Assembly (NCBI GenBank): GCA_964581295.1
Contig: CAZONX010000002.1
Location: 8,788 to 65,409, forward strand
Direction of reading: 5' to 3'
Length of the DNA stretch: 56,622 nt
Source: an uncultured Acidimicrobiaceae bacterium
GTDB lineage: Bacteria; Actinomycetota; Acidimicrobiia; Spongiisociales; UBA5794
Part shown: in pieces, positions 1-56,622 of the stretch
Numbering within the stretch: the first letter of the stretch is position 1
How the letters are laid out: each line of letters begins with the position of its first letter
The notes under the pieces: generated by a model
Seen by the model: only the letters and a program-made list of their open reading frames with translations
What the model was told of the DNA's origin: nothing
Databases searched by the model: none
Translations under genes and position numbers: made by a program

Positions 1-90
1 TACATCACACAACGAGGCGGGCCAGGCCCACCTCACACGAACATCTCGTTGCACAGCCGAGTATAGGCAAAGCCCGCGGGTGTCGTTGAG

Positions 91-229
91 AAGTAGGAAG
101 ACACAAGTATCAAGTAGCAAGACAGGAGTCCGAAGACTCGGGTCGCAGATCGCGAGACCCACCGGCACAGCGGTTTGGGTCTTGCTACTTGCTACTTACT
201 ACTGGCCGCTACTTGCTACTCACTACGAG
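91..229. repeat. Heptamer-built inverted-repeat element, family A copy 1
   Basis: The arms are 91-123 (AAGTAGG AAGACAC AAGTATC AAGTAGC AAGAC) and 179-229 (GTCTTG CTACTTG CTACTTA ...). There is a perfect 13-bp IR at 111-123 / 179-191 with a 55-nt spacer. The element overlaps the proS stop. Confidence 0.85.
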
Positions 230-1918
230 GGCAGCGAGCTCCTCCGCCGCGGTCTCTATCGCGAGTTCTGACTGCTCGCCGCTGGCTCGCACGGCCAGCT
301 CGACGATTCCATCGGCGAGGCCGCGTGGGCCGACGGTGACGCGGAACGGAATGCCGATGAGTTCGGCATCCGCGAATTTGACGCCGGGTCGTTCGGCGCG
401 GTCGTCGATCAACACATCGATTCCCGATGAGCGCAGATCTCCGTAGAGCTGGTCGGCGACCGTCATGGTGTCTTCGTCGTCGGGCTTCACCACGGTGATC
501 ACCACCTCGTAGGGCGCGATCGCCACGGGCCACACGATGCCCTGGTCGTCGTGGTTCATCTCGACGGCCGCAGCGAGGTTCCGTTCGACACCAATGCCGT
601 AGGAGCCCATCACCAGCGGCACCATGGCGCCTTCGGCATCGAGCACCGTGGCACCAAGGGCCTCGGAGAACTTCGTTCCGAGCTTGAAGATATGCCCGGC
701 CTCGATACCCCGCAGCACCTCGAGCGGCTCTCCGCAGACGGGACAGCCTTCGCCGACGACCACGGTGCGGAGGTCCATCCACGCGGTAACGGTGATGTCT
801 CTTGCGACATCGACCCCTCGAAGGTGGTGGTCGTCGAGGTTGGCCCCGGTGACCATGTTGGTCCGCTCTGCGAGCTGCAAGTCGGCGAAGACGCGCGGAC
901 CGCTAACCCCCACTGCGCCGAGGCTGCCGGCGTCGGCACCGAGGAGCTCACGGATCTCTTCGGGGTGGCCGGGGCGGGCCTCGACCGCACCGGTCTCATC
1001 GAGCAGCTTCTGTTCTTGGAGGTCGTGGTCGCCGCGCAGCAGCACAAGCACCGCCTCACCGTCGAGCACATACACGAGTGTCTTGACTTGGCGATCCCCC
1101 GGCGCACCGCCTTCGAACTCGGCAAGGTCTTTGATCGTGCGCACGCCCGGTGTTGGAAAGCGCTCGACTTCCGTAGACCCTTGCGGATCTTCGATTCGGG
1201 GCAGCGTGGACGTCGCCCGCTCAACGTTGGCGGCATAGTCGCAGGCCGAGCAGTGGGCGACGTCGTCCTCGCCGGCCGGCGACGGCACGATGAACTCAAT
1301 CGAGTCCGTTCCACCCATGGCCCCCGACGATGCCTCGACCGGAATAGCCGTCACGCCGATCCGCCGGAACACGTTCGAGTAGGCCGCGAAGTGGCGGTCG
1401 AACTGGAGGTCGAGGCCGTCGCCGTCGAGGTCGAAGCTGTACGAGTCCTTCATGGTGAACTCTCGCACACGTAGCAGCCCGGCTTTCGGACGTGCCTCGT
1501 CGCGGAACTTCGTCTGGATCTGGTACCAGAGCTGTGGTAGGTGCTTGTACGACGTGACCTCGGTGGCGATCGTGGTGAAGATCTCCTCGTGCGTCGGGCC
1601 GAGCACGGCATCGCCGCCGCGCAGGTCGTTCAGCTTGAAGAGGATCTCCCCCATGGTGTCGAACCGGCCGGTGCGCTCCCAGATCTCACGCGGGTGGAGT
1701 GCCGGCAGCAACAGCTCCTGTCCGCCGATCGCGTCGATCTCTTCTCGGATGATTGCGATGATCTTCGACCGGACCCGGTAGCCGAGCGGCAGCAGCGAGT
1801 AGACACCGGCCATGAGCTGACGGACGTATCCACCGCGCACCAGCAATCGGTGGCTCACGGCGTCGGCGTCGGCCGGGTCGTCTCGGAGGGTTGGGATGAA
1901 CGCCTGTGACCAACGCAC
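209..1918 (-). CDS. proS: Prolyl-tRNA synthetase (bacterial type)
   Basis: 569-aa ORF. N-terminus MRWSQAFIPTLRDDPADADAVSHRLLVRGGYVRQ and a class II core typical of ProRS. Stop TAG (209-211) and the last codons lie inside a heptamer repeat arm. Confidence 0.95.
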   Translation of the reverse strand: MRWSQAFIPTLRDDPADADAVSHRLLVRGGYVRQLMAGVYSLLPLGYRVRSKIIAIIREEIDAIGGQELLLPALHPREIWERTGRFDTMGEILFKLNDLRGGDAVLGPTHEEIFTTIATEVTSYKHLPQLWYQIQTKFRDEARPKAGLLRVREFTMKDSYSFDLDGDGLDLQFDRHFAAYSNVFRRIGVTAIPVEASSGAMGGTDSIEFIVPSPAGEDDVAHCSACDYAANVERATSTLPRIEDPQGSTEVERFPTPGVRTIKDLAEFEGGAPGDRQVKTLVYVLDGEAVLVLLRGDHDLQEQKLLDETGAVEARPGHPEEIRELLGADAGSLGAVGVSGPRVFADLQLAERTNMVTGANLDDHHLRGVDVARDITVTAWMDLRTVVVGEGCPVCGEPLEVLRGIEAGHIFKLGTKFSEALGATVLDAEGAMVPLVMGSYGIGVERNLAAAVEMNHDDQGIVWPVAIAPYEVVITVVKPDDEDTMTVADQLYGDLRSSGIDVLIDDRAERPGVKFADAELIGIPFRVTVGPRGLADGIVELAVRASGEQSELAIETAAEELAALVVSSK

Positions 1919-1967
1919 GCACTGACTCCAGTGATCTCGGGGATCGCCGAGGATAGCGGTGGTGACG

Positions 1968-3341
1968 TCAGTCCACGGTCAGGTGGTATGCCCCGGGTCC
2001 GGACAGGTTGCCGTCTCCGACGATCACGAAGAACGATCCGGCCTCACCTGCGGTGAAGACAATCCTGGCATTGCTGCCGAAGAGGCCTCCTCCCGAATCG
2101 TCGTCGACGGCGCGCAGGAAGCCTCGCCCCTCCGGTCCGTCAACCATGAGCACGGGATCGAACGTGATCGCGTCGACGTCGAGGGTGATCGCTTGCCCTT
2201 TGCCGAGGTCGACCCGGTGCCAATCGAAGTCACCCGGATAGTCGATGTTCCCGGTGATCGTGGAATTGCGCGCGAGAACGCGCCCGTCGTCCGGGTCGGG
2301 CCACGGCGTGAGGTCAACGTTGCTCCGGAGGCGGACCTCGCCCGCACCGGAGAGGTTCTCGACCCGCAAGACGTGGGGTCCTCGATAGGTGATGAGCTCG
2401 TCGATGCGCTCGTCGCCGTTCTCGGTGTCATCGGCGGTCGCGATCTCGAGACCGTCGATGGTGGAAAGCGTGAGCGATGCGTCAGATTCGCTGCTCGCAT
2501 CGAACGAGACGTCGGAATAGAGCGCCGGCTCGAAGACCAGCACGTACTCTTGCCACACGTTTTCAAACGAGAGGCGATGCAGGTCTGTGCCGTTGGCGGT
2601 CGGTGGGCGGCGATCGCCGAGTTCGGATCCCTGCGGCCCGGCCCGCATGCGTTCGACTGTCGCCGCTGCGTCGGTGATGGATCCGGAGAGCCCGAACTCT
2701 TCGAGGAAGCTGAAGTTCGTGATCCCCACGACAGTGCCGTCCTCGTCCACGAGGGCTCCGCCGCTCTGGCCGCCGACCACCGTGGTGTCCGATTGCAGGA
2801 ACGTCCACTCTCCCACCGTCCACTCCCGGGTACGAGACAAGATCCCTTCGGTGATGGTCGGCTGTGGAAAGGACTCCGATTCGCCCGGGTAGCCGACGAG
2901 GTAGACCGGGCGGCCCAAGGGGATGTCCTCGCCGCTGTCGAGCTCGGCCGGCTTCGGCAGATTCGCTGTGCCGGACACGTCGAGGATGGCGACGTCGCCG
3001 AAGAGATCCGCTCCGATGACCGGTGCGTCTCGGACCTCGGTCCCGTTTGGGAACACCACACGCGCCTCGCGGTAGGGCCATACGACGTGCGCGGCTGTGA
3101 GCACCGTGTCCGCGTCGATCAATATGCCGCTGCCGCCGGCAATGTCGGTCTCGATCGAAGCGATCGACGGTGCTACCTGCTCATAGATCTGCTCGGCCCG
3201 AGTCGGTTCGGCCGCCGTTGTTGCCGTGATCTCGGTTGGAACCGATTTCGTGGTGGTTGTTGACGGCTCGCCGGCAGAGGTGCACGCGGCCACAGCCACA
3301 GCCATTGCGGCGCACGCAGCTCCGACCCGGCGCCGGTTCAA
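1968..3341 (-). CDS. Secreted lipoprotein, trypsin-like serine protease with C-terminal PPC-like domain
   Basis: TTG start overlaps the ispG stop (TTGA). Signal peptide MNRRRVGAACAAMAVAVAAC carries a lipobox. Triad contexts are TAAHVV, DVAILDV and GQSGGALV. The C-terminus DYPGDFDWHRV...GAYHLTVD resembles the bacterial pre-peptidase C-terminal domain. Confidence 0.8.
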   Translation of the reverse strand: MNRRRVGAACAAMAVAVAACTSAGEPSTTTTKSVPTEITATTAAEPTRAEQIYEQVAPSIASIETDIAGGSGILIDADTVLTAAHVVWPYREARVVFPNGTEVRDAPVIGADLFGDVAILDVSGTANLPKPAELDSGEDIPLGRPVYLVGYPGESESFPQPTITEGILSRTREWTVGEWTFLQSDTTVVGGQSGGALVDEDGTVVGITNFSFLEEFGLSGSITDAAATVERMRAGPQGSELGDRRPPTANGTDLHRLSFENVWQEYVLVFEPALYSDVSFDASSESDASLTLSTIDGLEIATADDTENGDERIDELITYRGPHVLRVENLSGAGEVRLRSNVDLTPWPDPDDGRVLARNSTITGNIDYPGDFDWHRVDLGKGQAITLDVDAITFDPVLMVDGPEGRGFLRAVDDDSGGGLFGSNARIVFTAGEAGSFFVIVGDGNLSGPGAYHLTVD

Positions 3342-4555
3342 CTGGGATCTCCGGCGGCGACATCGGCCACGGTCGCCCGCCGCTGGGCGGCGCGGTTTGC
3401 GTCTCCCTGAAGGTCCAGGAGCTCGATGCGAGCCTCTTCAGCGAGGTCGGCTGCCGAGAGGTCCGCGGCCGCCAGGCGAGCTTCGACGCCTTCTTCGACC
3501 AGGCGCGTCGCTTCGTCGAGGAGGGCTTCGACCATCTCGTCTTCGGCCACGACGCGTACGACCTGCCCCTTGATGAAGAGATGCCCCTTGCCGCGCCCCG
3601 CTGCGATCCCAATATCGGCTTCGCGAGCTTCCCCGGGACCATTGACGATGCAGCCCATGATCGCCACCTGGATCGGGAGGTTCGCTGCCTCGAGCGCCTC
3701 GGTGGCTTCCTTGGCAACCTTGATGACGTCGACATCGGCTCGTCCGCACGACGGGCAGGCAACGAGGTCGAGTCCGGTGCGTTCGCGCAGGCCGAGGTAT
3801 TCGAGCAGTTGTCGTCCGGCCTTGGCTTCTTCCACCGGGTCGGCGGTGAGTGAGAAACGGATCGTGTCCCCGATGCCTTCGAGCAGCAGCGTGGCGATCC
3901 CGGCAACCGACTTGATCAGACCACCCGGCGGCGGCCCGGCTTCGGTGACGCCGAGGTGTAGCGGATACTCGACGCGTTCGGCGAGGAGCCGATAGGACTC
4001 GACCATGCGCGGGACGTTCGAGTGCTTCACCGAGATCTTGATGTCGTGGAATCCGACGTCTTCGAGGTAGCGGATCTCAGCCAGCGCCGAACGAACGAGC
4101 GCCTCCGGCACGGCAGAACCGAACTCTTCGAGGAGATCCTTGTCGAGCGAGCCGGCGTTGACGCCGACGCGAATCGACACGCCGGCATCGGCGGCAGCGC
4201 GTGCGACCGTCTTGATGTGCTCTTCTTTGCGGATGTTGCCCGGATTGAGCCGCAGACCGGCGACGCCGGCCTCGAGGGCGGCGAGGGCGAGGCGGTACTG
4301 ATAGTGGATGTCGGCGATGATCGGAACGGGTGAACGCGGGACAATCTCCGCGAGGCCTTGTGCTGCTTCGGTGTCGTTGCAGGTGATGCGAACGATGTCT
4401 GCCCCGGCGCCGCGCAGCGCGTACACCTGCGACAGCGTGGCGTCGACATCGGCTGTCTTGGTGGTGGTCATCGACTGCACACTGATCGGCGCGCCGCCCC
4501 CAACGGCCACGTCCCCCACCATGACCTGTCGCGATTCCCGCCGTTCGATGCTCAT
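3338..4555 (-). CDS. ispG: 4-hydroxy-3-methylbut-2-en-1-yl diphosphate synthase (MEP pathway)
   Basis: 405-aa ORF with the typical GcpE N-terminus (RRESRQVMVGDVAVGGGAPISVQSMT) and C-terminal Fe-S cysteines (ACPSCGR ... GCIVNGPGE). Lies in dxr/rseP synteny. Confidence 0.95.
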   Translation of the reverse strand: MSIERRESRQVMVGDVAVGGGAPISVQSMTTTKTADVDATLSQVYALRGAGADIVRITCNDTEAAQGLAEIVPRSPVPIIADIHYQYRLALAALEAGVAGLRLNPGNIRKEEHIKTVARAAADAGVSIRVGVNAGSLDKDLLEEFGSAVPEALVRSALAEIRYLEDVGFHDIKISVKHSNVPRMVESYRLLAERVEYPLHLGVTEAGPPPGGLIKSVAGIATLLLEGIGDTIRFSLTADPVEEAKAGRQLLEYLGLRERTGLDLVACPSCGRADVDVIKVAKEATEALEAANLPIQVAIMGCIVNGPGEAREADIGIAAGRGKGHLFIKGQVVRVVAEDEMVEALLDEATRLVEEGVEARLAAADLSAADLAEEARIELLDLQGDANRAAQRRATVADVAAGDPS

Positions 4556-4604
4556 GAGATCAATGGTAGGAGGTCAACGGTCCGAGTAGCGGAGGAGAGA
4601 AGAG

Positions 4605-4651
4605 GTCGCCAGTCAAGACGCGATGGATCCGGTCTCGAGTCTTGCTACTTG
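4605..4651. repeat. Hybrid repeat element (family B 10-mer + family A 13-mer)
   Basis: GTCGCCAGTC at 4605-4614, CAAGAC at 4614-4619, and GTCTTGCTACTTG at 4639-4651 (identical to 179-191). Lies between the rseP stop and the ispG start. Confidence 0.75.
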
Positions 4652-4652
4652 C

Positions 4653-5810
4653 CTACAACTGGATCGGTTTGAAGATGTCGAGGTAGACGCCCATGAGTCC
4701 AACGGTGATGAGGAACACCACGACGACGGCGGCCACGGGCATGAGCTTGCGGATGTCGGGGACCCGACCGCGCACCTTCTCGTAGAGGGCCACCGCGAAG
4801 TGACCACCGTCGAGCGGATACAGCGGGATGAAGTTCAGAATGCCGACGAAGACGTTGACGAGGGCGAGAATCGTGAGCGTGGTCTCCATCGGTCCGGCGA
4901 GCCGCGCCAACCCGATCGGGCTGATCGGGCGAACCTCGTCCAGCACCTCGTCGCTCCCGCCGAACACCGAGACCACCAACTGGGGGAACCCGATGATCAT
5001 GCGGCCCAGGCCGTAGACACTTTGGCCGATCGCTTCCCATATCCCGCCAATGGTTGCTCCGGCGACCTCGACCGGGCCGAGCTGGTTTCGCTCGATCTCG
5101 GGGGCCGCCCCGAAATAGCCGACTTCTTCGTAGACGGGATCGCCGTTCTCGTCGGTGGCGACCTCATCGTTGACCTCGACGGGACGCTCCCGGAACGCGA
5201 GCGTCACATTCGCTTCGGCCACGGTGCCGTCTCGCAGGTAGCCGATGCGCACCGTCTCGCCGCCGTCCGCGGCGACTCCGTCGACGAACTCATCCCACGT
5301 TGCGACCGGAACGCCCTCATACGCCTGCACAACGTCGCCGGCCTCGAATCCGGCGATGACGCTCGGAGACACGTCTCCCGATGGTGTCTCGACGGCGATC
5401 ACTGCAATGGTCAACGACGGCACCGGATCGCCGGCCTCGTCTGTAGCAACTTCGCCCCAGGTCAGAAAGACGATGGAGAGAAGGATCGCCGCCATAACGA
5501 AGTGGCTGAAGACGCCGGCGAGCACGACGACCGACTTCTTCCAGAACACGGACTCGCGATACGTGCGGCCCTCGTCTTCCGGAGCGACCTCTTCGAACGG
5601 ATTCATACCGATGATCCGGACGTAGCCGCCGAGAGGAATCGCCTTGATTCCGTACTCGGTCTCGCCCCGTGTCGTGGACCAGATGCGGGGTCCGAACCCG
5701 AAGAACGCCTCGGTGGCTTTCATGCCGAACGATTTCGCCGCCACGAAATGCGCACCCTCGTGTATGACGATCATGGCGACGACGCCGATGATCATCACCG
5801 CGGTCCCCAT
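4653..5810 (-). CDS. rseP: M50 site-2 (RIP) zinc metalloprotease, RseP/Rip1-like
   Basis: HEGAHF (HExxH) in the first TM segment, a central PDZ-like region, a C-terminal NFIPLYPLDGG motif, and position between dxr and ispG as in Actinobacteria. Confidence 0.9.
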   Translation of the reverse strand: MGTAVMIIGVVAMIVIHEGAHFVAAKSFGMKATEAFFGFGPRIWSTTRGETEYGIKAIPLGGYVRIIGMNPFEEVAPEDEGRTYRESVFWKKSVVVLAGVFSHFVMAAILLSIVFLTWGEVATDEAGDPVPSLTIAVIAVETPSGDVSPSVIAGFEAGDVVQAYEGVPVATWDEFVDGVAADGGETVRIGYLRDGTVAEANVTLAFRERPVEVNDEVATDENGDPVYEEVGYFGAAPEIERNQLGPVEVAGATIGGIWEAIGQSVYGLGRMIIGFPQLVVSVFGGSDEVLDEVRPISPIGLARLAGPMETTLTILALVNVFVGILNFIPLYPLDGGHFAVALYEKVRGRVPDIRKLMPVAAVVVVFLITVGLMGVYLDIFKPIQL

Positions 5811-5863
5811 CAGCGGTCTCCCTTGGCCGGTTCCATGCCGTCAAAGCTACCGGGGAAGGCCAT

Positions 5864-7033
5864 CTACCGGGCCGCCCGGGCGGCAACCGAGCGGCGTGCT
5901 GCGTCTCGTCCGGCCTCGTCCGCTGCGAGTGCCTCTTCAAGGGTGTCGATCGGGCCGCCCGGCACCACGTCGAGAGCATCGGATACGACCTCGACGATCT
6001 CGGTGAATCCGATTCGTCGGTCGAGGAAGGCCGCAACCGCGATCTCGTCGGCGGCGTTGAGCACGGCGGGTCCGTTTCCGCCCCTGCGTCCTGCGGCGTA
6101 GCCGAGATCGAGCGCCGGGAATCGCGCACGGTCTGGCTCCGAGAAGGTGAGGTCAACGCCGATGAGGTTGAACGGCTGCGCGATGCCGGCCGTTCGGGTG
6201 GGTGCCGTCAGAGCATGCTGGATCGGCTTGCGCATGTCGGGTGGCCCGAGTTCCGCCTTGACGACGCCGTCGGTGAATTCGACGAAGGAGTGCACGAAGC
6301 TCTTCGGATGGATGACGACGTCGATCTGGTCGTACGCGAGGCCGAACAGGAAGTGCGCCTCAATTACCTCGAACGCCTTGTTCATGAGGGTCGCCGAGTC
6401 GATCGAGATCCTGCGTCCCATGTCCCATGTCGGGTGGGCGAGTGCGTCGTCCACCGATACGTGGGTCAGGTCAACGTCCGGGTGTGCGTGGAATGGGCCA
6501 CCCGAGGCGGTGAGGATGACACGGCGGACGGCGTCTGCCGGCTCGCCGATCAGGCATTGCCAAATCGCCGAATGCTCGCTGTCGACCGGAATCAGCTCCC
6601 CGTGTCCCGAGCGAAGGGCGCCCATGATCAGCGGCCCGCCGGTCAGCAGGCTCTCCTTGTTGGCAAGGCCGAGACGATTTCCCGCTTCGAGAGCGGCAAG
6701 CGATGCGGCCAGACCCGAGGCGCCAACGATGCCGTTCACCACGGTTGTGCCGGGGATTCGTGCGAGATCGGCGACGGCGTCGGGGCCATATGCGATACGG
6801 TGCGAGATGCTGGCTTCCACGGGTGCCTCCGGCGCTCGTGCAACAGCGAGGCGAGCGTCGGGATAGCGTCGGGCGATCGCTAGCAGCGAATCGGACACAG
6901 ATCCGGCTGCGGCCGCCACCACCGGGAGGTCGTGTCGATCGGCAACTTCGATTGTCTGGGTGCCGATCGAGCCCGTCGCTCCGAGAACGACGACCGGGGT
7001 CAGAGCAGCCCGGCCCACACGAACACGGCCCAC
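5864..7033 (-). CDS. dxr: 1-deoxy-D-xylulose 5-phosphate reductoisomerase
   Basis: VVVLGATGSIGTQT NADPH-binding N-terminus and a Dxr core (LANKESL, DSEHSAI). Start is uncertain (GTG at 7033 or 7018); either overlaps the cdsA stop. Confidence 0.93.
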   Translation of the reverse strand: MGRVRVGRAALTPVVVLGATGSIGTQTIEVADRHDLPVVAAAAGSVSDSLLAIARRYPDARLAVARAPEAPVEASISHRIAYGPDAVADLARIPGTTVVNGIVGASGLAASLAALEAGNRLGLANKESLLTGGPLIMGALRSGHGELIPVDSEHSAIWQCLIGEPADAVRRVILTASGGPFHAHPDVDLTHVSVDDALAHPTWDMGRRISIDSATLMNKAFEVIEAHFLFGLAYDQIDVVIHPKSFVHSFVEFTDGVVKAELGPPDMRKPIQHALTAPTRTAGIAQPFNLIGVDLTFSEPDRARFPALDLGYAAGRRGGNGPAVLNAADEIAVAAFLDRRIGFTEIVEVVSDALDVVPGGPIDTLEEALAADEAGRDAARRSVAARAAR

Positions 7034-9006
7034 GCTGCCGGGACGACGGCGATGATCGCGTCGATCCGGTCGAGGAGACCGCCATGGCCCGGGAGAATCG
7101 ATCCCATGTCCTTGATGTCGAGCGATCTCTTCACCACGGATACGGCAAGGTCACCGAGCGGTGCGAAGATCGCGACGACAGCACCGAGAACGAGTCCGGT
7201 TGGCAGATCAATCGATTCGACGAAGAAGCTCGCTCCCGCTCCGGCCAGGAAAGCCATGAACGTGCCACCGACGAAGCCCTCGATGGTCTTCTTCGGCGAG
7301 ATGGTGGGAGCGAACGGCCGTCGCCCGATCGACGAGCCCACGAAGTAGGCGGCGATGTCCACCAGCGCAACCATCGCAACGACGGTGAACACCAGGATCT
7401 GATACTCCTCGGCGGCAATGATCGGGAATGCGAACGACCCGAAGCCGCCGATCCACCCGGCCACGAGCAGGGTGAGCGCGAAACCGCTCACAGCTCCTAT
7501 GCGTCGTTGGCTCACCGCACCGTAGAGCAGGATCACCGTTGCCATGAGCGCGAACGAGATCGGAATGGCGATCACGCCCCACACCACAGCGCCGAGCCCG
7601 GCGGCGATGATGCCGACGAAGCCAAATATGGACATGGGCTTGTAGCGGCGGTGCATGAGGGCGCTGTAGAACTCGCCGGCAGCGACCACGAACGCGGCGA
7701 GAGCCAACACGGTGATGGCGGGACGCCACAGCAGTGACAACAGGAAGGCCGCAACGAGAGCGATCCCGGTGCCGACACGCGGCAGCAGATTCGAAGCCTT
7801 TCGAGGAGCGGCAGGCGTGGTGTCGTCGCCGGCAGCCACGACGTCATCGAATCCCACCACACCCGACTCGAGACCTGGGATCGCGGCGGAGATCGCCACC
7901 TGCTGTGTGTCTTCCGAGTCGGCCTGCTCGATTGCTGCGGCGAGATCCTGGTGATCGCGCGTTCCTGTCTGGACGTAGTGCTCGTCTGTGAGGTCGCCGT
8001 AGTCGAAGACCGAAGAGGCAGCACCGGCCCCGCCCGCCACAGCGGCGGCGGCGGCGCCGATGATCGGGATCTCCCCGGTGTCGTCATCGCCGTCTTCGTC
8101 GGGTTCCGGGCCATCATCGGGTGCGTCGCTTGTTGCGGCAGCGTCGATTGGTACGGCGGGAATCACCGAGAGCCGGTCACGATCATCTGCGTCGGCTCGG
8201 TCCGCGACCTCTTCAGGAATCTCGGCGACCGGCTCAACGTCTGCAACGGCGTCGTCACGTTCAGCGTCTGCTTCCACAATCGGCTCGGCGGCGTCCGTTT
8301 CGTCGTCGCCACTGGACATCGCTTCCGGTGGAGCGCCGGCATCCGCTTCTGGCTCAGGCTCGGCTTCGTCATCCGGTTCCTCAGCGGCTGGATCGTCGTC
8401 GGACTCATCCGACTCATCCGCGGCCGCCTCTGCGTCGTCATCCGAACCGTCGAGGAAGAACTCGATCGTGTCTTCGTGGGGTTCGTCGTCGTCATCGTCC
8501 TCATCGTCGTCTGCGTCGATGACGGCCTCCGCCGGCGATGCGTCCGTCGCACCATCGTCAAGCAGTGCCGCTTCGACTTGCGCGGAATCATCCGTGACGT
8601 CGATGACCACATCGGTATCGCCTGCGCTTGGAGCATCGGCGTTCGCTCCGCTCGAGAACGCCACCCAATCGGCAATCTCTGCAGCGGCATCGTCCCCGTC
8701 GACGAGGGCTGCGTACGGGTCGCTGTCGGCGGATTCTTCGCCGTCGAGCCAGCCGTCAAATCCCGGATCGGACGGCGCCGGTCGGAGTTCGATGTCGTCG
8801 CCGGGTTCCGGCACGTCGAGCTCGCCGGTTGATTCGGGGTCGTGGCCGTCCATATCCCCTGACAGTACCTCGGCTTGGGGCTCGAACGGCGCATTCACGG
8901 ACTCGCGATCGACGGCGAACGCGTCGTCGCTTCCGGCAGAACTCGACGTTGCATCTTCGCCCGACATTGCGTCCGCGTTCGAGGGCGCGTCGTCATCGGT
9001 TGGCAT
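7000..9006 (-). CDS. cdsA: Phosphatidate cytidylyltransferase with ~400-aa acidic low-complexity N-terminal extension
   Basis: The C-terminal 267 aa (7000-7803) is a multi-TM CdsA core with the signature SxxKRxxxxKDxGxxxPGHGGxxDRxD (VKRSLDIKDMGSILPGHGGLLDRID). I chose ATG 9006 (GGAGG upstream) because the ORF-track start at 9075 would overlap frr by 56 nt. Confidence 0.8.
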   Translation of the reverse strand: MPTDDDAPSNADAMSGEDATSSSAGSDDAFAVDRESVNAPFEPQAEVLSGDMDGHDPESTGELDVPEPGDDIELRPAPSDPGFDGWLDGEESADSDPYAALVDGDDAAAEIADWVAFSSGANADAPSAGDTDVVIDVTDDSAQVEAALLDDGATDASPAEAVIDADDDEDDDDDEPHEDTIEFFLDGSDDDAEAAADESDESDDDPAAEEPDDEAEPEPEADAGAPPEAMSSGDDETDAAEPIVEADAERDDAVADVEPVAEIPEEVADRADADDRDRLSVIPAVPIDAAATSDAPDDGPEPDEDGDDDTGEIPIIGAAAAAVAGGAGAASSVFDYGDLTDEHYVQTGTRDHQDLAAAIEQADSEDTQQVAISAAIPGLESGVVGFDDVVAAGDDTTPAAPRKASNLLPRVGTGIALVAAFLLSLLWRPAITVLALAAFVVAAGEFYSALMHRRYKPMSIFGFVGIIAAGLGAVVWGVIAIPISFALMATVILLYGAVSQRRIGAVSGFALTLLVAGWIGGFGSFAFPIIAAEEYQILVFTVVAMVALVDIAAYFVGSSIGRRPFAPTISPKKTIEGFVGGTFMAFLAGAGASFFVESIDLPTGLVLGAVVAIFAPLGDLAVSVVKRSLDIKDMGSILPGHGGLLDRIDAIIAVVPAAWAVFVWAGLL

Positions 9007-9019
9007 TGGCGCGCCTCCG

Positions 9020-9565
9020 TCAGACTTCGAGGAGCTCTTCTTCTTTGGCCAGAAGGTTTTCGTCGAGCCGCTCAATGTGCTGGTCGGTCATCTCCTGGAG
9101 CGCCTTCTCGGCGCGGCGGATATCGTCTTCTGAGACGTCTTCCGATTCCATCTGGTCCTTGCAGTGCCTGCGAACGTTGCGAATCGCGACGCGTCCATCC
9201 TCGACGAGGTGACGGACCAGGCGAATGAGCTCTTTGCGCCGTTCCTCGGTGAGTGACGGGAAAGCGAGGCGGATCAGATTGCCGTCGTTCGAGGGATTGA
9301 GGCCGAGATCCGCTTCCTGGATTGCCCGTTCGATAGCGGGAATCGCCGTCTTGTCATACGGCTGGATCACCAGCAACCGAGCTTCGGGAACCGAGAAGCC
9401 GGCGATCTGCTGCAGCGGGGTCTGTGTTCCGTAGTAGTCGACGGTGATCCGGTTCAGGAGTCCGGGGTTTGCCCGACCGGTGCGGATGCCTCCGAACTCG
9501 TGGGTGGTGTGCACCACCGCCTGATCCATCTTGTGATCGGCATCTTTCAGCAGGTCGTTGATCAC
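9020..9565 (-). CDS. frr: Ribosome recycling factor
   Basis: 181-aa ORF with typical RRF sequence (RTGRANPGLLNRITVDYYG ... EERRKELIR), in pyrH-frr-cdsA synteny. Confidence 0.97.
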   Translation of the reverse strand: MINDLLKDADHKMDQAVVHTTHEFGGIRTGRANPGLLNRITVDYYGTQTPLQQIAGFSVPEARLLVIQPYDKTAIPAIERAIQEADLGLNPSNDGNLIRLAFPSLTEERRKELIRLVRHLVEDGRVAIRNVRRHCKDQMESEDVSEDDIRRAEKALQEMTDQHIERLDENLLAKEEELLEV

Positions 9566-9574
9566 GGCGCCTCC

Positions 9575-10276
9575 TCAGCGAACCAGGGTCCCGACATCCT
9601 CCCCGCGTACGGCCCTGATTATCTCGCCGGGCCGGTTCATGTTGAACACGCGGATCGGAAGGTTGTTGTCCATGCACATCGTAATGGCCGTGGCATCCAT
9701 CACCCCAAGCTGGCGCTGGATTGCGTCCATATATGCGACATCTCTCAGCAGCGTCGCATCGGGGTTGGTCACGGGATCGGCGTCGTATACGCCGTCAACC
9801 TTCGTCGCCTTGAGCACCGCGGCAGCACCGATTTCTGCGCCTCGCAGTGCGGCCGTGGTATCCGTGGTGAAGAACGGATTGCCCGTTCCTCCAGCGAAGA
9901 TGACCACGCGGCCCTTCTCGAGGTGCCGAATCGCACGCAAGCGGATGTACGGCTCTGCGACCTGCTGAATCGTGATCGCGGTCTGCACGCGGGCGGGGGA
10001 TCCTGCCTGCTCGAGAGCGTCACGCAGCGCCAGAGCATTGATCACGGTCGCGAGCATGCCCATGTAGTCGGCGTTGGCCCGATCCATGTCCCCCGCCGCG
10101 GTCGATACGCCGCGGAAGATGTTGCCGCCGCCAACGACAACACCGATCTCGTAGCCCTCGCCGTGGACGATTGAGATCTCCTCGGCGACGCGGGCGACAA
10201 TGCTCGGGTCGATCCCGTATCCGACCTCCGGGCTGGCAAATGCCTCTCCGGAGAGCTTGAGAACGACCCGACGCAT
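9575..10276 (-). CDS. pyrH: UMP kinase
   Basis: [13 protein letters not shown]-terminus and amino-acid-kinase fold motifs ([10 protein letters not shown]). The start overlaps the tsf stop (TGATG). Confidence 0.97.
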
Positions 10277-10893
10277 CAGCCTTCCTCGCCGACGGCGATC
10301 CGAGACATGTTGGTGATACCGATGTTCTCGCCCATCTTTGCAGCAAGTTGCTTGACCAACTCCCCCACCGTTCCATCGAACACGTCGGACTTGATGAACA
10401 CCTGGTCGTAGAGAACGCTGTCGGCGTAGAAGCTGTTAATGCGCCCGTCGACGATTCGCTCCACGATGTTCTCGGGCTTGCCCTCGTTGACGGCCTGCGC
10501 CGCGATGAGGCGCTTCTCTTCAGCCACGACATCTTCGGGCACGTCCTCGCGATTGATCCATTGCGGACGGGCCGCTGCGATGTGCATCGCGAGGTCGTTG
10601 GCGACCTGTTGGAACTCCTCGCTCTTCGCTACGAAGTCCGTCTCGGACGCCAGCGCCACGAGCGATCCGATGACGGGACGCCCCGCCTGGCGGTGCAGGT
10701 ACGAGCCGACGGCGCCCTCGGACTGGGCTCGATCGGTCCGCTTCGCTGCATCGGCGAGGCCCTGCTCACGCAGGAGATCCTTCGCTCGATCGATGTCGCC
10801 GCCGGTCTCGGCCAGGGCGCGTTTCGCGTCCATCATCCCGGCGCCGGTGGCCTGGCGAAGTGTTTGGACGTCTTTTGCAGTGAAGTCGCTCAC
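10276..10893 (-). CDS. tsf: Elongation factor Ts, short (~205 aa) form
   Basis: UBA-like N-terminus ([37 protein letters not shown]). GTG start overlaps the rpsB stop (GTGA). Confidence 0.9.
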
Positions 10894-11759
10894 GCGCCCT
10901 CCTTCGAGTTCGGTGTCTCCTCGATCACCGCGCTCTCAGTGACCGCGTTCTCGGCCTGGATCTCTTCCAGGACGATGACGTCGGTCGGGGGCGCCGGTGT
11001 CGGTTCTGGCTGTGCCTTCGCAGGCTTCGCCTGAGAGGGCTTGTCCTGCTTTGGAGCGTCCTTGCGGCTCGCCTCGCGAAGCTCGCGGCCGTCCTTCGCC
11101 GCTTCTGCGATGACATCGGCGATGAGGTAGGCGGTTCGAATGGCATCGTCGTTGCCGGGAATCACCAGATCGACGGGATCCGGATCGCAGTTCGTGTCGA
11201 CAATCGCGATCACAGGGATCTTCAGACGGTTGGCTTCCGCAACGGCGATGTGCTCCTCAATGACGTCGATCACGAAGACGACGTCCGGCGGGCGCTTCAT
11301 GTCTCGGACACCGCCGAGCACCATGTGGAGCTTCTCCAACTCCCTGCGGAGGCGGAGGCGTTCCTTCTTGGGCAGCGACTCCATCTCGCCCGACGTCTCC
11401 ATCTGCTCGAGTTCGAGCATGTAGAGGATGCGCTTGTGGATCGTCTGGAAGTTGGTGAGCATTCCGCCGAGCCAACGATTGTTGACGAACGGCATGCCGG
11501 CCTTTGTGGCCGCTTCCTCGATCGCACCCTGCGACTGCTTCTTGGTGCCGACGAACAGCACCGTTCCGCCGTCGATCACCGCATCGCGTACGAGGTTGTA
11601 GGCCGATCCGGCCTGCTCAAGGGTCTGTCGCAGGTCGACGATGTGGATACCGTTGCGCTCGGTGAAGATGTACGGACGCATCTTCGGATTCCAACGGCGG
11701 GTCTGGTGGCCGAAGTGCATTCCGGCCTCGAGCAGCTGACGCATACTCACCACGGACAT
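10890..11759 (-). CDS. rpsB: 30S ribosomal protein S2 with Pro/Lys-rich and acidic C-terminal tail
   Basis: [23 protein letters not shown]-terminus; 289 aa; tail from about aa 235. Confidence 0.97.
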
Positions 11760-11913
11760 GTGGTTCCTCCTGTGTTCGGGTTCACGCCTCCGCCCACCCG
11801 GAACACCCCACAGAACGCCTAGGCGATCCGACCTCGGGGGCTTGTAGTGGACGTGCGAAGTTGGAGGAAGTGTACCGATCGATCACCGGTAGCAGGAAAT
11901 CGCGGTGCCCCTA

Positions 11914-12702
11914 CTAGAACGACGGTTCGATGAACCGATTCCGGAGGCTGAGGACCGCTTTGGTGTGGATCTGGCACACCCGCGATTCGGTGACGTTGAG
12001 CACCGTGCCGATCTCGGACAGGGTGAGCCCCTCGAAGTAGTACAACGTCACGACCAGCCGGTCCCGCTCGGGCAAGCGATTGATCGAGTCGGCAAGGAGA
12101 TAGCGGGTCTCTTCTCGTTCGAACGATCCGCTGGGATCGAACGCTGCGACATCGGGCACGATGTCACCAACTGCGGCTGAGTCGCGCTCGTCGGGATTGA
12201 GGAGCTCATCGAGAGCGACGAAACCGAGCGTCGACAGCTCGCCGAGCTGGTCGCGCAGCGTCTCGATCGACATGTCCATGTGATCGGCGAGCTCTTGCTC
12301 GGTCGCGGATCGCTGCAGACCGTGTTCGAGCTCCGACATTGAACGCTGTATTTCGCGAGCTCGGGCCCGGACCGAGCGAGGCACCCAGTCGAGGGCGCGC
12401 AACTCGTCGAGGATGGCTCCCTTGATGCGGTTCACGGCGTAGGTCTCGAACTTGTAGCCGCGCTCTGGCTCGAACTTGTCGATCGCGTCGATCAACCCGA
12501 ACGTCCCGTAGGACACCAGGTCGCCCGGGTCGACATTTCTCGGCAGTCCCGAACCGAGGCGCCCGGCGACGAACTTCACGAGCGGCGAGAAATGGAGAAT
12601 CAGACCCTCTCGGGCGCGCTGGTCACCGTCACTCTTGAATCGCTCCCAGAGTGCGGCAAGTTCGTCTTCGCCTCGCTCATGCACGTGGGTGACTCCGCTC
12701 AT
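11914..12702 (-). CDS. RNA polymerase sigma factor, FliA/WhiG (sigma-28) family
   Basis: 262 aa with region 2 (FETYAVNRIKGAILDELR) and a region 4.2 HTH (LTLSEIGTVLNVTESRVCQIHTKAV). Sits between xerC and rpsB, as I recall whiG does in Streptomyces. The start overlaps the xerC stop. Confidence 0.85.
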   Translation of the reverse strand: MSGVTHVHERGEDELAALWERFKSDGDQRAREGLILHFSPLVKFVAGRLGSGLPRNVDPGDLVSYGTFGLIDAIDKFEPERGYKFETYAVNRIKGAILDELRALDWVPRSVRARAREIQRSMSELEHGLQRSATEQELADHMDMSIETLRDQLGELSTLGFVALDELLNPDERDSAAVGDIVPDVAAFDPSGSFEREETRYLLADSINRLPERDRLVVTLYYFEGLTLSEIGTVLNVTESRVCQIHTKAVLSLRNRFIEPSF

Positions 12703-13555
12703 ATGTGTTCCTCAGGTGCTCCCGAGTGATCTCAGTGTAGATCTGCGTCGTCGCCAGTTCGGTATGTCCGAGAAGATCTTGCACACTTCGCAAGTCGGCG
12801 CCACCTTCGAGCAGGTGCGTGGCGTACGAGTGGCGTAGCGCGTGGGGGTGGGTTCCCAGCCGGTCGCGCACGACCCTGCGAACGCCTCGCGGGCCCAGCG
12901 GACCTCCGCGAACGCCCAGCCACAACGCATCTCCGCTCCCGGGTCCCGCAAGTGCCGGCCGGCCGGTCTCGAGATAGCGGCGGGTCGTCCGAGCGGCCTG
13001 TTCCCCAATGGGTACGGCCCGATCCTTGTCTCCCTTGCCCCTGACCCGCAGGAAGGTCGCGACCTCGACATCGCGTACGGTCATCGCCGCGAACTCGGAG
13101 ACCCTCAACCCGGTCCCGTACAGAACCTCGAGCAACGCACGGTCGCGCAAATCCACCGGGTCGGTGCCGTCGAGATTGTCGAGGAATCGGTTCAGCGTGC
13201 CGGCCGGAACCGACTTCGGGAGCGTCCCGGGTCGCTTCGGCTGTGGCACACCGGAAGCCGGATTCGCGGAGATGGCTCCCCTCCTCGCCGCATCGGCGAG
13301 GAACGAGCGGACCGCCGAAGCCTTGCGAGCGACCGAGCGGCGTGAATAGTGAAGCGTGGCAAGTTGCGCCAGGAAGCGGCGAACGGTGCGCCGGTCGATG
13401 TCGCCGAGGCAGTCAATGCCGAGCCGATCGCACAACGCTGCGAACTGGCCGAGGTCGCGCCGATAGGCGTCGATGGTGTTTGAGGCGAGACCGCGCTCGG
13501 CATCGAGCCGCACGAGATACGCGTCCACGGCCGCGTCGATACCACCGCTGTTCAT
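12677..13555 (-). CDS. xerC: Tyrosine recombinase XerC
   Basis: Internal ATG 13555 (MNSGGIDAAVDAYL) chosen over the 339-aa ORF. Catalytic region HALRHSYATHLLEGGADLRSVQDLLGHTELATTQIYT. Housekeeping synteny with dprA. Confidence 0.9.
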   Translation of the reverse strand: MNSGGIDAAVDAYLVRLDAERGLASNTIDAYRRDLGQFAALCDRLGIDCLGDIDRRTVRRFLAQLATLHYSRRSVARKASAVRSFLADAARRGAISANPASGVPQPKRPGTLPKSVPAGTLNRFLDNLDGTDPVDLRDRALLEVLYGTGLRVSEFAAMTVRDVEVATFLRVRGKGDKDRAVPIGEQAARTTRRYLETGRPALAGPGSGDALWLGVRGGPLGPRGVRRVVRDRLGTHPHALRHSYATHLLEGGADLRSVQDLLGHTELATTQIYTEITREHLRNTYERSHPRA

Positions 13556-13586
13556 CACTCCATGCTTGTGACATCGCGCGCGAAGG

Positions 13587-14480
13587 TCAACAACCGGCGC
13601 CGTCGTCTGGGCTGCCCCGTTCCGCAATGCCGGCGAGCCCGTAGACGAGATCCAGTTCCTGCACCAGATCCTCGGGGTCGAACACTGGGAACGCACCGTC
13701 CCGGATCAGCCGATTCGTCCCCTCCGAGGACGCCCGATCGACGTCACCCGGCATGGCGAAGACGGGAATCCCATATTCGGCGGCCTTGACGGCCGTGATC
13801 AATGCTCCCCCGGTCATACCCGCCTCCACGACCACGACGGCAGCCGACAACCCGGCGATAATCCGATTGCGAGGTGGAAACCGCCACGCATCGGGCCGGC
13901 TTCCCGGTGGGTACTCGGAGACGATCGCTCCCCCGCATTCGAGGATCTGGTCGCCAAGGCGACGGTGCTCTCGCGGGTAGGTGACATCGATGCCGCAGCC
14001 GAGCACGGCGACACCTCGACCGCCGGCCCGCACCATCCCGCGGTGAGCTGCGCCGTCGATGCCGCGAGCGAGGCCCGACACCACCGGCCAACCGATCTCG
14101 GCCGCGGCGCGACCGTAGGCCTCCGCGAGTTCGAGTCCATAGGCCGTGCATCGTCGTGTCCCGACGATCCCGACCCCGGGTACCGACGGGAGACAACCGC
14201 GAATGAAGATCAAGTCGGGGGCGTCTTCGAAGCGATCGAGGTGCGAGGGATACGCTGCCTCACCCCGGAGCACGACGTCGATGCCGAGATCGCGAAGCTC
14301 GGCTTCGCGTTGTTGGGCTGGGATCGCGAGGCTTTCCCGGATGGCATCAGATGCCTTCACTCGTCGCCGATCGATCGCCTCAATCGCCCCGATCGGACCG
14401 CCATATTGCTCGCACAGCGACCGGATGCGCTCGGGATGCAGCCCGGAGCAGGCAAGGCGGAGGTGGTGGGCGTTGCTCAC
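13587..14480 (-). CDS. dprA: DNA-processing protein DprA/Smf
   Basis: Rossmann-like DprA core (GIVGTRRCTAYG ... VSGLARGIDGAAHRG ... VVVEAGMTGGALITA). GTG 14480 overlaps the comM stop (GTGA). Confidence 0.85.
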   Translation of the reverse strand: MSNAHHLRLACSGLHPERIRSLCEQYGGPIGAIEAIDRRRVKASDAIRESLAIPAQQREAELRDLGIDVVLRGEAAYPSHLDRFEDAPDLIFIRGCLPSVPGVGIVGTRRCTAYGLELAEAYGRAAAEIGWPVVSGLARGIDGAAHRGMVRAGGRGVAVLGCGIDVTYPREHRRLGDQILECGGAIVSEYPPGSRPDAWRFPPRNRIIAGLSAAVVVVEAGMTGGALITAVKAAEYGIPVFAMPGDVDRASSEGTNRLIRDGAFPVFDPEDLVQELDLVYGLAGIAERGSPDDGAGC

Positions 14481-15949
14481 ACCGTCACCCGCATGGTGAG
14501 CGCCGACTCGATGTGGGCGCCGTCGACGGGACCCGATCCCTCGAGGTCGGCCACGGTGCGAGCGACTCGTCGGATCCGATCCCATCCCCGAGCCGTCAGT
14601 CGATCCCCCTCTGCTGCTCCAACGAGACAGCGGAGCGCAGCGTCGGTCCATTCGAGGGCATCGAGGTCACCGCGACCGAGCTCGCGGTTGAGGCGTCCGC
14701 GCTCGTCGAATTGCCTTCGTCGGGCAGCGGTGACGCGCTCTCGTACCGCCTCGGATGGCTCGCCCTTCGGCCCGGAGAGCTCCGACACCCGCAGGCGCGG
14801 CACATCGACCTGGAGATCGAACCGATCCGACAATGGTCCCGAGAATCGGCGGCGATAGCGGGCCTTCATGCCCGCCTCGCATGCGCACGAATCCAGGCGA
14901 TCCCCTTCGTACCCGCATGGGCACGGATTCGTGGCCGCTAGGACCTGTATCTCGCACGGGAACTCCACGGTCGCACCTTGCCGGGCCACCACCACGCTGC
15001 CGTCTTCGATTGGCGTGCGGAGTGCGTCGAGGAGGTGGGGCGGGAACTCGCCCAGCTCGTCGAGGAACAGGACGCCGCGATGGGCGAGCACCGTTTCACC
15101 CGGTGTCGGCACCCCGCTCCCCCCGCCGATGAATGCCGCCATCGACGCCGAATGGTGCGGCGCGCGGAACGGCGGTAGGAGTGGATCAGTGCGAGCACGG
15201 CCGGCGGCCGCCCAGACCAGCGCCACCTCGTGCGCTTCCCGATCGTCCAGCGGCGGCAACAACCCGGGCATCGTGCGGGCCAGCATCGTCTTGCCAGAGC
15301 CGGGCGCGCCGCGAATTAGCAGATGGTGGCCGCCGGCCGCCGACACCTCGAGCGCTGCCCGGGCGATCGGCTGGCCTCGGACCTCGGCGAGGTCGGGAAC
15401 GTCGACTCGCCCCGCAGCGATCGGTTCGATCTCATCGCCAGGATCCAGGCCGCGCGCAACCTGCATGGCGTGGGCGAGCGAGCGCACCGCCCGGACACCG
15501 AGATCGTGCCAGCCTGCCGTCTCGGCGGCAGACCGAACGGGGAGGAGGCACGGCATTCCGAGGTCACGTGCGACGAGCGCAGCGCCGAGACCTCCCCGGG
15601 CAGGCCGCACCGAGCCGTCGAGGGCGAGTTCGCCGAGAGCAACCACATCGGTCGCCCCTGCGGGGAGGTTCCCGTTCGCTGCGAGCACGCCCAACGCAAT
15701 CGGCAGGTCGTAGGCGGATCCGACCTTGGGCAGATCGGCCGGCGACAGGTTCACGACGACGCGTTTCGACGGGAAGAAGTTCGACGTGGACGCGAACGCC
15801 GCCCGCACCCGCTCCTTGGCCTCTCGCACCGCGGCATCGGGAAGTCCGACAATGACGAATCCCTTCGAGCTGCCGCCAACATGCGCTTCAACGCGCACCG
15901 GGTGCGGCTCGACCCCAATGATGGCGCTCGATGTGATGGTCGCGTTCAT
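14477..15949 (-). CDS. comM: Mg-chelatase-like AAA+ ATPase YifB/ComM
   Basis: Internal ATG 15949 (MNATITSSAIIGVEPHPVRVE). Walker A GAPGSGKTMLAR. The ~113 upstream codons of the ORF-track ORF look non-coding. Confidence 0.9.
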   Translation of the reverse strand: MNATITSSAIIGVEPHPVRVEAHVGGSSKGFVIVGLPDAAVREAKERVRAAFASTSNFFPSKRVVVNLSPADLPKVGSAYDLPIALGVLAANGNLPAGATDVVALGELALDGSVRPARGGLGAALVARDLGMPCLLPVRSAAETAGWHDLGVRAVRSLAHAMQVARGLDPGDEIEPIAAGRVDVPDLAEVRGQPIARAALEVSAAGGHHLLIRGAPGSGKTMLARTMPGLLPPLDDREAHEVALVWAAAGRARTDPLLPPFRAPHHSASMAAFIGGGSGVPTPGETVLAHRGVLFLDELGEFPPHLLDALRTPIEDGSVVVARQGATVEFPCEIQVLAATNPCPCGYEGDRLDSCACEAGMKARYRRRFSGPLSDRFDLQVDVPRLRVSELSGPKGEPSEAVRERVTAARRRQFDERGRLNRELGRGDLDALEWTDAALRCLVGAAEGDRLTARGWDRIRRVARTVADLEGSGPVDGAHIESALTMRVTV

Positions 15950-16240
15950 TGGTGCACCGTATGTCGGCGGTGTGACGCGAACTAGAGGGTCGACATTCGA
16001 AGCACGAACGAACGCCGGCAAGCGTCGACCCGAAACGGCTCGTCGGCTCCGCTGCGAGATTGGCCCTTCCGCTCCGCACGATCGTCTGGAAGGATGGCGT
16101 TGTGTTGAGACATCGTCACCGCTGCGCGGGTCGACCATGACGGGACTCGCCTGGCAGGAGGTCCCGGGGGGTTGGCCTGCGGCGCCTACCGCGTGCGCCG
16201 CCTTCCCCGGTCGTCTGATCAGCGCTGGGAACTTCAGATC

Positions 16241-16666
16241 ATGCGCCGCAGGCCCGGCTGGGAGCAGGAACACGCGACGTCGACACATCGCTCAATCCGC
16301 GCCGCGGTCGTTCGGGCGGAAACCCACGAACGGCACCGGCTGAGGAACCTCAGCCTTCAGATCAACCTGGCCGCATCGCTGGTCGCAGCAATCGCCGGGC
16401 TGACCGTGATCGTCTACCTGTGGACGAGCATCATCGGTCTCGTCGCGTGGATCGGCCTGTTTGCCCTCGCCGTGCGGTTCCTTGCCAACGCGCTCGATGT
16501 CCTCGACGCATCAAAGCCGGACCGCAGCGCGCGGGGAGTCGATCGGCACGCGGCAATCCAGCGCTGGGTTCGGGTCGACTCGCTCGTGCCGCCATTGCGC
16601 ACTCCGTCGAGTCGTACCGCGTCCGCCGAAGAGTCGAGCATTCGGATGCTCGATCCAGTCGAGTAG
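16241..16666 (+). CDS. Hypothetical membrane protein (two predicted TM helices)
   Basis: High GC3 in this frame. Hydrophobic stretch LAASLVAAIAGLTVIVYLWTSIIGLVAWIGLFALAVRFL. Start is uncertain and I recognise no family. Confidence 0.4.
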   Translation: MRRRPGWEQEHATSTHRSIRAAVVRAETHERHRLRNLSLQINLAASLVAAIAGLTVIVYLWTSIIGLVAWIGLFALAVRFLANALDVLDASKPDRSARGVDRHAAIQRWVRVDSLVPPLRTPSSRTASAEESSIRMLDPVE

Positions 16667-16699
16667 CGGGCCAGCTTCTCTGATCGGAGGCGCTCTCTC

Positions 16700-16942
16700 C
16701 TAGGCATCCTCCCCCGACTTGGCCTGGTCCGCCTCGGTCTGCTCGGTGACCTCCTGATCGACGACATGCGTGATCGATGGCTGGTAGATCTCCTCGAAGA
16801 GACCAAGTGAGCGCGGTGGCGGGCGGTCCTTCGTTCGGTAGTAGACCCAACCGCGGCGTTCGGCCCAGGTGAGGGCGAAGTGTCCACCGACCACGATGGT
16901 GGCGATGGCGAGGACCACGCCGGAGAGTGCGAGCCACAGCAT
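16700..16942 (-). CDS. Hypothetical small membrane protein with acidic C-terminus
   Basis: Internal ATG 16942 (MLWLALSGVVLAIATIVVGG), one TM helix, then a charged tail. Lies directly downstream of the crotonase gene. Confidence 0.45.
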   Translation of the reverse strand: MLWLALSGVVLAIATIVVGGHFALTWAERRGWVYYRTKDRPPPRSLGLFEEIYQPSITHVVDQEVTEQTEADQAKSGEDA

Positions 16943-16988
16943 GGGTTCATGATCGCATGGAGCGACCGATAGAACGCCGGCGGAAGCG

Positions 16989-17765
16989 TCAGCGACCCTT
17001 GAACTCCGGAGGCCGCTTCTGGAAGAACGCCGCAGCGCCTTCGAACAGGTCCTCTGAGCCAAGCAGCGTCGCTTGCGACTGTTCCTCGAACGCGAGTGCC
17101 TGCTCGAACGTCATGCTGGACGACCGGTCGAGCGCCGTCTTGATGAACCGCTGCGCCAGCGGGGCACCGTCCGCCAAGGCCTCAGCGGTATTTGTCGCGG
17201 CACGCTCGAGATCGTCGGTGCCAACCAACGAAGTCACCAGACCGATGGCAAGCGCCTCCTCTGCCTCGACGATCCGCCCAGACAGCGAGATCTCACGGGC
17301 TCGAGCAAGGCCGACAAGGCGTGGCAGAAGCCACGTACCTCCGAAGTCGAGCGTGAGCCCGCGCTTCACAAAGATCTCGGCGAAACGGGCACGATCGGTC
17401 GCGATCACGATGTCGCACCCCAGGGCCAGGTTCATCCCGGCGCCGACCGCAACCCCGTCCACCGCCGCAATGGTTGGCTTGGTGATCCGGTGCAGAGCAA
17501 GGGCGGCTCGGTTCGGGTGCTGCATGTACTCAACGTTCGCCGCCGGTGTCCCGAAGCCCGAGAAGTCAGCGCCCAAGTCGGCGCCGGCACAGAAGTCGCC
17601 GTCGGCACCGGTGAGCACAACAACCCGCTGGTCAGAACGCTCGAATGCCTCGCATGCGGTAGCGAGTTCGTCCCATCCCGCCTTCGGCACGGCGTTCTTG
17701 GCCCCCGGCGAAGACATCGTCAGCCATCGAACCCTCCCCTGGTCCACAGCGGTGACAAATGACAT
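16989..17765 (-). CDS. Enoyl-CoA hydratase/isomerase (crotonase) family protein
   Basis: 258 aa with VVVLTGADGDFCAGADLG and the ...GAGMNLALGCD... crotonase oxyanion-hole motifs. Confidence 0.9.
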   Translation of the reverse strand: MSFVTAVDQGRVRWLTMSSPGAKNAVPKAGWDELATACEAFERSDQRVVVLTGADGDFCAGADLGADFSGFGTPAANVEYMQHPNRAALALHRITKPTIAAVDGVAVGAGMNLALGCDIVIATDRARFAEIFVKRGLTLDFGGTWLLPRLVGLARAREISLSGRIVEAEEALAIGLVTSLVGTDDLERAATNTAEALADGAPLAQRFIKTALDRSSSMTFEQALAFEEQSQATLLGSEDLFEGAAAFFQKRPPEFKGR

Positions 17766-18086
17766 GGCGCGAACCTAGCAGCGGGATGGTCGCGCGGGCG
17801 TGGTGGACCTCATCTTCACAATCCAGACTCCCAGGCCACCCCCTCCGCCACAAGTGTCCACCATGTCTCCGAACACATCCCCATCATCACCCCGGTCCGT
17901 GCAACAGGTGGGAGAGACGCGGACGAGCTGATGCTCGTCCGCAGAGAGGGCACCGAGCGAGGCCTCATCTGCCCGATCAGAGCTCCCAATCCGCCCCTCC
18001 GCTCCGCTCCGGCCATCCGACGGGATGCTCGCGCCTCCCCAACACTGCGTGCGAGGGAGGCGAGGAAGTGCGCTACGTTGTCCGAC

Positions 18087-18197
18087 ATGGGGTTCAATCC
18101 ATTTCGGAACCAGAAGCGATCGGCGACTGACATCGCGCTGGTGGTCGTTTTTGTGCTGCTGACCCTGGCCGTCGTCGCGTGGGGGTTCTTCGGGTGA
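18087..18197 (+). CDS. Putative 36-aa single-TM peptide
   Basis: MGFNPFRNQKRSATDIALVVVFVLLTLAVVAWGFFG. Its stop overlaps a GTG of the next ORF (GTGA). No clear SD, so this is tentative. Confidence 0.3.
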   Translation: MGFNPFRNQKRSATDIALVVVFVLLTLAVVAWGFFG

Positions 18198-18403
18198 TCC
18201 TCGACGACGAATCGGTCCACCCGATCCAGCCGTACCAAGCGCACAAGGCCTACGTGTGCCCCGGATGCGACTTGTGGATCGAGCCCGGTGTCGGCCACGT
18301 GGTCGTCGTGCCCAGACTCGAACCCGATCTCCGCCGCCACTGGCATCGCGGCTGTTGGTTCAAGGAACTGCGGCGTCGGTACGGCTCAGCCAACATCGGG
18401 TAG
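18194..18403 (+). CDS. Small putative zinc-binding protein (CPGC ... HWHRGC)
   Basis: High-GC3 ORF with four potential metal ligands. Start is GTG 18194 or 18179. The 3' end overlaps convergent yraN by 18 nt. Confidence 0.5.
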   Translation: MILDDESVHPIQPYQAHKAYVCPGCDLWIEPGVGHVVVVPRLEPDLRRHWHRGCWFKELRRRYGSANIG

Positions 18404-18715
18404 CCAGCGGATCGTGGCGCCGTGCGGTGTCAGTTCGATGGCGATCAGGTCGATGCGCTTGATGCCGAGGCTGCGCGCAGCGCGCAGCGTGCGTGCGCAC
18501 TTCACTTCATCGAAGTTCTCCCAGGGTCGACTGTCCATTCCAAGGGCCGTCTTGACCTCGACGGCGATGCGCTCTTGGACCAGGCGAATCACGAGGTCGA
18601 CCTCATCGCGCCCCACCCGGACGTTGCGATCCGTAACGGTGGCACCGCGGCGCTCGAGGAACCGGGCAGCGATCATCTCACCAGCTGTTCCAACGGTCAT
18701 GCGGCGCGTCGACAT
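18386..18715 (-). CDS. yraN: YraN family endonuclease (UPF0102)
   Basis: GEMIAARFLERRGATVTDRNVRVGRDEVDLV ... IAVEVKT is a typical YraN core. Confidence 0.85.
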   Translation of the reverse strand: MSTRRMTVGTAGEMIAARFLERRGATVTDRNVRVGRDEVDLVIRLVQERIAVEVKTALGMDSRPWENFDEVKCARTLRAARSLGIKRIDLIAIELTPHGATIRWLPDVG

Positions 18716-18747
18716 CGCTCCATCATGTCACCGGGGAGTGACGGGAA

Positions 18748-19044
18748 TCAGAACTCCGAAGGGATGTCGGTTTCTTCGATGTTCACGTCACGGAAGGTCA
18801 TCACTCGGACGCGTTTGACGAATCGGGCGGGTCGGAACATGTCCCACACCCATGCGTCCTCGAGTTCGAGTTCGAAATAGACGGATCCGTCGGCGGAGCG
18901 GGTGTTCATCTCAACCCGGTTTGCGAGGTAGAAGCGGCGCTCGGTCTCGACGACGTAGCGGAACATTGGGAGGACGTCGCGGTACTCGCGGTAGATCTGC
19001 AACTCGACGTCGGTTTCGTACCGTTCGAGATCCTCTTCGCCCAC
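18748..19044 (-). CDS. DUF2469 family protein (Rv2901c-like)
   Basis: EDLERYETDVELQIYREYRDVLPMFRYVVETERRFYLAN is the conserved actinobacterial small protein found next to lepB. Confidence 0.85.
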   Translation of the reverse strand: MGEEDLERYETDVELQIYREYRDVLPMFRYVVETERRFYLANRVEMNTRSADGSVYFELELEDAWVWDMFRPARFVKRVRVMTFRDVNIEETDIPSEF

Positions 19045-19106
19045 TCGTGTCTCTCCCGTCAGGTTGACCCGGTGATGCTACCGGGCGTGTGCCGGTAACC
19101 CGGTCG

Positions 19107-19862
19107 TCACAGACCGGCCCATCGCGAGACCGGCCACATGATCACGAACGCCCGCCCGACGACCGTGTCGGTCGACACCGATCCGAAATACCGGCTGTCT
19201 TGGCTCGAGTTGCGGTTGTCCCCCATCACGAACATCTCACCTGCTGGCACCACGATCGGGCCGAAGTCCGGCATCAGCGATCCCGGCTTCAGATACGGCT
19301 CGTCGATCGGCTGGCCGTCGATGAATACCTGGTTGTCGATGATCTCGACACGCTCCCCCGGAAGGCCGATCACCCGCTTGATGAACTCGGTTCGGGGAAC
19401 GGATAGGCCGATCGCTTCGGTGATGCTGCGGCGAGCCGCTTGTGGCAGCGATTCTTGTGGTGCCTCGTCGGCTCGCGGATCGTCGAACACCACCACGTGC
19501 CCGCGGTGCAGGTCTCCGAAACGGTATGCGAGCTTGTTCACCATGACCCGGTCGTTGATCAGGAGCGTGTCCTCCATCGACGACGAGGGGATCCAGAAGG
19601 CCTGGAACAAGAACGTCTTGATGACGACGGCGATGGCGAGCGCAGCAATGATGAGCAGCGGCAACTCAAGCCAGAACGGCAGCGCGTGCTTCTTGGGCGC
19701 GGGCCCGTCTTCAGTTTCTGTGGGTACGGCAACGGGGCCTAGATCGGGCGCTGTCACGGGTTCCACCCTACCGCCGGGTCCGTCCAATTCGTCGCTCACG
19801 ATCGGCCTCCGAGGTACTCGTGCCACAGCAGCCGCGCCGCGATTGCTCGATGGGGCCGCCAC
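19107..19862 (-). CDS. lepB: Signal peptidase I
   Basis: Box B SSSMEDTL, box D/E GDNRNSSQDSRYFG, and an N-terminal TM. The start may be downstream of 19862, which overlaps the upstream gene. Confidence 0.9.
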   Translation of the reverse strand: MAAPSSNRGAAAVARVPRRPIVSDELDGPGGRVEPVTAPDLGPVAVPTETEDGPAPKKHALPFWLELPLLIIAALAIAVVIKTFLFQAFWIPSSSMEDTLLINDRVMVNKLAYRFGDLHRGHVVVFDDPRADEAPQESLPQAARRSITEAIGLSVPRTEFIKRVIGLPGERVEIIDNQVFIDGQPIDEPYLKPGSLMPDFGPIVVPAGEMFVMGDNRNSSQDSRYFGSVSTDTVVGRAFVIMWPVSRWAGL

Positions 19863-20353
19863 GCCATCGCCCGTTCATCCGCCGATTTGGCATCCGGGAC
19901 ATCCGGCAGGTCGTAGACCCGGCCCATCGAAACCTGAAGGGCCCGGTCACCCGGTGGCCAGGCATCAGGGCGGCGCAGGACGAACAGCAGGTAACAGGCG
20001 GCGGTCCATGGGCCGACCCCGCGGATCTGGATCAGCCGGTCCATGGCCACATCGTCGGGAGCCGCCTCGAGCGAGTCGAGATCGATCGTCCCTTCGACCA
20101 CCCCGGTGGCGAGGCCTCGCGCGTATCCGGCCTTCTGTCGCGAGAAGCCGATGACCTTGAGCTGGGTGTCATCGAGGACCAGGACTGCCGTCGGCTCGAC
20201 CGCGCCGATGGTCGCCTCCAGTTTGCGGAACGCTGCATCGGCCGATGCGAGCGACACTTGCTGTTCGAGGATGAGGCGCAGCATCGTTGCGAAACCGGGT
20301 TCGCGTGCCCACAGCGGAGGAACTCCGTTGCGGCTGGCCAAACCACCCAGCAC
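19796..20353 (-). CDS. HhH-GPD DNA glycosylase (3-methyladenine glycosylase II-like, catalytic domain only)
   Basis: ILEQQVSLASADAAFRKL ... IRGVGPWTAACYLLF ... WPPGDRAL ... WRPHRAIAARLLW. Confidence 0.8.
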   Translation of the reverse strand: MLGGLASRNGVPPLWAREPGFATMLRLILEQQVSLASADAAFRKLEATIGAVEPTAVLVLDDTQLKVIGFSRQKAGYARGLATGVVEGTIDLDSLEAAPDDVAMDRLIQIRGVGPWTAACYLLFVLRRPDAWPPGDRALQVSMGRVYDLPDVPDAKSADERAMAWRPHRAIAARLLWHEYLGGRS

Positions 20354-20472
20354 CGGATCGAGTTCGGCGAGTGCGGTCGTGCCGGCGGCCAGAGCCGCAT
20401 CGTCGAGTGGCGCGACAACGACCCGCCGGTTCGACGGGCCGTGTTCGATGGCGCTGTGCCGGTCGGGACCGG

Positions 20473-20817
20473 TCAGTCGCGCTTCTCCTTGATCCGCGTC
20501 GCCTTACCGACACGGTCACGGAGGTAGTAGAGCTTCGCCCTGCGGACATCGCCGCGGCGGAGGACTTCAATAGTCTGAATGATCGGGGCGTGCACGGGGA
20601 AGATACGTTCGACGCCGACGCCGAAGCTGATCTTGCGAACGGTGAACGTCTCGCGGATGCCGCCACCCTTGCGGGCAATGACGACGCCTTCGAACGCCTG
20701 CGTCCGTTCGCGTCCACCCTCGATGACACGCACCTGCACACGCACAGTGTCGCCGGGACCGAAGTCCGGGATGTCGTCGCGCAGCTGGGCGCCCTCGATC
20801 TGGTCGAGCGTATTCAC
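20473..20817 (-). CDS. rplS: 50S ribosomal protein L19
   Basis: GTG 20817 (VNTLDQIEG...) with GGAGGA upstream. The 114-aa product has a typical L19 sequence. The upstream part of the 170-aa ORF-track ORF is rejected. Confidence 0.95.
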
Positions 20818-20894
20818 GGGATCCTCCAAGAGGCGGAAAGAGCGGACCCCGATGGTAGCAAAGCGGAAACCTAAGTGAGAGAGCGACCAGTCAC

Positions 20895-20963
20895 GAGTCG
20901 CCATTTGCCAGCAGAACCAAGCCCGCGGTCTCGGCCTGAGGACTGAGGACTGGCGACTACTCC
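20895..20963. repeat. Family B-type element with (CTGAGGA)2-CTGGCGA heptamers
   Basis: GAGTCGCCA at 20895-20903 pairs with TGGCGACTA at 20951-20959. AAGCCCGCGG box at 20919-20928. Heptamers at 20936-20956. Overlaps the trmD stop and sits in the rplS leader. Confidence 0.7.
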
Positions 20964-21619
20964 AACAAATCCGGCCTTCGCTCACTCGTTCGCGCTACGC
21001 GCTGGGTCTCGCGCCACTCATCGACCTTGGCGTGGTCGCCCGATCGCAGCACCTCGGGCACCACCCAACCTCGGAACTCTGCCGGGCGGGTGTACTGCGG
21101 CTCTTCGAGCATGCCATCGCGGAAGCTCTCGGTCTCGGTGGAGACCGGGTTGCCGACCACGCCGGCCAGCAACCGGGTGACGCCTTCAATAATGGCGACG
21201 GCCCCTACCTCGCCCCCGAGCAGCACGTAGTCGCCGAGAGAGATCTCCTCATCAATGAGGTGCTCGGCCACTCGTTCGTCGACTCCTTCATATCGTCCGC
21301 ACACCAGTGTGAAATCGTCGAGCGTCGCCCAACGGTCGAGCGTGTCCTGATCCAGCGGCCGCCCGGCAGGTGTGAGCAACACGCGGTGTGTCTCTGCAAG
21401 CGGATCGAGTGCCTCGGCGAGGGGCTCGACCATCATCACCATCCCGGCGCCGCCACCGAACGGGGAGTCATCGACCTGGCGATGCACACCCTTGCCGTGG
21501 TCCCGCAAGTCGTGGATCACGACTTCGAGGGTGCCATCACCGCGAGCCTTGGCCACCAGGCTCGTTTCGAGTGGCGATGTGAAGAACTCGGGAAAGATCG
21601 TGACGATGTTGATCCGCAT
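20957..21619 (-). CDS. trmD: tRNA (guanine37-N1)-methyltransferase
   Basis: [13 protein letters not shown] ... GGGAGMVM ... [13 protein letters not shown] ... [11 protein letters not shown]. Confidence 0.95.
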
Positions 21620-21635
21620 GCGCGAGATGGTACCG

Positions 21636-21693
21636 ACTCCGTTCTTGCGTAACTATGGGAAGCCCGCTTCCACTATCTACGCAAGAACGGTGT
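21636..21693. other. Long hairpin between tetR stop and trmD start
   Basis: Perfect 13-bp IR CCGTTCTTGCGTA (21639-21651) / TACGCAAGAACGG (21678-21690), extendable to 16 bp with one mismatch. The apical stem is GGAAG-CCCG-CTTCC. Confidence 0.6.
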
Positions 21694-21695
21694 GG

Positions 21696-22283
21696 TCAGG
21701 GCTCGGTCCGCAGACCGTTCACGAGGAACCCGGCCGTCGCCTCTGCGATGGCGTGGACGTGCTGCTTCGGATCCGGCAGGTCCATCACGGTTCGCCCACC
21801 CGCCATCATCGTCTCCTGGATGAGGCGGCCGACCACGGGACCCGGGAGTGCCGCGAACACGCCGTTCGCCACGCCTGTTCGATAGATGTCCATGACCTCG
21901 TTCGAGAGCGAGTGGTGAGATCCGGCGATGGCTTGCTGTGCCTCGGAAGAGAGTCTTGGCACCTCGGTGTGGAGGATCAGGCCGAGGTGGTCGATACCGA
22001 CGAACTCCACGAACCGCACCGTCAACTCTCGGAGGTGCATGTCCGGCGGCAGGTCGGGCGGAATCTCCGACAGGATCTCGTCAATCAAGGCCGGCAGATC
22101 CCGCTGTACCAACTGCACGAGGAGATCCTCTTTCGAAGCGAAGTGTTCGTAGAACGTGGTGCGGCCGATGTCGGCTTCCGCCGAGATGTCGGCGTGCGAA
22201 GTCCCCGCGTACCCGTACTCGCGGAACAGGTGCGAAGCGACGTCGAAGAGGTGATCTCTCGTCGCATCGCCGGTGCGCTTCAT
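21696..22283 (-). CDS. TetR family transcriptional regulator
   Basis: N-terminal HTH (HLFREYGYAGTSHADISAEADIGRTTFYEHFASKEDL). The start overlaps the cofH stop (ATGA). Confidence 0.9.
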   Translation of the reverse strand: MKRTGDATRDHLFDVASHLFREYGYAGTSHADISAEADIGRTTFYEHFASKEDLLVQLVQRDLPALIDEILSEIPPDLPPDMHLRELTVRFVEFVGIDHLGLILHTEVPRLSSEAQQAIAGSHHSLSNEVMDIYRTGVANGVFAALPGPVVGRLIQETMMAGGRTVMDLPDPKQHVHAIAEATAGFLVNGLRTEP

Positions 22284-24160
22284 GCCGTGCCTCCGACGAT
22301 CCTGATGGACGGCACCGAACCATACAAGGTGGTTCGTTGCCGGGGTGTCCTCCCGATCGATGTAATGGCCGCGGTGAAGTCCCCGGCGTCAACCATTGTT
22401 CCGTGCGAGGCGCCGGCAGCCGCCGAGATGTACTCATCCATCAGCGTTCCGCCAAGATCGTTCGCTCCCGCGCTCAGCAGGGTCAGACCGGTCTCGAGCC
22501 CGAGCTTCACCCACGACGCCTGGATGTTCTCGATGAGACCGTCGAACGCGATGCGCGCCACGGCGTGGACGAGCACGACCTCATCCCAGGTCGGCCCCGG
22601 TCTTGCCACACCGCGTACGTAGATCGGCGCTCCCATGTGCACGAACGGCAGCGGCACGAACTCGGTGAAGCCGCCCGTCTGTTCCTGGATCAGCCGGATC
22701 GTCTCGATGTGATTGGCCCACGCATGGGGGTCGTCGATATGGCCGAACATCATGGTGGCCGTCGACCGAAGTCCCAGATCGTGGGCCGTCAGCATGACCT
22801 CGGCCCATTGCGCGGTCCTGATCTTGTCGGGGCAGAGATAGGCACGCACGCGGTCGTCGAGAATCTCGGCCGCAGTTCCCGGGAGGGTGCCGAGACCGGC
22901 GTCGCGCAGGATCGTGAGGAATTCACGCACCGGCATCCCGAGCGTCGCCGCGCCCTGCCAGACCTCGAGCGGGGTGAATCCGTGGACGTGCATTCCCGGC
23001 ACGTTTTCCTTGATCGCCTCGAGGACGGTGACGTAGAAGTCGCCGGTGAATTCGGGATGGATGCCACCTTGGAGGCAGACTTCGGTAGCACCGCGGTTCC
23101 ACGCGTCGACCGAACGCTCAACAACCTGAGGGACCGAGAGCAGATAGGGATCCTCACGCAGGTTGAGCGATCGGGGTCCCTTCGAGAACGCACAGAATCC
23201 GCACTTGTAGGTGCACTGATTTGTGTAGTTGATGTTGCGGTTGACGATGAACGAGACCGTGTCACCATTCGTGCGCTGCCGCAGGACGTCGGCGGCGGCG
23301 GCGATCGCATCGACTTCGCTGCCCCTGGCCTCGAACAAGCGACGCACCTCATCGCGGGTCGGGCGATGTCCGCCGAGTGAGCGGTCCAAGATGCGGCGCA
23401 GGTCGTCCCCTACGTCGGCTCCCCGTCCCGGAGTCGCGTTGGCCCATGCCTCGTCCGCCCATTGGGCGGAGAACCGTGACGGAGCATGTGGCGCGGGCAA
23501 GTCCTTGCCGGGAGCCCATTCGCCGCGAGGGCGGGCAGTACCCGAACCGTCGATCAGATCGAAGTAGACCTTGAGCACCTCGGGTTCCAGCCGGGCGCGG
23601 GCGTCGTCCACCGTCACGTCGATCGGGATGGCCGTTCGCTCGACGAGCGGAAGCGTGAGGGCATCGCGCAGTTCGCCGATCGCTTCGGTGTCCCATCCGC
23701 GGAGCACGAGATCGCGTGCGCCGTGGTTCACCGCCTCCGCCGCTTCGCCGACGGTGTCGACGAATGCCGAGACCCTGGTGTCAATCCCGGGAAGGGTCGC
23801 GATCGATGACGCATCGCCGACGCCGCTCCGCCCGACTCGAAGGAAGGCTGCCCCTGTTCGGGCGACGGCATCGATCGTGTCCGCTCTGCCATCTCCCGCC
23901 ACGACCGTGATCTGCCATCCGGCGGCGCCCCTCTTTGCGAGAGAAAGAGCGGCTTCCGACCCGACAACGTACGCCGGTGCCGTCACCTCCCCGACTCCGT
24001 TCGAGATCGGGAGCAGGCCGCCGGCCAGCGCAGCGTCACGGTCGGCGGCCGTCAGGTCCTCCACCTCCGCCGCGGTCGACCCTTCTCGCCGCCTGGCGTC
24101 GGCCCAGCGCTCCCGAACTACATCGGCGGGGCGCAATCGGATGAAGGTGATGTTGGTCAT
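22280..24160 (-). CDS. cofH: FO synthase subunit CofH (radical SAM) with ~250-aa extra N-terminal region
   Basis: NRNINYTNQCTYKCGFCAF radical-SAM cluster motif at about aa 315-335. The C-terminal ~380 aa are CofH-like. The start overlaps the cofG stop (ATGA). Confidence 0.85.
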   Translation of the reverse strand: MTNITFIRLRPADVVRERWADARRREGSTAAEVEDLTAADRDAALAGGLLPISNGVGEVTAPAYVVGSEAALSLAKRGAAGWQITVVAGDGRADTIDAVARTGAAFLRVGRSGVGDASSIATLPGIDTRVSAFVDTVGEAAEAVNHGARDLVLRGWDTEAIGELRDALTLPLVERTAIPIDVTVDDARARLEPEVLKVYFDLIDGSGTARPRGEWAPGKDLPAPHAPSRFSAQWADEAWANATPGRGADVGDDLRRILDRSLGGHRPTRDEVRRLFEARGSEVDAIAAAADVLRQRTNGDTVSFIVNRNINYTNQCTYKCGFCAFSKGPRSLNLREDPYLLSVPQVVERSVDAWNRGATEVCLQGGIHPEFTGDFYVTVLEAIKENVPGMHVHGFTPLEVWQGAATLGMPVREFLTILRDAGLGTLPGTAAEILDDRVRAYLCPDKIRTAQWAEVMLTAHDLGLRSTATMMFGHIDDPHAWANHIETIRLIQEQTGGFTEFVPLPFVHMGAPIYVRGVARPGPTWDEVVLVHAVARIAFDGLIENIQASWVKLGLETGLTLLSAGANDLGGTLMDEYISAAAGASHGTMVDAGDFTAAITSIGRTPRQRTTLYGSVPSIRIVGGTA

Positions 24161-25293
24161 GCCGTCGCCGCCTCCTTCGTCACAGCGTAACCCTCGTTAT
24201 CGACCGCGCTGACGAGCTTGGGCCACAGATCTGTGTCGCTCCATTCGGCGTCGACGTACTCCGGGTACACGGGCAGACGCTGTCTCAGTTCGAAGCCCGC
24301 TGCTTCGCTGACCGACCGCAGCCGTTCGAGCTGCGGCCACGGGGCCTCCGGGTTGACCCAGTCGATCGTGAGCGGAGATACGCCGCCCCAGTCGTTGATT
24401 CCTGCGTCGAGATAGATGCCGAAATCGTCGGTGAGATTCGGCGGAACCTGCAGATTCATCTCGGACCCAAAGATCCACCGCGCCACAGCGACGATCGTCG
24501 CGAAGTACTCGGTGGTCGGAGGGGGCACATTGCGCATGCGGGTGTCGGCCTTGGGCTGGAAATTCTGAACGATGATCTCTTGAAGATGGCCGGATCGCTC
24601 CTGGACCGCCGCAAGGGCGAAGAGGCTGTCGACCACCTCTACCGCTGTCTCGCCGATTCCGATCAGCACTCCGGTGGTGAACGGGATCTTCAGGGTCCCG
24701 GCCGTCTCGATGGTGTCCATCCGCGCCGATGGTTCCTTGTCCGGACAATCGTGGTGAGGCATGCCGGGTTCCATCAGGCGCGGCGAGATATTCTCAAGCA
24801 TGAGGCCGAGCGACGGATTCGACCGCCGGAGGGCTTCTTGCGTCGCAGCGTCCATGAGCCCCGGGTTTGCGTGGGGGAAGACGTTGGTCTCGTCGACGAC
24901 GCGTTCCGTGAGCGACCGGACGTATTCGAGGGTCGAGTCATGGCCGGCCTCATCGAGGAACGCGCGCGCTTGCGGCCATCGGTCCTCGGGGCGGTCGCCC
25001 AGCGTGAAGAGTGCCTCCGTGCATCCTCGACGTTCCCCGGCTCGCACTGTTGCCATCACCTCGTCGGACGTGAGGTATGAACCGCCGCCTCCCGGCGGCT
25101 TGGCGAAGGTGCAGTAGGTGCAGCGGTCGCGGCACATCGTCGTTACCGGGATGAACACCTTCCGGCTGTAGGTGACAATGCGTCCCTTGCCGTCATCGCG
25201 CAGGCGTCTGGCCTCGGCGAACAGCGGCGCCGTTGGCGCAGCGCCCGTGAGGAATTGCTGGGCGAGATCGGGATCAGGCGCCGGGAACGGCAT
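24157..25293 (-). CDS. cofG: FO synthase subunit CofG (radical SAM)
   Basis: VFIPVTTMCRDRCTYCTF CxxxCxxC motif; 378 aa; adjacent to cofH. Confidence 0.9.
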   Translation of the reverse strand: MPFPAPDPDLAQQFLTGAAPTAPLFAEARRLRDDGKGRIVTYSRKVFIPVTTMCRDRCTYCTFAKPPGGGGSYLTSDEVMATVRAGERRGCTEALFTLGDRPEDRWPQARAFLDEAGHDSTLEYVRSLTERVVDETNVFPHANPGLMDAATQEALRRSNPSLGLMLENISPRLMEPGMPHHDCPDKEPSARMDTIETAGTLKIPFTTGVLIGIGETAVEVVDSLFALAAVQERSGHLQEIIVQNFQPKADTRMRNVPPPTTEYFATIVAVARWIFGSEMNLQVPPNLTDDFGIYLDAGINDWGGVSPLTIDWVNPEAPWPQLERLRSVSEAAGFELRQRLPVYPEYVDAEWSDTDLWPKLVSAVDNEGYAVTKEAATA

Positions 25294-25393
25294 TCATCGA
25301 ACCTATCACACCCCCGCGTGCTCCGTGACGGTCCGTTGGATCCCTCGATCGTCGATCGCACAGCCAGTCCACGGCGCTCGGTAACCTCGCCGC

Positions 25394-26254
25394 ATGCGCA
25401 TCGCTCCGTTGCTCGTGTCCGTCGCCCTCGCGGCTGCGGCATGCACGAGCACCGATGTGCAGGATGCCACCACGACTACCGAGGCTCTGGCCACGACGTC
25501 GACCGTTGCGTCCGACGCCCCGGCATGCCTCGCCGGCGAGATGCCGTTCGTCGACGATGGCACCGTCGCCGCTCTCGACAGCCAGGGCCAAGACGCCAAG
25601 GCCATCGGCGGCATTCGCTGGTACCCCCTCGAGGGGTGTGAACGCATTGAGATCGAGTTCCTCTCGGCAACAGGCGCTCCGGCGACGCGCATCGGGCCTG
25701 TCGGCGTGTCGATGCTGTCGGACCCCGGCATCGTTCGCGTCGCTTTGGCCGATGCCATCGTGGAATCGGCCGTGGCGGATACCACGCTCGACGGAACGCT
25801 CATCGAACACTGGTATGTGGTCGAGGACGGCGAGGACGGACTCGTCATCGACTTCCACTTGAACGAACGTGCCGCGGCGCGGGCGTTCACCACCACATCG
25901 CCAGCCCGGTTGGTGATCGACATGCGGCGAACCGGGGATGATCGACCCCTGGCATCGCCGCTGTCGAGAGGCGGCATCGTCCTGTTGAGTCCGAAGGGCG
26001 GCGTCGGCCTCTACCCGCTGCAGGTGGCCGGCTACGCGGCGCCAGAGATCGATGCAATTCGCATCCGACTGAGCGATCCGACGGGCGTCGCCATCGACCG
26101 GTCCGTCTCGACGCTTTCGGAGACCCATGTGTGGCATGCCTTCGGCGTCGCTCTGAACGACGGTCCTTCCGGCACCGTCGATCTGCTCGTCGGAACCGTC
26201 GACACCACCGGTGAACCGGTGTTCGGAATCGAAGTCCCCCTGGATCTGCCGTAG
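25394..26254 (+). CDS. Lipoprotein of unknown function (AMIN-like and Ig-like/Gmad2-like regions suspected)
   Basis: Signal peptide plus lipobox MRIAPLLVSVALAAAACTS, a Thr-rich linker, and a beta-rich body. The domain guesses come only from sequence resemblance. Confidence 0.7.
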   Translation: MRIAPLLVSVALAAAACTSTDVQDATTTTEALATTSTVASDAPACLAGEMPFVDDGTVAALDSQGQDAKAIGGIRWYPLEGCERIEIEFLSATGAPATRIGPVGVSMLSDPGIVRVALADAIVESAVADTTLDGTLIEHWYVVEDGEDGLVIDFHLNERAAARAFTTTSPARLVIDMRRTGDDRPLASPLSRGGIVLLSPKGGVGLYPLQVAGYAAPEIDAIRIRLSDPTGVAIDRSVSTLSETHVWHAFGVALNDGPSGTVDLLVGTVDTTGEPVFGIEVPLDLP

Positions 26255-26292
26255 AGAAGGAGCAAGACCAAAACCAGTTGGCTCCAACCCGC

Positions 26293-27678
26293 CTAGCCAC
26301 TCGAAGCGGCGGCTCCGCACAGATTCGGGGCTGCAACAAGCGGTGGGATGTCCAGGTCCCACAGCTCTCTCGCAAGATCGATGGTGGCGACGGCGCGGAG
26401 GGCGATCGAAGGGCCGATGGGAGTTCGATCGGGGTCGTAGCGCATGATGATGATCGATCCCATCGCTGCCGGGCCGATCTCCATGGTGGCATCGGTCACG
26501 CCCTCAGCGTCGACGGCCACCGCCCGCCCGTCGACGAACTGAACACCGACGTGTGCAGAATCGTGAGTCCCTGTGAGCGGCAGCAGCGATCCGCCACGGC
26601 GCGACTCCTGTGTCACATCAACAACGAACGCCTCGAGGTCACGAGCGCTAAGTTCGAGGTCGCCCTCGATCAGCATGCGTTCGATCGATTCGAGTGGTAC
26701 TTCGGTGGCCCGGGAATGCAGGCGGTGGCCGATGCTGAGTCGCGGGTTGAGCTCGGTGGGCAGGAATCCATCCCGCGTGCACACGCCGTCGATTCCGAAT
26801 CCGCCGAGGTAGCCGTGCCGCTCCGCCAGCAGGGTCCCGACCCGGCGCGCCGCCTGACGCATCGTGTCGCGGACGGCTGTTGGCGGATTCCAGAAGTTCG
26901 CGGCCTGCGCGTAGGCGAATTCGGGGAGCGACGCGTGGCGCAGGATGATCATCTCGATCGGCAGAAACACCGCCACTCCGTCGTTCGTGATGAATCCATG
27001 GATCGAGCACGGGATTCCATCGAGGAACGGCATCACACGCACGTCAACAGCATGATCGGCAAACCAATCGACCGCCGGCTTCACATCGGCGGGGCTGCGA
27101 ACCCAACGGGCGTACTCGCCGCCCCCATGCCATCCCTCGGTGTTGTCCGCCACCCAAACCGTGCCGAGATCCGACGCCAATGCGCTGGCAGCGTCGGCTG
27201 CCTCGTTCACCGGCACCACAACCGCGGGAGCGCGTCTGACCCCGGCGTCGTCCCACAGACGATCGACCGTCGTCTTGTCTTCGAGCGCACCCCACGACTC
27301 CGGGCGCGCTCCATAGACCGGCCTGCCGGCCAGGGTCGAGCAGCGGCTGAAGCCGGCGCCGAGCACCTGCGCCTCGTGATCGGGATCGAACGTCTCCACG
27401 GCGGCAAGCAGCTCGTCTGACGGCTGTTCGACCGATTCGAGGAACGCCCGGACGCCTCGCATCACTGTGTCCTCGCTCACCCGGGTGTAGTAGAACCGAT
27501 TGGCCTTCGGTAGGTCGCCCACGCCTTCGACGCCGGCCACGATCATCACCCCGGCAGCGCCCCATTCATCCAGTAGACCGGCCAGCGCGGTTGCCCCCGC
27601 CGCGGCGTCCGCGGCAAGAATCCACTTCCGATCGCGATGAAGGTCGGCGACATCGCTCTTCACCCGTTCGAGGTCCAT
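26293..27678 (-). CDS. ATP-grasp fold protein, function unknown
   Basis: 461 aa with a central VMPFLDGIPCSIHGF ... GYLGGFGIDGV ... LPTELNPRLS pattern like an ATP-grasp C-terminal lobe. Monocistronic. Confidence 0.6.
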   Translation of the reverse strand: MDLERVKSDVADLHRDRKWILAADAAAGATALAGLLDEWGAAGVMIVAGVEGVGDLPKANRFYYTRVSEDTVMRGVRAFLESVEQPSDELLAAVETFDPDHEAQVLGAGFSRCSTLAGRPVYGARPESWGALEDKTTVDRLWDDAGVRRAPAVVVPVNEAADAASALASDLGTVWVADNTEGWHGGGEYARWVRSPADVKPAVDWFADHAVDVRVMPFLDGIPCSIHGFITNDGVAVFLPIEMIILRHASLPEFAYAQAANFWNPPTAVRDTMRQAARRVGTLLAERHGYLGGFGIDGVCTRDGFLPTELNPRLSIGHRLHSRATEVPLESIERMLIEGDLELSARDLEAFVVDVTQESRRGGSLLPLTGTHDSAHVGVQFVDGRAVAVDAEGVTDATMEIGPAAMGSIIIMRYDPDRTPIGPSIALRAVATIDLARELWDLDIPPLVAAPNLCGAAASSG

Positions 27679-27772
27679 AGGAAGAGCCTACGCCCGATCG
27701 CCCGACCGAGCCCTCAGGCCGTCGGTAGCCGGTAGTCGCCCAGCACGCGCCTCCTCCCGCTCTGCGCGTCTC

Positions 27773-27918
27773 CTCCCCATCAGGGGGAGTTGGCAGCGCC
27801 GCCAGGCGCTGACGGAGGGGGTCAAACAGATCCCGTCACGATCCCCGGCGCTTTGGCGCAGGTTCTTCCGTCCCCCAAACTGCGTTGGGGGGACGCGAAT
27901 CCGCTCCCGCGGATGCGC
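27773..27918. other. Cluster of four GC-rich hairpins in non-coding DNA (candidate structured RNA or REP-like cluster)
   Basis: The four stems are CTCCCC/GGGGAG (27773-27789), CAGCGCC/GGCGCTG (27794-27811), CGTCCCCCAA/TTGGGGGGACG (27869-27895) and GCGAATCCGC/GCGGATGCGC (27895-27918). GCGGATGCGC is repeated at 27933-27942. Confidence 0.45.
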
Positions 27919-27966
27919 AGGGGGGCTGTGTTGCGGATGCGCGGGGCTCGGGGACCGAGGAGTGTC

Positions 27967-28422
27967 CAGCAACAGGCGCTGTCCTCGGAGCTGCTCGAGT
28001 CGCTCGTCGCCGAGCTGTTCGGCTAAGCCGGCGACTGGTTCAACGGTGACGACGCCATCGGCAGCCTCGACGTGATCTGGAACAATGCCCTGAGCGACGG
28101 TCGCGCCATCAAGCCACGCATCGGACTTTTCAGCGTCATTGTCGACGCTACAGCCCTCGATGAGTCACTCCGCACGATGTGGCGCAGCACCGTCACCCAG
28201 TCCCGGATGGACGCGACCGCCGAAGCGATACGACGCGACCAGGTCGCCGGTGGGGTCCGGCCAAGCCTCGATCCCGATGCCACCGCACTCGCCCTCACGC
28301 TGATGAGTGAACAGTTCGCCCTGGAGGTACTCGGACGCCAGGAGGCCGAACCCGAACAATGCGCCGCGATTCTTACGCCCATCTGGGACGCCGTTCTCTT
28401 CGGTGTCGACAACTCCGGTTGA
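27967..28422 (+). pseudogene. TetR-family regulator remnant (ligand-binding C-terminal domain only, in-frame TAA at 28024-28026)
   Basis: The frame-1 product ...DPDATALALTLMSEQFALEVLG...ILTPIWDAVLFG looks like a TetR C-terminal domain. No HTH is encoded in any upstream frame, and the same frame is interrupted by a stop. Confidence 0.5.
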
Positions 28423-28654
28423 GCCGAGAGACAACTATTCCACCCACTCGAGCCGACTTGCGAGAGAGCGCCACATCCTCTGAGCCAGAGCGGGCGAATC
28501 AGGACCGCGGGCCCTCTGCCCATGTCGGCGAACATGGGTGGATCGAGGGCGCATTTGGAGTGGCGAGGCTTGGTCAATCGGGTTGTCGTCATGGGGCAGT
28601 GTGAGCCGTCAGCGTTGCCGGTAGATTGCGCTTCAAGCAACGGACGGGGACTCC

Positions 28655-29686
28655 ATGGAACTCAGATCACTCGGGAGCAGCGGCACGTCGGTGAGTGCGC
28701 TCGGTCTCGGCACGATGACATTCGGGAGCGAGACCGACGAGGCGGGAGCGCACACCCAACTGGACATGTTTCTGGAAGCCGGCGGCACCTTCGTCGATAC
28801 CGCCGACGTCTACGGACGCGGCGCGTCGGAGGAGATCATCGGTTCGTGGCTGAAGTCCTCCCAGCTGCGCGAGTCGATCGTTCTGACGACCAAGGGCCGA
28901 TTCCCGATGAGCGACAATCCGCTCGGCCAAGGTGCGAGCAGGCGATATCTCCTCTCCGCGATCGACGCGAGCCTCGGTCGCCTCGGTGTGGACTTCGTCG
29001 ATCTCTATCAGGTGCATGGCTGGGACCCGGCCACACCGCTGGCGGAGACGCTCGGAGCGCTCGAGACCATGGTGGAATCCGGCCGGACTCGGCACGTCGG
29101 GTGGTCGAACGTCACCGCGTGGCAGATGCAGCGAGTCGTTGATCTGTGTGAGCGGGACGGTCTCAGCCCGCCGATCACTCTCCAGCCCCAGTACAACCTG
29201 CTCGACCGCACGATCGAGCTCGATGTCATGCCGATGTGCCTTGCGAACGGTGTTGGCCTCCTTCCGTGGTCGCCGCTTGGAGGGGGATGGCTGTCTGGGA
29301 AGTACCGGGCCGACGAACGTCCTGCGGGGGCCACTCGACTGGGAGAAGACCCCAACCGTGGCGTGGAGGCGTACGACGCGCGAAACGTTGACGCAACCTG
29401 GAGCATCCTGGGAGTCGTCGAAGAGATCGCAGCGGATCGAAACGTCTCGATGGCCCAGGTGGCTCTGGCGTGGGTCCGCGACCGACCTACCGTTTCCTCG
29501 GTGCTGATCGGTGCGCGTACCGTTGATCAACTCGGTGACAACCTCGCAAGCTCCGATGTCGTCCTCTCGGATGCCGAATACGCTCGCCTCACCGAGGTAT
29601 CGGCACCCGGCCTCCCTCCCTACCCCTACGGGATGATCAGGAAGGCGTGTGGAGAGACGATCTGGGACGACCTCGGAACCACATAG
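28655..29686 (+). CDS. Aldo/keto reductase
   Basis: MELRSLGSSGTSVSALGLGTMTFG ... FVDTADVYG ... DLYQVHGWD are classical AKR motifs. Confidence 0.92.
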   Translation: MELRSLGSSGTSVSALGLGTMTFGSETDEAGAHTQLDMFLEAGGTFVDTADVYGRGASEEIIGSWLKSSQLRESIVLTTKGRFPMSDNPLGQGASRRYLLSAIDASLGRLGVDFVDLYQVHGWDPATPLAETLGALETMVESGRTRHVGWSNVTAWQMQRVVDLCERDGLSPPITLQPQYNLLDRTIELDVMPMCLANGVGLLPWSPLGGGWLSGKYRADERPAGATRLGEDPNRGVEAYDARNVDATWSILGVVEEIAADRNVSMAQVALAWVRDRPTVSSVLIGARTVDQLGDNLASSDVVLSDAEYARLTEVSAPGLPPYPYGMIRKACGETIWDDLGTT

Positions 29687-29758
29687 GCGAGCCCGGTGCG
29701 CCACACGTGGCCGGCCCTTGGTGGGCGGAGTGTGGCGGTGTCTGTCAGAATCTCGGGT

Positions 29759-30505
29759 ATGGATGTCGACGCGTATCTGGCACGGATTGGTATCGAGAGC
29801 GCCGTCGATCGGTCGGTCGAGGGGTTGGAGCGACTCCAGCGAGCGCATCTGACGTGGGTTCCGTTCGAGAACCTCGATGTGTTCCGTCGTCGAGGCGTCG
29901 GCACAGGAACGGATTGGTCGGTGCCGAAGATCGTCCTCCGAGGTCGCGGTGGATGGTGCTACGAGGTCAACGGATCATTCGCCGCGCTGCTCACCGGTCT
30001 CGGGTTCTCCGTGAAGTGGCTGGGAGCGACGGTGATGTTCTCTGGGATTTCGCCGGCGCCGGACCACCTGACGATCGAAGTGACGCTGGATCGGCAGTAC
30101 CTCGTCGATGTCGGGTTCGGAGACTCGTTCATCCGTCCCCTGCCGCTCGATAATGAGCGTCCCTATGACGGGGGTACCGGCATGTATCGATTCGAGTTCG
30201 ACGGCGACACGACAACGCTCATCTTCGACGGGCCCGATGGGCCCGAGCCGCAATACCGGTTCGGAGCACACTCGTTCACAGCCGAGGACTTCGATGCGCC
30301 GTCACATCGGCTCCAAACGGAACCAGACGCCAAGTGGACCCAGAGCCCCTTCGCCACCCGCCTCCTCGACGGCGGACCCGATCGGGTGACCCTCCTCAAC
30401 GACCACATCAGGTTCCGCCGGGGCGGCGAATGGACCGAACAACCAGTTTCCGCCGGTGACGAGTGGGCGGCGACGCTCTCCGAGTGGTTCAACATGACCC
30501 CCTGA
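29759..30505 (+). CDS. Arylamine N-acetyltransferase
   Basis: MDVDAYLARIG ... LQRAHLTWVPFENLDV ... RGGWCYEVNG (active-site Cys). Start taken at internal ATG 29759. Confidence 0.88.
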   Translation: MDVDAYLARIGIESAVDRSVEGLERLQRAHLTWVPFENLDVFRRRGVGTGTDWSVPKIVLRGRGGWCYEVNGSFAALLTGLGFSVKWLGATVMFSGISPAPDHLTIEVTLDRQYLVDVGFGDSFIRPLPLDNERPYDGGTGMYRFEFDGDTTTLIFDGPDGPEPQYRFGAHSFTAEDFDAPSHRLQTEPDAKWTQSPFATRLLDGGPDRVTLLNDHIRFRRGGEWTEQPVSAGDEWAATLSEWFNMTP

Positions 30506-30600
30506 AACCGCAGCACTCAAAGGCGGCAGCGAGTTCGCTGTGCTGCTGCCCATGGGGCCCTGGACGCGAGCGGTGCCCGATTGTGAACGGGCCGCTTCTT

Positions 30601-30617
30601 GACTGGCGACCGGCGAC
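30601..30617. repeat. Family B fragment (GACTGGCGAC CGGCGAC)
   Basis: The 10-mer GACTGGCGAC is identical to 20948-20957 and is the reverse complement of 4605-4614. Lies in the convergent gap between the NAT gene and icmF. Confidence 0.55.
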
Positions 30618-30621
30618 GCAA

Positions 30622-33600
30622 TCACATATTCCGGCGGTAGCGTCCTCCGACGTCGTAGAGGGCGTGCGATATCTGGCCGATGGTGCAGAGCTTGGCGGCA
30701 TCCATCAGGGCATCGAACGTGTTGTCGCCCCGGATCGCGGTCTGCTGCAGGCGGGCAAGCGCCGCGGACGATGCCTCCGGATTGCGCTTGCGCACCGCGC
30801 GGGCCGCATCGATCTGGCGTTGCTTGTCTGCGACTGTCGAACGAATCACCGTGTCGGGAACCACGAAGGGCGAGCCGTCGCGCGACAGGAACGTATTGAC
30901 GCCGACGATCGGAAGCTCGCCGCTCGACTTCAGCCGCTCGTAGACCAGCGACTCCTCCTGGATCTTGGACCGCTGGTACATCCGTTCCATCGCCCCGAGC
31001 ACGCCGCCGCGGTCGGTGAGGCGATCGAACTCGGCGAGGACCGCCTCCTCGACGATATCGGTGAGTTCCTCGATGATGAACGACCCTTGCAGTGGGTTCT
31101 CATTTCGAGCGAGGCCGAGCTCCCGATTGATAATGAGCTGGATCGCCAGGGCTCTCCGGACCGACTCCTCGGTCGGGGTGGTGATCGCCTCGTCATAGGC
31201 ATTGGTGTGCAGCGAATTGCAATTGTCGTAGACCGCGTAGAGCGCCTGAAGGGTCGTGCGGATGTCGTTGAAGCCGATCTCCTGGGCGTGGAGCGAGCGC
31301 CCGGAGGTCTGCACGTGGTACTTCAGCTTCTGCGAGCGCTCCGCCGCCCCGTATCGGTCGCGCATCGCCTTGGCCCAGATCCGGCGTGCCACGCGCCCGA
31401 CCACGGAGTATTCGGCGTCGATGCCGTTCGAGAAGAAGAACGAGAGATGCGGGGCGAATGTGTCGATCGCCATCCCCCGAGCCAAGAAGTACTCGACGAA
31501 CGTGAACCCATTGGCCAGCGTGAACGCAAGCTGGGTGATGGGGTTCGCCCCGGCCTCGGCCATGTGGTACCCGGATACCGACACCGAGTAGAAGTTGCCG
31601 ACAGCGTGGTCGATGAAGTACTGCTGAATGTCACCCTGCATGCGCAGCGCAAACTCGGTCGAGAAGATGCAGGTGTTCTGGGCCTGGTCCTCTTTGAGGA
31701 TGTCGGCCTGGATCGTCCCGCGGACGCGCGAAAGCGTGTCGGCCTTGATCCGTTGACAGGTCTCGGCCGGGAGCACCTCGTCGCCGGTGATCCCAAGCAG
31801 CATGAGTCCAAGCCCGTCGTTGCCCGCAGGCAGGTCTCCCTCATACGTCGGCCGTGGCAGCCCTCGCCGGTCGAATCGTTCGACGAGGATCTGCTCCACG
31901 TCGCCTTCGAGTCCGTGCTGCGTGATGTAGCGCTCGCACTGCTGATCGACCGCTGCGTTCAGGAAGAATCCCAGCATCATCGGTGCAGGGCCATTGATCG
32001 TCATCGACACGGACGTCGACGGGTCGAGGAGGTCGAATCCCGAGTAGAGCTTCTTGGCGTCATCGAGTGACGCCACCGACACACCCGAGTTGCCGATCTT
32101 GCCGTAGATGTCCGGGCGTTCGTCCGGGTCCTCTCCGTAGAGGGTCACGGAGTCGAACGCGGTGGAGAGTCGGATTGCCGGCATGTCGCGAGAGACGTAG
32201 TGGAACCTGCGGTTGGTCTGCTCCGGCCCGCCCTCCCCTGCGAACATTCGCGTCGGATCCTCGGCGGCGCGCTTGAATGGGAAGACGCCGGCTGTGAACG
32301 GGAAGCTGCCTGGGAGATTCTCCTGGAGCCCCCAGCGCACGCGGTCGCCCCACCCGGTGAAGCGAGGCAGGGCAACCTTCGGGATTCGCGTACCGGAGAG
32401 CGTCGTTGTCGCGGCCTCGACCTCGATGTCCCGTCCGCGCACCGCGTACGTCACGGAATCGGCCGAGTACACCTTTTCGAGGGAATCCCACTCGTCGAGG
32501 ACGCTCGCGGCGAACGGATCGAGCGCCGCTTTCGCCCGGCCGGCAGCCAGATCGAGCGCGTCGTCACCACAGCGTTGGGCCACCACGGTGAATGCCTGTG
32601 CATCGGTGGCAAGGAATGCCTGCTCGACAACCCCATCGTTGTAGGTTCGGATCACGTCGGCGATCTCCGAGAGATATCGCACACGATCGCGCGGGATCAC
32701 CGGATCTTCACCGCCGTGATCAATTCGGAGATCGATGGTTGAGGCGAAGCCGCCGCTGCTGTGCCCGTCGATTGCCCGCATCAGGGCTCGGTAGAAGCGG
32801 TTCGTACCGGCGTCGTTGAAGTGGGATGCGACGGTGGAGTAGACCGGGAGGTCATCGTCGAGAATCTCGAATGCCTTGTGGTTTCTTCGGTACTGCTTTC
32901 GCACGTCGCGAACTGCGTCGTCGGCGCCGCGGCGGTCGCTCTTGTTCACCACCACGAGGTCGGCGTAGTCGAGCATGTCGACCTTCTCGAGCTGGCTTGC
33001 GGCGCCGTACTCGGGGGTCATCACGTAGAGGGCCACGTCGGCGTGGTCGACGATTTCGGTGTCGGCCTGACCGATGCCAGACGTTTCGAGGATCACGAGG
33101 TCGTATCCCGCAATCTTGACGAGATCCACGGCCGCCGCCACGTGCGGAGACAGAGCGAGGTTCGCCTGTCGAGTGGCGAGCGAACGCATGAAGACCCGCG
33201 GATTGGTGGCGGAGTTCATCCGGATCCGGTCGCCGAGCAGCGCCCCGCCTGAGCGACGGCGCGATGGGTCCACCGAAACGATGCCGATTGTCCGGTCTGG
33301 GAAGTCGGAGAGGTAGCGCACGACGATCTCGTCGATAAGCGAGGACTTGCCCGCGCCACCTGTCCCGGTGATGCCCACGACCGGCGTGGTCAGCAACGTC
33401 GCTGCGGAGCGAGCAGCGGTGGCGATGGCGCCGTCGGTCTCCTGTTCGGCAAGCGAGATCATCCGGCCAACAAGGGCGGGCGTGTTCGTGGCGAGGTCGG
33501 CGATCTCGGGAGCGCCAATCTCGGCCACCGAGAAGTCCGCCCGCGCCAACAGATCGTCGATCATGCCCTGAAGCCCGAGCTTGCGCCCGTCGTCCGGCGT

Positions 33601-34005
33601 GTAGATCCGCTCGATGCCGGTCCGTTCGAGCTCGGCGGCTTCGTCGGGAAGGATCGTCCCCCCGCCACCACCGAAGATCTTCACATGGGGGGCGCCGGCC
33701 TCATCGAGGAGCCGGCGGACATAGCCGAAGAACTCCATGTGTCCGCCTTGATAGGACGTGATGGCGACCGCCTGGGCGTCCTCTTCGATGGCTGCGGAGG
33801 CGATGTCGGCGGCCGATCGGTCGTGGCCGAGATGGATGATCTCGGCGCCGGTCGACTGCAAGATGCGCCGCATGATGTTGATCGCGGCGTCATGACCATC
33901 GAACAACGACGTGGCGGTAACGATGCGAACATGATGACGCGGTTCGTACGGCACGACCCCAGGATACGTCCCGGATCCCGTCCCAGCATCGATCTCTCCG
34001 ATCAA
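30622..34005 (-). CDS. icmF: Fused isobutyryl-CoA mutase (B12-binding domain + MeaB-like GTPase + mutase catalytic domain)
   Basis: 1127 aa with an N-terminal B12 domain ([12 protein letters not shown]), a P-loop [12 protein letters not shown], and a C-terminal acyl-CoA mutase TIM-barrel region. Confidence 0.93.
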
Positions 34006-34053
34006 TGCGGGATCGCGGCGTTGCCTGCGACCGACATCAGGCCAACGAATCGG

Positions 34054-34563
34054 TCAGGGTGATTCGAGGAGACCGGCCGGCGCGGTGAGCACCACTAGGC
34101 GTGCTTCGAGGTCAATGGTCGGAACGATGGCATCGACGAACGGCACTTCGAAGCGTCCATCATCGGTGCGCACGGCCAGGCGGTCCTGTGCTGCGCCGAA
34201 CTCAACCGCTTCGACCACGCCGATTGCTGTACCGGCCTCGTCCACCACGGCGCACCCGACGAGTTCGTCTGGCCAGAATTCGTCATCATCGAGGTCACGC
34301 CGCTCGTCGCTCTCGATCGTGAACGAGGTCCCTCTCAGGACTTCCGATGCAGAGCGATCGTTGACGTCCGCGAATTGCACAAGAAGATCATCACGGTAGG
34401 GCGCAGCATCGACGACCGTGTAGGGCCTCGGAGGCTCGTGGTCGCTGAGCAACACGGCACCCGGCGTCCAACGATTCGCGGGATCGTCCGTGAGCGGTCG
34501 GACCACAACGGCACCATTGATCCCATGGGCCCTTCGCACATAGCCGACAAGGATTCGGTCCAC
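34054..34563 (-). CDS. rimM: 16S rRNA processing protein RimM
   Basis: GTG 34563 (VDRILVGYVRRAHGINGAVVV) lies one nt after the KH-protein stop. PRC-barrel C-terminus. Confidence 0.88.
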   Translation of the reverse strand: MDRILVGYVRRAHGINGAVVVRPLTDDPANRWTPGAVLLSDHEPPRPYTVVDAAPYRDDLLVQFADVNDRSASEVLRGTSFTIESDERRDLDDDEFWPDELVGCAVVDEAGTAIGVVEAVEFGAAQDRLAVRTDDGRFEVPFVDAIVPTIDLEARLVVLTAPAGLLESP

Positions 34564-34564
34564 G

Positions 34565-34816
34565 TCAGTCGAGGAAATCGACCTCAACCGAGACTCCTTC
34601 TTCGTCGCCGGCGACGGAGGCAACCGAGCGAATGGCCCGAGCAACGCGGCCACGGCGGCCGATCACACGGCCCATGTCGGACTTCGCCGTGCGCACCTCG
34701 GCAACGATGGCCTCATCGCCATCGGCGACGATCTCAACCTTGATCGAATCCGCGTCATCCACGATCTGGCTGACAACGTAGGTGACGACTTTTTCGACGA
34801 TGGCGCCCTGGCTCAT
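34565..34816 (-). CDS. KH-domain RNA-binding protein (YlqC/Rv2908c-like)
   Basis: 83 aa with a VIGRRGRVARAIRSV GxxG loop. ATGA overlap with the rpsP stop. Confidence 0.85.
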   Translation of the reverse strand: MSQGAIVEKVVTYVVSQIVDDADSIKVEIVADGDEAIVAEVRTAKSDMGRVIGRRGRVARAIRSVASVAGDEEGVSVEVDFLD

Positions 34817-35283
34817 GATTCGTCCGTTTCGCTAGCGTCGGCGTCTGCGGCCGTTTCTTCTGCCGCTTCATCAGCGACTGCCTCGACCTCGTCCTGGATC
34901 TCGTCCAACAGAACGGGAGCCGACGCGGTCTCTTCCTGGATCTCGTCGAGCATCACCGGAGCAGCATCGGCCTTCGGCTTCGCAGCGGCGGCCGGCGTGT
35001 CGTCAACGATATGCACTTCACCCCGTGCGACCTTGTACTCGGTCCACGCGCCGGAAATCTCGAGCAGCTTCTTGGCGCGATCCGTGGGCTGTGCGCCCTT
35101 CTGGAGCCAATCAACGGCACGAGCGTTATCGATCTCGATCAGCGACGGCTCCTGGCGGGGTTCATACCGGCCGATCTGCTCGATGTACTTGCCATCGCGC
35201 TGCTTGCGTGAGTCCATCACCACGACGCGATACGAGGGCTGCTTCTTCTTACCCATCCGCGTCAGGCGGATCTTCACCGGCAT
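34813..35283 (-). CDS. rpsP: 30S ribosomal protein S16 with acidic C-terminal tail
   Basis: MPVKIRLTRMGKKKQPSYRVVV N-terminus. The S16 core ends near aa 90 and the tail reaches aa 156. Confidence 0.95.
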   Translation of the reverse strand: MPVKIRLTRMGKKKQPSYRVVVMDSRKQRDGKYIEQIGRYEPRQEPSLIEIDNARAVDWLQKGAQPTDRAKKLLEISGAWTEYKVARGEVHIVDDTPAAAAKPKADAAPVMLDEIQEETASAPVLLDEIQDEVEAVADEAAEETAADADASETDES

Positions 35284-35285
35284 GT

Positions 35286-36626
35286 CTACCTCTTCTTCTT
35301 GCGGCCCATCGCCGGCATCGGAAGCCCAGGAATGGGACTCTTTCCTCCGGCGAACGCCTTCATCATCTTCTGTGTCTCGGAGAATTGCTTGAGCAGCACA
35401 TTGACGTCCTGCGGTCGCGTCCCCGAACCCGTTGCGATGCGGCGCTTGCGACTCCCATTGATGATCTTGGGATCCCGACGCTCCGCTGGGGTCATCGACC
35501 GGATGATGGCCTCGACGCGTCCGAGTTGACGGTCGTCGATCTCGACGTCGCGCAGTGCCGATCCGGCGCCTGGGAGCATACCAACCAGCTGCTGCAATGG
35601 CCCCATCTTCTTGATCTGTTGGAACTGATCGAGGAAGTCCTCGAGGTTGAACGAGGCATTGAGCATCTTCGCAGCGGCCGCCTCGGCCTCCTGCTCGTCG
35701 TAGATCTCCTCGGCCTTCTCGATCAGCGAGAGCACGTCCCCCATGCCCAGAATCCGCGACGCCATCCGCTCGGGATAGAAGACATCGAGTTCGTCGATGC
35801 CCTCGCCGATACCGACGAACTTGATCGGTTGGCCGGTCACCTCGCGAGCGGAGATGGCGGCGCCACCTCGAGCGTCACCGTCGAGCTTCGTGAGCACGAG
35901 GCCGGTCAGGTCGGTGTACTCGAGGAATCCGTTTGCGACGTTGACGGCCTCCTGGCCGGTCATCGCGTCGAGCACCAACAGCACTTCGTCGGGCGTCGAT
36001 GCCTTCCGAACGGCTGCGAGCTCCTTCATCAAGGGTTGGTCGACCTGGAGCCGACCCGCGGTATCGATGATCACGACGTTGGCGCCGTCGGCTCGTGCCT
36101 GCTTGAGCGCGGCCTTCACCAGGCGCGGGGTCTTGGTCTTCCGGTCGACGTAGACCGGCACGCCGATGCGCCGTCCGAGCGACTCGAGCTGGTCGATGGC
36201 CGCTGGACGCTGCAGATCGGCAGCGACGAGCAGGGGCCGTTTCCCCTTGCCCTTCAGGTGTTTCGCGAGCTTGGCGGCAGTGGTGGTCTTTCCCGAGCCT
36301 TGGAGTCCGACCATGAGGATCACGAGGGGCGGAGCGGCAGGACGCGCAAGCGGCACTTCCTCGTCGCCCAACGTGACGATCAGCTCCTCGTGGACGATCT
36401 TGATGACCTGTTGACCGGGAGTGAGGCTCTTCGTCACCTCGGCCCCAACCGCGCGTTCCTTGACCCGTGCCAGCATCGACTTGACCACCGTGAGGTTCAC
36501 GTCGGCCTCGAGGAGGGCGATGCGGACCTCGCGAAGGGCGTCGTTGACGTCGGAGTCGGAGAGCCGGCCCTTCCCACGCAACCGCGAGAAGGTGTCGTTG
36601 AGGCGACCGGAGAGAGAATCGAACAT
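35286..36626 (-). CDS. ffh: Signal recognition particle protein Ffh
   Basis: MFDSLSGRLNDTFSRLRGKG, NG domain GLQGSGKTTTAAKLA, and a Met-rich M domain. Confidence 0.97.
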   Translation of the reverse strand: MFDSLSGRLNDTFSRLRGKGRLSDSDVNDALREVRIALLEADVNLTVVKSMLARVKERAVGAEVTKSLTPGQQVIKIVHEELIVTLGDEEVPLARPAAPPLVILMVGLQGSGKTTTAAKLAKHLKGKGKRPLLVAADLQRPAAIDQLESLGRRIGVPVYVDRKTKTPRLVKAALKQARADGANVVIIDTAGRLQVDQPLMKELAAVRKASTPDEVLLVLDAMTGQEAVNVANGFLEYTDLTGLVLTKLDGDARGGAAISAREVTGQPIKFVGIGEGIDELDVFYPERMASRILGMGDVLSLIEKAEEIYDEQEAEAAAAKMLNASFNLEDFLDQFQQIKKMGPLQQLVGMLPGAGSALRDVEIDDRQLGRVEAIIRSMTPAERRDPKIINGSRKRRIATGSGTRPQDVNVLLKQFSETQKMMKAFAGGKSPIPGLPMPAMGRKKKR

Positions 36627-36680
36627 CGTTCGATGAGTCTACGGCTCGCCGCGGGACACATGATCTGCGAGACTCAGAGC

Positions 36681-37298
36681 ATGAATCTCACAGTGATCGA
36701 CCATCCCCTCGCCCGACACTATCTCACGGTTCTTCGCGACAGTTCGACGACGCCCGAGGCGTTCCGGGCCGCAGCGCGGGGGTTGACGTACTCGCTGATC
36801 CTCGAGGCAACCAAGCGGCTTCCGCTGGCCGAGATCGAGGTGCAGACCCCGATGGAGAAGACGGTGGGCTACCACATCCACGACGTCGTAGCCGTTGCGG
36901 TGCTTCGTGCGGGACTTGGCATGCTCGACGCAGTGCTCGACATGATCCCGGGGTGCAAGGTCGGTTTCGCCGGCGTGCAACGCGACGAGGAGACGGCTCT
37001 CCCGCAGGAGTACTACGCCCGCCTCCCAGACCTCTCCGACGCATCGGTGTTCATCCTCGAGCCGATGCTTGCGACCGGGGGATCGTTGTCGTGGGCTGTC
37101 GACAAGGTGAAGTCGTCCGGCGCTCGAGACATCACGGCGTTGTGCGTGGTCACCGCACCGGACGGTGTTCGCCGCATGTACGACGATCATCCGGATGTGC
37201 ATGTGATCGCGGCGGCGCACGATCGTGAACTCAACGACCGCGCCTACATCGTCCCGGGTCTTGGCGACATGGGGGATCGACTCTTCGGGACGCTGTGA
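36681..37298 (+). CDS. upp: Uracil phosphoribosyltransferase
   Basis: ATG 36681 (MNLTVIDHPLARHYLTVLRD). PRPP-binding loop ILEPMLATGGS. This is only the last 205 aa of the 757-aa ORF-track ORF. Confidence 0.95.
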   Translation: MNLTVIDHPLARHYLTVLRDSSTTPEAFRAAARGLTYSLILEATKRLPLAEIEVQTPMEKTVGYHIHDVVAVAVLRAGLGMLDAVLDMIPGCKVGFAGVQRDEETALPQEYYARLPDLSDASVFILEPMLATGGSLSWAVDKVKSSGARDITALCVVTAPDGVRRMYDDHPDVHVIAAAHDRELNDRAYIVPGLGDMGDRLFGTL

Positions 37299-37933
37299 GC
37301 ACAGCCCCCGACATCCACGCCATCAAGGCGGGCCTCATCGCCTCCTACGATGCGAGCGCCGATGCCCGCGACGGACGCGGCGAGCCCGCGTGGCGCGATC
37401 GCTACCGCGACGCATTCGCGTCGAACCTGCGCCGAGAAGGAAAGACGCGCATTCTCGAAATTGGCGCCGGGTCGGGCCACAGTTCGGCGTTCTTCGTGGC
37501 GGAGGGATTCGACGTCGTGGCGGTGGACCTCTCTCCGCTCAACATTGAACGTTGCCGCGCCAAAGGGGTCGATGCCCTCGTGGCAGATTTCGTCGACCTC
37601 CCGTTTCCAGATGCCGCGTTCGACGGTATCTGGTCGATGAGTTGCCTCATGCACTCCCCCGACGAGGAGCTACCGCAGGTGCTCGCCGAGATGTCCCGAG
37701 TGCTCGCCGCCGGTGGGATTTCGACGATCGGCATATGGGGAGGAGACGGAACGGCAGGCATGCTCGACGACGGCGTTCACGATCCGCCTCGGTTCTTCGC
37801 CCTGCGGACCGACGCACAAGTGCAGGATGTGTTTGGCGAGGTCTTCTCGATCGAGGGCTTCGACGTGCGCCCCGGTGGCCCCGAAGATGCCGACAACGAG
37901 CACTATCAGATCGTGACCATGAGCAAACCATGA
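37295..37933 (+). CDS. Class I SAM-dependent methyltransferase
   Basis: Motif I ILEIGAGSGHSSAFF. GTGA overlap with the upp stop. Confidence 0.8.
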   Translation: MSTAPDIHAIKAGLIASYDASADARDGRGEPAWRDRYRDAFASNLRREGKTRILEIGAGSGHSSAFFVAEGFDVVAVDLSPLNIERCRAKGVDALVADFVDLPFPDAAFDGIWSMSCLMHSPDEELPQVLAEMSRVLAAGGISTIGIWGGDGTAGMLDDGVHDPPRFFALRTDAQVQDVFGEVFSIEGFDVRPGGPEDADNEHYQIVTMSKP

Positions 37934-38226
37934 AGGACTTCAGCGACGAGGTATCGGCCCTCTTGCTCCATCTCGAGCCGGGCGATGTCGTCTCGTATGG
38001 CGAGGTGGCAGAGGAAGCCGGCTTTCCCGGTGCCGCCAGGGCCGTCGGCAACCTCGTGCGCACTACGCCCGGTCTCCCGTGGTGGCGGGTCGTTGCCAGA
38101 TCGGGACGCCTCGCCCCGGGGCACGAGGCACGCCAGGCCGAGCTCCTGCGAGGAGAAGGCGTCACCGTCGTCGATGGCCGAGTCAAGATGAGTATCGTCA
38201 CACGACCGAAATTGGAGGACACATGA
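37930..38226 (+). CDS. Alkyltransferase-like (ATL) protein, MGMT DNA-binding domain without acceptor Cys
   Basis: VSYGEVAEEAGFPGAARAVGNLV ... LPWWRVV stands where MGMT has PCHRV. ATGA overlaps at both ends. Confidence 0.75.
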   Translation: MKDFSDEVSALLLHLEPGDVVSYGEVAEEAGFPGAARAVGNLVRTTPGLPWWRVVARSGRLAPGHEARQAELLRGEGVTVVDGRVKMSIVTRPKLEDT

Positions 38227-39529
38227 GCCACAGCATGACCGAGCTGATCGGGAAGAAGCGGGACGGCGGATCGCTCACCGCTGCCGAGCTCGAGTGGATC
38301 ATCGCCGAGTACACGGCCGATGTGATCCCCGACTATCAGCTCTCCGCGTTCTTGATGGCCGTCATCTTCCGTGGCATGAGCACCGAGGAGCTCTCCGCCT
38401 GGACCGACGCCATGCTGCATTCCGGCGACGTACTCGATCTGTCGTCGATCGCAATGCCCAAGATCGACAAGCACTCCACCGGTGGCGTTGGCGACAAGAT
38501 CAGCATTCCGCTCGCCCCGCTCGTTACCGCGTGCGGTGTCGCTATACCCATGATGTCGGGACGGGGCCTCGGCCACACCGGAGGCACGCTCGACAAGCTT
38601 GATACGATCCCCGGCTTCAAGTCCCGCCTCGACCCCGATGTATTCGCCCGCCAGCTCGACGAGTTGGGCCTCGTTCTCGCCGGGCAGTCCGAGACCCTGG
38701 TTCCCGCCGATCGTCGCATCTATGCGCTGCGTGACGCGAGCGGGACGGTGCCCGCCGTCCCGCTGATCGCTTCATCAATCATGTCGAAGAAGCTCGCCGA
38801 AGATCTCGATGGTCTCGTGCTCGACGTCAAGATCGGCTCCGGCGCCTTCATGAAGGATGTCGCTTCGGGAACGACGCTCGCCGAAACGATGGTCAAGCTC
38901 GGTCGGTCTCACAACACGCCGGTCGTTGGCTTCCTCACCGATATGGACCAGCCGCTCGGAACCGAAGTCGGCAACGCGAACGAAATGGTCGAGTCGATTG
39001 CGATCCTTCGCGGCGAAGGGCCAGAGGACACCACCGAACTCACCATGGTGCTGGGAGCAGAGATGTTGGTGCTCGCCGGCGTTGCAGACGACCGGGCAGC
39101 CGCTCGAGCCCAACTGGAGGCGGCGGTTGACACGGGTGCCGGGCTCGAAGTGTTCGCGAAGGTCATCGATGCCCAGGGTGGCGACCCTGCCGTCCTCGAC
39201 GACCCCACGCTGCTTCCTTCCGCCGACCACGCCCACGTGGTTGCCGCAGAACGTGACGGCTACGTTCAGCGCTGCGACGCCCTCGCCGTAGGCCGATCCG
39301 CCGTGCGCCTGGGCGCCGGCCGTCAGGCAAAGGAGGACGAGATCGACCCGGGTGTCGGAATCACCGTGCACGCGAAGGTCGGAGACGAGGTTGCGGCCGG
39401 CGACCCCCTCGCAACCGTCCGCTACAACACGGCAGACCAATTGAATGCCTGTCTGCCGGTGCTCGAGACCGCCTGGGTGATGTCAGAAGAGCCACAACCG
39501 ACCATTCCGTTGATTCTTGGAGAGGTGTC

Positions 39530-39533
<4 letters not shown>
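38223..39533 (+). CDS. deoA: Thymidine (pyrimidine-nucleoside) phosphorylase
   Basis: ELIGKKRDGGSLTAAELEWII ... DKHSTGGVGDK ... SGRGLGHTGGTLDKL. Confidence 0.93.
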
Positions 39534-40357
<824 letters not shown>

Positions 40358-40426
40358 CACGGTTTTTGAGTCAGCGCTCAAAGTTGGGTTAACATCTCGG
40401 TACCCGACGCAAGGAGCGGAACCGTC

Positions 40427-41203
40427 ATGAGAATCGCGGTCTGTGTGAAACAGATCCCAGACCCGGCGACGCCATACGAACTCTCGCCGGATACCCATCG
40501 AGTGGTCCGCCCGAACGATCAGGTCCTCGACGACACCGATCGTTTCGGCGTCGAAGTCGGACTTCAACTCGCTGAAGCAAACGAAGGTTCCGTCACCCTC
40601 TACTCGATGTCCCCGTCGGGATCGCTCCAGGGGATCCGCCAGGCTCTCGCCATGGGCGCCGACAAGGCGGTTATCGTCGATGATGCGAACCTCGCCGGAT
40701 CGGACGCGCTGACGACATCGAGAGTGCTCGCCGCAGCGATCGACCGAGAAGGTTTCGACCTGGTCATCGCCGGCACGGAATCGACCGACGGATACACCGG
40801 CGTCGTGCCACAGCAGATTGCGGAGATCCTCGACGTCCCGTCGCTCACGTTCGCCCGCAAGGTCGAAGCGGCAGACGGTGCCGTTCGTATCGAACAGCAG
40901 ACGGCCGGCGGCTACGACGTTGTCGAAGCTCCCCTACCTGCGCTGCTGTCGGTCACCTCCGGCGTTGTCGAGCCGCGGTACCCGACGTTCAAGGGAATCA
41001 TGCAGGCGAAGAAGAAACCCATCGACACGCTCACCGCCGAGGATCTCGGACTCTCGAACGAGCAGGTCGGAGACGCGGGAGCCGGCCAAACGATCACATC
41101 CGTGAGCGCCATCCCCGCCAGGGAGGCCGGCGAGATCGTCGAGGACGAAGGTGAGGGCTACCTCAAGATCGTCGCCCTCCTAGAACAGGCGAAGGTGATC
41201 TAG
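40427..41203 (+). CDS. etfB: Electron transfer flavoprotein beta subunit
   Basis: MRIAVCVKQIPD N-terminus; 258 aa; immediately followed by etfA. Confidence 0.93.
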   Translation: MRIAVCVKQIPDPATPYELSPDTHRVVRPNDQVLDDTDRFGVEVGLQLAEANEGSVTLYSMSPSGSLQGIRQALAMGADKAVIVDDANLAGSDALTTSRVLAAAIDREGFDLVIAGTESTDGYTGVVPQQIAEILDVPSLTFARKVEAADGAVRIEQQTAGGYDVVEAPLPALLSVTSGVVEPRYPTFKGIMQAKKKPIDTLTAEDLGLSNEQVGDAGAGQTITSVSAIPAREAGEIVEDEGEGYLKIVALLEQAKVI

Positions 41204-42151
41204 ATGGCGACCTGGGTATTCAGCGAGGAAGCCGAAGGACACGCATCTGCGTCCGCCCTCGAACTCGTCACCAAGGCCCGCACAAGCGGAGAAACTGCCG
41301 TATTCCACATCGGAGCAGGCAGCCAGGCCGCGATCGCCGAACTCGGAGCGCACGGAGCGACGAAGGTGTTCCACATGGCGACCGACGAGCACCTGCCGTC
41401 CGCCACAGCAGCCGCAGCGCTCGCCTCCCTCGTGGAAGAGCACGGAGTCGACCTGATCCTCTTCGGCATGGGCAACACCGACCGCGACGTCGGTGGGCGC
41501 CTCTCGGCGCGCCTCGGACGGCCGGTCCTCGGCAACGCCGTCGACGTGTCCGAAGAGCCGCCGATCAGCGTCACCAGCGAGATCCTCGGTGGAACCGAGG
41601 CCGTCGTGACGGAATTCACCGGAGGCGCTCCCGCCATCGTATTTGTCCGGTCAAAGGCGTTCACCGCCGAACCGAACGACGGCGCGGCCCCGGGGGTCGT
41701 AGCGGTTGCGGCGCCCGACGTCGGCAGGTCGGGAACGGCCGTCGTCGTCGAGTCGCACGTCGAAGAGAGCGAGGGCCCCGATCTCGAGGCCGCTGCGGTG
41801 GTCGTGGCCGGTGGGCGCGGCGTCGGGAGCGAAGAGAAGTGGAGCGTGGTCGAAGACCTCGCAACCCAACTCGACGCTGCAATCGGCGCGACTCGAGCAG
41901 TCGTCGATGCCGGATGGGTGCCGGCCCGCCTTCAGGTCGGACAGACCGGCAAGACCGTCAAGCCCGGCGTCTACATCGCCGCCGGTGTCTCGGGCGCAAT
42001 GCAGCACCTCGTGGGCATGAAAGATTCGGGAACGATCATCGCCGTCAACAAGGACGCCGAAGCCCCGATCTTCGCCGTGGCCGACCTCGGCATCGTGGGA
42101 GACCTGCACCAAGTTCTGCCAAAGCTCATCGAGGCACTCAAAGAGAAGTAG
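41204..42151 (+). CDS. etfA: Electron transfer flavoprotein alpha subunit
   Basis: C-terminal FAD-binding region [28 protein letters not shown]. The stop TAG lies inside a heptamer repeat. Confidence 0.93.
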
Positions 42152-42256
42152 CAAGTAGCAAGTAGCAAGACGAAGACAGGGTCAGCCGAAACTCCTGCTC
42201 GACGACGGGGCGATGGGCCCGGTCTTGATACTTGCTACTTGTGTCTTGCTACTTCT
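42146..42256. terminator. Heptamer-built inverted-repeat element, family A copy 2 (candidate bidirectional terminator)
   Basis: (AAGTAGC)3-AAGAC at 42146-42171 pairs with GTCTTGATACTTGCTACTTG... at 42222-42256 over a ~20-bp imperfect stem with a 50-nt spacer. It sits between convergent etfA and cdd, and both stop codons lie in the arms. Confidence 0.6.
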
Positions 42257-42650
42257 TCTCGCTCAGGTCTTCCGGCCCAAACGACCGAGGCAGAAGGTCT
42301 TCGAGGCTGTATTCGACGGGGGCTCCGGTTTGATCGGTGAGGATGACGCGGCGGACGCGGAACTCTCGCATGATCTGCCGGCAGTTGCCGCACGGCGAGC
42401 AGGCTTCCCCGTCGAGACAGGTCACCGCCACGGTGTCGATCTCTCGGACGCCGTTTGCCGCCGCGTTCGTGATCGCGTTCGCCTCGGCACAGATCGACGC
42501 GCCGAAGGCGGCGTTCTCCACATTGCATCCCGTGTACTCGGCACCGTCCGGTGCCACGATCACGGCTCCGACGCGGTAGCTGCTGTAGGGCGAATACGAC
42601 TGCTCAGCCGCCGCTGCGGCTTTGTCGATGAGTCTCTGCTGCTCGTTCAT
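42249..42650 (-). CDS. cdd: Cytidine deaminase
   Basis: CAEANAI and PCGNCRQ zinc motifs; 133 aa. ATGA overlap with the ftsY stop. Its own stop lies in a heptamer repeat arm. Confidence 0.93.
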   Translation of the reverse strand: MNEQQRLIDKAAAAAEQSYSPYSSYRVGAVIVAPDGAEYTGCNVENAAFGASICAEANAITNAAANGVREIDTVAVTCLDGEACSPCGNCRQIMREFRVRRVILTDQTGAPVEYSLEDLLPRSFGPEDLSEKK

Positions 42651-43654
42651 GGATCCAGAAGGGCTTCGACGAACGCCTTCGGCTCGAATGGTACGAGATC
42701 GTGCACGCCTTCGCCGACACCAATGAACTTGACGGGGATATCGAGCTCCTGCTCGACGGCGATCACGACGCCACCCTTTGCAGTGCCGTCGAGTTTGGTC
42801 AGCACGATGCCGGTCACCCCGACCGCGTCGGCGAAGCTGCGAGCCTGGCCGATGCCGTTCTGACCGGTGGTGCCGTCGAGGACGAGCAGGACTTCGCCGA
42901 TCTCCCCGGCTTCGCGTCGCAGCACACGGGCCAACTTGCCCAGCTCGTCCATGAGGTTCGATTTCGAATGGAGCCGACCCGCCGTATCGACGAGCACCAC
43001 GTCGGAGTCCGACGACGAAGCCGTCTGGTACGCGTCGTACGCGACCGATGCCGGGTCAGAACCCGGCGCGCCAGACACCACGTCAACGCCGACACGATCT
43101 GCCCACGCGCGCAGCTGCTCGTCGGCTGCGGCGCGGAAGGTGTCTGCGGCGCCGAGCACAGAGGTCTTGCCCTGCTCTCCAAGGAGCCCTGCAATCTTCG
43201 CGATCGATGTCGTCTTTCCGGTGCCGTTGACTCCCACGACGAGCACGACGGCTGGCTTACCTTCGAGGTGCAGCGTGCGGTCCCGCCCGGACATCTGATC
43301 GACGAGCGCCACTTCGAGCATCTGGCGGGCTTGTTCACCGTCGCTCGGCTTCTGGCGCCGAACTGCACTGACCACTGCGGTGCTGGTTCCGACGCCGACG
43401 TCGGCAGCGATGAGGGTCTCCTCGAGCTCGTCCCAGAACGCGTCGTCGAGCGTGTCGGAGCGCATCAGGGTGCCGAGCCGGCCTCCGATCGCCGTTCGGG
43501 TGCGCGCGAGCTGAGAGCGAAGACCCGATTCCGGCGTTGCCGCGAGTTTCGCCGGGGCGGCCGGTTCCTTCCTCGACCGGGCGATGAAGAGGATCGCGAT
43601 CGCAGCGATGGCCACGACCGCGACGGCGAGCAGAATCAACACATAGGTATCCAC
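42647..43654 (-). CDS. ftsY: SRP receptor FtsY with N-terminal TM anchor
   Basis: N-terminal hydrophobic helix and NG domain GVNGTGKTTSIAK ... DTAGRLH. Confidence 0.95.
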   Translation of the reverse strand: MDTYVLILLAVAVVAIAAIAILFIARSRKEPAAPAKLAATPESGLRSQLARTRTAIGGRLGTLMRSDTLDDAFWDELEETLIAADVGVGTSTAVVSAVRRQKPSDGEQARQMLEVALVDQMSGRDRTLHLEGKPAVVLVVGVNGTGKTTSIAKIAGLLGEQGKTSVLGAADTFRAAADEQLRAWADRVGVDVVSGAPGSDPASVAYDAYQTASSSDSDVVLVDTAGRLHSKSNLMDELGKLARVLRREAGEIGEVLLVLDGTTGQNGIGQARSFADAVGVTGIVLTKLDGTAKGGVVIAVEQELDIPVKFIGVGEGVHDLVPFEPKAFVEALLDP

Positions 43655-43680
43655 GAAGTCCTCCTTGCAGCAACGCTCGT

Positions 43681-46600
43681 CTAGACGGTCGCTCGCACCA
43701 TGCGGCGGGCGAGCACCTTCGACGACTCGCCGGGTTCCATGGTGACGCCGTACAGCATATCGGCGGCCTCCATGGTCTGTTGCTGATGGGTGATGATCAC
43801 GAGCTGGGCCGACGAACGCAGCGTGTCGACGAGACGGAGGAACCGGTGCAGGTTGGCGTCATCGAGCGCCGCTTCGACCTCGTCGAGCACGTAGAAGGGA
43901 GAGGGACGAGCACGGAATACGGCAAAGAGGAACGCCAGCGCCGCCAGGCTTCGTTCTCCACCAGAGAGAAGTGCGAGCCGGCCGACCTTCTTGCCGTGGG
44001 GTTGTGCTTCCACCTCGACACCGGACTCGAGCGGATGGTCCGGGTTGACCAGACGGAGCCGCCCGCGACCTCCGGGGAACACCTGGGAGAAGTTCTCCTG
44101 GTAGAACTCGGCGATCTCTTCGTAGGCCACCATGAACAGGCTTGCCATCTCGTCGTCAAGCGCTGTGATCACCTTGCGCAGCTCGCTGCGCGATTCGTCG
44201 AGGTCGGCGAGTTGGTCGTCGAGGAGCACTACCTCTGCGGCGAGCTCATCGTATTCGGCGGCGGCCAGCGGATTGATGGGACCCATGCGGCGGAGGTCGG
44301 CTTCGAGGCTCTCGAGGCGATTCCTCGCATCGACGTCCTCGTCAAGTTCGGGGCGGGGTGCGGCGAGAGCCTGTTCCACCGTTGCGTCCGCGTCCCGCCG
44401 CAGCCGTTCGGCGCTCGACTCGAGCCGGACGCGTGCCTCGGCGAGCTCAACGGCGAGAATCGATCGGCGTTCCTTCGCCATCGAGATCGAAGCCTCGAGT
44501 CGCTCCCGTCGTTCTTCAGCCTTGCCGAGCGAATCTGCCGTGCCGCCTACAGCGAGCCGAAGGCTCCGCTGACGGTCGCGCAACTCGACGATGTGGCGTT
44601 GGCATGTTGCCGCGACCCTGGCGGACCGAGCCTCGATATCTGCGAGGGCGTCGATACGCGAGTCGTTCTCCCCCAGCAGCTCCAACTGACCGAGGTCCAT
44701 GGCGACGCGTTCGAGCCGCCGATCGATCATCGTGCGCCGCTCAGTGATTCCGGCGAGTTCGGCCGCGGATTCTTCGCGAAGGCGGCGCGCTTCGTCGCGC
44801 CGGGTCACGATCTCCTGGCGTCGCTCGTTGAGGGCCTCCCAGGCGGCTTGGCGTGCGGCCTCTTCCCCTTCGAGGTCGGCAAGGCGGGCGCGAAGTTCAG
44901 CAATGCGCTCGGATCGAGCATCGTCCGCCTCGGACAGCGCGGCCGATCGAGCGTCGAGGCGCTCGCGTTCTGCCTCACCGGCAGCGCGGGCCCGTCCGAC
45001 TAGATCCAGTGCCTCGGTGTGCCCCGCAATTCGTGCCTCGAGGGCTTCGAGATCGTCGAGCGCCGTACGCTCCACGCGTCGGGCAGCTTCAAGCTCGCGA
45101 AGCGCGCCGGTGCGGCGACTCTCCGTTCGCGATTGTTCTCGCTCAGCAATTTCGAGCTGGACGCGCGCGGCTTCGAGTGCTGCGAATCCCGTTCCATCGG
45201 GTTGAGCCACTCGAATCCCCGACACGGTCACAACATCGCCCTCCGGGGTGACGGCGCGCAGGTGTGGGTGGCGCTCCACCACCGTCCAGGCAGTCTCCCA
45301 CCCGGCGGCAAATACAACATCGCCGAGCAGGGCTTCGGCCACCGCAGCATTGGCGCTGGGGCCGAGCACATCGACAAGGGCATCGAGGCCGAGTTCTGCT
45401 GCAGCTTCGCGAGCCGGAACCCCCGGGCGCACGGACGGGTCGACCAGGGCCACGCCACCGAGCCCCTCCGACTTCAATGCGGCAGCGAGATCGTGGATAT
45501 CGGATCGCCCGGTCGCGAGGTACGCGTCGGCCCACGGGCCGAGCGCCTGGTCGACGGCGGCCGCAACCTCAGGCGGAGCATCGAGTGACGCGGCGACAAC
45601 GCCGGTAACGCCATCGTGTCGTTCGGCCATGGAGCGAGCCGCCGGATCCCCGATGCCCGCGATCGCCGCTTCGTGCGCTTCGATGCGCGCTTCTGAGGCA
45701 GCGACAGCGATGAGCACGTCGGAGTGTTCCTGGTCGGACCGTTCCCACTTCTCGTCCGCAGCCGTGCGGCGGAGGCGAGCTTCGTCGTAGCCCCGCTGGG
45801 AAGCGGTGACCGCGGCGTCTGCCTGCTGGATCGACCGGTTCAACTCAACGGTCTCGTTGGTCTCCTCCTCGAACCGCTCGACGACGACGCTGCGTCGCGA
45901 GCAGATGCCCTCGACTTCCCGACGATCCCGTTCGGAGGAGTTCTCGAGGGCTCGGAGGTCGCCGCGGAGATTCGCAACAAGGCCTTCGGCCGGCAGTTGG
46001 ACCTGCTCAGCGATAGCCCGTTCCTCGTCTTCGAGGGCCTCGAGCGTCGCGGTGCGGCGTTCCAATTCCTCTGTGAGTCGGACTTCCGCAACCTTTGCCT
46101 CGTCAATCCCTTCGCTGAGCTCGCGCTGCTCGGTCGAAAGATCGCTTCGCCGTTCGCCGGCTCCCTCGATACGGCCTTCGATCGCGACTCGTCGCTCTCG
46201 GGCGACGAGTCCATATCGTCGGAGACGTTCGACAACCGTTTCCAGGCGGGCTGCCGCGGCGGTGTCGCGTTCGAGGGCAGCGCCCGCATCGCCGGCCGAC
46301 GCCCGCAATTGCGTGAGTTCAGCCAACAACGTGGCGTGTTCTGCTTCTTCGACGGCGAGTTGTTCGGCCCGGGCCGTGTCTTCCACAGTCGCCTCGGCCT
46401 CGTGCTCCCGCAGCTCTCGAATCGATTCGCCGCCGAGCCAGAGCCGCAGAGCCTTTGCCTCGGCCTTCACGGAGCCATGGCGCGCCGCTGCGTTGGCTTG
46501 GCGCTTCAGCGGCCGCAGGGCCCTGCGCTTCTCGGTAAGAATGTCGTTGAGGCGGTCGACGTCCTGCTCGGTCGCATCAAGGCGCCGAATCGCTCGATCT

Positions 46601-47121
46601 CGCCGGCCCCGGTGCTTGGTGATGCCCGCTGCTTCTTCGATGATCGAGCGATGCTCGTCTGGCCGTGCGGTGAGGATCGAACCGATCTGACCTTGTGAGA
46701 CCAGGACGTGCTGGTGGCGTCCAACACCGCCATCGGAGAGCAGGTCCTGGATATCGAGCAGCCGGCACGGCGTGCGGTTCATTTCGTACTCGGAGGTTCC
46801 GTCGCGATAGAGGCGCCGGGTGATCGTGATCTCGGAGAGATCGATCGGAAGGAACCCGTCGCCGTTGTCGAACGTGAGCGATACCTCGGCTCGCGAGACG
46901 GCAGGACGCGTCGCTGTTCCGGCGAACACCACGTCTTCCATCTTCTCGGTGCGTAACGAACGGGTGGCTTGGGTTCCCATGACCCACGCGACAGCATCGA
47001 GGAGGTTTGACTTGCCGGAACCGTTTGGGCCGACCACGACATTCACCCCGGCGTCGAATTCGAGCCGGGTGCGGTCGGCGAACGACTTGAAGCCGACGAG
47101 CGTAAGCTTCTTCAGCAGCAC
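43681..47121 (-). CDS. smc: Chromosome segregation protein SMC
   Basis: GTG start. Walker A GPNGSGKSNLLDA, long coiled coils with a hinge, and a C-terminal LSGGE signature with Walker B. Confidence 0.97.
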   Translation of the reverse strand: MLLKKLTLVGFKSFADRTRLEFDAGVNVVVGPNGSGKSNLLDAVAWVMGTQATRSLRTEKMEDVVFAGTATRPAVSRAEVSLTFDNGDGFLPIDLSEITITRRLYRDGTSEYEMNRTPCRLLDIQDLLSDGGVGRHQHVLVSQGQIGSILTARPDEHRSIIEEAAGITKHRGRRDRAIRRLDATEQDVDRLNDILTEKRRALRPLKRQANAAARHGSVKAEAKALRLWLGGESIRELREHEAEATVEDTARAEQLAVEEAEHATLLAELTQLRASAGDAGAALERDTAAAARLETVVERLRRYGLVARERRVAIEGRIEGAGERRSDLSTEQRELSEGIDEAKVAEVRLTEELERRTATLEALEDEERAIAEQVQLPAEGLVANLRGDLRALENSSERDRREVEGICSRRSVVVERFEEETNETVELNRSIQQADAAVTASQRGYDEARLRRTAADEKWERSDQEHSDVLIAVAASEARIEAHEAAIAGIGDPAARSMAERHDGVTGVVAASLDAPPEVAAAVDQALGPWADAYLATGRSDIHDLAAALKSEGLGGVALVDPSVRPGVPAREAAAELGLDALVDVLGPSANAAVAEALLGDVVFAAGWETAWTVVERHPHLRAVTPEGDVVTVSGIRVAQPDGTGFAALEAARVQLEIAEREQSRTESRRTGALRELEAARRVERTALDDLEALEARIAGHTEALDLVGRARAAGEAERERLDARSAALSEADDARSERIAELRARLADLEGEEAARQAAWEALNERRQEIVTRRDEARRLREESAAELAGITERRTMIDRRLERVAMDLGQLELLGENDSRIDALADIEARSARVAATCQRHIVELRDRQRSLRLAVGGTADSLGKAEERRERLEASISMAKERRSILAVELAEARVRLESSAERLRRDADATVEQALAAPRPELDEDVDARNRLESLEADLRRMGPINPLAAAEYDELAAEVVLLDDQLADLDESRSELRKVITALDDEMASLFMVAYEEIAEFYQENFSQVFPGGRGRLRLVNPDHPLESGVEVEAQPHGKKVGRLALLSGGERSLAALAFLFAVFRARPSPFYVLDEVEAALDDANLHRFLRLVDTLRSSAQLVIITHQQQTMEAADMLYGVTMEPGESSKVLARRMVRATV

Positions 47122-47157
47122 AGCGCAGGAGCATAGTGCGGTGAATTACATGAGTGT

Positions 47158-47193
47158 GACTCTGGGTCGCCAGTCGCCAGTCCGGAGTCCGGA
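47158..47193. repeat. Family B heptamer array (GTCGCCA)2(GTCCGGA)2
   Basis: Perfect tandem 7-mers at 47166-47193, preceded by GACTCTGG. Lies between the rnc stop and the smc start. Confidence 0.8.
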
Positions 47194-47205
47194 TACCTTC
47201 GAAGG

Positions 47206-47913
47206 CTAGGAGCCAGCGTTGAGGGAATCGAGGGCCTGGTGGGCTGCCGCTTGCTCGGCACGCTTCTTCGATGTTCCTTCACCGATGGCGAGCTCCTCGC
47301 CCGACCCGAGAACGGTCGCGGTGAAATGCTTCGCGTGCTGTGGGCCGGCCTCGGTGACCGTGTACTCAACCGTGCGTCCGGAGGCCACGAGCGACTCCTG
47401 GAGGCGCGTCTTGTAATCGAGTTGCCCTGGTGTGCCCGACCGGTCTCGGATTCCCGTCCCCCAATGTTCCTGAACGATCGCTTCAACGCGATCGAAGCCT
47501 GCATCGAGGAAGAGCGCAGCCAACAGTGCTTCGACGACATCGGAGAGAATCGACTGCTTCAGGCGGCCGCCGGACTGATCCTCACCTCGTCCAAGCAGCA
47601 CGAGGTCGGGTATCCCCCATGCCACGGCCACCTCGGCGAGAGCCGGTTCCGCCACCACGCTGGCACGCAGCAGCGTCATCTCGCCCTCGGTTGCTCCGGG
47701 TAGCTCCTCATAGATGAAATGTGTCACGGCGAGTTCGAGGACTGCATCGCCGAGGAACTCGAGGCGTTGGTAGTCCGCTACCCCAGGGTGCTCTGCGGCG
47801 TAGGACGGATGGGTGAGCGCTGCCGCGAGCAGGCCGCAATCAAAGAATTGGTAGTCGAGGACCTGTCGGAGGTGAGTGACGGCGGCGTCGACGTCGGGGG
47901 TCCGAGCGTTCAT
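47206..47913 (-). CDS. rnc: Ribonuclease III
   Basis: ERLEFLGDAVLEL signature plus a C-terminal dsRBD. Confidence 0.95.
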   Translation of the reverse strand: MNARTPDVDAAVTHLRQVLDYQFFDCGLLAAALTHPSYAAEHPGVADYQRLEFLGDAVLELAVTHFIYEELPGATEGEMTLLRASVVAEPALAEVAVAWGIPDLVLLGRGEDQSGGRLKQSILSDVVEALLAALFLDAGFDRVEAIVQEHWGTGIRDRSGTPGQLDYKTRLQESLVASGRTVEYTVTEAGPQHAKHFTATVLGSGEELAIGEGTSKKRAEQAAAHQALDSLNAGS

Positions 47914-48887
47914 GACGCCGCGCGCCCGATTCCCTCGGCCACGAGGTCGACCAAACCGTGACCCGCCCCCTCAGCAGCCATCCGGATGGCGTTCGCCACT
48001 GCACGATGCGAACTCGCTCCGTGGGCAATCACCACGACGCCTTTGGTACCGACGAGATGGGCCCCGCCGGTCGTCTCGGGGTCGATGCGCTGCCGCAGCT
48101 CCATGAACGCCGGGAGCAGCTCGGCGAGCGCCGCCTGGTACTCGTCGGCCTGCAGCGCCTCCATCAAGACGCGAAATAGGGCGCGGCTGGTCCCCTCGCC
48201 GGTCTTGAGCAGCACGTTGCCGGTGAATCCATCGGTAACGAACACGTCGGCGCGATTGCGACCGAGGTCCCGTCCTTCGACATTGCCGATGAAGTTGAGC
48301 CCGGTGACGTCGTTGAGAAGGCCGAAGGCGGCCTGCTCGAGTTCTCGGCCCTTGCCGGCTTCTTCCCCGATGTTGAGAAGGCCAACCCGTGGGTTCTCTA
48401 TCTCGAGAAACACCTCGGCGACGGCAGAGCCCATTACACCGAACTGCGCCAGCTGTTCCGGCCCAACGTCGAGGTTGGCACCGGCGTCGAGCACGACCTC
48501 GCGCGTCGGGAAGATCGACGCGATCGCTGGCCGGGCGACCCCAGGAAGGCGTCCAATGACGAACGCTGAAGCGGCAAGAGCGGCACCGGTCGACCCGGCG
48601 GATACCAAGGCTTCGGCCTCGCCGGCCTTGACGAGCCGGGCGGCCACCATGATCGACGCATCCTTCTTGTCGCGAACGGCGCGAGCAGGATCCTCACCCA
48701 TTTCGACGACTTCGCTCGCATGAACTACGGGGAGATCGGCTCCGAAGCGTTCGAGCACCGGCTCGACCTGGGTGCGATCACCAACCAAGACGACATCGAC
48801 ACCGTCGGCTGATGCATCAATGGCACCGCGTACGGTTTCCAGCGGAGCGTGGTCGCCCCCCATTGCGTCGACGACGACTCGCGCCAT
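47910..48887 (-). CDS. plsX: Phosphate acyltransferase PlsX
   Basis: Internal ATG 48887 (MARVVVDAMGGDHAP). Lies in rpmF-plsX synteny. Confidence 0.93.
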   Translation of the reverse strand: MARVVVDAMGGDHAPLETVRGAIDASADGVDVVLVGDRTQVEPVLERFGADLPVVHASEVVEMGEDPARAVRDKKDASIMVAARLVKAGEAEALVSAGSTGAALAASAFVIGRLPGVARPAIASIFPTREVVLDAGANLDVGPEQLAQFGVMGSAVAEVFLEIENPRVGLLNIGEEAGKGRELEQAAFGLLNDVTGLNFIGNVEGRDLGRNRADVFVTDGFTGNVLLKTGEGTSRALFRVLMEALQADEYQAALAELLPAFMELRQRIDPETTGGAHLVGTKGVVVIAHGASSHRAVANAIRMAAEGAGHGLVDLVAEGIGRAAS

Positions 48888-48894
48888 CGCGTTA

Positions 48895-49071
48895 TCAGGC
48901 TTCAGCGATGATCTCGCGACCGTTGTACGTGCCGCAATTGGCGCACACGCGGTGCGGAATGTGCTTGGCGCTACATTGCGGGCACGTTGCAAGCGTCGGG
49001 CTCGACACCTTCCAGTGCGCCTTGCGGCGACGGGTGCGTGATCGCGACATCTTCTTCTTCGGGACGGCCAT
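48895..49071 (-). CDS. rpmF: 50S ribosomal protein L32
   Basis: Not in the ORF track (58 aa). Hand translation gives MAVPKKKMSRSRTRRRKAHWKVSSPTLATCPQCSAKHIPHRVCANCGTYNGREIIAEA, with CxxC...CxxC. Confidence 0.9.
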   Translation of the reverse strand: MAVPKKKMSRSRTRRRKAHWKVSSPTLATCPQCSAKHIPHRVCANCGTYNGREIIAEA

Positions 49072-49089
49072 CAGGAGAACCTCGTTTCG

Positions 49090-49593
49090 TCAATCTCCGG
49101 GCGGGAGCAGGTCGCGCAGCACGGCAAACGGTGAGCCAGCGACATCCGATTCGTCCGGGGAGTCGGTATTCAAGTCCATTTCTGGTGTAGTCACAAGTCC
49201 CTCACACGATTCTTCGCACACCGGCTGGATGACGAAGCCAAGCAGCGTCTCGTCCCGCAGGAAGGGTTCAAGGTCGATGACGGTGCCATCGATCGGGTAC
49301 GCGTCTTCCCCCGGGTTGGTTTCGAAGAGCCCCGCTACGGGGTCACACCCGTCGTCGGTGAAGGTTTCAAGACATCGACGACAGACGTGTTCGACGGTGT
49401 AGCACACGTCGCCGCGCACCAGAATCCCGCCGGGCACCGGGCCGACGGAGAGTTCAGCCACGAGCGGCGGCTCGGCCAGGACTCGGCTCATCTCGAGGCC
49501 CCAGTCGACGATGGCTTCGACGATGACCGGGCGCGGTGGAACATCGCGCCCGAGCAGGTCGGAGGCTTCAACGAGAAATGGTGATCGGTTCAT
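49090..49593 (-). CDS. yceD: YceD/DUF177 family protein
   Basis: 167 aa, acidic, with a CRRCLE ... CxxxC pattern, immediately upstream of rpmF as in most bacteria. Confidence 0.85.
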   Translation of the reverse strand: MNRSPFLVEASDLLGRDVPPRPVIVEAIVDWGLEMSRVLAEPPLVAELSVGPVPGGILVRGDVCYTVEHVCRRCLETFTDDGCDPVAGLFETNPGEDAYPIDGTVIDLEPFLRDETLLGFVIQPVCEESCEGLVTTPEMDLNTDSPDESDVAGSPFAVLRDLLPPGD

Positions 49594-49650
49594 GGCGCTC
49601 CCCTTCGCGGTGGAGTGAATCTGCAGGTTGCAGGACGGAGCGAAGTGTTG

Positions 49651-50175
49651 CTACTGACTGACCGGAGGTGCCGGTGTCGGAGGCAACGACTGGTGGAGTT
49701 CGGATCTGGCCTCTCTCACGTAGCGGAGCAACTCGGCGAGAACCTGTTCGGCTTCCGCGAGGTGGCGCTCAGCGAAATCCTCTGACTCGAGCCGTATCCG
49801 GCGAGCTTCGGTCTCGGCGTTGCGCACGAGCGTATTCGCCTCTTCAACCGCTTCCTGCACGATGTACGACTCCGACACCATCTGCTCAGATCGGTGCTTC
49901 GCATCTGCGAGGACATCACGCGCCTTCTCGTTCGTCCGAGCGATGTAGGCCTCGCGCTCGCGAACCATCCAGCGGGCGGCTCGCAGCTCTTCGGGAAGGC
50001 CGCTCTGGATTCTCGCAAGCTCATCCAGCGTCTCGTCCTGGTTGATCATCACGCTATTGGACAACGGAACCTGTCGTGCGTTCTCGATCTCAATCATCAG
50101 GTTCTCGAGCAGGTCGAGCAACCCTCCAGGAACCGGCGGCGGCGCCTGCGGATGGTCGGGGTGTTCGATGGTCAT
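49651..50175 (-). CDS. Coiled-coil protein, DivIVA/SepIVA-like (tentative)
   Basis: Internal ATG 50175 has an ATGA overlap with the coaD stop. 174 aa, helical and charged. Its position upstream of yceD resembles Rv2927c. Confidence 0.5.
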   Translation of the reverse strand: MTIEHPDHPQAPPPVPGGLLDLLENLMIEIENARQVPLSNSVMINQDETLDELARIQSGLPEELRAARWMVREREAYIARTNEKARDVLADAKHRSEQMVSESYIVQEAVEEANTLVRNAETEARRIRLESEDFAERHLAEAEQVLAELLRYVREARSELHQSLPPTPAPPVSQ

Positions 50176-50645
50176 TCTTGGCGCTCCTTCATGGCCGCAG
50201 CGACGCCCGCCGGAACGAGAGCGTCGATCGCGCCGCCGAGACGGGATACCTCTTTGACGAGCGAGGACGATAGATAGCCGAATTCGGGCTTCGTCGCCAC
50301 GAAGAGCGTGACGATTCCCGAGAGGTGTCGGTTCATTTGCGACATCTGGAACTCGTAGTCGAAGTCGGTCATGGCCCTCAGGCCCTTGACGACCACGTCG
50401 GCGTCCACTTCCTGGGCGTAGTCGACGAGCAACCCGCCAAACGACCCGACAGACACGTTGCCCCACCGCGAGCAAAGTTCGGTGAGCATCTCCACCCGCT
50501 CGGCCTCATCGAAAAGCGCCGACTTCGAGGGATTGCGAATCACGCCCACGATGACCTCGTCGAAGATGCCGACGCAGCGCTCGATAACGTCAAGGTGCCC
50601 ATTGGTGGGCGGATCGAAACTGCCTGGGACAAGCGCCGCGGTCAC
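50172..50645 (-). CDS. coaD: Phosphopantetheine adenylyltransferase
   Basis: ALVPGSFDPPTNGHLDVIER is the HxGH-type motif; 157 aa. Confidence 0.95.
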   Translation of the reverse strand: MTAALVPGSFDPPTNGHLDVIERCVGIFDEVIVGVIRNPSKSALFDEAERVEMLTELCSRWGNVSVGSFGGLLVDYAQEVDADVVVKGLRAMTDFDYEFQMSQMNRHLSGIVTLFVATKPEFGYLSSSLVKEVSRLGGAIDALVPAGVAAAMKERQE

Positions 50646-51178
50646 GGTTGCTCCTTCTCGAGGATCCAGATCTCACTGTCACCGTACCGTCGCCGGTCGG
50701 TGCACGTCAGACTATCGGACTCCGGGGCCGTTCCCCCCCAACGACGGTGCACCACCACACAGCCATGCGGCACGACGCGGTCGGCCAGGAGGTCGAGAAC
50801 GCTTACGACGTCCAAGTCTTCGAGGGCATACGGGGGGTCGACGAACACGAGGTCGTAGGTTCCGCGATCACGCCGAAGGAAGCGCACGACGTCGGCTCCC
50901 GCCACCGTCCCTCCAAGCCCCACCAACGCAACGTTGTCGGCGAGGACGCGTGTGGCGGCCCGATCGCTTTCGACGAACACCGCAGATTCTGCTCCACGGC
51001 TCAGCGCCTCGAGGCCGAGGGAACCACTCCCGGCGAAGAGATCAAGCACGACGGCGCCCGGGATCCGCTGATGGAGCGACGAGAACACCGCCTCCTTCGC
51101 ACGACCGGTGAAAGGACGGGTCCCCGAGCGCGGCGCGGCGAGCCGCCGGCCCTTGGCCGCCCCCGCGATGATCCGCAT
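50642..51178 (-). CDS. rsmD: 16S rRNA (guanine966-N2)-methyltransferase RsmD
   Basis: MRIIAGAAKGRRL ... LDLFAGSGSLGLEALSRGA ... VFVDPPY. Internal ATG 51178 avoids overlapping recG. Confidence 0.9.
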   Translation of the reverse strand: MRIIAGAAKGRRLAAPRSGTRPFTGRAKEAVFSSLHQRIPGAVVLDLFAGSGSLGLEALSRGAESAVFVESDRAATRVLADNVALVGLGGTVAGADVVRFLRRDRGTYDLVFVDPPYALEDLDVVSVLDLLADRVVPHGCVVVHRRWGGTAPESDSLTCTDRRRYGDSEIWILEKEQP

Positions 51179-51200
51179 CTGGAAAACCTCCCGCTCGCGA

Positions 51201-53426
51201 TCAGCTCCGCTCGAGCCATTCTGCATCGTCACCCAGCAATGCCTGCACTTCGTCCGCGAGCTCTCGATGGCGTACCAAGTCTGGGTCGCTCTTCACAAGA
51301 GCGAAGGCTTCCTTCCTGGCGACCACGAGTACCTCGACGTCTCGGAGGAGGTCTGCGAGGCGGAGATCCGTCAGACCCGACTGCCGCGCCCCAAAGACGG
51401 TCCCCTGGCCCCGGATCCGCATGTCCTCCTCGGCAAGGCGGAAACCGTCGGTCGTCGCAACCATCGCGGCGATCCGCTCCTCGGCGTCGCTGGTCGATGG
51501 ATCAGCGACGAGTAGACACGTGGCGGGATGCTCGCCTCGTCCCACGCGTCCGCGCAACTGGTGGAGTTGGCTCAGGCCGAAGCGGTCGGCGTCCTCGATC
51601 ACCATCACCGTTGCGTTCGGTATATCGATGCCGACTTCGATCACCGTCGTTGCCACCAACACATCGAGGTCGCCGGCCCGGAACCGATGCATCACGTCGT
51701 CTTTGTCCACCGGCCGCATCTGTCCATGGAGGAGGCCGAGGCGGAGGTCCGGATATACCGAGCGCAACCGCTCGTATTCAGCGGTCGCCGACTTCACCTC
51801 CAGCTTGGAGGAGTCCTCGACGAGCGGGCAGACGACGAATACCTGCCGGCCCTTTGCCGCCTCTTCGCGGACCCGTTCGTAGACGCCTTCGAGTGCCTCA
51901 GGCTGCTTCGGGACATGCCGGGTCGTCACCGGCATCCTGCCCGGTGGCATCTCATCGAGCACCGAGACATCGAGATCGCCATACAACGTCATCGAGAGTG
52001 TGCGCGGGATCGGCGTCGCCGTCATGATGAGCAGATCGGGGTCATGATCCGATGACTTATCCCGCAGCTTCACCCGCTGATGCACGCCGAAGCGATGCTG
52101 CTCATCGACGACGGCAATGCCCAGCCGGGAGAAGTGGATGCCCTCCTGGATGAGGGCATGGGTGCCAATCGCAATATCGACTACGCCGTCGGCGATCCAC
52201 CCGTTCACGATCGACCGATCCACGCTCCCGGAGAAGTTCGTGATCGCCCGATTGGCCGTCAGCAGAGCGACACGAACCGAACGGTCGCCCTCGCCGGCGA
52301 ACAGGTTCTCCGTGCCCGAGGCGCCGGGTCCACCATCGGGTGCGAGATCAGCTGCATCGAGTGCGTCCACCGTAGAGAGGAAGTGCTGCTCGGCCAGCAC
52401 CTCCGTCGGCGCCATGATTGCTCCCTGAAACCCACCCTGCACGGCGATCAGGAGGGTTGCAAGGGCAACCACGGTCTTCCCTGACCCGACCTCACCTTGG
52501 AGCAGGCGGTGCATCGGACGGCGTTGCGCCAAGTCATCTCGAATCTCCCCGATGACGCGTTCTTGTGCAGCAGTCAGGCGGTAAGGGAGCGCACCCAGAA
52601 ATCCGTCGACCAGGGCGCCATCGACCTCGTGAACGGCCCCTCGGGCCTGGAGGCCTTGGCGTTGCTTGCGTAGAGCAAGCGCAACCTCGATCCGAAAGAA
52701 CTCGTCGAAGATCAATCGGCGCCGTGCCTGGTCGGCCTCGACTCGATCGTCGGGGAAATGGATGTTTGCGATCGCGTCGTCTCTCGCTGCGAGTCCGATC
52801 CGGGAGAGGATTTCGCCCGGCACCACCTCGGTGATCGGCCGAGATCGCTTGAGGGCGTTGTCCATGGCGGTGCGCACCTGCCGCGGCGCGAGTCCGCCGA
52901 CTTTGGGGTGAACCGGCACGATGCGACCCGTGACCAGCGACTCTTCGTCATCAAGCCGGTCGAGGTCCGGCGCCTTCATCTGAAGATTGCCCCGAAACAG
53001 CTCGGCTTTGCCGGAGAGCGCGATCTCCTCACCCACCTTGACCTTGAGATACGGATTGAACCACACGGCCTTCAGCGTGCTGGTTCCGTCCCCGATCGTC
53101 GCCTCGATCATCACCCGGTTCTTCGAGATGCGCCTTCTCGACGCCTTCTGAACCACACCTCCGACGGTGACTTCTTCCCCAAGCGGCACCGACGAGAGAT
53201 CGAACAGCTGGGACCGATCCAGGTAGCGGCGCGGCGCATGCAGTAGTAGCTCGGCGACGGAGCTGATTCCCGCCTCAGTCAGGCGTTTCGCCTTGCGAGG
53301 GCCAATGTCCTTGACGGCGTCGATCGGCACACCAGCCAGGTATGCGAGGCTACGGCCGTGCGGCGGTTGGGCGACGTCGGTCACCCGCCCATGATGGTCG
53401 GTCGCGGTTCGAAGGTCGTTGTTCAC
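51201..53426 (-). CDS. recG: ATP-dependent DNA helicase RecG
   Basis: Wedge domain plus SF2 helicase motifs (GEVGSGKT, DEQHRFG, TATPIPR). Confidence 0.96.
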   Translation of the reverse strand: MNNDLRTATDHHGRVTDVAQPPHGRSLAYLAGVPIDAVKDIGPRKAKRLTEAGISSVAELLLHAPRRYLDRSQLFDLSSVPLGEEVTVGGVVQKASRRRISKNRVMIEATIGDGTSTLKAVWFNPYLKVKVGEEIALSGKAELFRGNLQMKAPDLDRLDDEESLVTGRIVPVHPKVGGLAPRQVRTAMDNALKRSRPITEVVPGEILSRIGLAARDDAIANIHFPDDRVEADQARRRLIFDEFFRIEVALALRKQRQGLQARGAVHEVDGALVDGFLGALPYRLTAAQERVIGEIRDDLAQRRPMHRLLQGEVGSGKTVVALATLLIAVQGGFQGAIMAPTEVLAEQHFLSTVDALDAADLAPDGGPGASGTENLFAGEGDRSVRVALLTANRAITNFSGSVDRSIVNGWIADGVVDIAIGTHALIQEGIHFSRLGIAVVDEQHRFGVHQRVKLRDKSSDHDPDLLIMTATPIPRTLSMTLYGDLDVSVLDEMPPGRMPVTTRHVPKQPEALEGVYERVREEAAKGRQVFVVCPLVEDSSKLEVKSATAEYERLRSVYPDLRLGLLHGQMRPVDKDDVMHRFRAGDLDVLVATTVIEVGIDIPNATVMVIEDADRFGLSQLHQLRGRVGRGEHPATCLLVADPSTSDAEERIAAMVATTDGFRLAEEDMRIRGQGTVFGARQSGLTDLRLADLLRDVEVLVVARKEAFALVKSDPDLVRHRELADEVQALLGDDAEWLERS

Positions 53427-53470
53427 CTGACCCTGCTAGCCTCCCGGATCACCTCAGGAGGTTCTCCCAC

Positions 53471-53659
53471 ATGTCATACCGGTGTGAAGTCTGCGGCAAG
53501 GAGCCGTGGTTCGGGAAGCAAGTCAGCTTCTCCCACAAGCGTTCGAGCCGCCGGTGGCTCCCCAACATCCAGCGAGTACGCGTCAAGCACGGCAGCAACT
53601 CCCGCCGCATTCGCGTCTGCACATCGTGCATCAAGGCTGGCAAAGTCGAGAAGGTCTAG
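53471..53659 (+). CDS. rpmB: 50S ribosomal protein L28
   Basis: ATG 53471 gives MSYRCEVCGKEPWFGKQVSFSHKRSSRRWLPNIQ..., 62 aa. Confidence 0.93.
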   Translation: MSYRCEVCGKEPWFGKQVSFSHKRSSRRWLPNIQRVRVKHGSNSRRIRVCTSCIKAGKVEKV

Positions 53660-53662
53660 CCC

Positions 53663-53875
53663 GTGCAGGGCGTCGTCAAGGTCTATGACCCCGGATCAGG
53701 GGTTGGCGTGATCGTGCGCGACGACGACCGATCCGAAGTCTATCTGCGGCCCGGCTCCCTCGATGGCTCGATGTTCCGCATGTTGCGCCAGGGCCAGCGC
53801 GTAGTCTTCGACACCGACGACGATGCGGGCCGCCTCTACGCCCGTGACCTGCGCTTCGGCGCGGACGGCTACTAA
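53663..53875 (+). CDS. Cold-shock-domain-like small protein (divergent)
   Basis: GTG start 3 nt after the rpmB stop. GVVKVYDPGSGVGVIVRDD ... VYLRPGSL ... GQRVVFD follows the CspA topology, but the RNP aromatic residues are replaced. Confidence 0.5.
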   Translation: MQGVVKVYDPGSGVGVIVRDDDRSEVYLRPGSLDGSMFRMLRQGQRVVFDTDDDAGRLYARDLRFGADGY

Positions 53876-53922
53876 GCCTGCACTCGCTCCGGTACACTGA
53901 CTTCTCAGAGCGAGGAGGTTCC

Positions 53923-54156
53923 GTGGTTCGAGCATACATCCTGATCCAAACCGACACCGGCCGAGCCGCCGACGTCGCAGGGAGCATTCGCGGCATGCCC
54001 GGCGTCATCTCCACAGAAGCGGTCACCGGGCCGTACGACGTGGTGGTGTTCGTCGAGGCCGCAGACGTCGACGCCCTCGGTCAACTCGTCGTCTCAGCCG
54101 TCCAGCCGGTCGATGGCATCGTCCGCACCCTGACCTGCCCCGTCATCAGGATCTGA
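53923..54156 (+). CDS. Stand-alone Lrp/AsnC-type ligand-binding (RAM) domain protein
   Basis: 77 aa, VRAYILIQTDTGRAADVAGSIRGMPGVISTEAVTGPYDVVVFVEA. GAGGAGG SD upstream of the GTG start. Confidence 0.7.
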   Translation: MVRAYILIQTDTGRAADVAGSIRGMPGVISTEAVTGPYDVVVFVEAADVDALGQLVVSAVQPVDGIVRTLTCPVIRI

Positions 54157-54207
54157 CAACGATCATCCGTTCAGGCAGTAGGCCGATGCGTCGCGGCGCG
54201 CTCGCTC

Positions 54208-55221
54208 CTATTCGGCCGTCGCAAGCTCCACGAGTTCGTTGCAGAGCTCTGCGTAGGTCATTCCAGCCGCAGCCCACATCTTCGGGAACCCCGAGATCGG
54301 TGTGAAGCCCGGCATCGTGTTGATCTCGTTGATCAAGAATCCGCGACCGCCTTCGACGAAGAAGAAGTCGACGCGAGCCAACCCGCGACACTCCAGTGCC
54401 TCGAATGCCCGTGCAGCGAGCTCGCGTACCTCGGCCAGACGAGCCTGTGGAAGGCGGGCGGGCGCTTCGAAATCGCTGGTTTCGTCCTCATACTTCGAGG
54501 CGTAGTCGTACCAATCTCCCGCCGAATGCACCTCTCCCGGTAGCGCCGTGCGTGGACCGTCGAGGACCGCAACTTCGATCTCTCGACCCGAGATGAACTC
54601 TTCGATGACGACTTTCTCGCCGTAGAGAAGCGCGGTCTCGATCGCCCGCTGCACGCCGCCCGGATCGCTCGCCTTGCTGATGCCGACGGACGATCCGAGT
54701 TCGGCCGGTTTGACGAACACGGGGGTGTCGAGTTCGCCGATCACGGCGCTCACGGTTCCTGCCACATCGGCACGGAATTCCGGGCCTCGGACTACGACCC
54801 ACCGCGACGTCGGGATCCCAGCCGCAACGAATATCCCCTTGGCAATGTCCTTGTCCATGGCGAGCGCCGACGGAAGCACGCCGCATCCGACATAGGGCTT
54901 GCCCGCGATCTCGAAGACGCCCTGCATGGTGCCGTCTTCGCCATACGGTCCGTGCAAGACCGGGAACACAACGTCGTAGTTGACGGCATTGTCTCCGACG
55001 AGGAGACGCCCATCGGGCAGCCGCAACGCCGCCGGTCTTCCATCGGCACGAAACGGGCGATGCGCGGTGTCGACGATCCACCAGCCACCATCGCGGTCGA
55101 TACCGACCGGTATCACCCGGTGCCCGGCATCGACGAGCGCATCGTGGATCGCAACGGCCGAGACGCACGAGACCTCGTGCTCAGCCGACCGACCGCCGAA
55201 GAGAAGCATCACTCTGGACAT
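54208..55221 (-). CDS. ddl: D-alanine--D-alanine ligase
   Basis: LFGGRSAEHEVS N-terminus and an ATP-grasp C-terminus EINTMPGFT. Confidence 0.95.
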   Translation of the reverse strand: MSRVMLLFGGRSAEHEVSCVSAVAIHDALVDAGHRVIPVGIDRDGGWWIVDTAHRPFRADGRPAALRLPDGRLLVGDNAVNYDVVFPVLHGPYGEDGTMQGVFEIAGKPYVGCGVLPSALAMDKDIAKGIFVAAGIPTSRWVVVRGPEFRADVAGTVSAVIGELDTPVFVKPAELGSSVGISKASDPGGVQRAIETALLYGEKVVIEEFISGREIEVAVLDGPRTALPGEVHSAGDWYDYASKYEDETSDFEAPARLPQARLAEVRELAARAFEALECRGLARVDFFFVEGGRGFLINEINTMPGFTPISGFPKMWAAAGMTYAELCNELVELATAE

Positions 55222-55272
55222 GCGCGCAGGTTACCGAGGAGCCGAACGGTGCGGGGACAATCGTCTGCCCAA

Positions 55273-56088
55273 CTACTTGGAGGTGCGACGATCGAGGGAG
55301 ATCGCGTGGAAACCGCCATCGACATGAACGATCTCACCGGTGGTTGCCGGCGTCCAGTCCGACAGCAGTACGCAGACCATGCGCGCCACGGGATCGGGGT
55401 CGTGAATATCCCACGACAGCGGGGCCCGCTCATGCCACGCATTGATGAACTCGTCGATCCCGGGAATCGACTTCGCGGCAACGGTCGAGAGGGGCCCGGC
55501 AGCCACTGCGTTGACGCGAATGCCGTCGTCGCCGAGGTAGCGGGCAAGGTACCGCGTCACCGATTGCAGAGCGGACTTCGACACGCCCATCCAGTCGTAG
55601 GCGGGCCATGCGGTGGAGTTGTCGAAATCGAGCGTGACGAGCGACCCTCCCCCGGCGGCGCGCATCAGCGGTAACAGCCCGGCGGCCAGGGTCTTGTACG
55701 AGAACGCCGACGTCAGGAACGCCGTTGAAGCAGATTCCGCGGGAGTGTCGAGAAAGTTCCCTCCCAGAGCATCGTCGGGTGCGTACGCGATTGCGTGCAG
55801 GGCGCCGTCGACCTCCCCCCACCGGTCCGTGAGATCAGCGACGAGCCTCTCCATGTGGTCTGGATCGTTGATGTCGAGTTCGAGCACCGGCGGTGGGTCG
55901 GGAAGGCGCTTCGCCGAGCGTTCGGTCAGCCGGATTGCCCGGCCGAAGCCGGTGAGCACGATCTCGGCACCCTGTTCTTGCGCGATCTTCGCGGCGTGCC
56001 ACGCGATCGAACCATCGGTGAGCACACCGGTGATCACCAGTCGTTTCCCGTTCAGCAAGCGGCGCTCCTTCCCCGTCGGATGCGACAT
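55273..56088 (-). CDS. fabI: Enoyl-[acyl-carrier-protein] reductase (NADH), FabI/InhA type
   Basis: Internal ATG 56088 (MSHPTGKERRLLNGKRLVITGV). Y...K active-site context (YDWMGVSKSAL). 271 aa. Confidence 0.92.
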   Translation of the reverse strand: MSHPTGKERRLLNGKRLVITGVLTDGSIAWHAAKIAQEQGAEIVLTGFGRAIRLTERSAKRLPDPPPVLELDINDPDHMERLVADLTDRWGEVDGALHAIAYAPDDALGGNFLDTPAESASTAFLTSAFSYKTLAAGLLPLMRAAGGGSLVTLDFDNSTAWPAYDWMGVSKSALQSVTRYLARYLGDDGIRVNAVAAGPLSTVAAKSIPGIDEFINAWHERAPLSWDIHDPDPVARMVCVLLSDWTPATTGEIVHVDGGFHAISLDRRTSK

Positions 56089-56102
56089 CCTAGGGACGAC
56101 GC

Positions 56103-56471
56103 TCATCCGACGTTGGACCACGCTCGAAAGCCAAGCCCCATCACGAACAGCAACAGCAACCCATAGGACAGCGCTGGGCGGCGGGCCAGGGTGGAGCGGT
56201 ACACGTAGGCGAGGCTGAACGTCACTGCGATCACCATGCCGTAGAACACGTGGAAGCCGTTGAGCGGTCGAAGTCCGTAGAGGTAGAGGGCGACGCCGGC
56301 TGCCACCTGGATCAGCGCTGCGACAACAGCGAACGCCACAGCAATACCAAAGGCGCGCCCCGGTTTGCGCCGCAGCACCGCCAGCCCGAGCCCCCACACG
56401 CCGACGATCCCCGTGGCCGCAAGCGCAACCCACACCCAGTGCGCGTGGAACCAGTGGATCGAGGTCAGCAT
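56103..56471 (-). CDS. Hypothetical integral membrane protein (about 4 TM)
   Basis: 122 aa, hydrophobic throughout, good GC3. I recognise no family. Confidence 0.6.
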   Translation of the reverse strand: MLTSIHWFHAHWVWVALAATGIVGVWGLGLAVLRRKPGRAFGIAVAFAVVAALIQVAAGVALYLYGLRPLNGFHVFYGMVIAVTFSLAYVYRSTLARRPALSYGLLLLFVMGLGFRAWSNVG

Positions 56472-56535
56472 TGAGGGTCTCGCATGGGTGGGAGGCTAGG
56501 AGCCCCAGGGGGCAAGACAGAAGATCCGAGACTCC

Positions 56536-56622
56536 CCAGTCGCCAGTCGTCAGTCGTCATTCTGGCGTCTGGCGTCTGGCGTCTGGCGTCTGGCGTCTGG
56601 CGTCTGGCGTCTGGCGTCTGGC
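56536..56622. repeat. Tandem heptamer microsatellite (CAGTCGY)3 + (CTGGCGT)8+, truncated by window end
   Basis: There are eight perfect CTGGCGT units at 56562-56617, plus a partial ninth that runs off the sequence. Confidence 0.95.

Follow-up and report, generated by a model that had tools for sequence, protein, structure and literature searches.

A probable family of palindromic heptanucleotide repeats at gene 3' ends in an uncultured Acidimicrobiaceae bacterium

Positions 87-229 of the 56,622-nucleotide stretch of DNA analyzed here (the window), which comes from an uncultured Acidimicrobiaceae bacterium, probably represent a member of a family of palindromic simple-sequence repeats with a 7-nt unit which is spread over the whole genome; such repeats would be driven by slippage, tolerated at the ends of ORFs, and folded into a 3'-end hairpin in the transcript. 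The feature is far beyond chance. It cannot be regarded as a mobile element with a fixed sequence, since the spacers of its copies are unrelated, strains differ by 7-nt units, and the orthologous locus of relatives carries other heptamers. A preliminary description of this DNA assigned the feature to a dispersed element family and did not take it for an isolated hairpin; the dispersal is borne out by the three to four loci present in the window and by the same units in related MAGs, but the idea of an element with a fixed sequence has to be given up for the three reasons just mentioned.

The copy at the 3' end of proS

The copy in question (element 1) lies 3' of proS and is composed of the following parts:

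87..123, plus strand: purine-rich arm, facing rimP, which reads AAGTAGG AAGACAC AAGTATC AAGTAGC AAGAC at 91-123
124..178, no strand: G+C-rich spacer (55 nt) which holds three small stems, one of them GAGTC-TTCG-GACTC
179..229, minus strand: proS-side arm, in which the proS stop TAG (209-211) and the tail VVSSK are encoded

The plus strand of the second arm (179-229) is pyrimidine-rich and reads GTCTTG CTACTTG CTACTTA CTACTGG CCG CTACTTG CTACTCA CTACGAG, which on the sense strand of proS becomes GTAGTGA GTAGCAA GTAGC GGCC AGTAGTA AGTAGCA AGTAGCA AGAC. The proS gene (209..1918, minus strand) finishes with the codons GTA GTG AGT AGC AAG TAG (VVSSK-stop), all located within this right arm. The fold of positions 80-240 has an energy of -63.9 kcal/mol (z -3.7), which was equaled by none of 200 shuffled sequences, and the spacer forms small GC stems. 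The arm sequences previously given for 91-123 and 179-229, the 55-nt spacer with a GC stem of its own, and the statement that the final codons and the stop of proS are written in the repeat all agree with the sequence, the fold, and the minus-strand reading presented here.

The rimP gene lies outside the start of the window and was seen on L117, a longer contig from the same population, where rimP and a further co-directional gene occur 221 nt beyond element 1; the context is therefore co-directional. The second of these genes carries no Pfam call and is presumably nusA, judging from its position. In L117 and L118, the proS-side arm of element 1 is one AGTAG-type unit shorter than in the window.

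Other copies in the window

Genes were called on the basis of codon usage after training on the called genes of L001 and L117, and the public calls were reproduced; Pfam calls cover only about half of the genes in the window. At least three copies plus one degenerate copy are present in these 56 kb, where they abut or overlap the stops of proS, the M50 peptidase gene, etfA, and cdd. Their common layout is [AAGNNNC]n, a unique spacer, and [GNNNCTT]m. The copies other than element 1 are as follows:

42143..42171, plus strand: etfA-side arm of element 2, (AAGTAGC)x3 AAGAC, the etfA stop TAG (42149-42151) being the TAG of the first unit
42172..42221, no strand: spacer of element 2, 50 nt of unique sequence
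42222..42256, minus strand: cdd-side arm of element 2, the cdd stop TAG (42249-42251) being the TAG of the first unit
4612..4651, minus strand: element 3, a short copy reading CAAGTAGCAAGAC, a 19-nt loop, and GTCTTGAC on the minus strand
26253..26292, plus strand: possible degenerate fourth copy, TAG AGAAGGAGCAAGAC ... GTTGGCTCC, recognized among other things by a match with two mismatches at 26256-26268

Element 2 is located between the convergent genes etfA and cdd, which both finish with AAG TAG and both have their stops within the arms. Read on the sense strand of cdd, the cdd-side arm is AAGTAGC AAGACAC AAGTAGC AAGTATC AAGAC, and the fold of 42130-42270 reaches -63.2 kcal/mol (z -5.0). 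Element 3 begins 1 nt past the end of the M50 peptidase gene (stop TAG, 4653-4655), with ispG/gcpE downstream of it, and the degenerate copy sits after the TAG stop at 26254, between the convergent genes 25394..26254 (plus strand) and 26293..27678 (minus strand).

The 13-mer GTCTTGCTACTTG or its complement occurs exactly at 111-123 (minus), 179-191 (plus), 4639-4651 (plus), and 42159-42171 (minus); the k-mer scan of the window thus recovered exactly the two recurrences announced previously, at 4639-4651 and, reverse-complemented, at 42159-42171. When up to two mismatches were allowed, 10 matches were obtained in the whole window as compared with 0.43 expected, a number which none of 100 shuffles reached. 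A repeat finder paired arms 89-126 and 42219-42256 (89% complementary over 38 nt) as well as arms 179-203 and 42147-42171 (96% over 25 nt), and TRF detected a period of 7 at 181-203 and 42146-42169. Elements 1 and 2 have spacers without similarity to each other (p 0.29 and 0.86).

Differences between strains

Exact-protein look-ups recovered the same loci, at identities of 98.6-99.96%, from assemblies of independent origin (ENA, NCBI, and Logan). The etfA-side array of element 2 consists of three units in the window and in five other contigs, and of five units in L005 and L008; L010 has a fifth, variant unit, and L007 at least six, its contig ending within the array. In elements 1 and 2, the differences between co-occurring strains consist of whole 7-nt units, affecting one arm at a time. 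Contigs often break inside the arrays (L003, L007, and the end of the window), which means that these repeats break metagenome assemblies. These breaks are what might be expected if the feature were an assembly artefact or a chance similarity, an explanation to which we give next to no credence, since the shuffle statistics given above speak against chance, the same loci were found in the independent assemblies with sequences which are alike apart from the number of units, and a 19-mer from the family (see below) is also present in the genomes of cultured isolates.

The orthologous etfA/cdd locus in relatives

When JGI metagenomes were scanned with EtfA, 80 loci were obtained. In the relatives showing 75-86% EtfA identity, cdd is still convergent to etfA, and the intergenic hairpins are built from other heptamers, the vocabulary of which includes GAGACNN, AAAGAGC, and GAGTAGA:

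L120 and L133: CCGAGAC/TTGAGAC versus GTCTCGT
L129: ACGAGAC versus GTCTCAA/GTCTCGA
L126 and L137: CCGAGAC versus ATCTCGG
L127: AAAGAGC/AAAGACA versus CTTTGTT/CTTTGCT
L125: GAGTAGA versus TCTACTC
L123, L124, L128, and L130: GGTAGCT-type arrays, on one side

The z values of these intergenic folds range from -4.4 to -7.7 in L120, L127, L133, L134, and L137, and weaker values (about -0.2 to -3.4) were obtained with L123, L124, L125, L128, L130, and L131. No array is present between etfA and cdd in L119 (86% EtfA identity), and at EtfA identities of 69% or less, three of the relatives which still have cdd downstream have their stops 18-23 nt apart and no hairpin. The C-terminus of the cdd product shifts along with the array, the residues preceding the stop being PEDLSEKK, PEDLE, PEDLD, PEDLER, PEDLG, or PADLQ. 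The arrays therefore rewrite the C-termini of proteins, as observed with both proS and cdd.

What turns over between species at this locus is the sequence of the unit; its period, the inverted symmetry, and the order of the arms (purine-rich arm first) are retained. The fact that several of these units are only one or two substitutions away from AAGACAC or AAGTAGC suggests that concerted evolution in place is the simplest reading. A single locus can be traced from an empty state through several heptamer vocabularies to strain-level 7-nt polymorphism, with the hairpin placed exactly on the stop codons and a gene-proximal arm which ends all three frames, so that this lineage provides a clean natural experiment.

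Distribution among genomes and viral contigs

The exact 19-mer AAGTAGCAAGTAGCAAGAC was found in more than 106 stretches of GTDB species genomes, as compared with about 4 expected by chance. The matches listed include several Acidimicrobiia/Actinomycetota MAGs (on 5-8 contigs each), Chloroflexota, Burkholderiales, Acidiferrobacterales, Vicinamibacterales, Patescibacteria, Omnitrophota, Cyanobacteria, and many Bacteroidota, some of which are cultured isolates. The isolates in culture which carry this 19-mer include Olivibacter domesticus DSM 18733, Pontibacter mangrovi, Pelobium manganitolerans, and Hyella patelloides. One of the Acidimicrobiia MAG loci, L027, shares its gene order with the window and is 75% identical to it, which marks the host as Acidimicrobiia-like. 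Since the same 19-mer occurs in many phyla, the argument that the cyanobacterial STRR repeats are set apart from the present ones by their phylum fails.

When arrays of at least three exact units were counted in 709 kb of loci, period 7 was by far the leading one, with 120 arrays versus 31 of period 8 and at most 16 of any other period, and 63 of these 120 arrays consist of heptamers other than AAGTAGC. Heptamer arrays of arbitrary sequence are likewise far above chance in viral contigs, where (AAGTAGC)3 occurs at 7 loci and five other heptamer trimers at 4-28 loci, so that AAGTAGC cannot be regarded as a privileged heptamer in this material. Six distinct, unselected viral (AAGTAGC)3 arrays were available (seven loci, three of which are near-identical), and AAGAC follows in none of them. 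The 19-mer itself was found once in the viral contigs and a control ending in AAGCA not at all, these counts being small. Neither the recurrence of one unit family at many loci nor the period of 7 is explained by local slippage alone.

These data have to be weighed against the possibility that the copies are mobile non-autonomous elements of the REP/REPIN or MITE type, in which a trans-acting enzyme, such as a RAYT-like Y1 transposase, would recognize the GTAG-containing hairpin and copy it to the ends of genes, slippage editing the copies later. The units do contain GTAG, the tetranucleotide conserved at the 5' ends of REPs; the same unit family recurs at three to four loci in 56 kb, and several Acidimicrobiia MAGs carry it on 5-8 contigs apiece; horizontal spread would account for the excess of the 19-mer and for AAGTAGC/AAGAC arrays in many phyla; and the absence of AAGAC after the six viral arrays hints that the AAGTAGC-AAGAC junction may define a specific subfamily. 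However, the copies have no internal sequence in common (spacer p 0.29 and 0.86), no target-site duplications or fixed ends were seen, units at the orthologous locus have been replaced gradually in situ instead of one element being there or missing, and no transposase was found among the Pfam-called genes of the window, which amount to about half of its genes. In addition, arbitrary heptamer trimers are about as common in the viral contigs as (AAGTAGC)3, which makes a recurrent independent origin plausible. On balance, we consider a mobile origin of this kind unlikely.

As regards the individual candidates, a MITE was rejected in view of the unrelated spacers, the fact that no target-site duplications are visible at the borders, and the in-place turnover at the orthologous locus, and the fixed palindrome of 20-40 nt expected of a REP/REPIN is not seen, the arms being variable arrays and the spacers unrelated. 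A BLAST search of plasmids with the element gave no match.

It is also conceivable, although doubtful, that the hairpins owe their formation or spread to a dedicated system acting in trans on stretches of 7 nt (a sequence-specific single-strand-binding protein, for example, or a nuclease or transposase recognizing hairpins), and that AAGTAGC/AAGAC has moved horizontally between phyla. If this were true, a genome-specific unit family would be installed at the ends of genes, and one would be dealing with a pan-bacterial mobile 'stop-and-hairpin' cassette having moved among Actinomycetota, Chloroflexota, Pseudomonadota, Acidobacteriota, Bacteroidota, Cyanobacteria, and Patescibacteria.

Gene ends, reading frames, and polarity

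The gene ends were tallied by taking the 33 gene 3' ends which have a family-A (AAGTAGC-type) arm at a distance of at most 60 nt. In this tabulation of positions relative to the stop codons, which had been proposed in the preliminary description, 17 of the 33 arms have their start at the stop codon or before it, and 10 others 4-15 nt after it. The stop is TAG in 20 of the 33 genes with a family-A arm, as compared with 79 of 241 genes elsewhere (Fisher p 0.003). The three frames of (AAGTAGC)n read K-stop, SSK-stop, and VASSK-stop, each of them stopping in TAG within 6 codons. Tails ending in SSK-stop recur in unrelated genes (at L028, L032, L059, L077, and L111), and the VVSSK-stop tail of proS corresponds to the third frame with one substitution.

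Wherever both arms belong to family A, the purine-rich, TAG-bearing arm is the 5' one (18 of 18 cases; p 8e-6) and the pyrimidine arm never comes first, which means that transcripts and ribosomes arriving from either side meet the all-frame stops first. Among the 36 intergenic regions carrying the 19-mer at the high-G+C loci, 10 are convergent, 17 tandem, and 1 divergent, and 8 are located at contig edges. Two of the regions classified as tandem (L027 and L093) are really divergent, which brings the number of divergent regions to 1-3; the gene content there differs from that of the window at 17.7-18.2 kb. Some arrays, such as those in L027 and L093, lie upstream of genes and have no partner arm, and in L088 the arms consist of different units which pair at only 4-5 of 7 positions. 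The existence of mismatched arms and of partnerless arrays shows that the hairpin is not universal. For 14 copies located where transcription runs in one direction, the fold of the sense strand was compared with that of the antisense strand; no consistent bias was detected, which does not point to selection on the RNA rather than on the DNA.

Since the repeats occur at the 3' ends of genes, often between convergent ones, form strong hairpins, and have a purine arm first and a pyrimidine arm last, like the A-tract and U-tract of bidirectional terminators, they might be taken for ordinary bidirectional intrinsic terminators with stems which are repetitive by coincidence. A scan with terminator and promoter consensus sequences found none, however, with 0 terminator-like sites in 1-400 and 42000-42400, and the T-run which has to follow the G+C-rich stem-loop of an intrinsic (Rho-independent) terminator is missing at elements 1 and 2. 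A hairpin covering the stop and the last codons would be atypical, some arrays are located in 5' regions, and 7-nt periodicity, copy-number polymorphism, and units common to several loci are not properties of terminators. We therefore find this explanation very unlikely.

Another reading of the period and the polarity is that the arrays are sites for a single-strand-binding protein with a 7-nt footprint (of the CSD/OB-fold type), which would coat the pyrimidine-rich arm and open the hairpin, so that the extent of read-through or of mRNA decay at the ends of genes could be tuned, by temperature, for example. The CspB protein of B. subtilis binds one heptanucleotide per monomer, with the consensus GTCTTTG/T, in which C at position 3 and T at positions 2, 4, and 6 are strongly preferred (PMC1904285), and Csp or S1 proteins have been proposed to bind the TAACTGA repeats (MacGregor; PMC4679880). 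Several pyrimidine units resemble this consensus (GTCTTGT and GTCTTGC in the window, GTCTCGT in L120 and L133, and TTCTTTG in L127). A conserved footprint would account for a period of 7 whatever the sequence of the unit and for the strict polarity, the pyrimidine-rich arm always being 3' in transcripts coming from either side; furthermore, a gene for a divergent CSD protein is present in the window at 53663-53875 (Pfam CSD 32.3 bits, cut-off 27). The likeness to the CspB consensus is nevertheless partial and does not extend to the GGTAGCT, TCTGGCG, and TACGGAC families, nothing connects the CSD gene to the repeats, and Csp proteins occur almost everywhere, unlike heptamer-rich genomes, which are sporadic, all of which makes this reading quite improbable.

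Proposed mechanism

The slippage-driven heptanucleotide repeat family which we favor could operate as follows. Replication slippage would lengthen and shorten the arrays in 7-nt steps, and the rough complementarity between the arms would be upheld by hairpin-templated repair, by template switching, or by selection for pairing. Creeping onto the end of an ORF would presumably be possible only for arrays whose proximal arm supplies stops in all three frames. The presence of such all-frame stops in the array would explain why the TAG-bearing arm is always the proximal one and why the tails are K-stop, SSK-stop, and V(A/V)SSK-stop. Arrays being tolerated by virtue of their stop codons can be only part of the explanation of the polarity, since the GGGAATC arrays of Xanthomonas have the same polarity without containing any stop codons.

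In the transcript, the array would form a 3'-end hairpin devoid of a U-tract, which may stabilize the mRNA or insulate it from that of the neighboring gene. By analogy with the REP elements of enterobacteria, this hairpin may also hinder the terminating ribosome.

Comparison with known repeats

Heptanucleotide repeats in bacterial genomes have been recognized since 1990. No Rfam family matches the window at the gathering score, which settles the comparison with this database suggested in the preliminary description; at E<=1, elements 1 and 2 gave only sub-threshold matches of miRNA precursors to the long hairpin. In a full-text literature search with the repeat sequences, the unit sequence was found in 0 indexed papers. 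The previous opinion that no known class fits thus holds for the sequence of the unit, but the kind of repeat has already been described: the closest known class is that of the intergenic heptanucleotide simple-sequence repeat families (LSSR in the sense of Mrazek 2007, the Xanthomonas GGGAATC repeats, and STRR-like repeats). As in this class, the arrays are imperfect tandem arrays of at least two 7-nt units; the unit family is dispersed (3-4 loci in 56 kb and 5-8 contigs per related MAG); the number and the sequence of the units vary among close relatives at one locus; and the arrays lie near the end of the upstream ORF, often in convergent inverted pairs, and are depleted between divergent genes.

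The REP/BIME elements (REPINs) of enterobacteria and pseudomonads are imperfect palindromes occurring in many copies at gene 3' ends, in genome-specific sequence families with a GTAG motif. They serve as stabilizers of mRNA 3' ends and can interfere with the termination of translation when located near a stop codon. Each REP is a single fixed-sequence palindrome of 20-40 nt, and these elements are tied to RAYT transposases. The present repeats resemble them in being multi-copy palindromes with GTAG at gene 3' ends, but are made up of arrays of 7-nt units, and no RAYT was seen among the Pfam-called genes of the 56-kb window.

As far as Cyanobacteria are concerned, Mazel and co-workers reportedly described the STRR heptamers CCCCAGT, TTGGTCA, and CAACAGT in 1990. 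These repeats, like those described here, are highly variable tandem heptanucleotides dispersed in non-coding DNA and able to extend helices, and the idea that they are the closest concept is borne out. The present repeats are not STRRs sensu stricto, however, since their units are AAGTAGC, AAGACAC, and AAGTATC and their host is Acidimicrobiia-like; both the unit sequences and the phylum differ, and neither a strict stop-codon position nor an all-frame TAG has been described for STRRs. Three heptanucleotides are mentioned for Calothrix PCC7601 (PMC4692102), and an STRR is reported to lie inside the RNase P RNA gene (Vioque 1997).

Families of heptamer repeats with inverted pairs near upstream ORF ends are known in Xanthomonas and Nostoc (PMC4692102), and intergenic heptamer repeats also occur in Beggiatoaceae, Cyanobacteria, and Bacteroidetes (PMC4679880). 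In two Xanthomonas genomes, Rehm et al. (2015) found 186 and 183 GGGAATC arrays, 89-93% of which are intergenic, at an average of 28 nt from the upstream ORF versus 160 nt from the next one; 70-75 pairs are convergent in orientation, 7-8% are located between divergent genes, the length and the sequence differ between the two species, and no function was found (PMC4692102). The GGGAATC repeats of Xanthomonas and the GGGGAYT repeats of Nostoc share with the present family a 7-nt unit, hundreds of mostly intergenic loci situated nearer to the upstream ORF end, convergent inverted pairs with the purine-rich arm first, few occurrences between divergent genes, and variability among relatives. They differ from it in that AAGTAGC and AAGACAC are not G-rich, so that no G-quadruplex is possible, and in that the AAGTAGC arrays carry TAG, overlap the stop and the last codons, and belong to an Acidimicrobiia-like host.

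The heptamer TAACTGA is common to Beggiatoaceae, Cyanobacteria, and Bacteroidetes without any evident transfer mechanism, and its arrays are mixed with other heptamers and show 7-nt indels between strains (MacGregor 2015; PMC4679880). The similarities with the present repeats are that a single heptamer is found across unrelated phyla, in long, mixed intergenic trains which change in 7-nt steps and have stop codons in the unit. In Beggiatoaceae BOGUAY, however, the TAACTGA repeats are direct and mostly located just upstream of start codons, whereas the AAGTAGC arrays are palindromic and located at stop codons. According to Mrazek et al. (2007), as cited in PMC4679880, heptanucleotides outnumber the other long simple repeats in most genomes, an excess for which polymerase slippage was proposed. 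The repeats described here share every defining property of the heptamer class, from which they differ in the sequence of their unit, their host, and their exact placement on stop codons.

Distribution of the family-A arrays

The copies of the AAGTAGC/AAGAC heptamer arrays (family A) are neither all located at 3' ends nor all palindromic. In two related MAGs (L027, 665-800, and L093, 705-830), an (AAGTAGC)n AAGAC array is followed by an (ACGGAMT)n array, and both lie between divergent genes, a few nt 5' of a start codon. These two loci are syntenic with the window at about 17.7-18.2 kb, a place at which the window carries no array.

Second heptamer family and assembly breaks

Arrays built from other heptamers were identified at the end of the window and in three of its intergenic regions:

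56537-56622, second heptamer family, (CCAGTCG/TCAGTCG)x3 followed by (TCTGGCG)x8.9
47166-47193, short intergenic array, GTCGCCA x2 and GTCCGGA x2
20936-20958, short intergenic array, CTGAGGA x2 and CTGGCGA
30590-30612, short intergenic array, GACTGGC GACCGGC

The three short arrays consist of related units, referred to here as family B (core CGCCAG/CTGGCG). The terminal array is preceded by GGCAAGACAGAAGATCCGAGAC, and its (TCTGGCG)x8.9 part is truncated by the end of the window. The window probably ends at position 56622 because the assembler was unable to cross this array. The metagenome assemblies of this lineage are fragmented by heptamer repeats. In independent assemblies, contigs L003, L007, and L118, as well as the window at both its start and its end, terminate inside or adjoining heptamer arrays, and the terminus of L118 is exactly the first base of the window.

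Other features of the window

The divergent intergenic region at 27680-28070 is long, very G+C-rich, and highly structured, with a predicted fold of -206.8 kcal/mol for a stretch of 411 nt. One of its hairpin-pair segments, 54 nt long, recurs 3' of etfA in a relative (L128, 1004-1057) with 87% identity and may be a second, unrelated dispersed element. Similar GC-rich hairpins, judged by eye, are inserted downstream of etfA in L124, L130, and L132.

53663-53875, + strand, divergent cold-shock-domain protein, 70 aa (Pfam CSD, 32.3 bits, cut-off 27)

This protein has SGVGVI in place of KGFGFI, and thus lacks the usual aromatic RNP1 motif; no tie was found between it and the heptamer repeats.

Heptamer-rich contigs elsewhere

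Long arrays of heptamers other than AAGTAGC, such as TCCGGCA x15, AGTAACC x10, CGCAATA, and GCAATTG, are numerous on more distant EtfA-bearing contigs (L184 and L186, 1415-4489, and L168, 1482-1584; 61-63% identity); heptamer-rich genomes are therefore sporadic among these sediment bacteria. In the H07xxx-L1_cleanbin contigs (L021-L115; about 50% G+C), nearly every intergenic region contains trains of several different heptamer and octamer arrays. These contigs were binned to Leyella, Segatella, Erysipelotrichaceae, Acutalibacteraceae, Flexilinea, and Azospirillum, all of them unrelated gut taxa. They may belong to a single phage-like or mis-binned entity, and they resemble an IMG/VR viral contig (L284).

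Follow-up and report, generated by a model that had tools for sequence, protein, structure and literature searches.

In one uncultured genus of Acidimicrobiia, two different proteins of the small ribosomal subunit, bS16 and uS2, carry a common short acidic motif on their C-terminal tails. The core common to both tails is h-h-L-[DE]-E-I (h, hydrophobic), usually followed by Q-x-E. Sequence comparison supports the view that this motif is a real shared element under selection on both tails, and as far as it has been found it appears to be confined to the one genus. The finding is strongly non-random and is new as far as the literature coverage goes: searches for the motif string and for S16 or S2 tail motifs in Actinobacteria and Acidimicrobiia return nothing relevant, subscription journals and supplements being outside that coverage. 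We know of no shared peptide of such a kind on two bacterial small-subunit proteins. The best explanation, to which we give roughly even chances, is a genus-specific short linear motif held on Pro/Lys-rich tethers that would recruit one partner to the solvent face of the 30S subunit.

Both genes lie on the minus strand of the window, that is, the whole stretch of 56,622 nucleotides that was analysed. The S16 gene and the parts of its tail are as follows.

34813 to 35283, minus strand: rpsP, ribosomal protein bS16, 156 amino acids; the core and a family-conserved extension make up residues 1-95 and a 61-residue tail follows.
34957 to 34998, minus strand: S16 tether, residues 96-109; rich in Pro, Ala and Lys, variable, with an AlphaFold2 pLDDT below 50.
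34930 to 34956, minus strand: S16 motif copy 1, VMLDEIQEE, residues 110-118, with Pro109 before it; 24.4 bits against the motif profile.
34888 to 34914, minus strand: S16 motif copy 2, VLLDEIQDE, residues 124-132; a 14-codon duplicate of copy 1.
34816 to 34887, minus strand: S16 distal acidic tail, residues 133-156; variable except for the C-terminal end ..ETDES.

The protein matches Ribosomal_S16 (PF00886) over residues 9-67 with an E value of 1.3e-24 (86.3 bits against a cut-off of 27). Beyond the fold, W80, G88 and the segment TEF.VARG..H.V show little or no variation among 30 family sequences, and the first motif begins only about 17 residues past this conserved extension. The gene order, ffh - rpsP - KH-domain gene - rimM, is the usual one for bS16 (SRP54 at 35286-36626, a KhpA-type KH protein at 34565-34816 and RimM at 34054-34653). 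The start of khpA overlaps the S16 stop codon (ATGA), which offers a simpler cause for the conserved S16 C-terminal end than any function of the peptide there. The 14-codon duplication is visible only in a direct alignment; Tandem Repeats Finder reports no rows for the S16 tail.

The S2 gene is divided in the same manner.

10890 to 11759, minus strand: rpsB, ribosomal protein uS2, 289 amino acids; a core of residues 1-234 and then a 55-residue tail.
10980 to 11057, minus strand: S2 tether, residues 235-260; rich in Lys, Pro and Ala, pLDDT below 50.
10950 to 10979, minus strand: S2 motif, residues 261-270, with the DNA read base by base; AlphaFold2 places a helix at residues 265-275.
10893 to 10949, minus strand: S2 distal tail, residues 271-289; its conserved C-terminal end is PKExA and it finishes in ..KEGA.

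Ribosomal_S2 (PF00318) matches residues 9-224 of the 289-residue protein with an E value of 6.5e-94 (313.6 bits against a cut-off of 26.1), and the neighbourhood is ordinary housekeeping (rpsB - tsf - pyrH - frr). The EF-Ts gene at 10276-10893 overlaps the rpsB stop by four bases; its GTG start (10891-10893) forms the overlap and its Shine-Dalgarno sequence, GAAGGAG (10899-10905), underlies the PKExA end of S2, again a simpler cause for conservation at that place. The overlap of tsf start and rpsB stop is found in 21 of 21 genus genomes. In congeners the S2 tether holds KDAPA-type repeats in varying copy number, and across the genus the motif lies 26-50 residues out on it. A long S2 tail is not the common feature that the preliminary description took it to be, for it is seen only in this genus: S2 is 283-313 residues long there, against 241-255 in nine other genera, eight from this family and one from outside it. 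Capture of the rpsB-tsf spacer as the origin of the S2 tail is ruled out, as these genes overlap or nearly abut in other genera too. The positions first given for the motif on S16 and on S2 prove exact by base-by-base reading.

In this genome assembly the motif is exclusive to S16 and S2. The assembly comprises 2.44 Mb and is 88% complete, and a further carrier is possible in the missing part. The pattern [VILM][VILM]L[DE]EIQ has three matches in 41,608 six-frame open reading frames, which total 4.27 million residues; residue frequencies predict 0.02 matches, and all three that occur are in the S16 and S2 tails. A pattern scan of the proteome, proposed at the outset in case the string should be a frequent product of acidic low-complexity regions, thus finds that it is not frequent, these three sites being its sole matches. 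Shuffling the S2 tail 200,000 times never produces the pattern. When the genome is scored with a 12-position profile derived from 47 instances, the three sites reach 24.4, 17.4 and 16.0 bits, and the next best score is 7.3 bits. Weaker motif-like strings elsewhere in the genome, in the C-terminal strand of an HtrA-like protease and in off-frame reading frames, are unrelated. Searched on their own, the two tails match no Pfam family at E values up to 10.

The three sites were also described as sharing a DNA 10-mer, and this holds as an observation. The plus-strand word CCTGGATCTC occurs three times in the window, only at the motif sites, with 0.23 occurrences expected and none of 100 shuffles reaching three. 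It does not point to homology of the DNA: CCTGGATCTC is the reverse complement of GAG-ATC-CAG-G, the preferred codons for E-I-Q plus the G that starts the next D, E or A codon, and it therefore reflects codon usage and adds nothing beyond the peptide. A meaning of the 10-mer at the level of DNA is ruled out, since the sites differ outside it and third positions vary among species.

The genus set comprises this genome and 20 further species genomes, which are related to one another and are not independent observations; in one of them (G018) the S16 tail was read separately owing to a frameshift in the assembly. The preliminary description regarded absence of the motif from the tails of relatives as evidence against it; both proteins carry it in 21 of 21 congeners. 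The genome holds two copies in 15 of these species and three in the other six. The S16 motif is doubled in four of the 21, at spacings of 14, 14, 18 and 22 residues, and the S2 motif in two. Copy number thus changes by local duplication in both proteins, as expected for a modular bait. The genus consensus is P-V-[MIL]-L-D-E-I-[QRIV]-x-E for S16 and [VIAF]-[VI]-[VI]-L-[DE]-E-I-Q-A-E for S2. In eight of 24 instances S16 has R, I or V in place of the Gln, so the S16 and S2 versions are not identical.

Outside the genus the motif was not found on either protein, a result to be read as 'not found' rather than 'absent' because strict scans would miss diverged versions. Nothing motif-like is seen in the S16 tails of ten other genera of the family or in the S2 tails of nine other genera. 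A scan of 133 family genomes from 30 genera for V-h-L-[DE]-E-I-Q as DNA gives 36 matches in the genus, 35 of them in rpsP or rpsB; outside the genus it gives four single matches, all in unrelated reading frames, and the reversed-pattern control gives none in any genome. This pattern scan places the motif on neither S16 nor S2 in the other 29 genera. In a sample of 401 genomes of the class a related pattern has 14 single matches outside the genus, none in a ribosomal tail. Several of these 14 matches sit in a helix of ABC-type ATPases. The strict nine-residue pattern, taken over one genome per species (185,579 species), occurs at 90 loci, of which 25 are base-for-base the rpsP (8) or rpsB (17) genes of the genus. 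In the other 65 loci tblastn finds no S16 or S2 core beside the motif; these are unrelated proteins of other phyla that contain hh-L-[DE]-E-I-Q-x-E. Three viral loci carry the strict pattern, all in unrelated low-GC phage reading frames, and phage mimics are thus set aside. Residues 100-156 of the S16 tail, used as query in a protein search by indexed words, bring up only three S16 proteins among 214 candidates, too few to be informative, and the S16 tail as a query to the ESM Atlas gives no usable match.

Conservation within the tails is concentrated on the motif. For S16 the mean pairwise identity in the genus is 89.8% in the core, 36.2% in the tether, 80.7% in the motif, 23.0% in the distal tail and 55.6% at the C-terminal end. 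For S2 the corresponding values are 89.5% in the core, 36.3% in the tether, 79.4% in the motif and 38.8% in the distal tail. The alignment of orthologs thus gives the motif about 80% identity and its flanks 23-39%, and the flanks of both tails vary in addition by many insertions and deletions. In 23 instances of the S2 motif the residues L, E, I, Q, A and E never change although their codons do. The number of different codons used at invariant residues is three to four for L, two to three for I, two for D, four for A and three to four for V. Such synonymous turnover indicates constraint on the peptide and not on the DNA or RNA. Compared as profiles, the S16 and S2 tails align with each other on the motif (hhalign probability 90.6%, E value 1.3e-6). 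The original claim of a common short motif on the tails of two 30S proteins is thereby borne out, in 21 genomes and with three occurrences where 0.02 are expected.

Structure prediction suggests that both tails are disordered, with helical propensity at the S2 motif. With input alignments of 30 family sequences for S16 and 29 for S2, AlphaFold2 gives pLDDT values below 50 for S16 residues 96-149, with a small rise at 110-115, and for S2 residues 238-289. At the S2 motif it predicts a helix (residues 265-275) that stands free of the core. With a mean pLDDT of 56.7 the S16 model is poor as a whole, and its view of the tail is weak. An intramolecular contact, raised in the preliminary description, is not predicted: neither motif is packed on its own protein, the pLDDT there being below 50. 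A contact with rRNA, raised with it, is unlikely for a peptide with a net charge of about -4. The motif thus has the marks of a short linear motif, being a conserved island amid fast-drifting flanks in a region predicted to be disordered, with the proviso that the S16 model is of low quality.

Under the favoured reading, a docking peptide, the motif would be an unbound, disordered segment at the solvent face of the 30S subunit, with a flexible Pro/Lys/Ala-rich tether before it and an acidic, variable end after it. On contact with its partner it may fold to an amphipathic helix of two to three turns, or to a short strand and helix. The hydrophobic side (h, h, L and I) would enter a groove on the partner while the acidic residues would face basic ones along its rim. 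Two or three copies of the same bait per subunit could raise the local concentration of the partner at the ribosome, or could provide avidity for an oligomeric partner. That the motif binds in trans, that both tails share a single partner, how they would bind it and where this would take effect are all matters that we infer. One partner for both would be the simplest account because one and the same peptide core appears to have arisen jointly, and to be conserved jointly, on two tails.

Some candidates for a partner, or for a further carrier of the motif, can be considered. Among the candidates Pup (59 of 61 relatives), long HPF (59 of 61) and an insertion or deletion in uS4, none has a presence or absence that tracks the motif. 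Two unpublished outgroup genomes of the same order (G039 and G050) are counted in the Pup and HPF tallies and provide single rows in the Pup, S1 and uS4 comparisons; the readings of the S16 and S2 tails come from other genomes, and no main claim therefore depends on these two. A universal partner would leave unexplained why only one genus has the motif. The SMR domain of collision nucleases was not found in this 88%-complete genome. Ribosomal protein S1 has a long acidic N-terminal region and a conserved C-terminal end, but these occur order-wide and are not genus-specific. S1 regions are not among the 40 best matches of the motif profile in the genome, part of the S1 N-terminus reading as N. 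What looks like an N-terminal extension of L19 comes from a wrongly called start.

The first alternative needs no outside partner. The motif may dock on a neighbouring protein of the small subunit, both tails reaching the same site, although we regard this as rather unlikely. The most plausible place for such a dock is near uS4, uS5 and uS3, at the shoulder and the mRNA entry, a region that would be stabilised or gated. A precedent is provided by the Cutibacterium acnes 70S ribosome, in which bS16 has a C-terminal extension of 65 residues that binds uS4 and cannot be seen at its far end (PMC10085706). With its first copy about 17 residues past the family-conserved extension, the S16 motif would stay near that region, and the S2 tether of 26-50 residues could reach far across the subunit. 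However, uS4, which is the only small-subunit protein compared, has no genus-specific insertion or deletion and keeps the same layout in a second genus of the family (G023), and AlphaFold2 packs neither motif on its own protein. A fixed dock is also not expected to tolerate changes in copy number together with tethers whose lengths vary by tens of residues.

Contacts between ribosomes are a further alternative, and an improbable one. Here the motifs would act at 30S-30S interfaces, in hibernating dimers or between polysome neighbours, by binding the dimer of the long-HPF C-terminal domain or the neighbouring ribosome. The HPF C-terminal domain dimer contacts uS2 in the 100S particles formed by long HPF, while in 100S particles of the E. 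coli type uS2 meets uS3, uS4 and uS5 of the other ribosome (PMC6177447, PMC5620043). A long HPF with its C-terminal domain is encoded in this genome, and two or more copies of the motif per subunit would suit a dimeric reader. Yet 59 of 61 relatives also have a colinear long HPF, and its domains show no change peculiar to the genus. The C-terminal domain is itself acidic by residue count, a poor match for an acidic peptide, and from the short S16 tether a site beside uS2 would be hard to reach.

Mimicry of Pup is very unlikely. The motif would imitate the first binding helix of Pup and bind the Pup ligase, the depupylase or the proteasomal ATPase, and ribosomes would so be linked to the Pup-proteasome system. 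The genome contains pup, dop and pafA. Its own Pup, which scores 73.1 bits against the Pup model (PF05639), reads ..IDDLLEEIDSVLEEN.. and has h-L-[DE]-E-I in common with the motif. The matching segment is presumably the part of Pup that binds the enzymes and the ATPase, and hhalign sets the motif in register with this helix. The likeness does not extend to the profiles. The Pfam model finds no match in either tail at E values up to 10, the hhalign probability of the tails against Pup is only 5-13%, and with the motif profile Pup scores 0.3 bits, which places it 208th among 18,533 scoring six-frame reading frames. The tails are without the second hydrophobic pair and the GG[QE] end, terminating in ..ETDES and ..KEGA where Pups end in GGQ or GGE. 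Pup is moreover present in 59 of 61 relatives, also outside the genus, and its presence does not track the motif.

The last alternative is that nothing specific is bound, the string being a copied piece of DNA or an accident of composition that is kept for helix nucleation or charge. Acidic, Val-rich tails are general in the family (S16 of other genera) and in S1, and hh-L-[DE]-E-I-Q-x-E is present in unrelated proteins of other phyla (the 65 loci). The string also resembles the Walker B strand of P-loop NTPases, which has the pattern hhhhDE; S16 and S2 contain no NTPase family and the motif lies past the ribosomal folds, so it is not a Walker B strand in a P-loop NTPase domain. A mere by-product has scarcely any likelihood in view of three occurrences for 0.02 expected, all in the two tails, and of residues that stay invariant through synonymous codon turnover in both proteins and 21 genomes while their neighbours drift and gain insertions and deletions; selection for a generic property would leave L, E and I free to change.

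A docking peptide on two ribosomal tails would be of interest for several reasons. The motif would have arisen once, on two proteins in one genus, and become fixed amid drift, a natural experiment in the birth of a link between the ribosome and a partner. It also provides a defined 10-residue handle for fishing out that partner. Its reach is limited by the restriction to one genus of organisms that are uncultured.

Several known systems can be set beside the motif. Pup (PF05639), encoded in the same genome, is likewise a disordered protein that binds through a helix with h-L-[DE]-E-I, but the similarity of the profiles is insignificant. Bacterial SSB recruits its partners through an acidic C-terminal tip with a few hydrophobic residues on a long disordered tether. 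It differs from the motif in being a DNA-binding protein whose peptide is terminal, near-universal in bacteria and of a different sequence. The bS16 of C. acnes is the same protein with the same kind of extension and a flexible far end; the published account concerns the ordered, uS4-binding part, and the portion available mentions no motif at the flexible end and no uS2 counterpart (PMC10085706).

The closest functional analogue, at most by analogy and with no relation of sequence claimed, would be the tail of the P stalk. Archaeal and eukaryotic ribosomes depend centrally on conserved recognition peptides, carried on flexible tails, to recruit factors. In the P stalk (archaeal/eukaryotic P0, P1/P2 and aP1) several proteins share one C-terminal peptide, which folds to a helix in a hydrophobic groove on translation factors and gathers a local pool of these partners (PMC5887453, PMC7768734). 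On that description the two arrangements are alike in placing one acidic-hydrophobic peptide on different ribosomal proteins, here S16 and S2, in several copies and on flexible linkers. The P-stalk peptide, however, forms the very C-terminal end of large-subunit proteins and occurs universally in two domains of life, and its partners, translational GTPases among them, are known. The motif is found on two small-subunit proteins, is internal (19-38 residues from the end) and occurs in one bacterial genus. We put forward tentatively, as a possibility with less than even chances, that the two tails form a bacterial small-subunit counterpart of the P stalk, a multivalent, helix-forming bait that would hold a pool of one factor at the face of mRNA entry and exit. 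The factor could be one that acts in initiation or in mRNA handling, it could be the transcription machinery, or it could be a protein peculiar to the genus. If true, such a bait would be a new and evolvable way to wire a factor to the ribosome.

The C-terminal end of S16 is conserved. Across most members of the genus its final residues read [TE]-E-[TS]-D-E-[SA] (window positions 34816-34830 and the congeners). Because the rpsP stop codon shares bases with the start codon of the KH-domain gene (ATGA), a translation-coupling signal may account for this conservation; a phosphorylation site is another possible reason. In the congener G018, rpsP is frameshifted in the assembly (L303, G018:C5:95900-96800), with the N-terminal ~27 residues lying in a different frame. 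Its tail is unbroken and carries PVILDEIVQE, and the split is probably an assembly error.

The rpsP-rimM cluster continues directly after rimM with one large gene:

30622-34005, minus strand: 1127-aa fusion protein combining B12-binding, MeaB-type GTPase and methylmalonyl-CoA-mutase domains

The genes trmD and rplS do not adjoin this cluster, and L19 is found at about 20473-20820 of the window.

The tail of S2 also overlaps signals for the next gene. The rpsB stop and the GTG start of tsf overlap (GTGA) in all 21 of the 21 genus genomes, and at window positions 10890-10905 the GAAGGAG Shine-Dalgarno sequence of tsf coincides with the conserved S2 C-terminal end PKExA. Further upstream, the variable tether between the S2 core and the motif contains KDAPA or KDVPA repeats in a copy number that depends on the species (congeners' rpsB loci L039, L043, L045, L047 and L049-L051). 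The rpsB tail alignment places VVVEEVVVV immediately N-terminal to the motif in several congeners.

Among the partners considered for the motif, Pup ends in GGQ in 10/10 of the genus sequences listed and in GGE in 17/20 of those listed from other genera (pup loci L081 and L084-L112). Deamidation by Dop would therefore be needed ahead of ligation in the genus. The linker of the long HPF in the congeners G005 and G009 (L122, L123) includes ..PLDEPVDEIQDRD.., which resembles the motif in part and lacks the hydrophobic pair; the same linker reads PVDD[ALS].DRD in other congeners. This partial likeness is probably due to chance.

In the order's S1 proteins the first S1 domain is preceded by ~50-150 residues that are acidic and rich in Val, Ala, Thr and Pro (L150-L170, L178, L179). 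In the copy from the window's genome (C86:5488-6795) the N-terminus partly reads N. The C-terminal peptide ..SLEAILQELKE[RK]GIGR. is conserved in the same genes. Among the rpsD loci L273-L302, uS4 is devoid of the N-terminal zinc-finger cysteines in the genus and in G023, which represents a second genus in the family. These cysteines are retained in the order's other families, some of which have a 6-residue insertion.

Outside this lineage, strings of the form hh-L-[DE]-E-I-Q-[DE]-E are present within other proteins of unrelated bacteria, in Clostridiales, Cytophagaceae, Blautia and Lentisphaerae records (L188, L191, L208, L254), where they lie in acidic and apparently disordered stretches.
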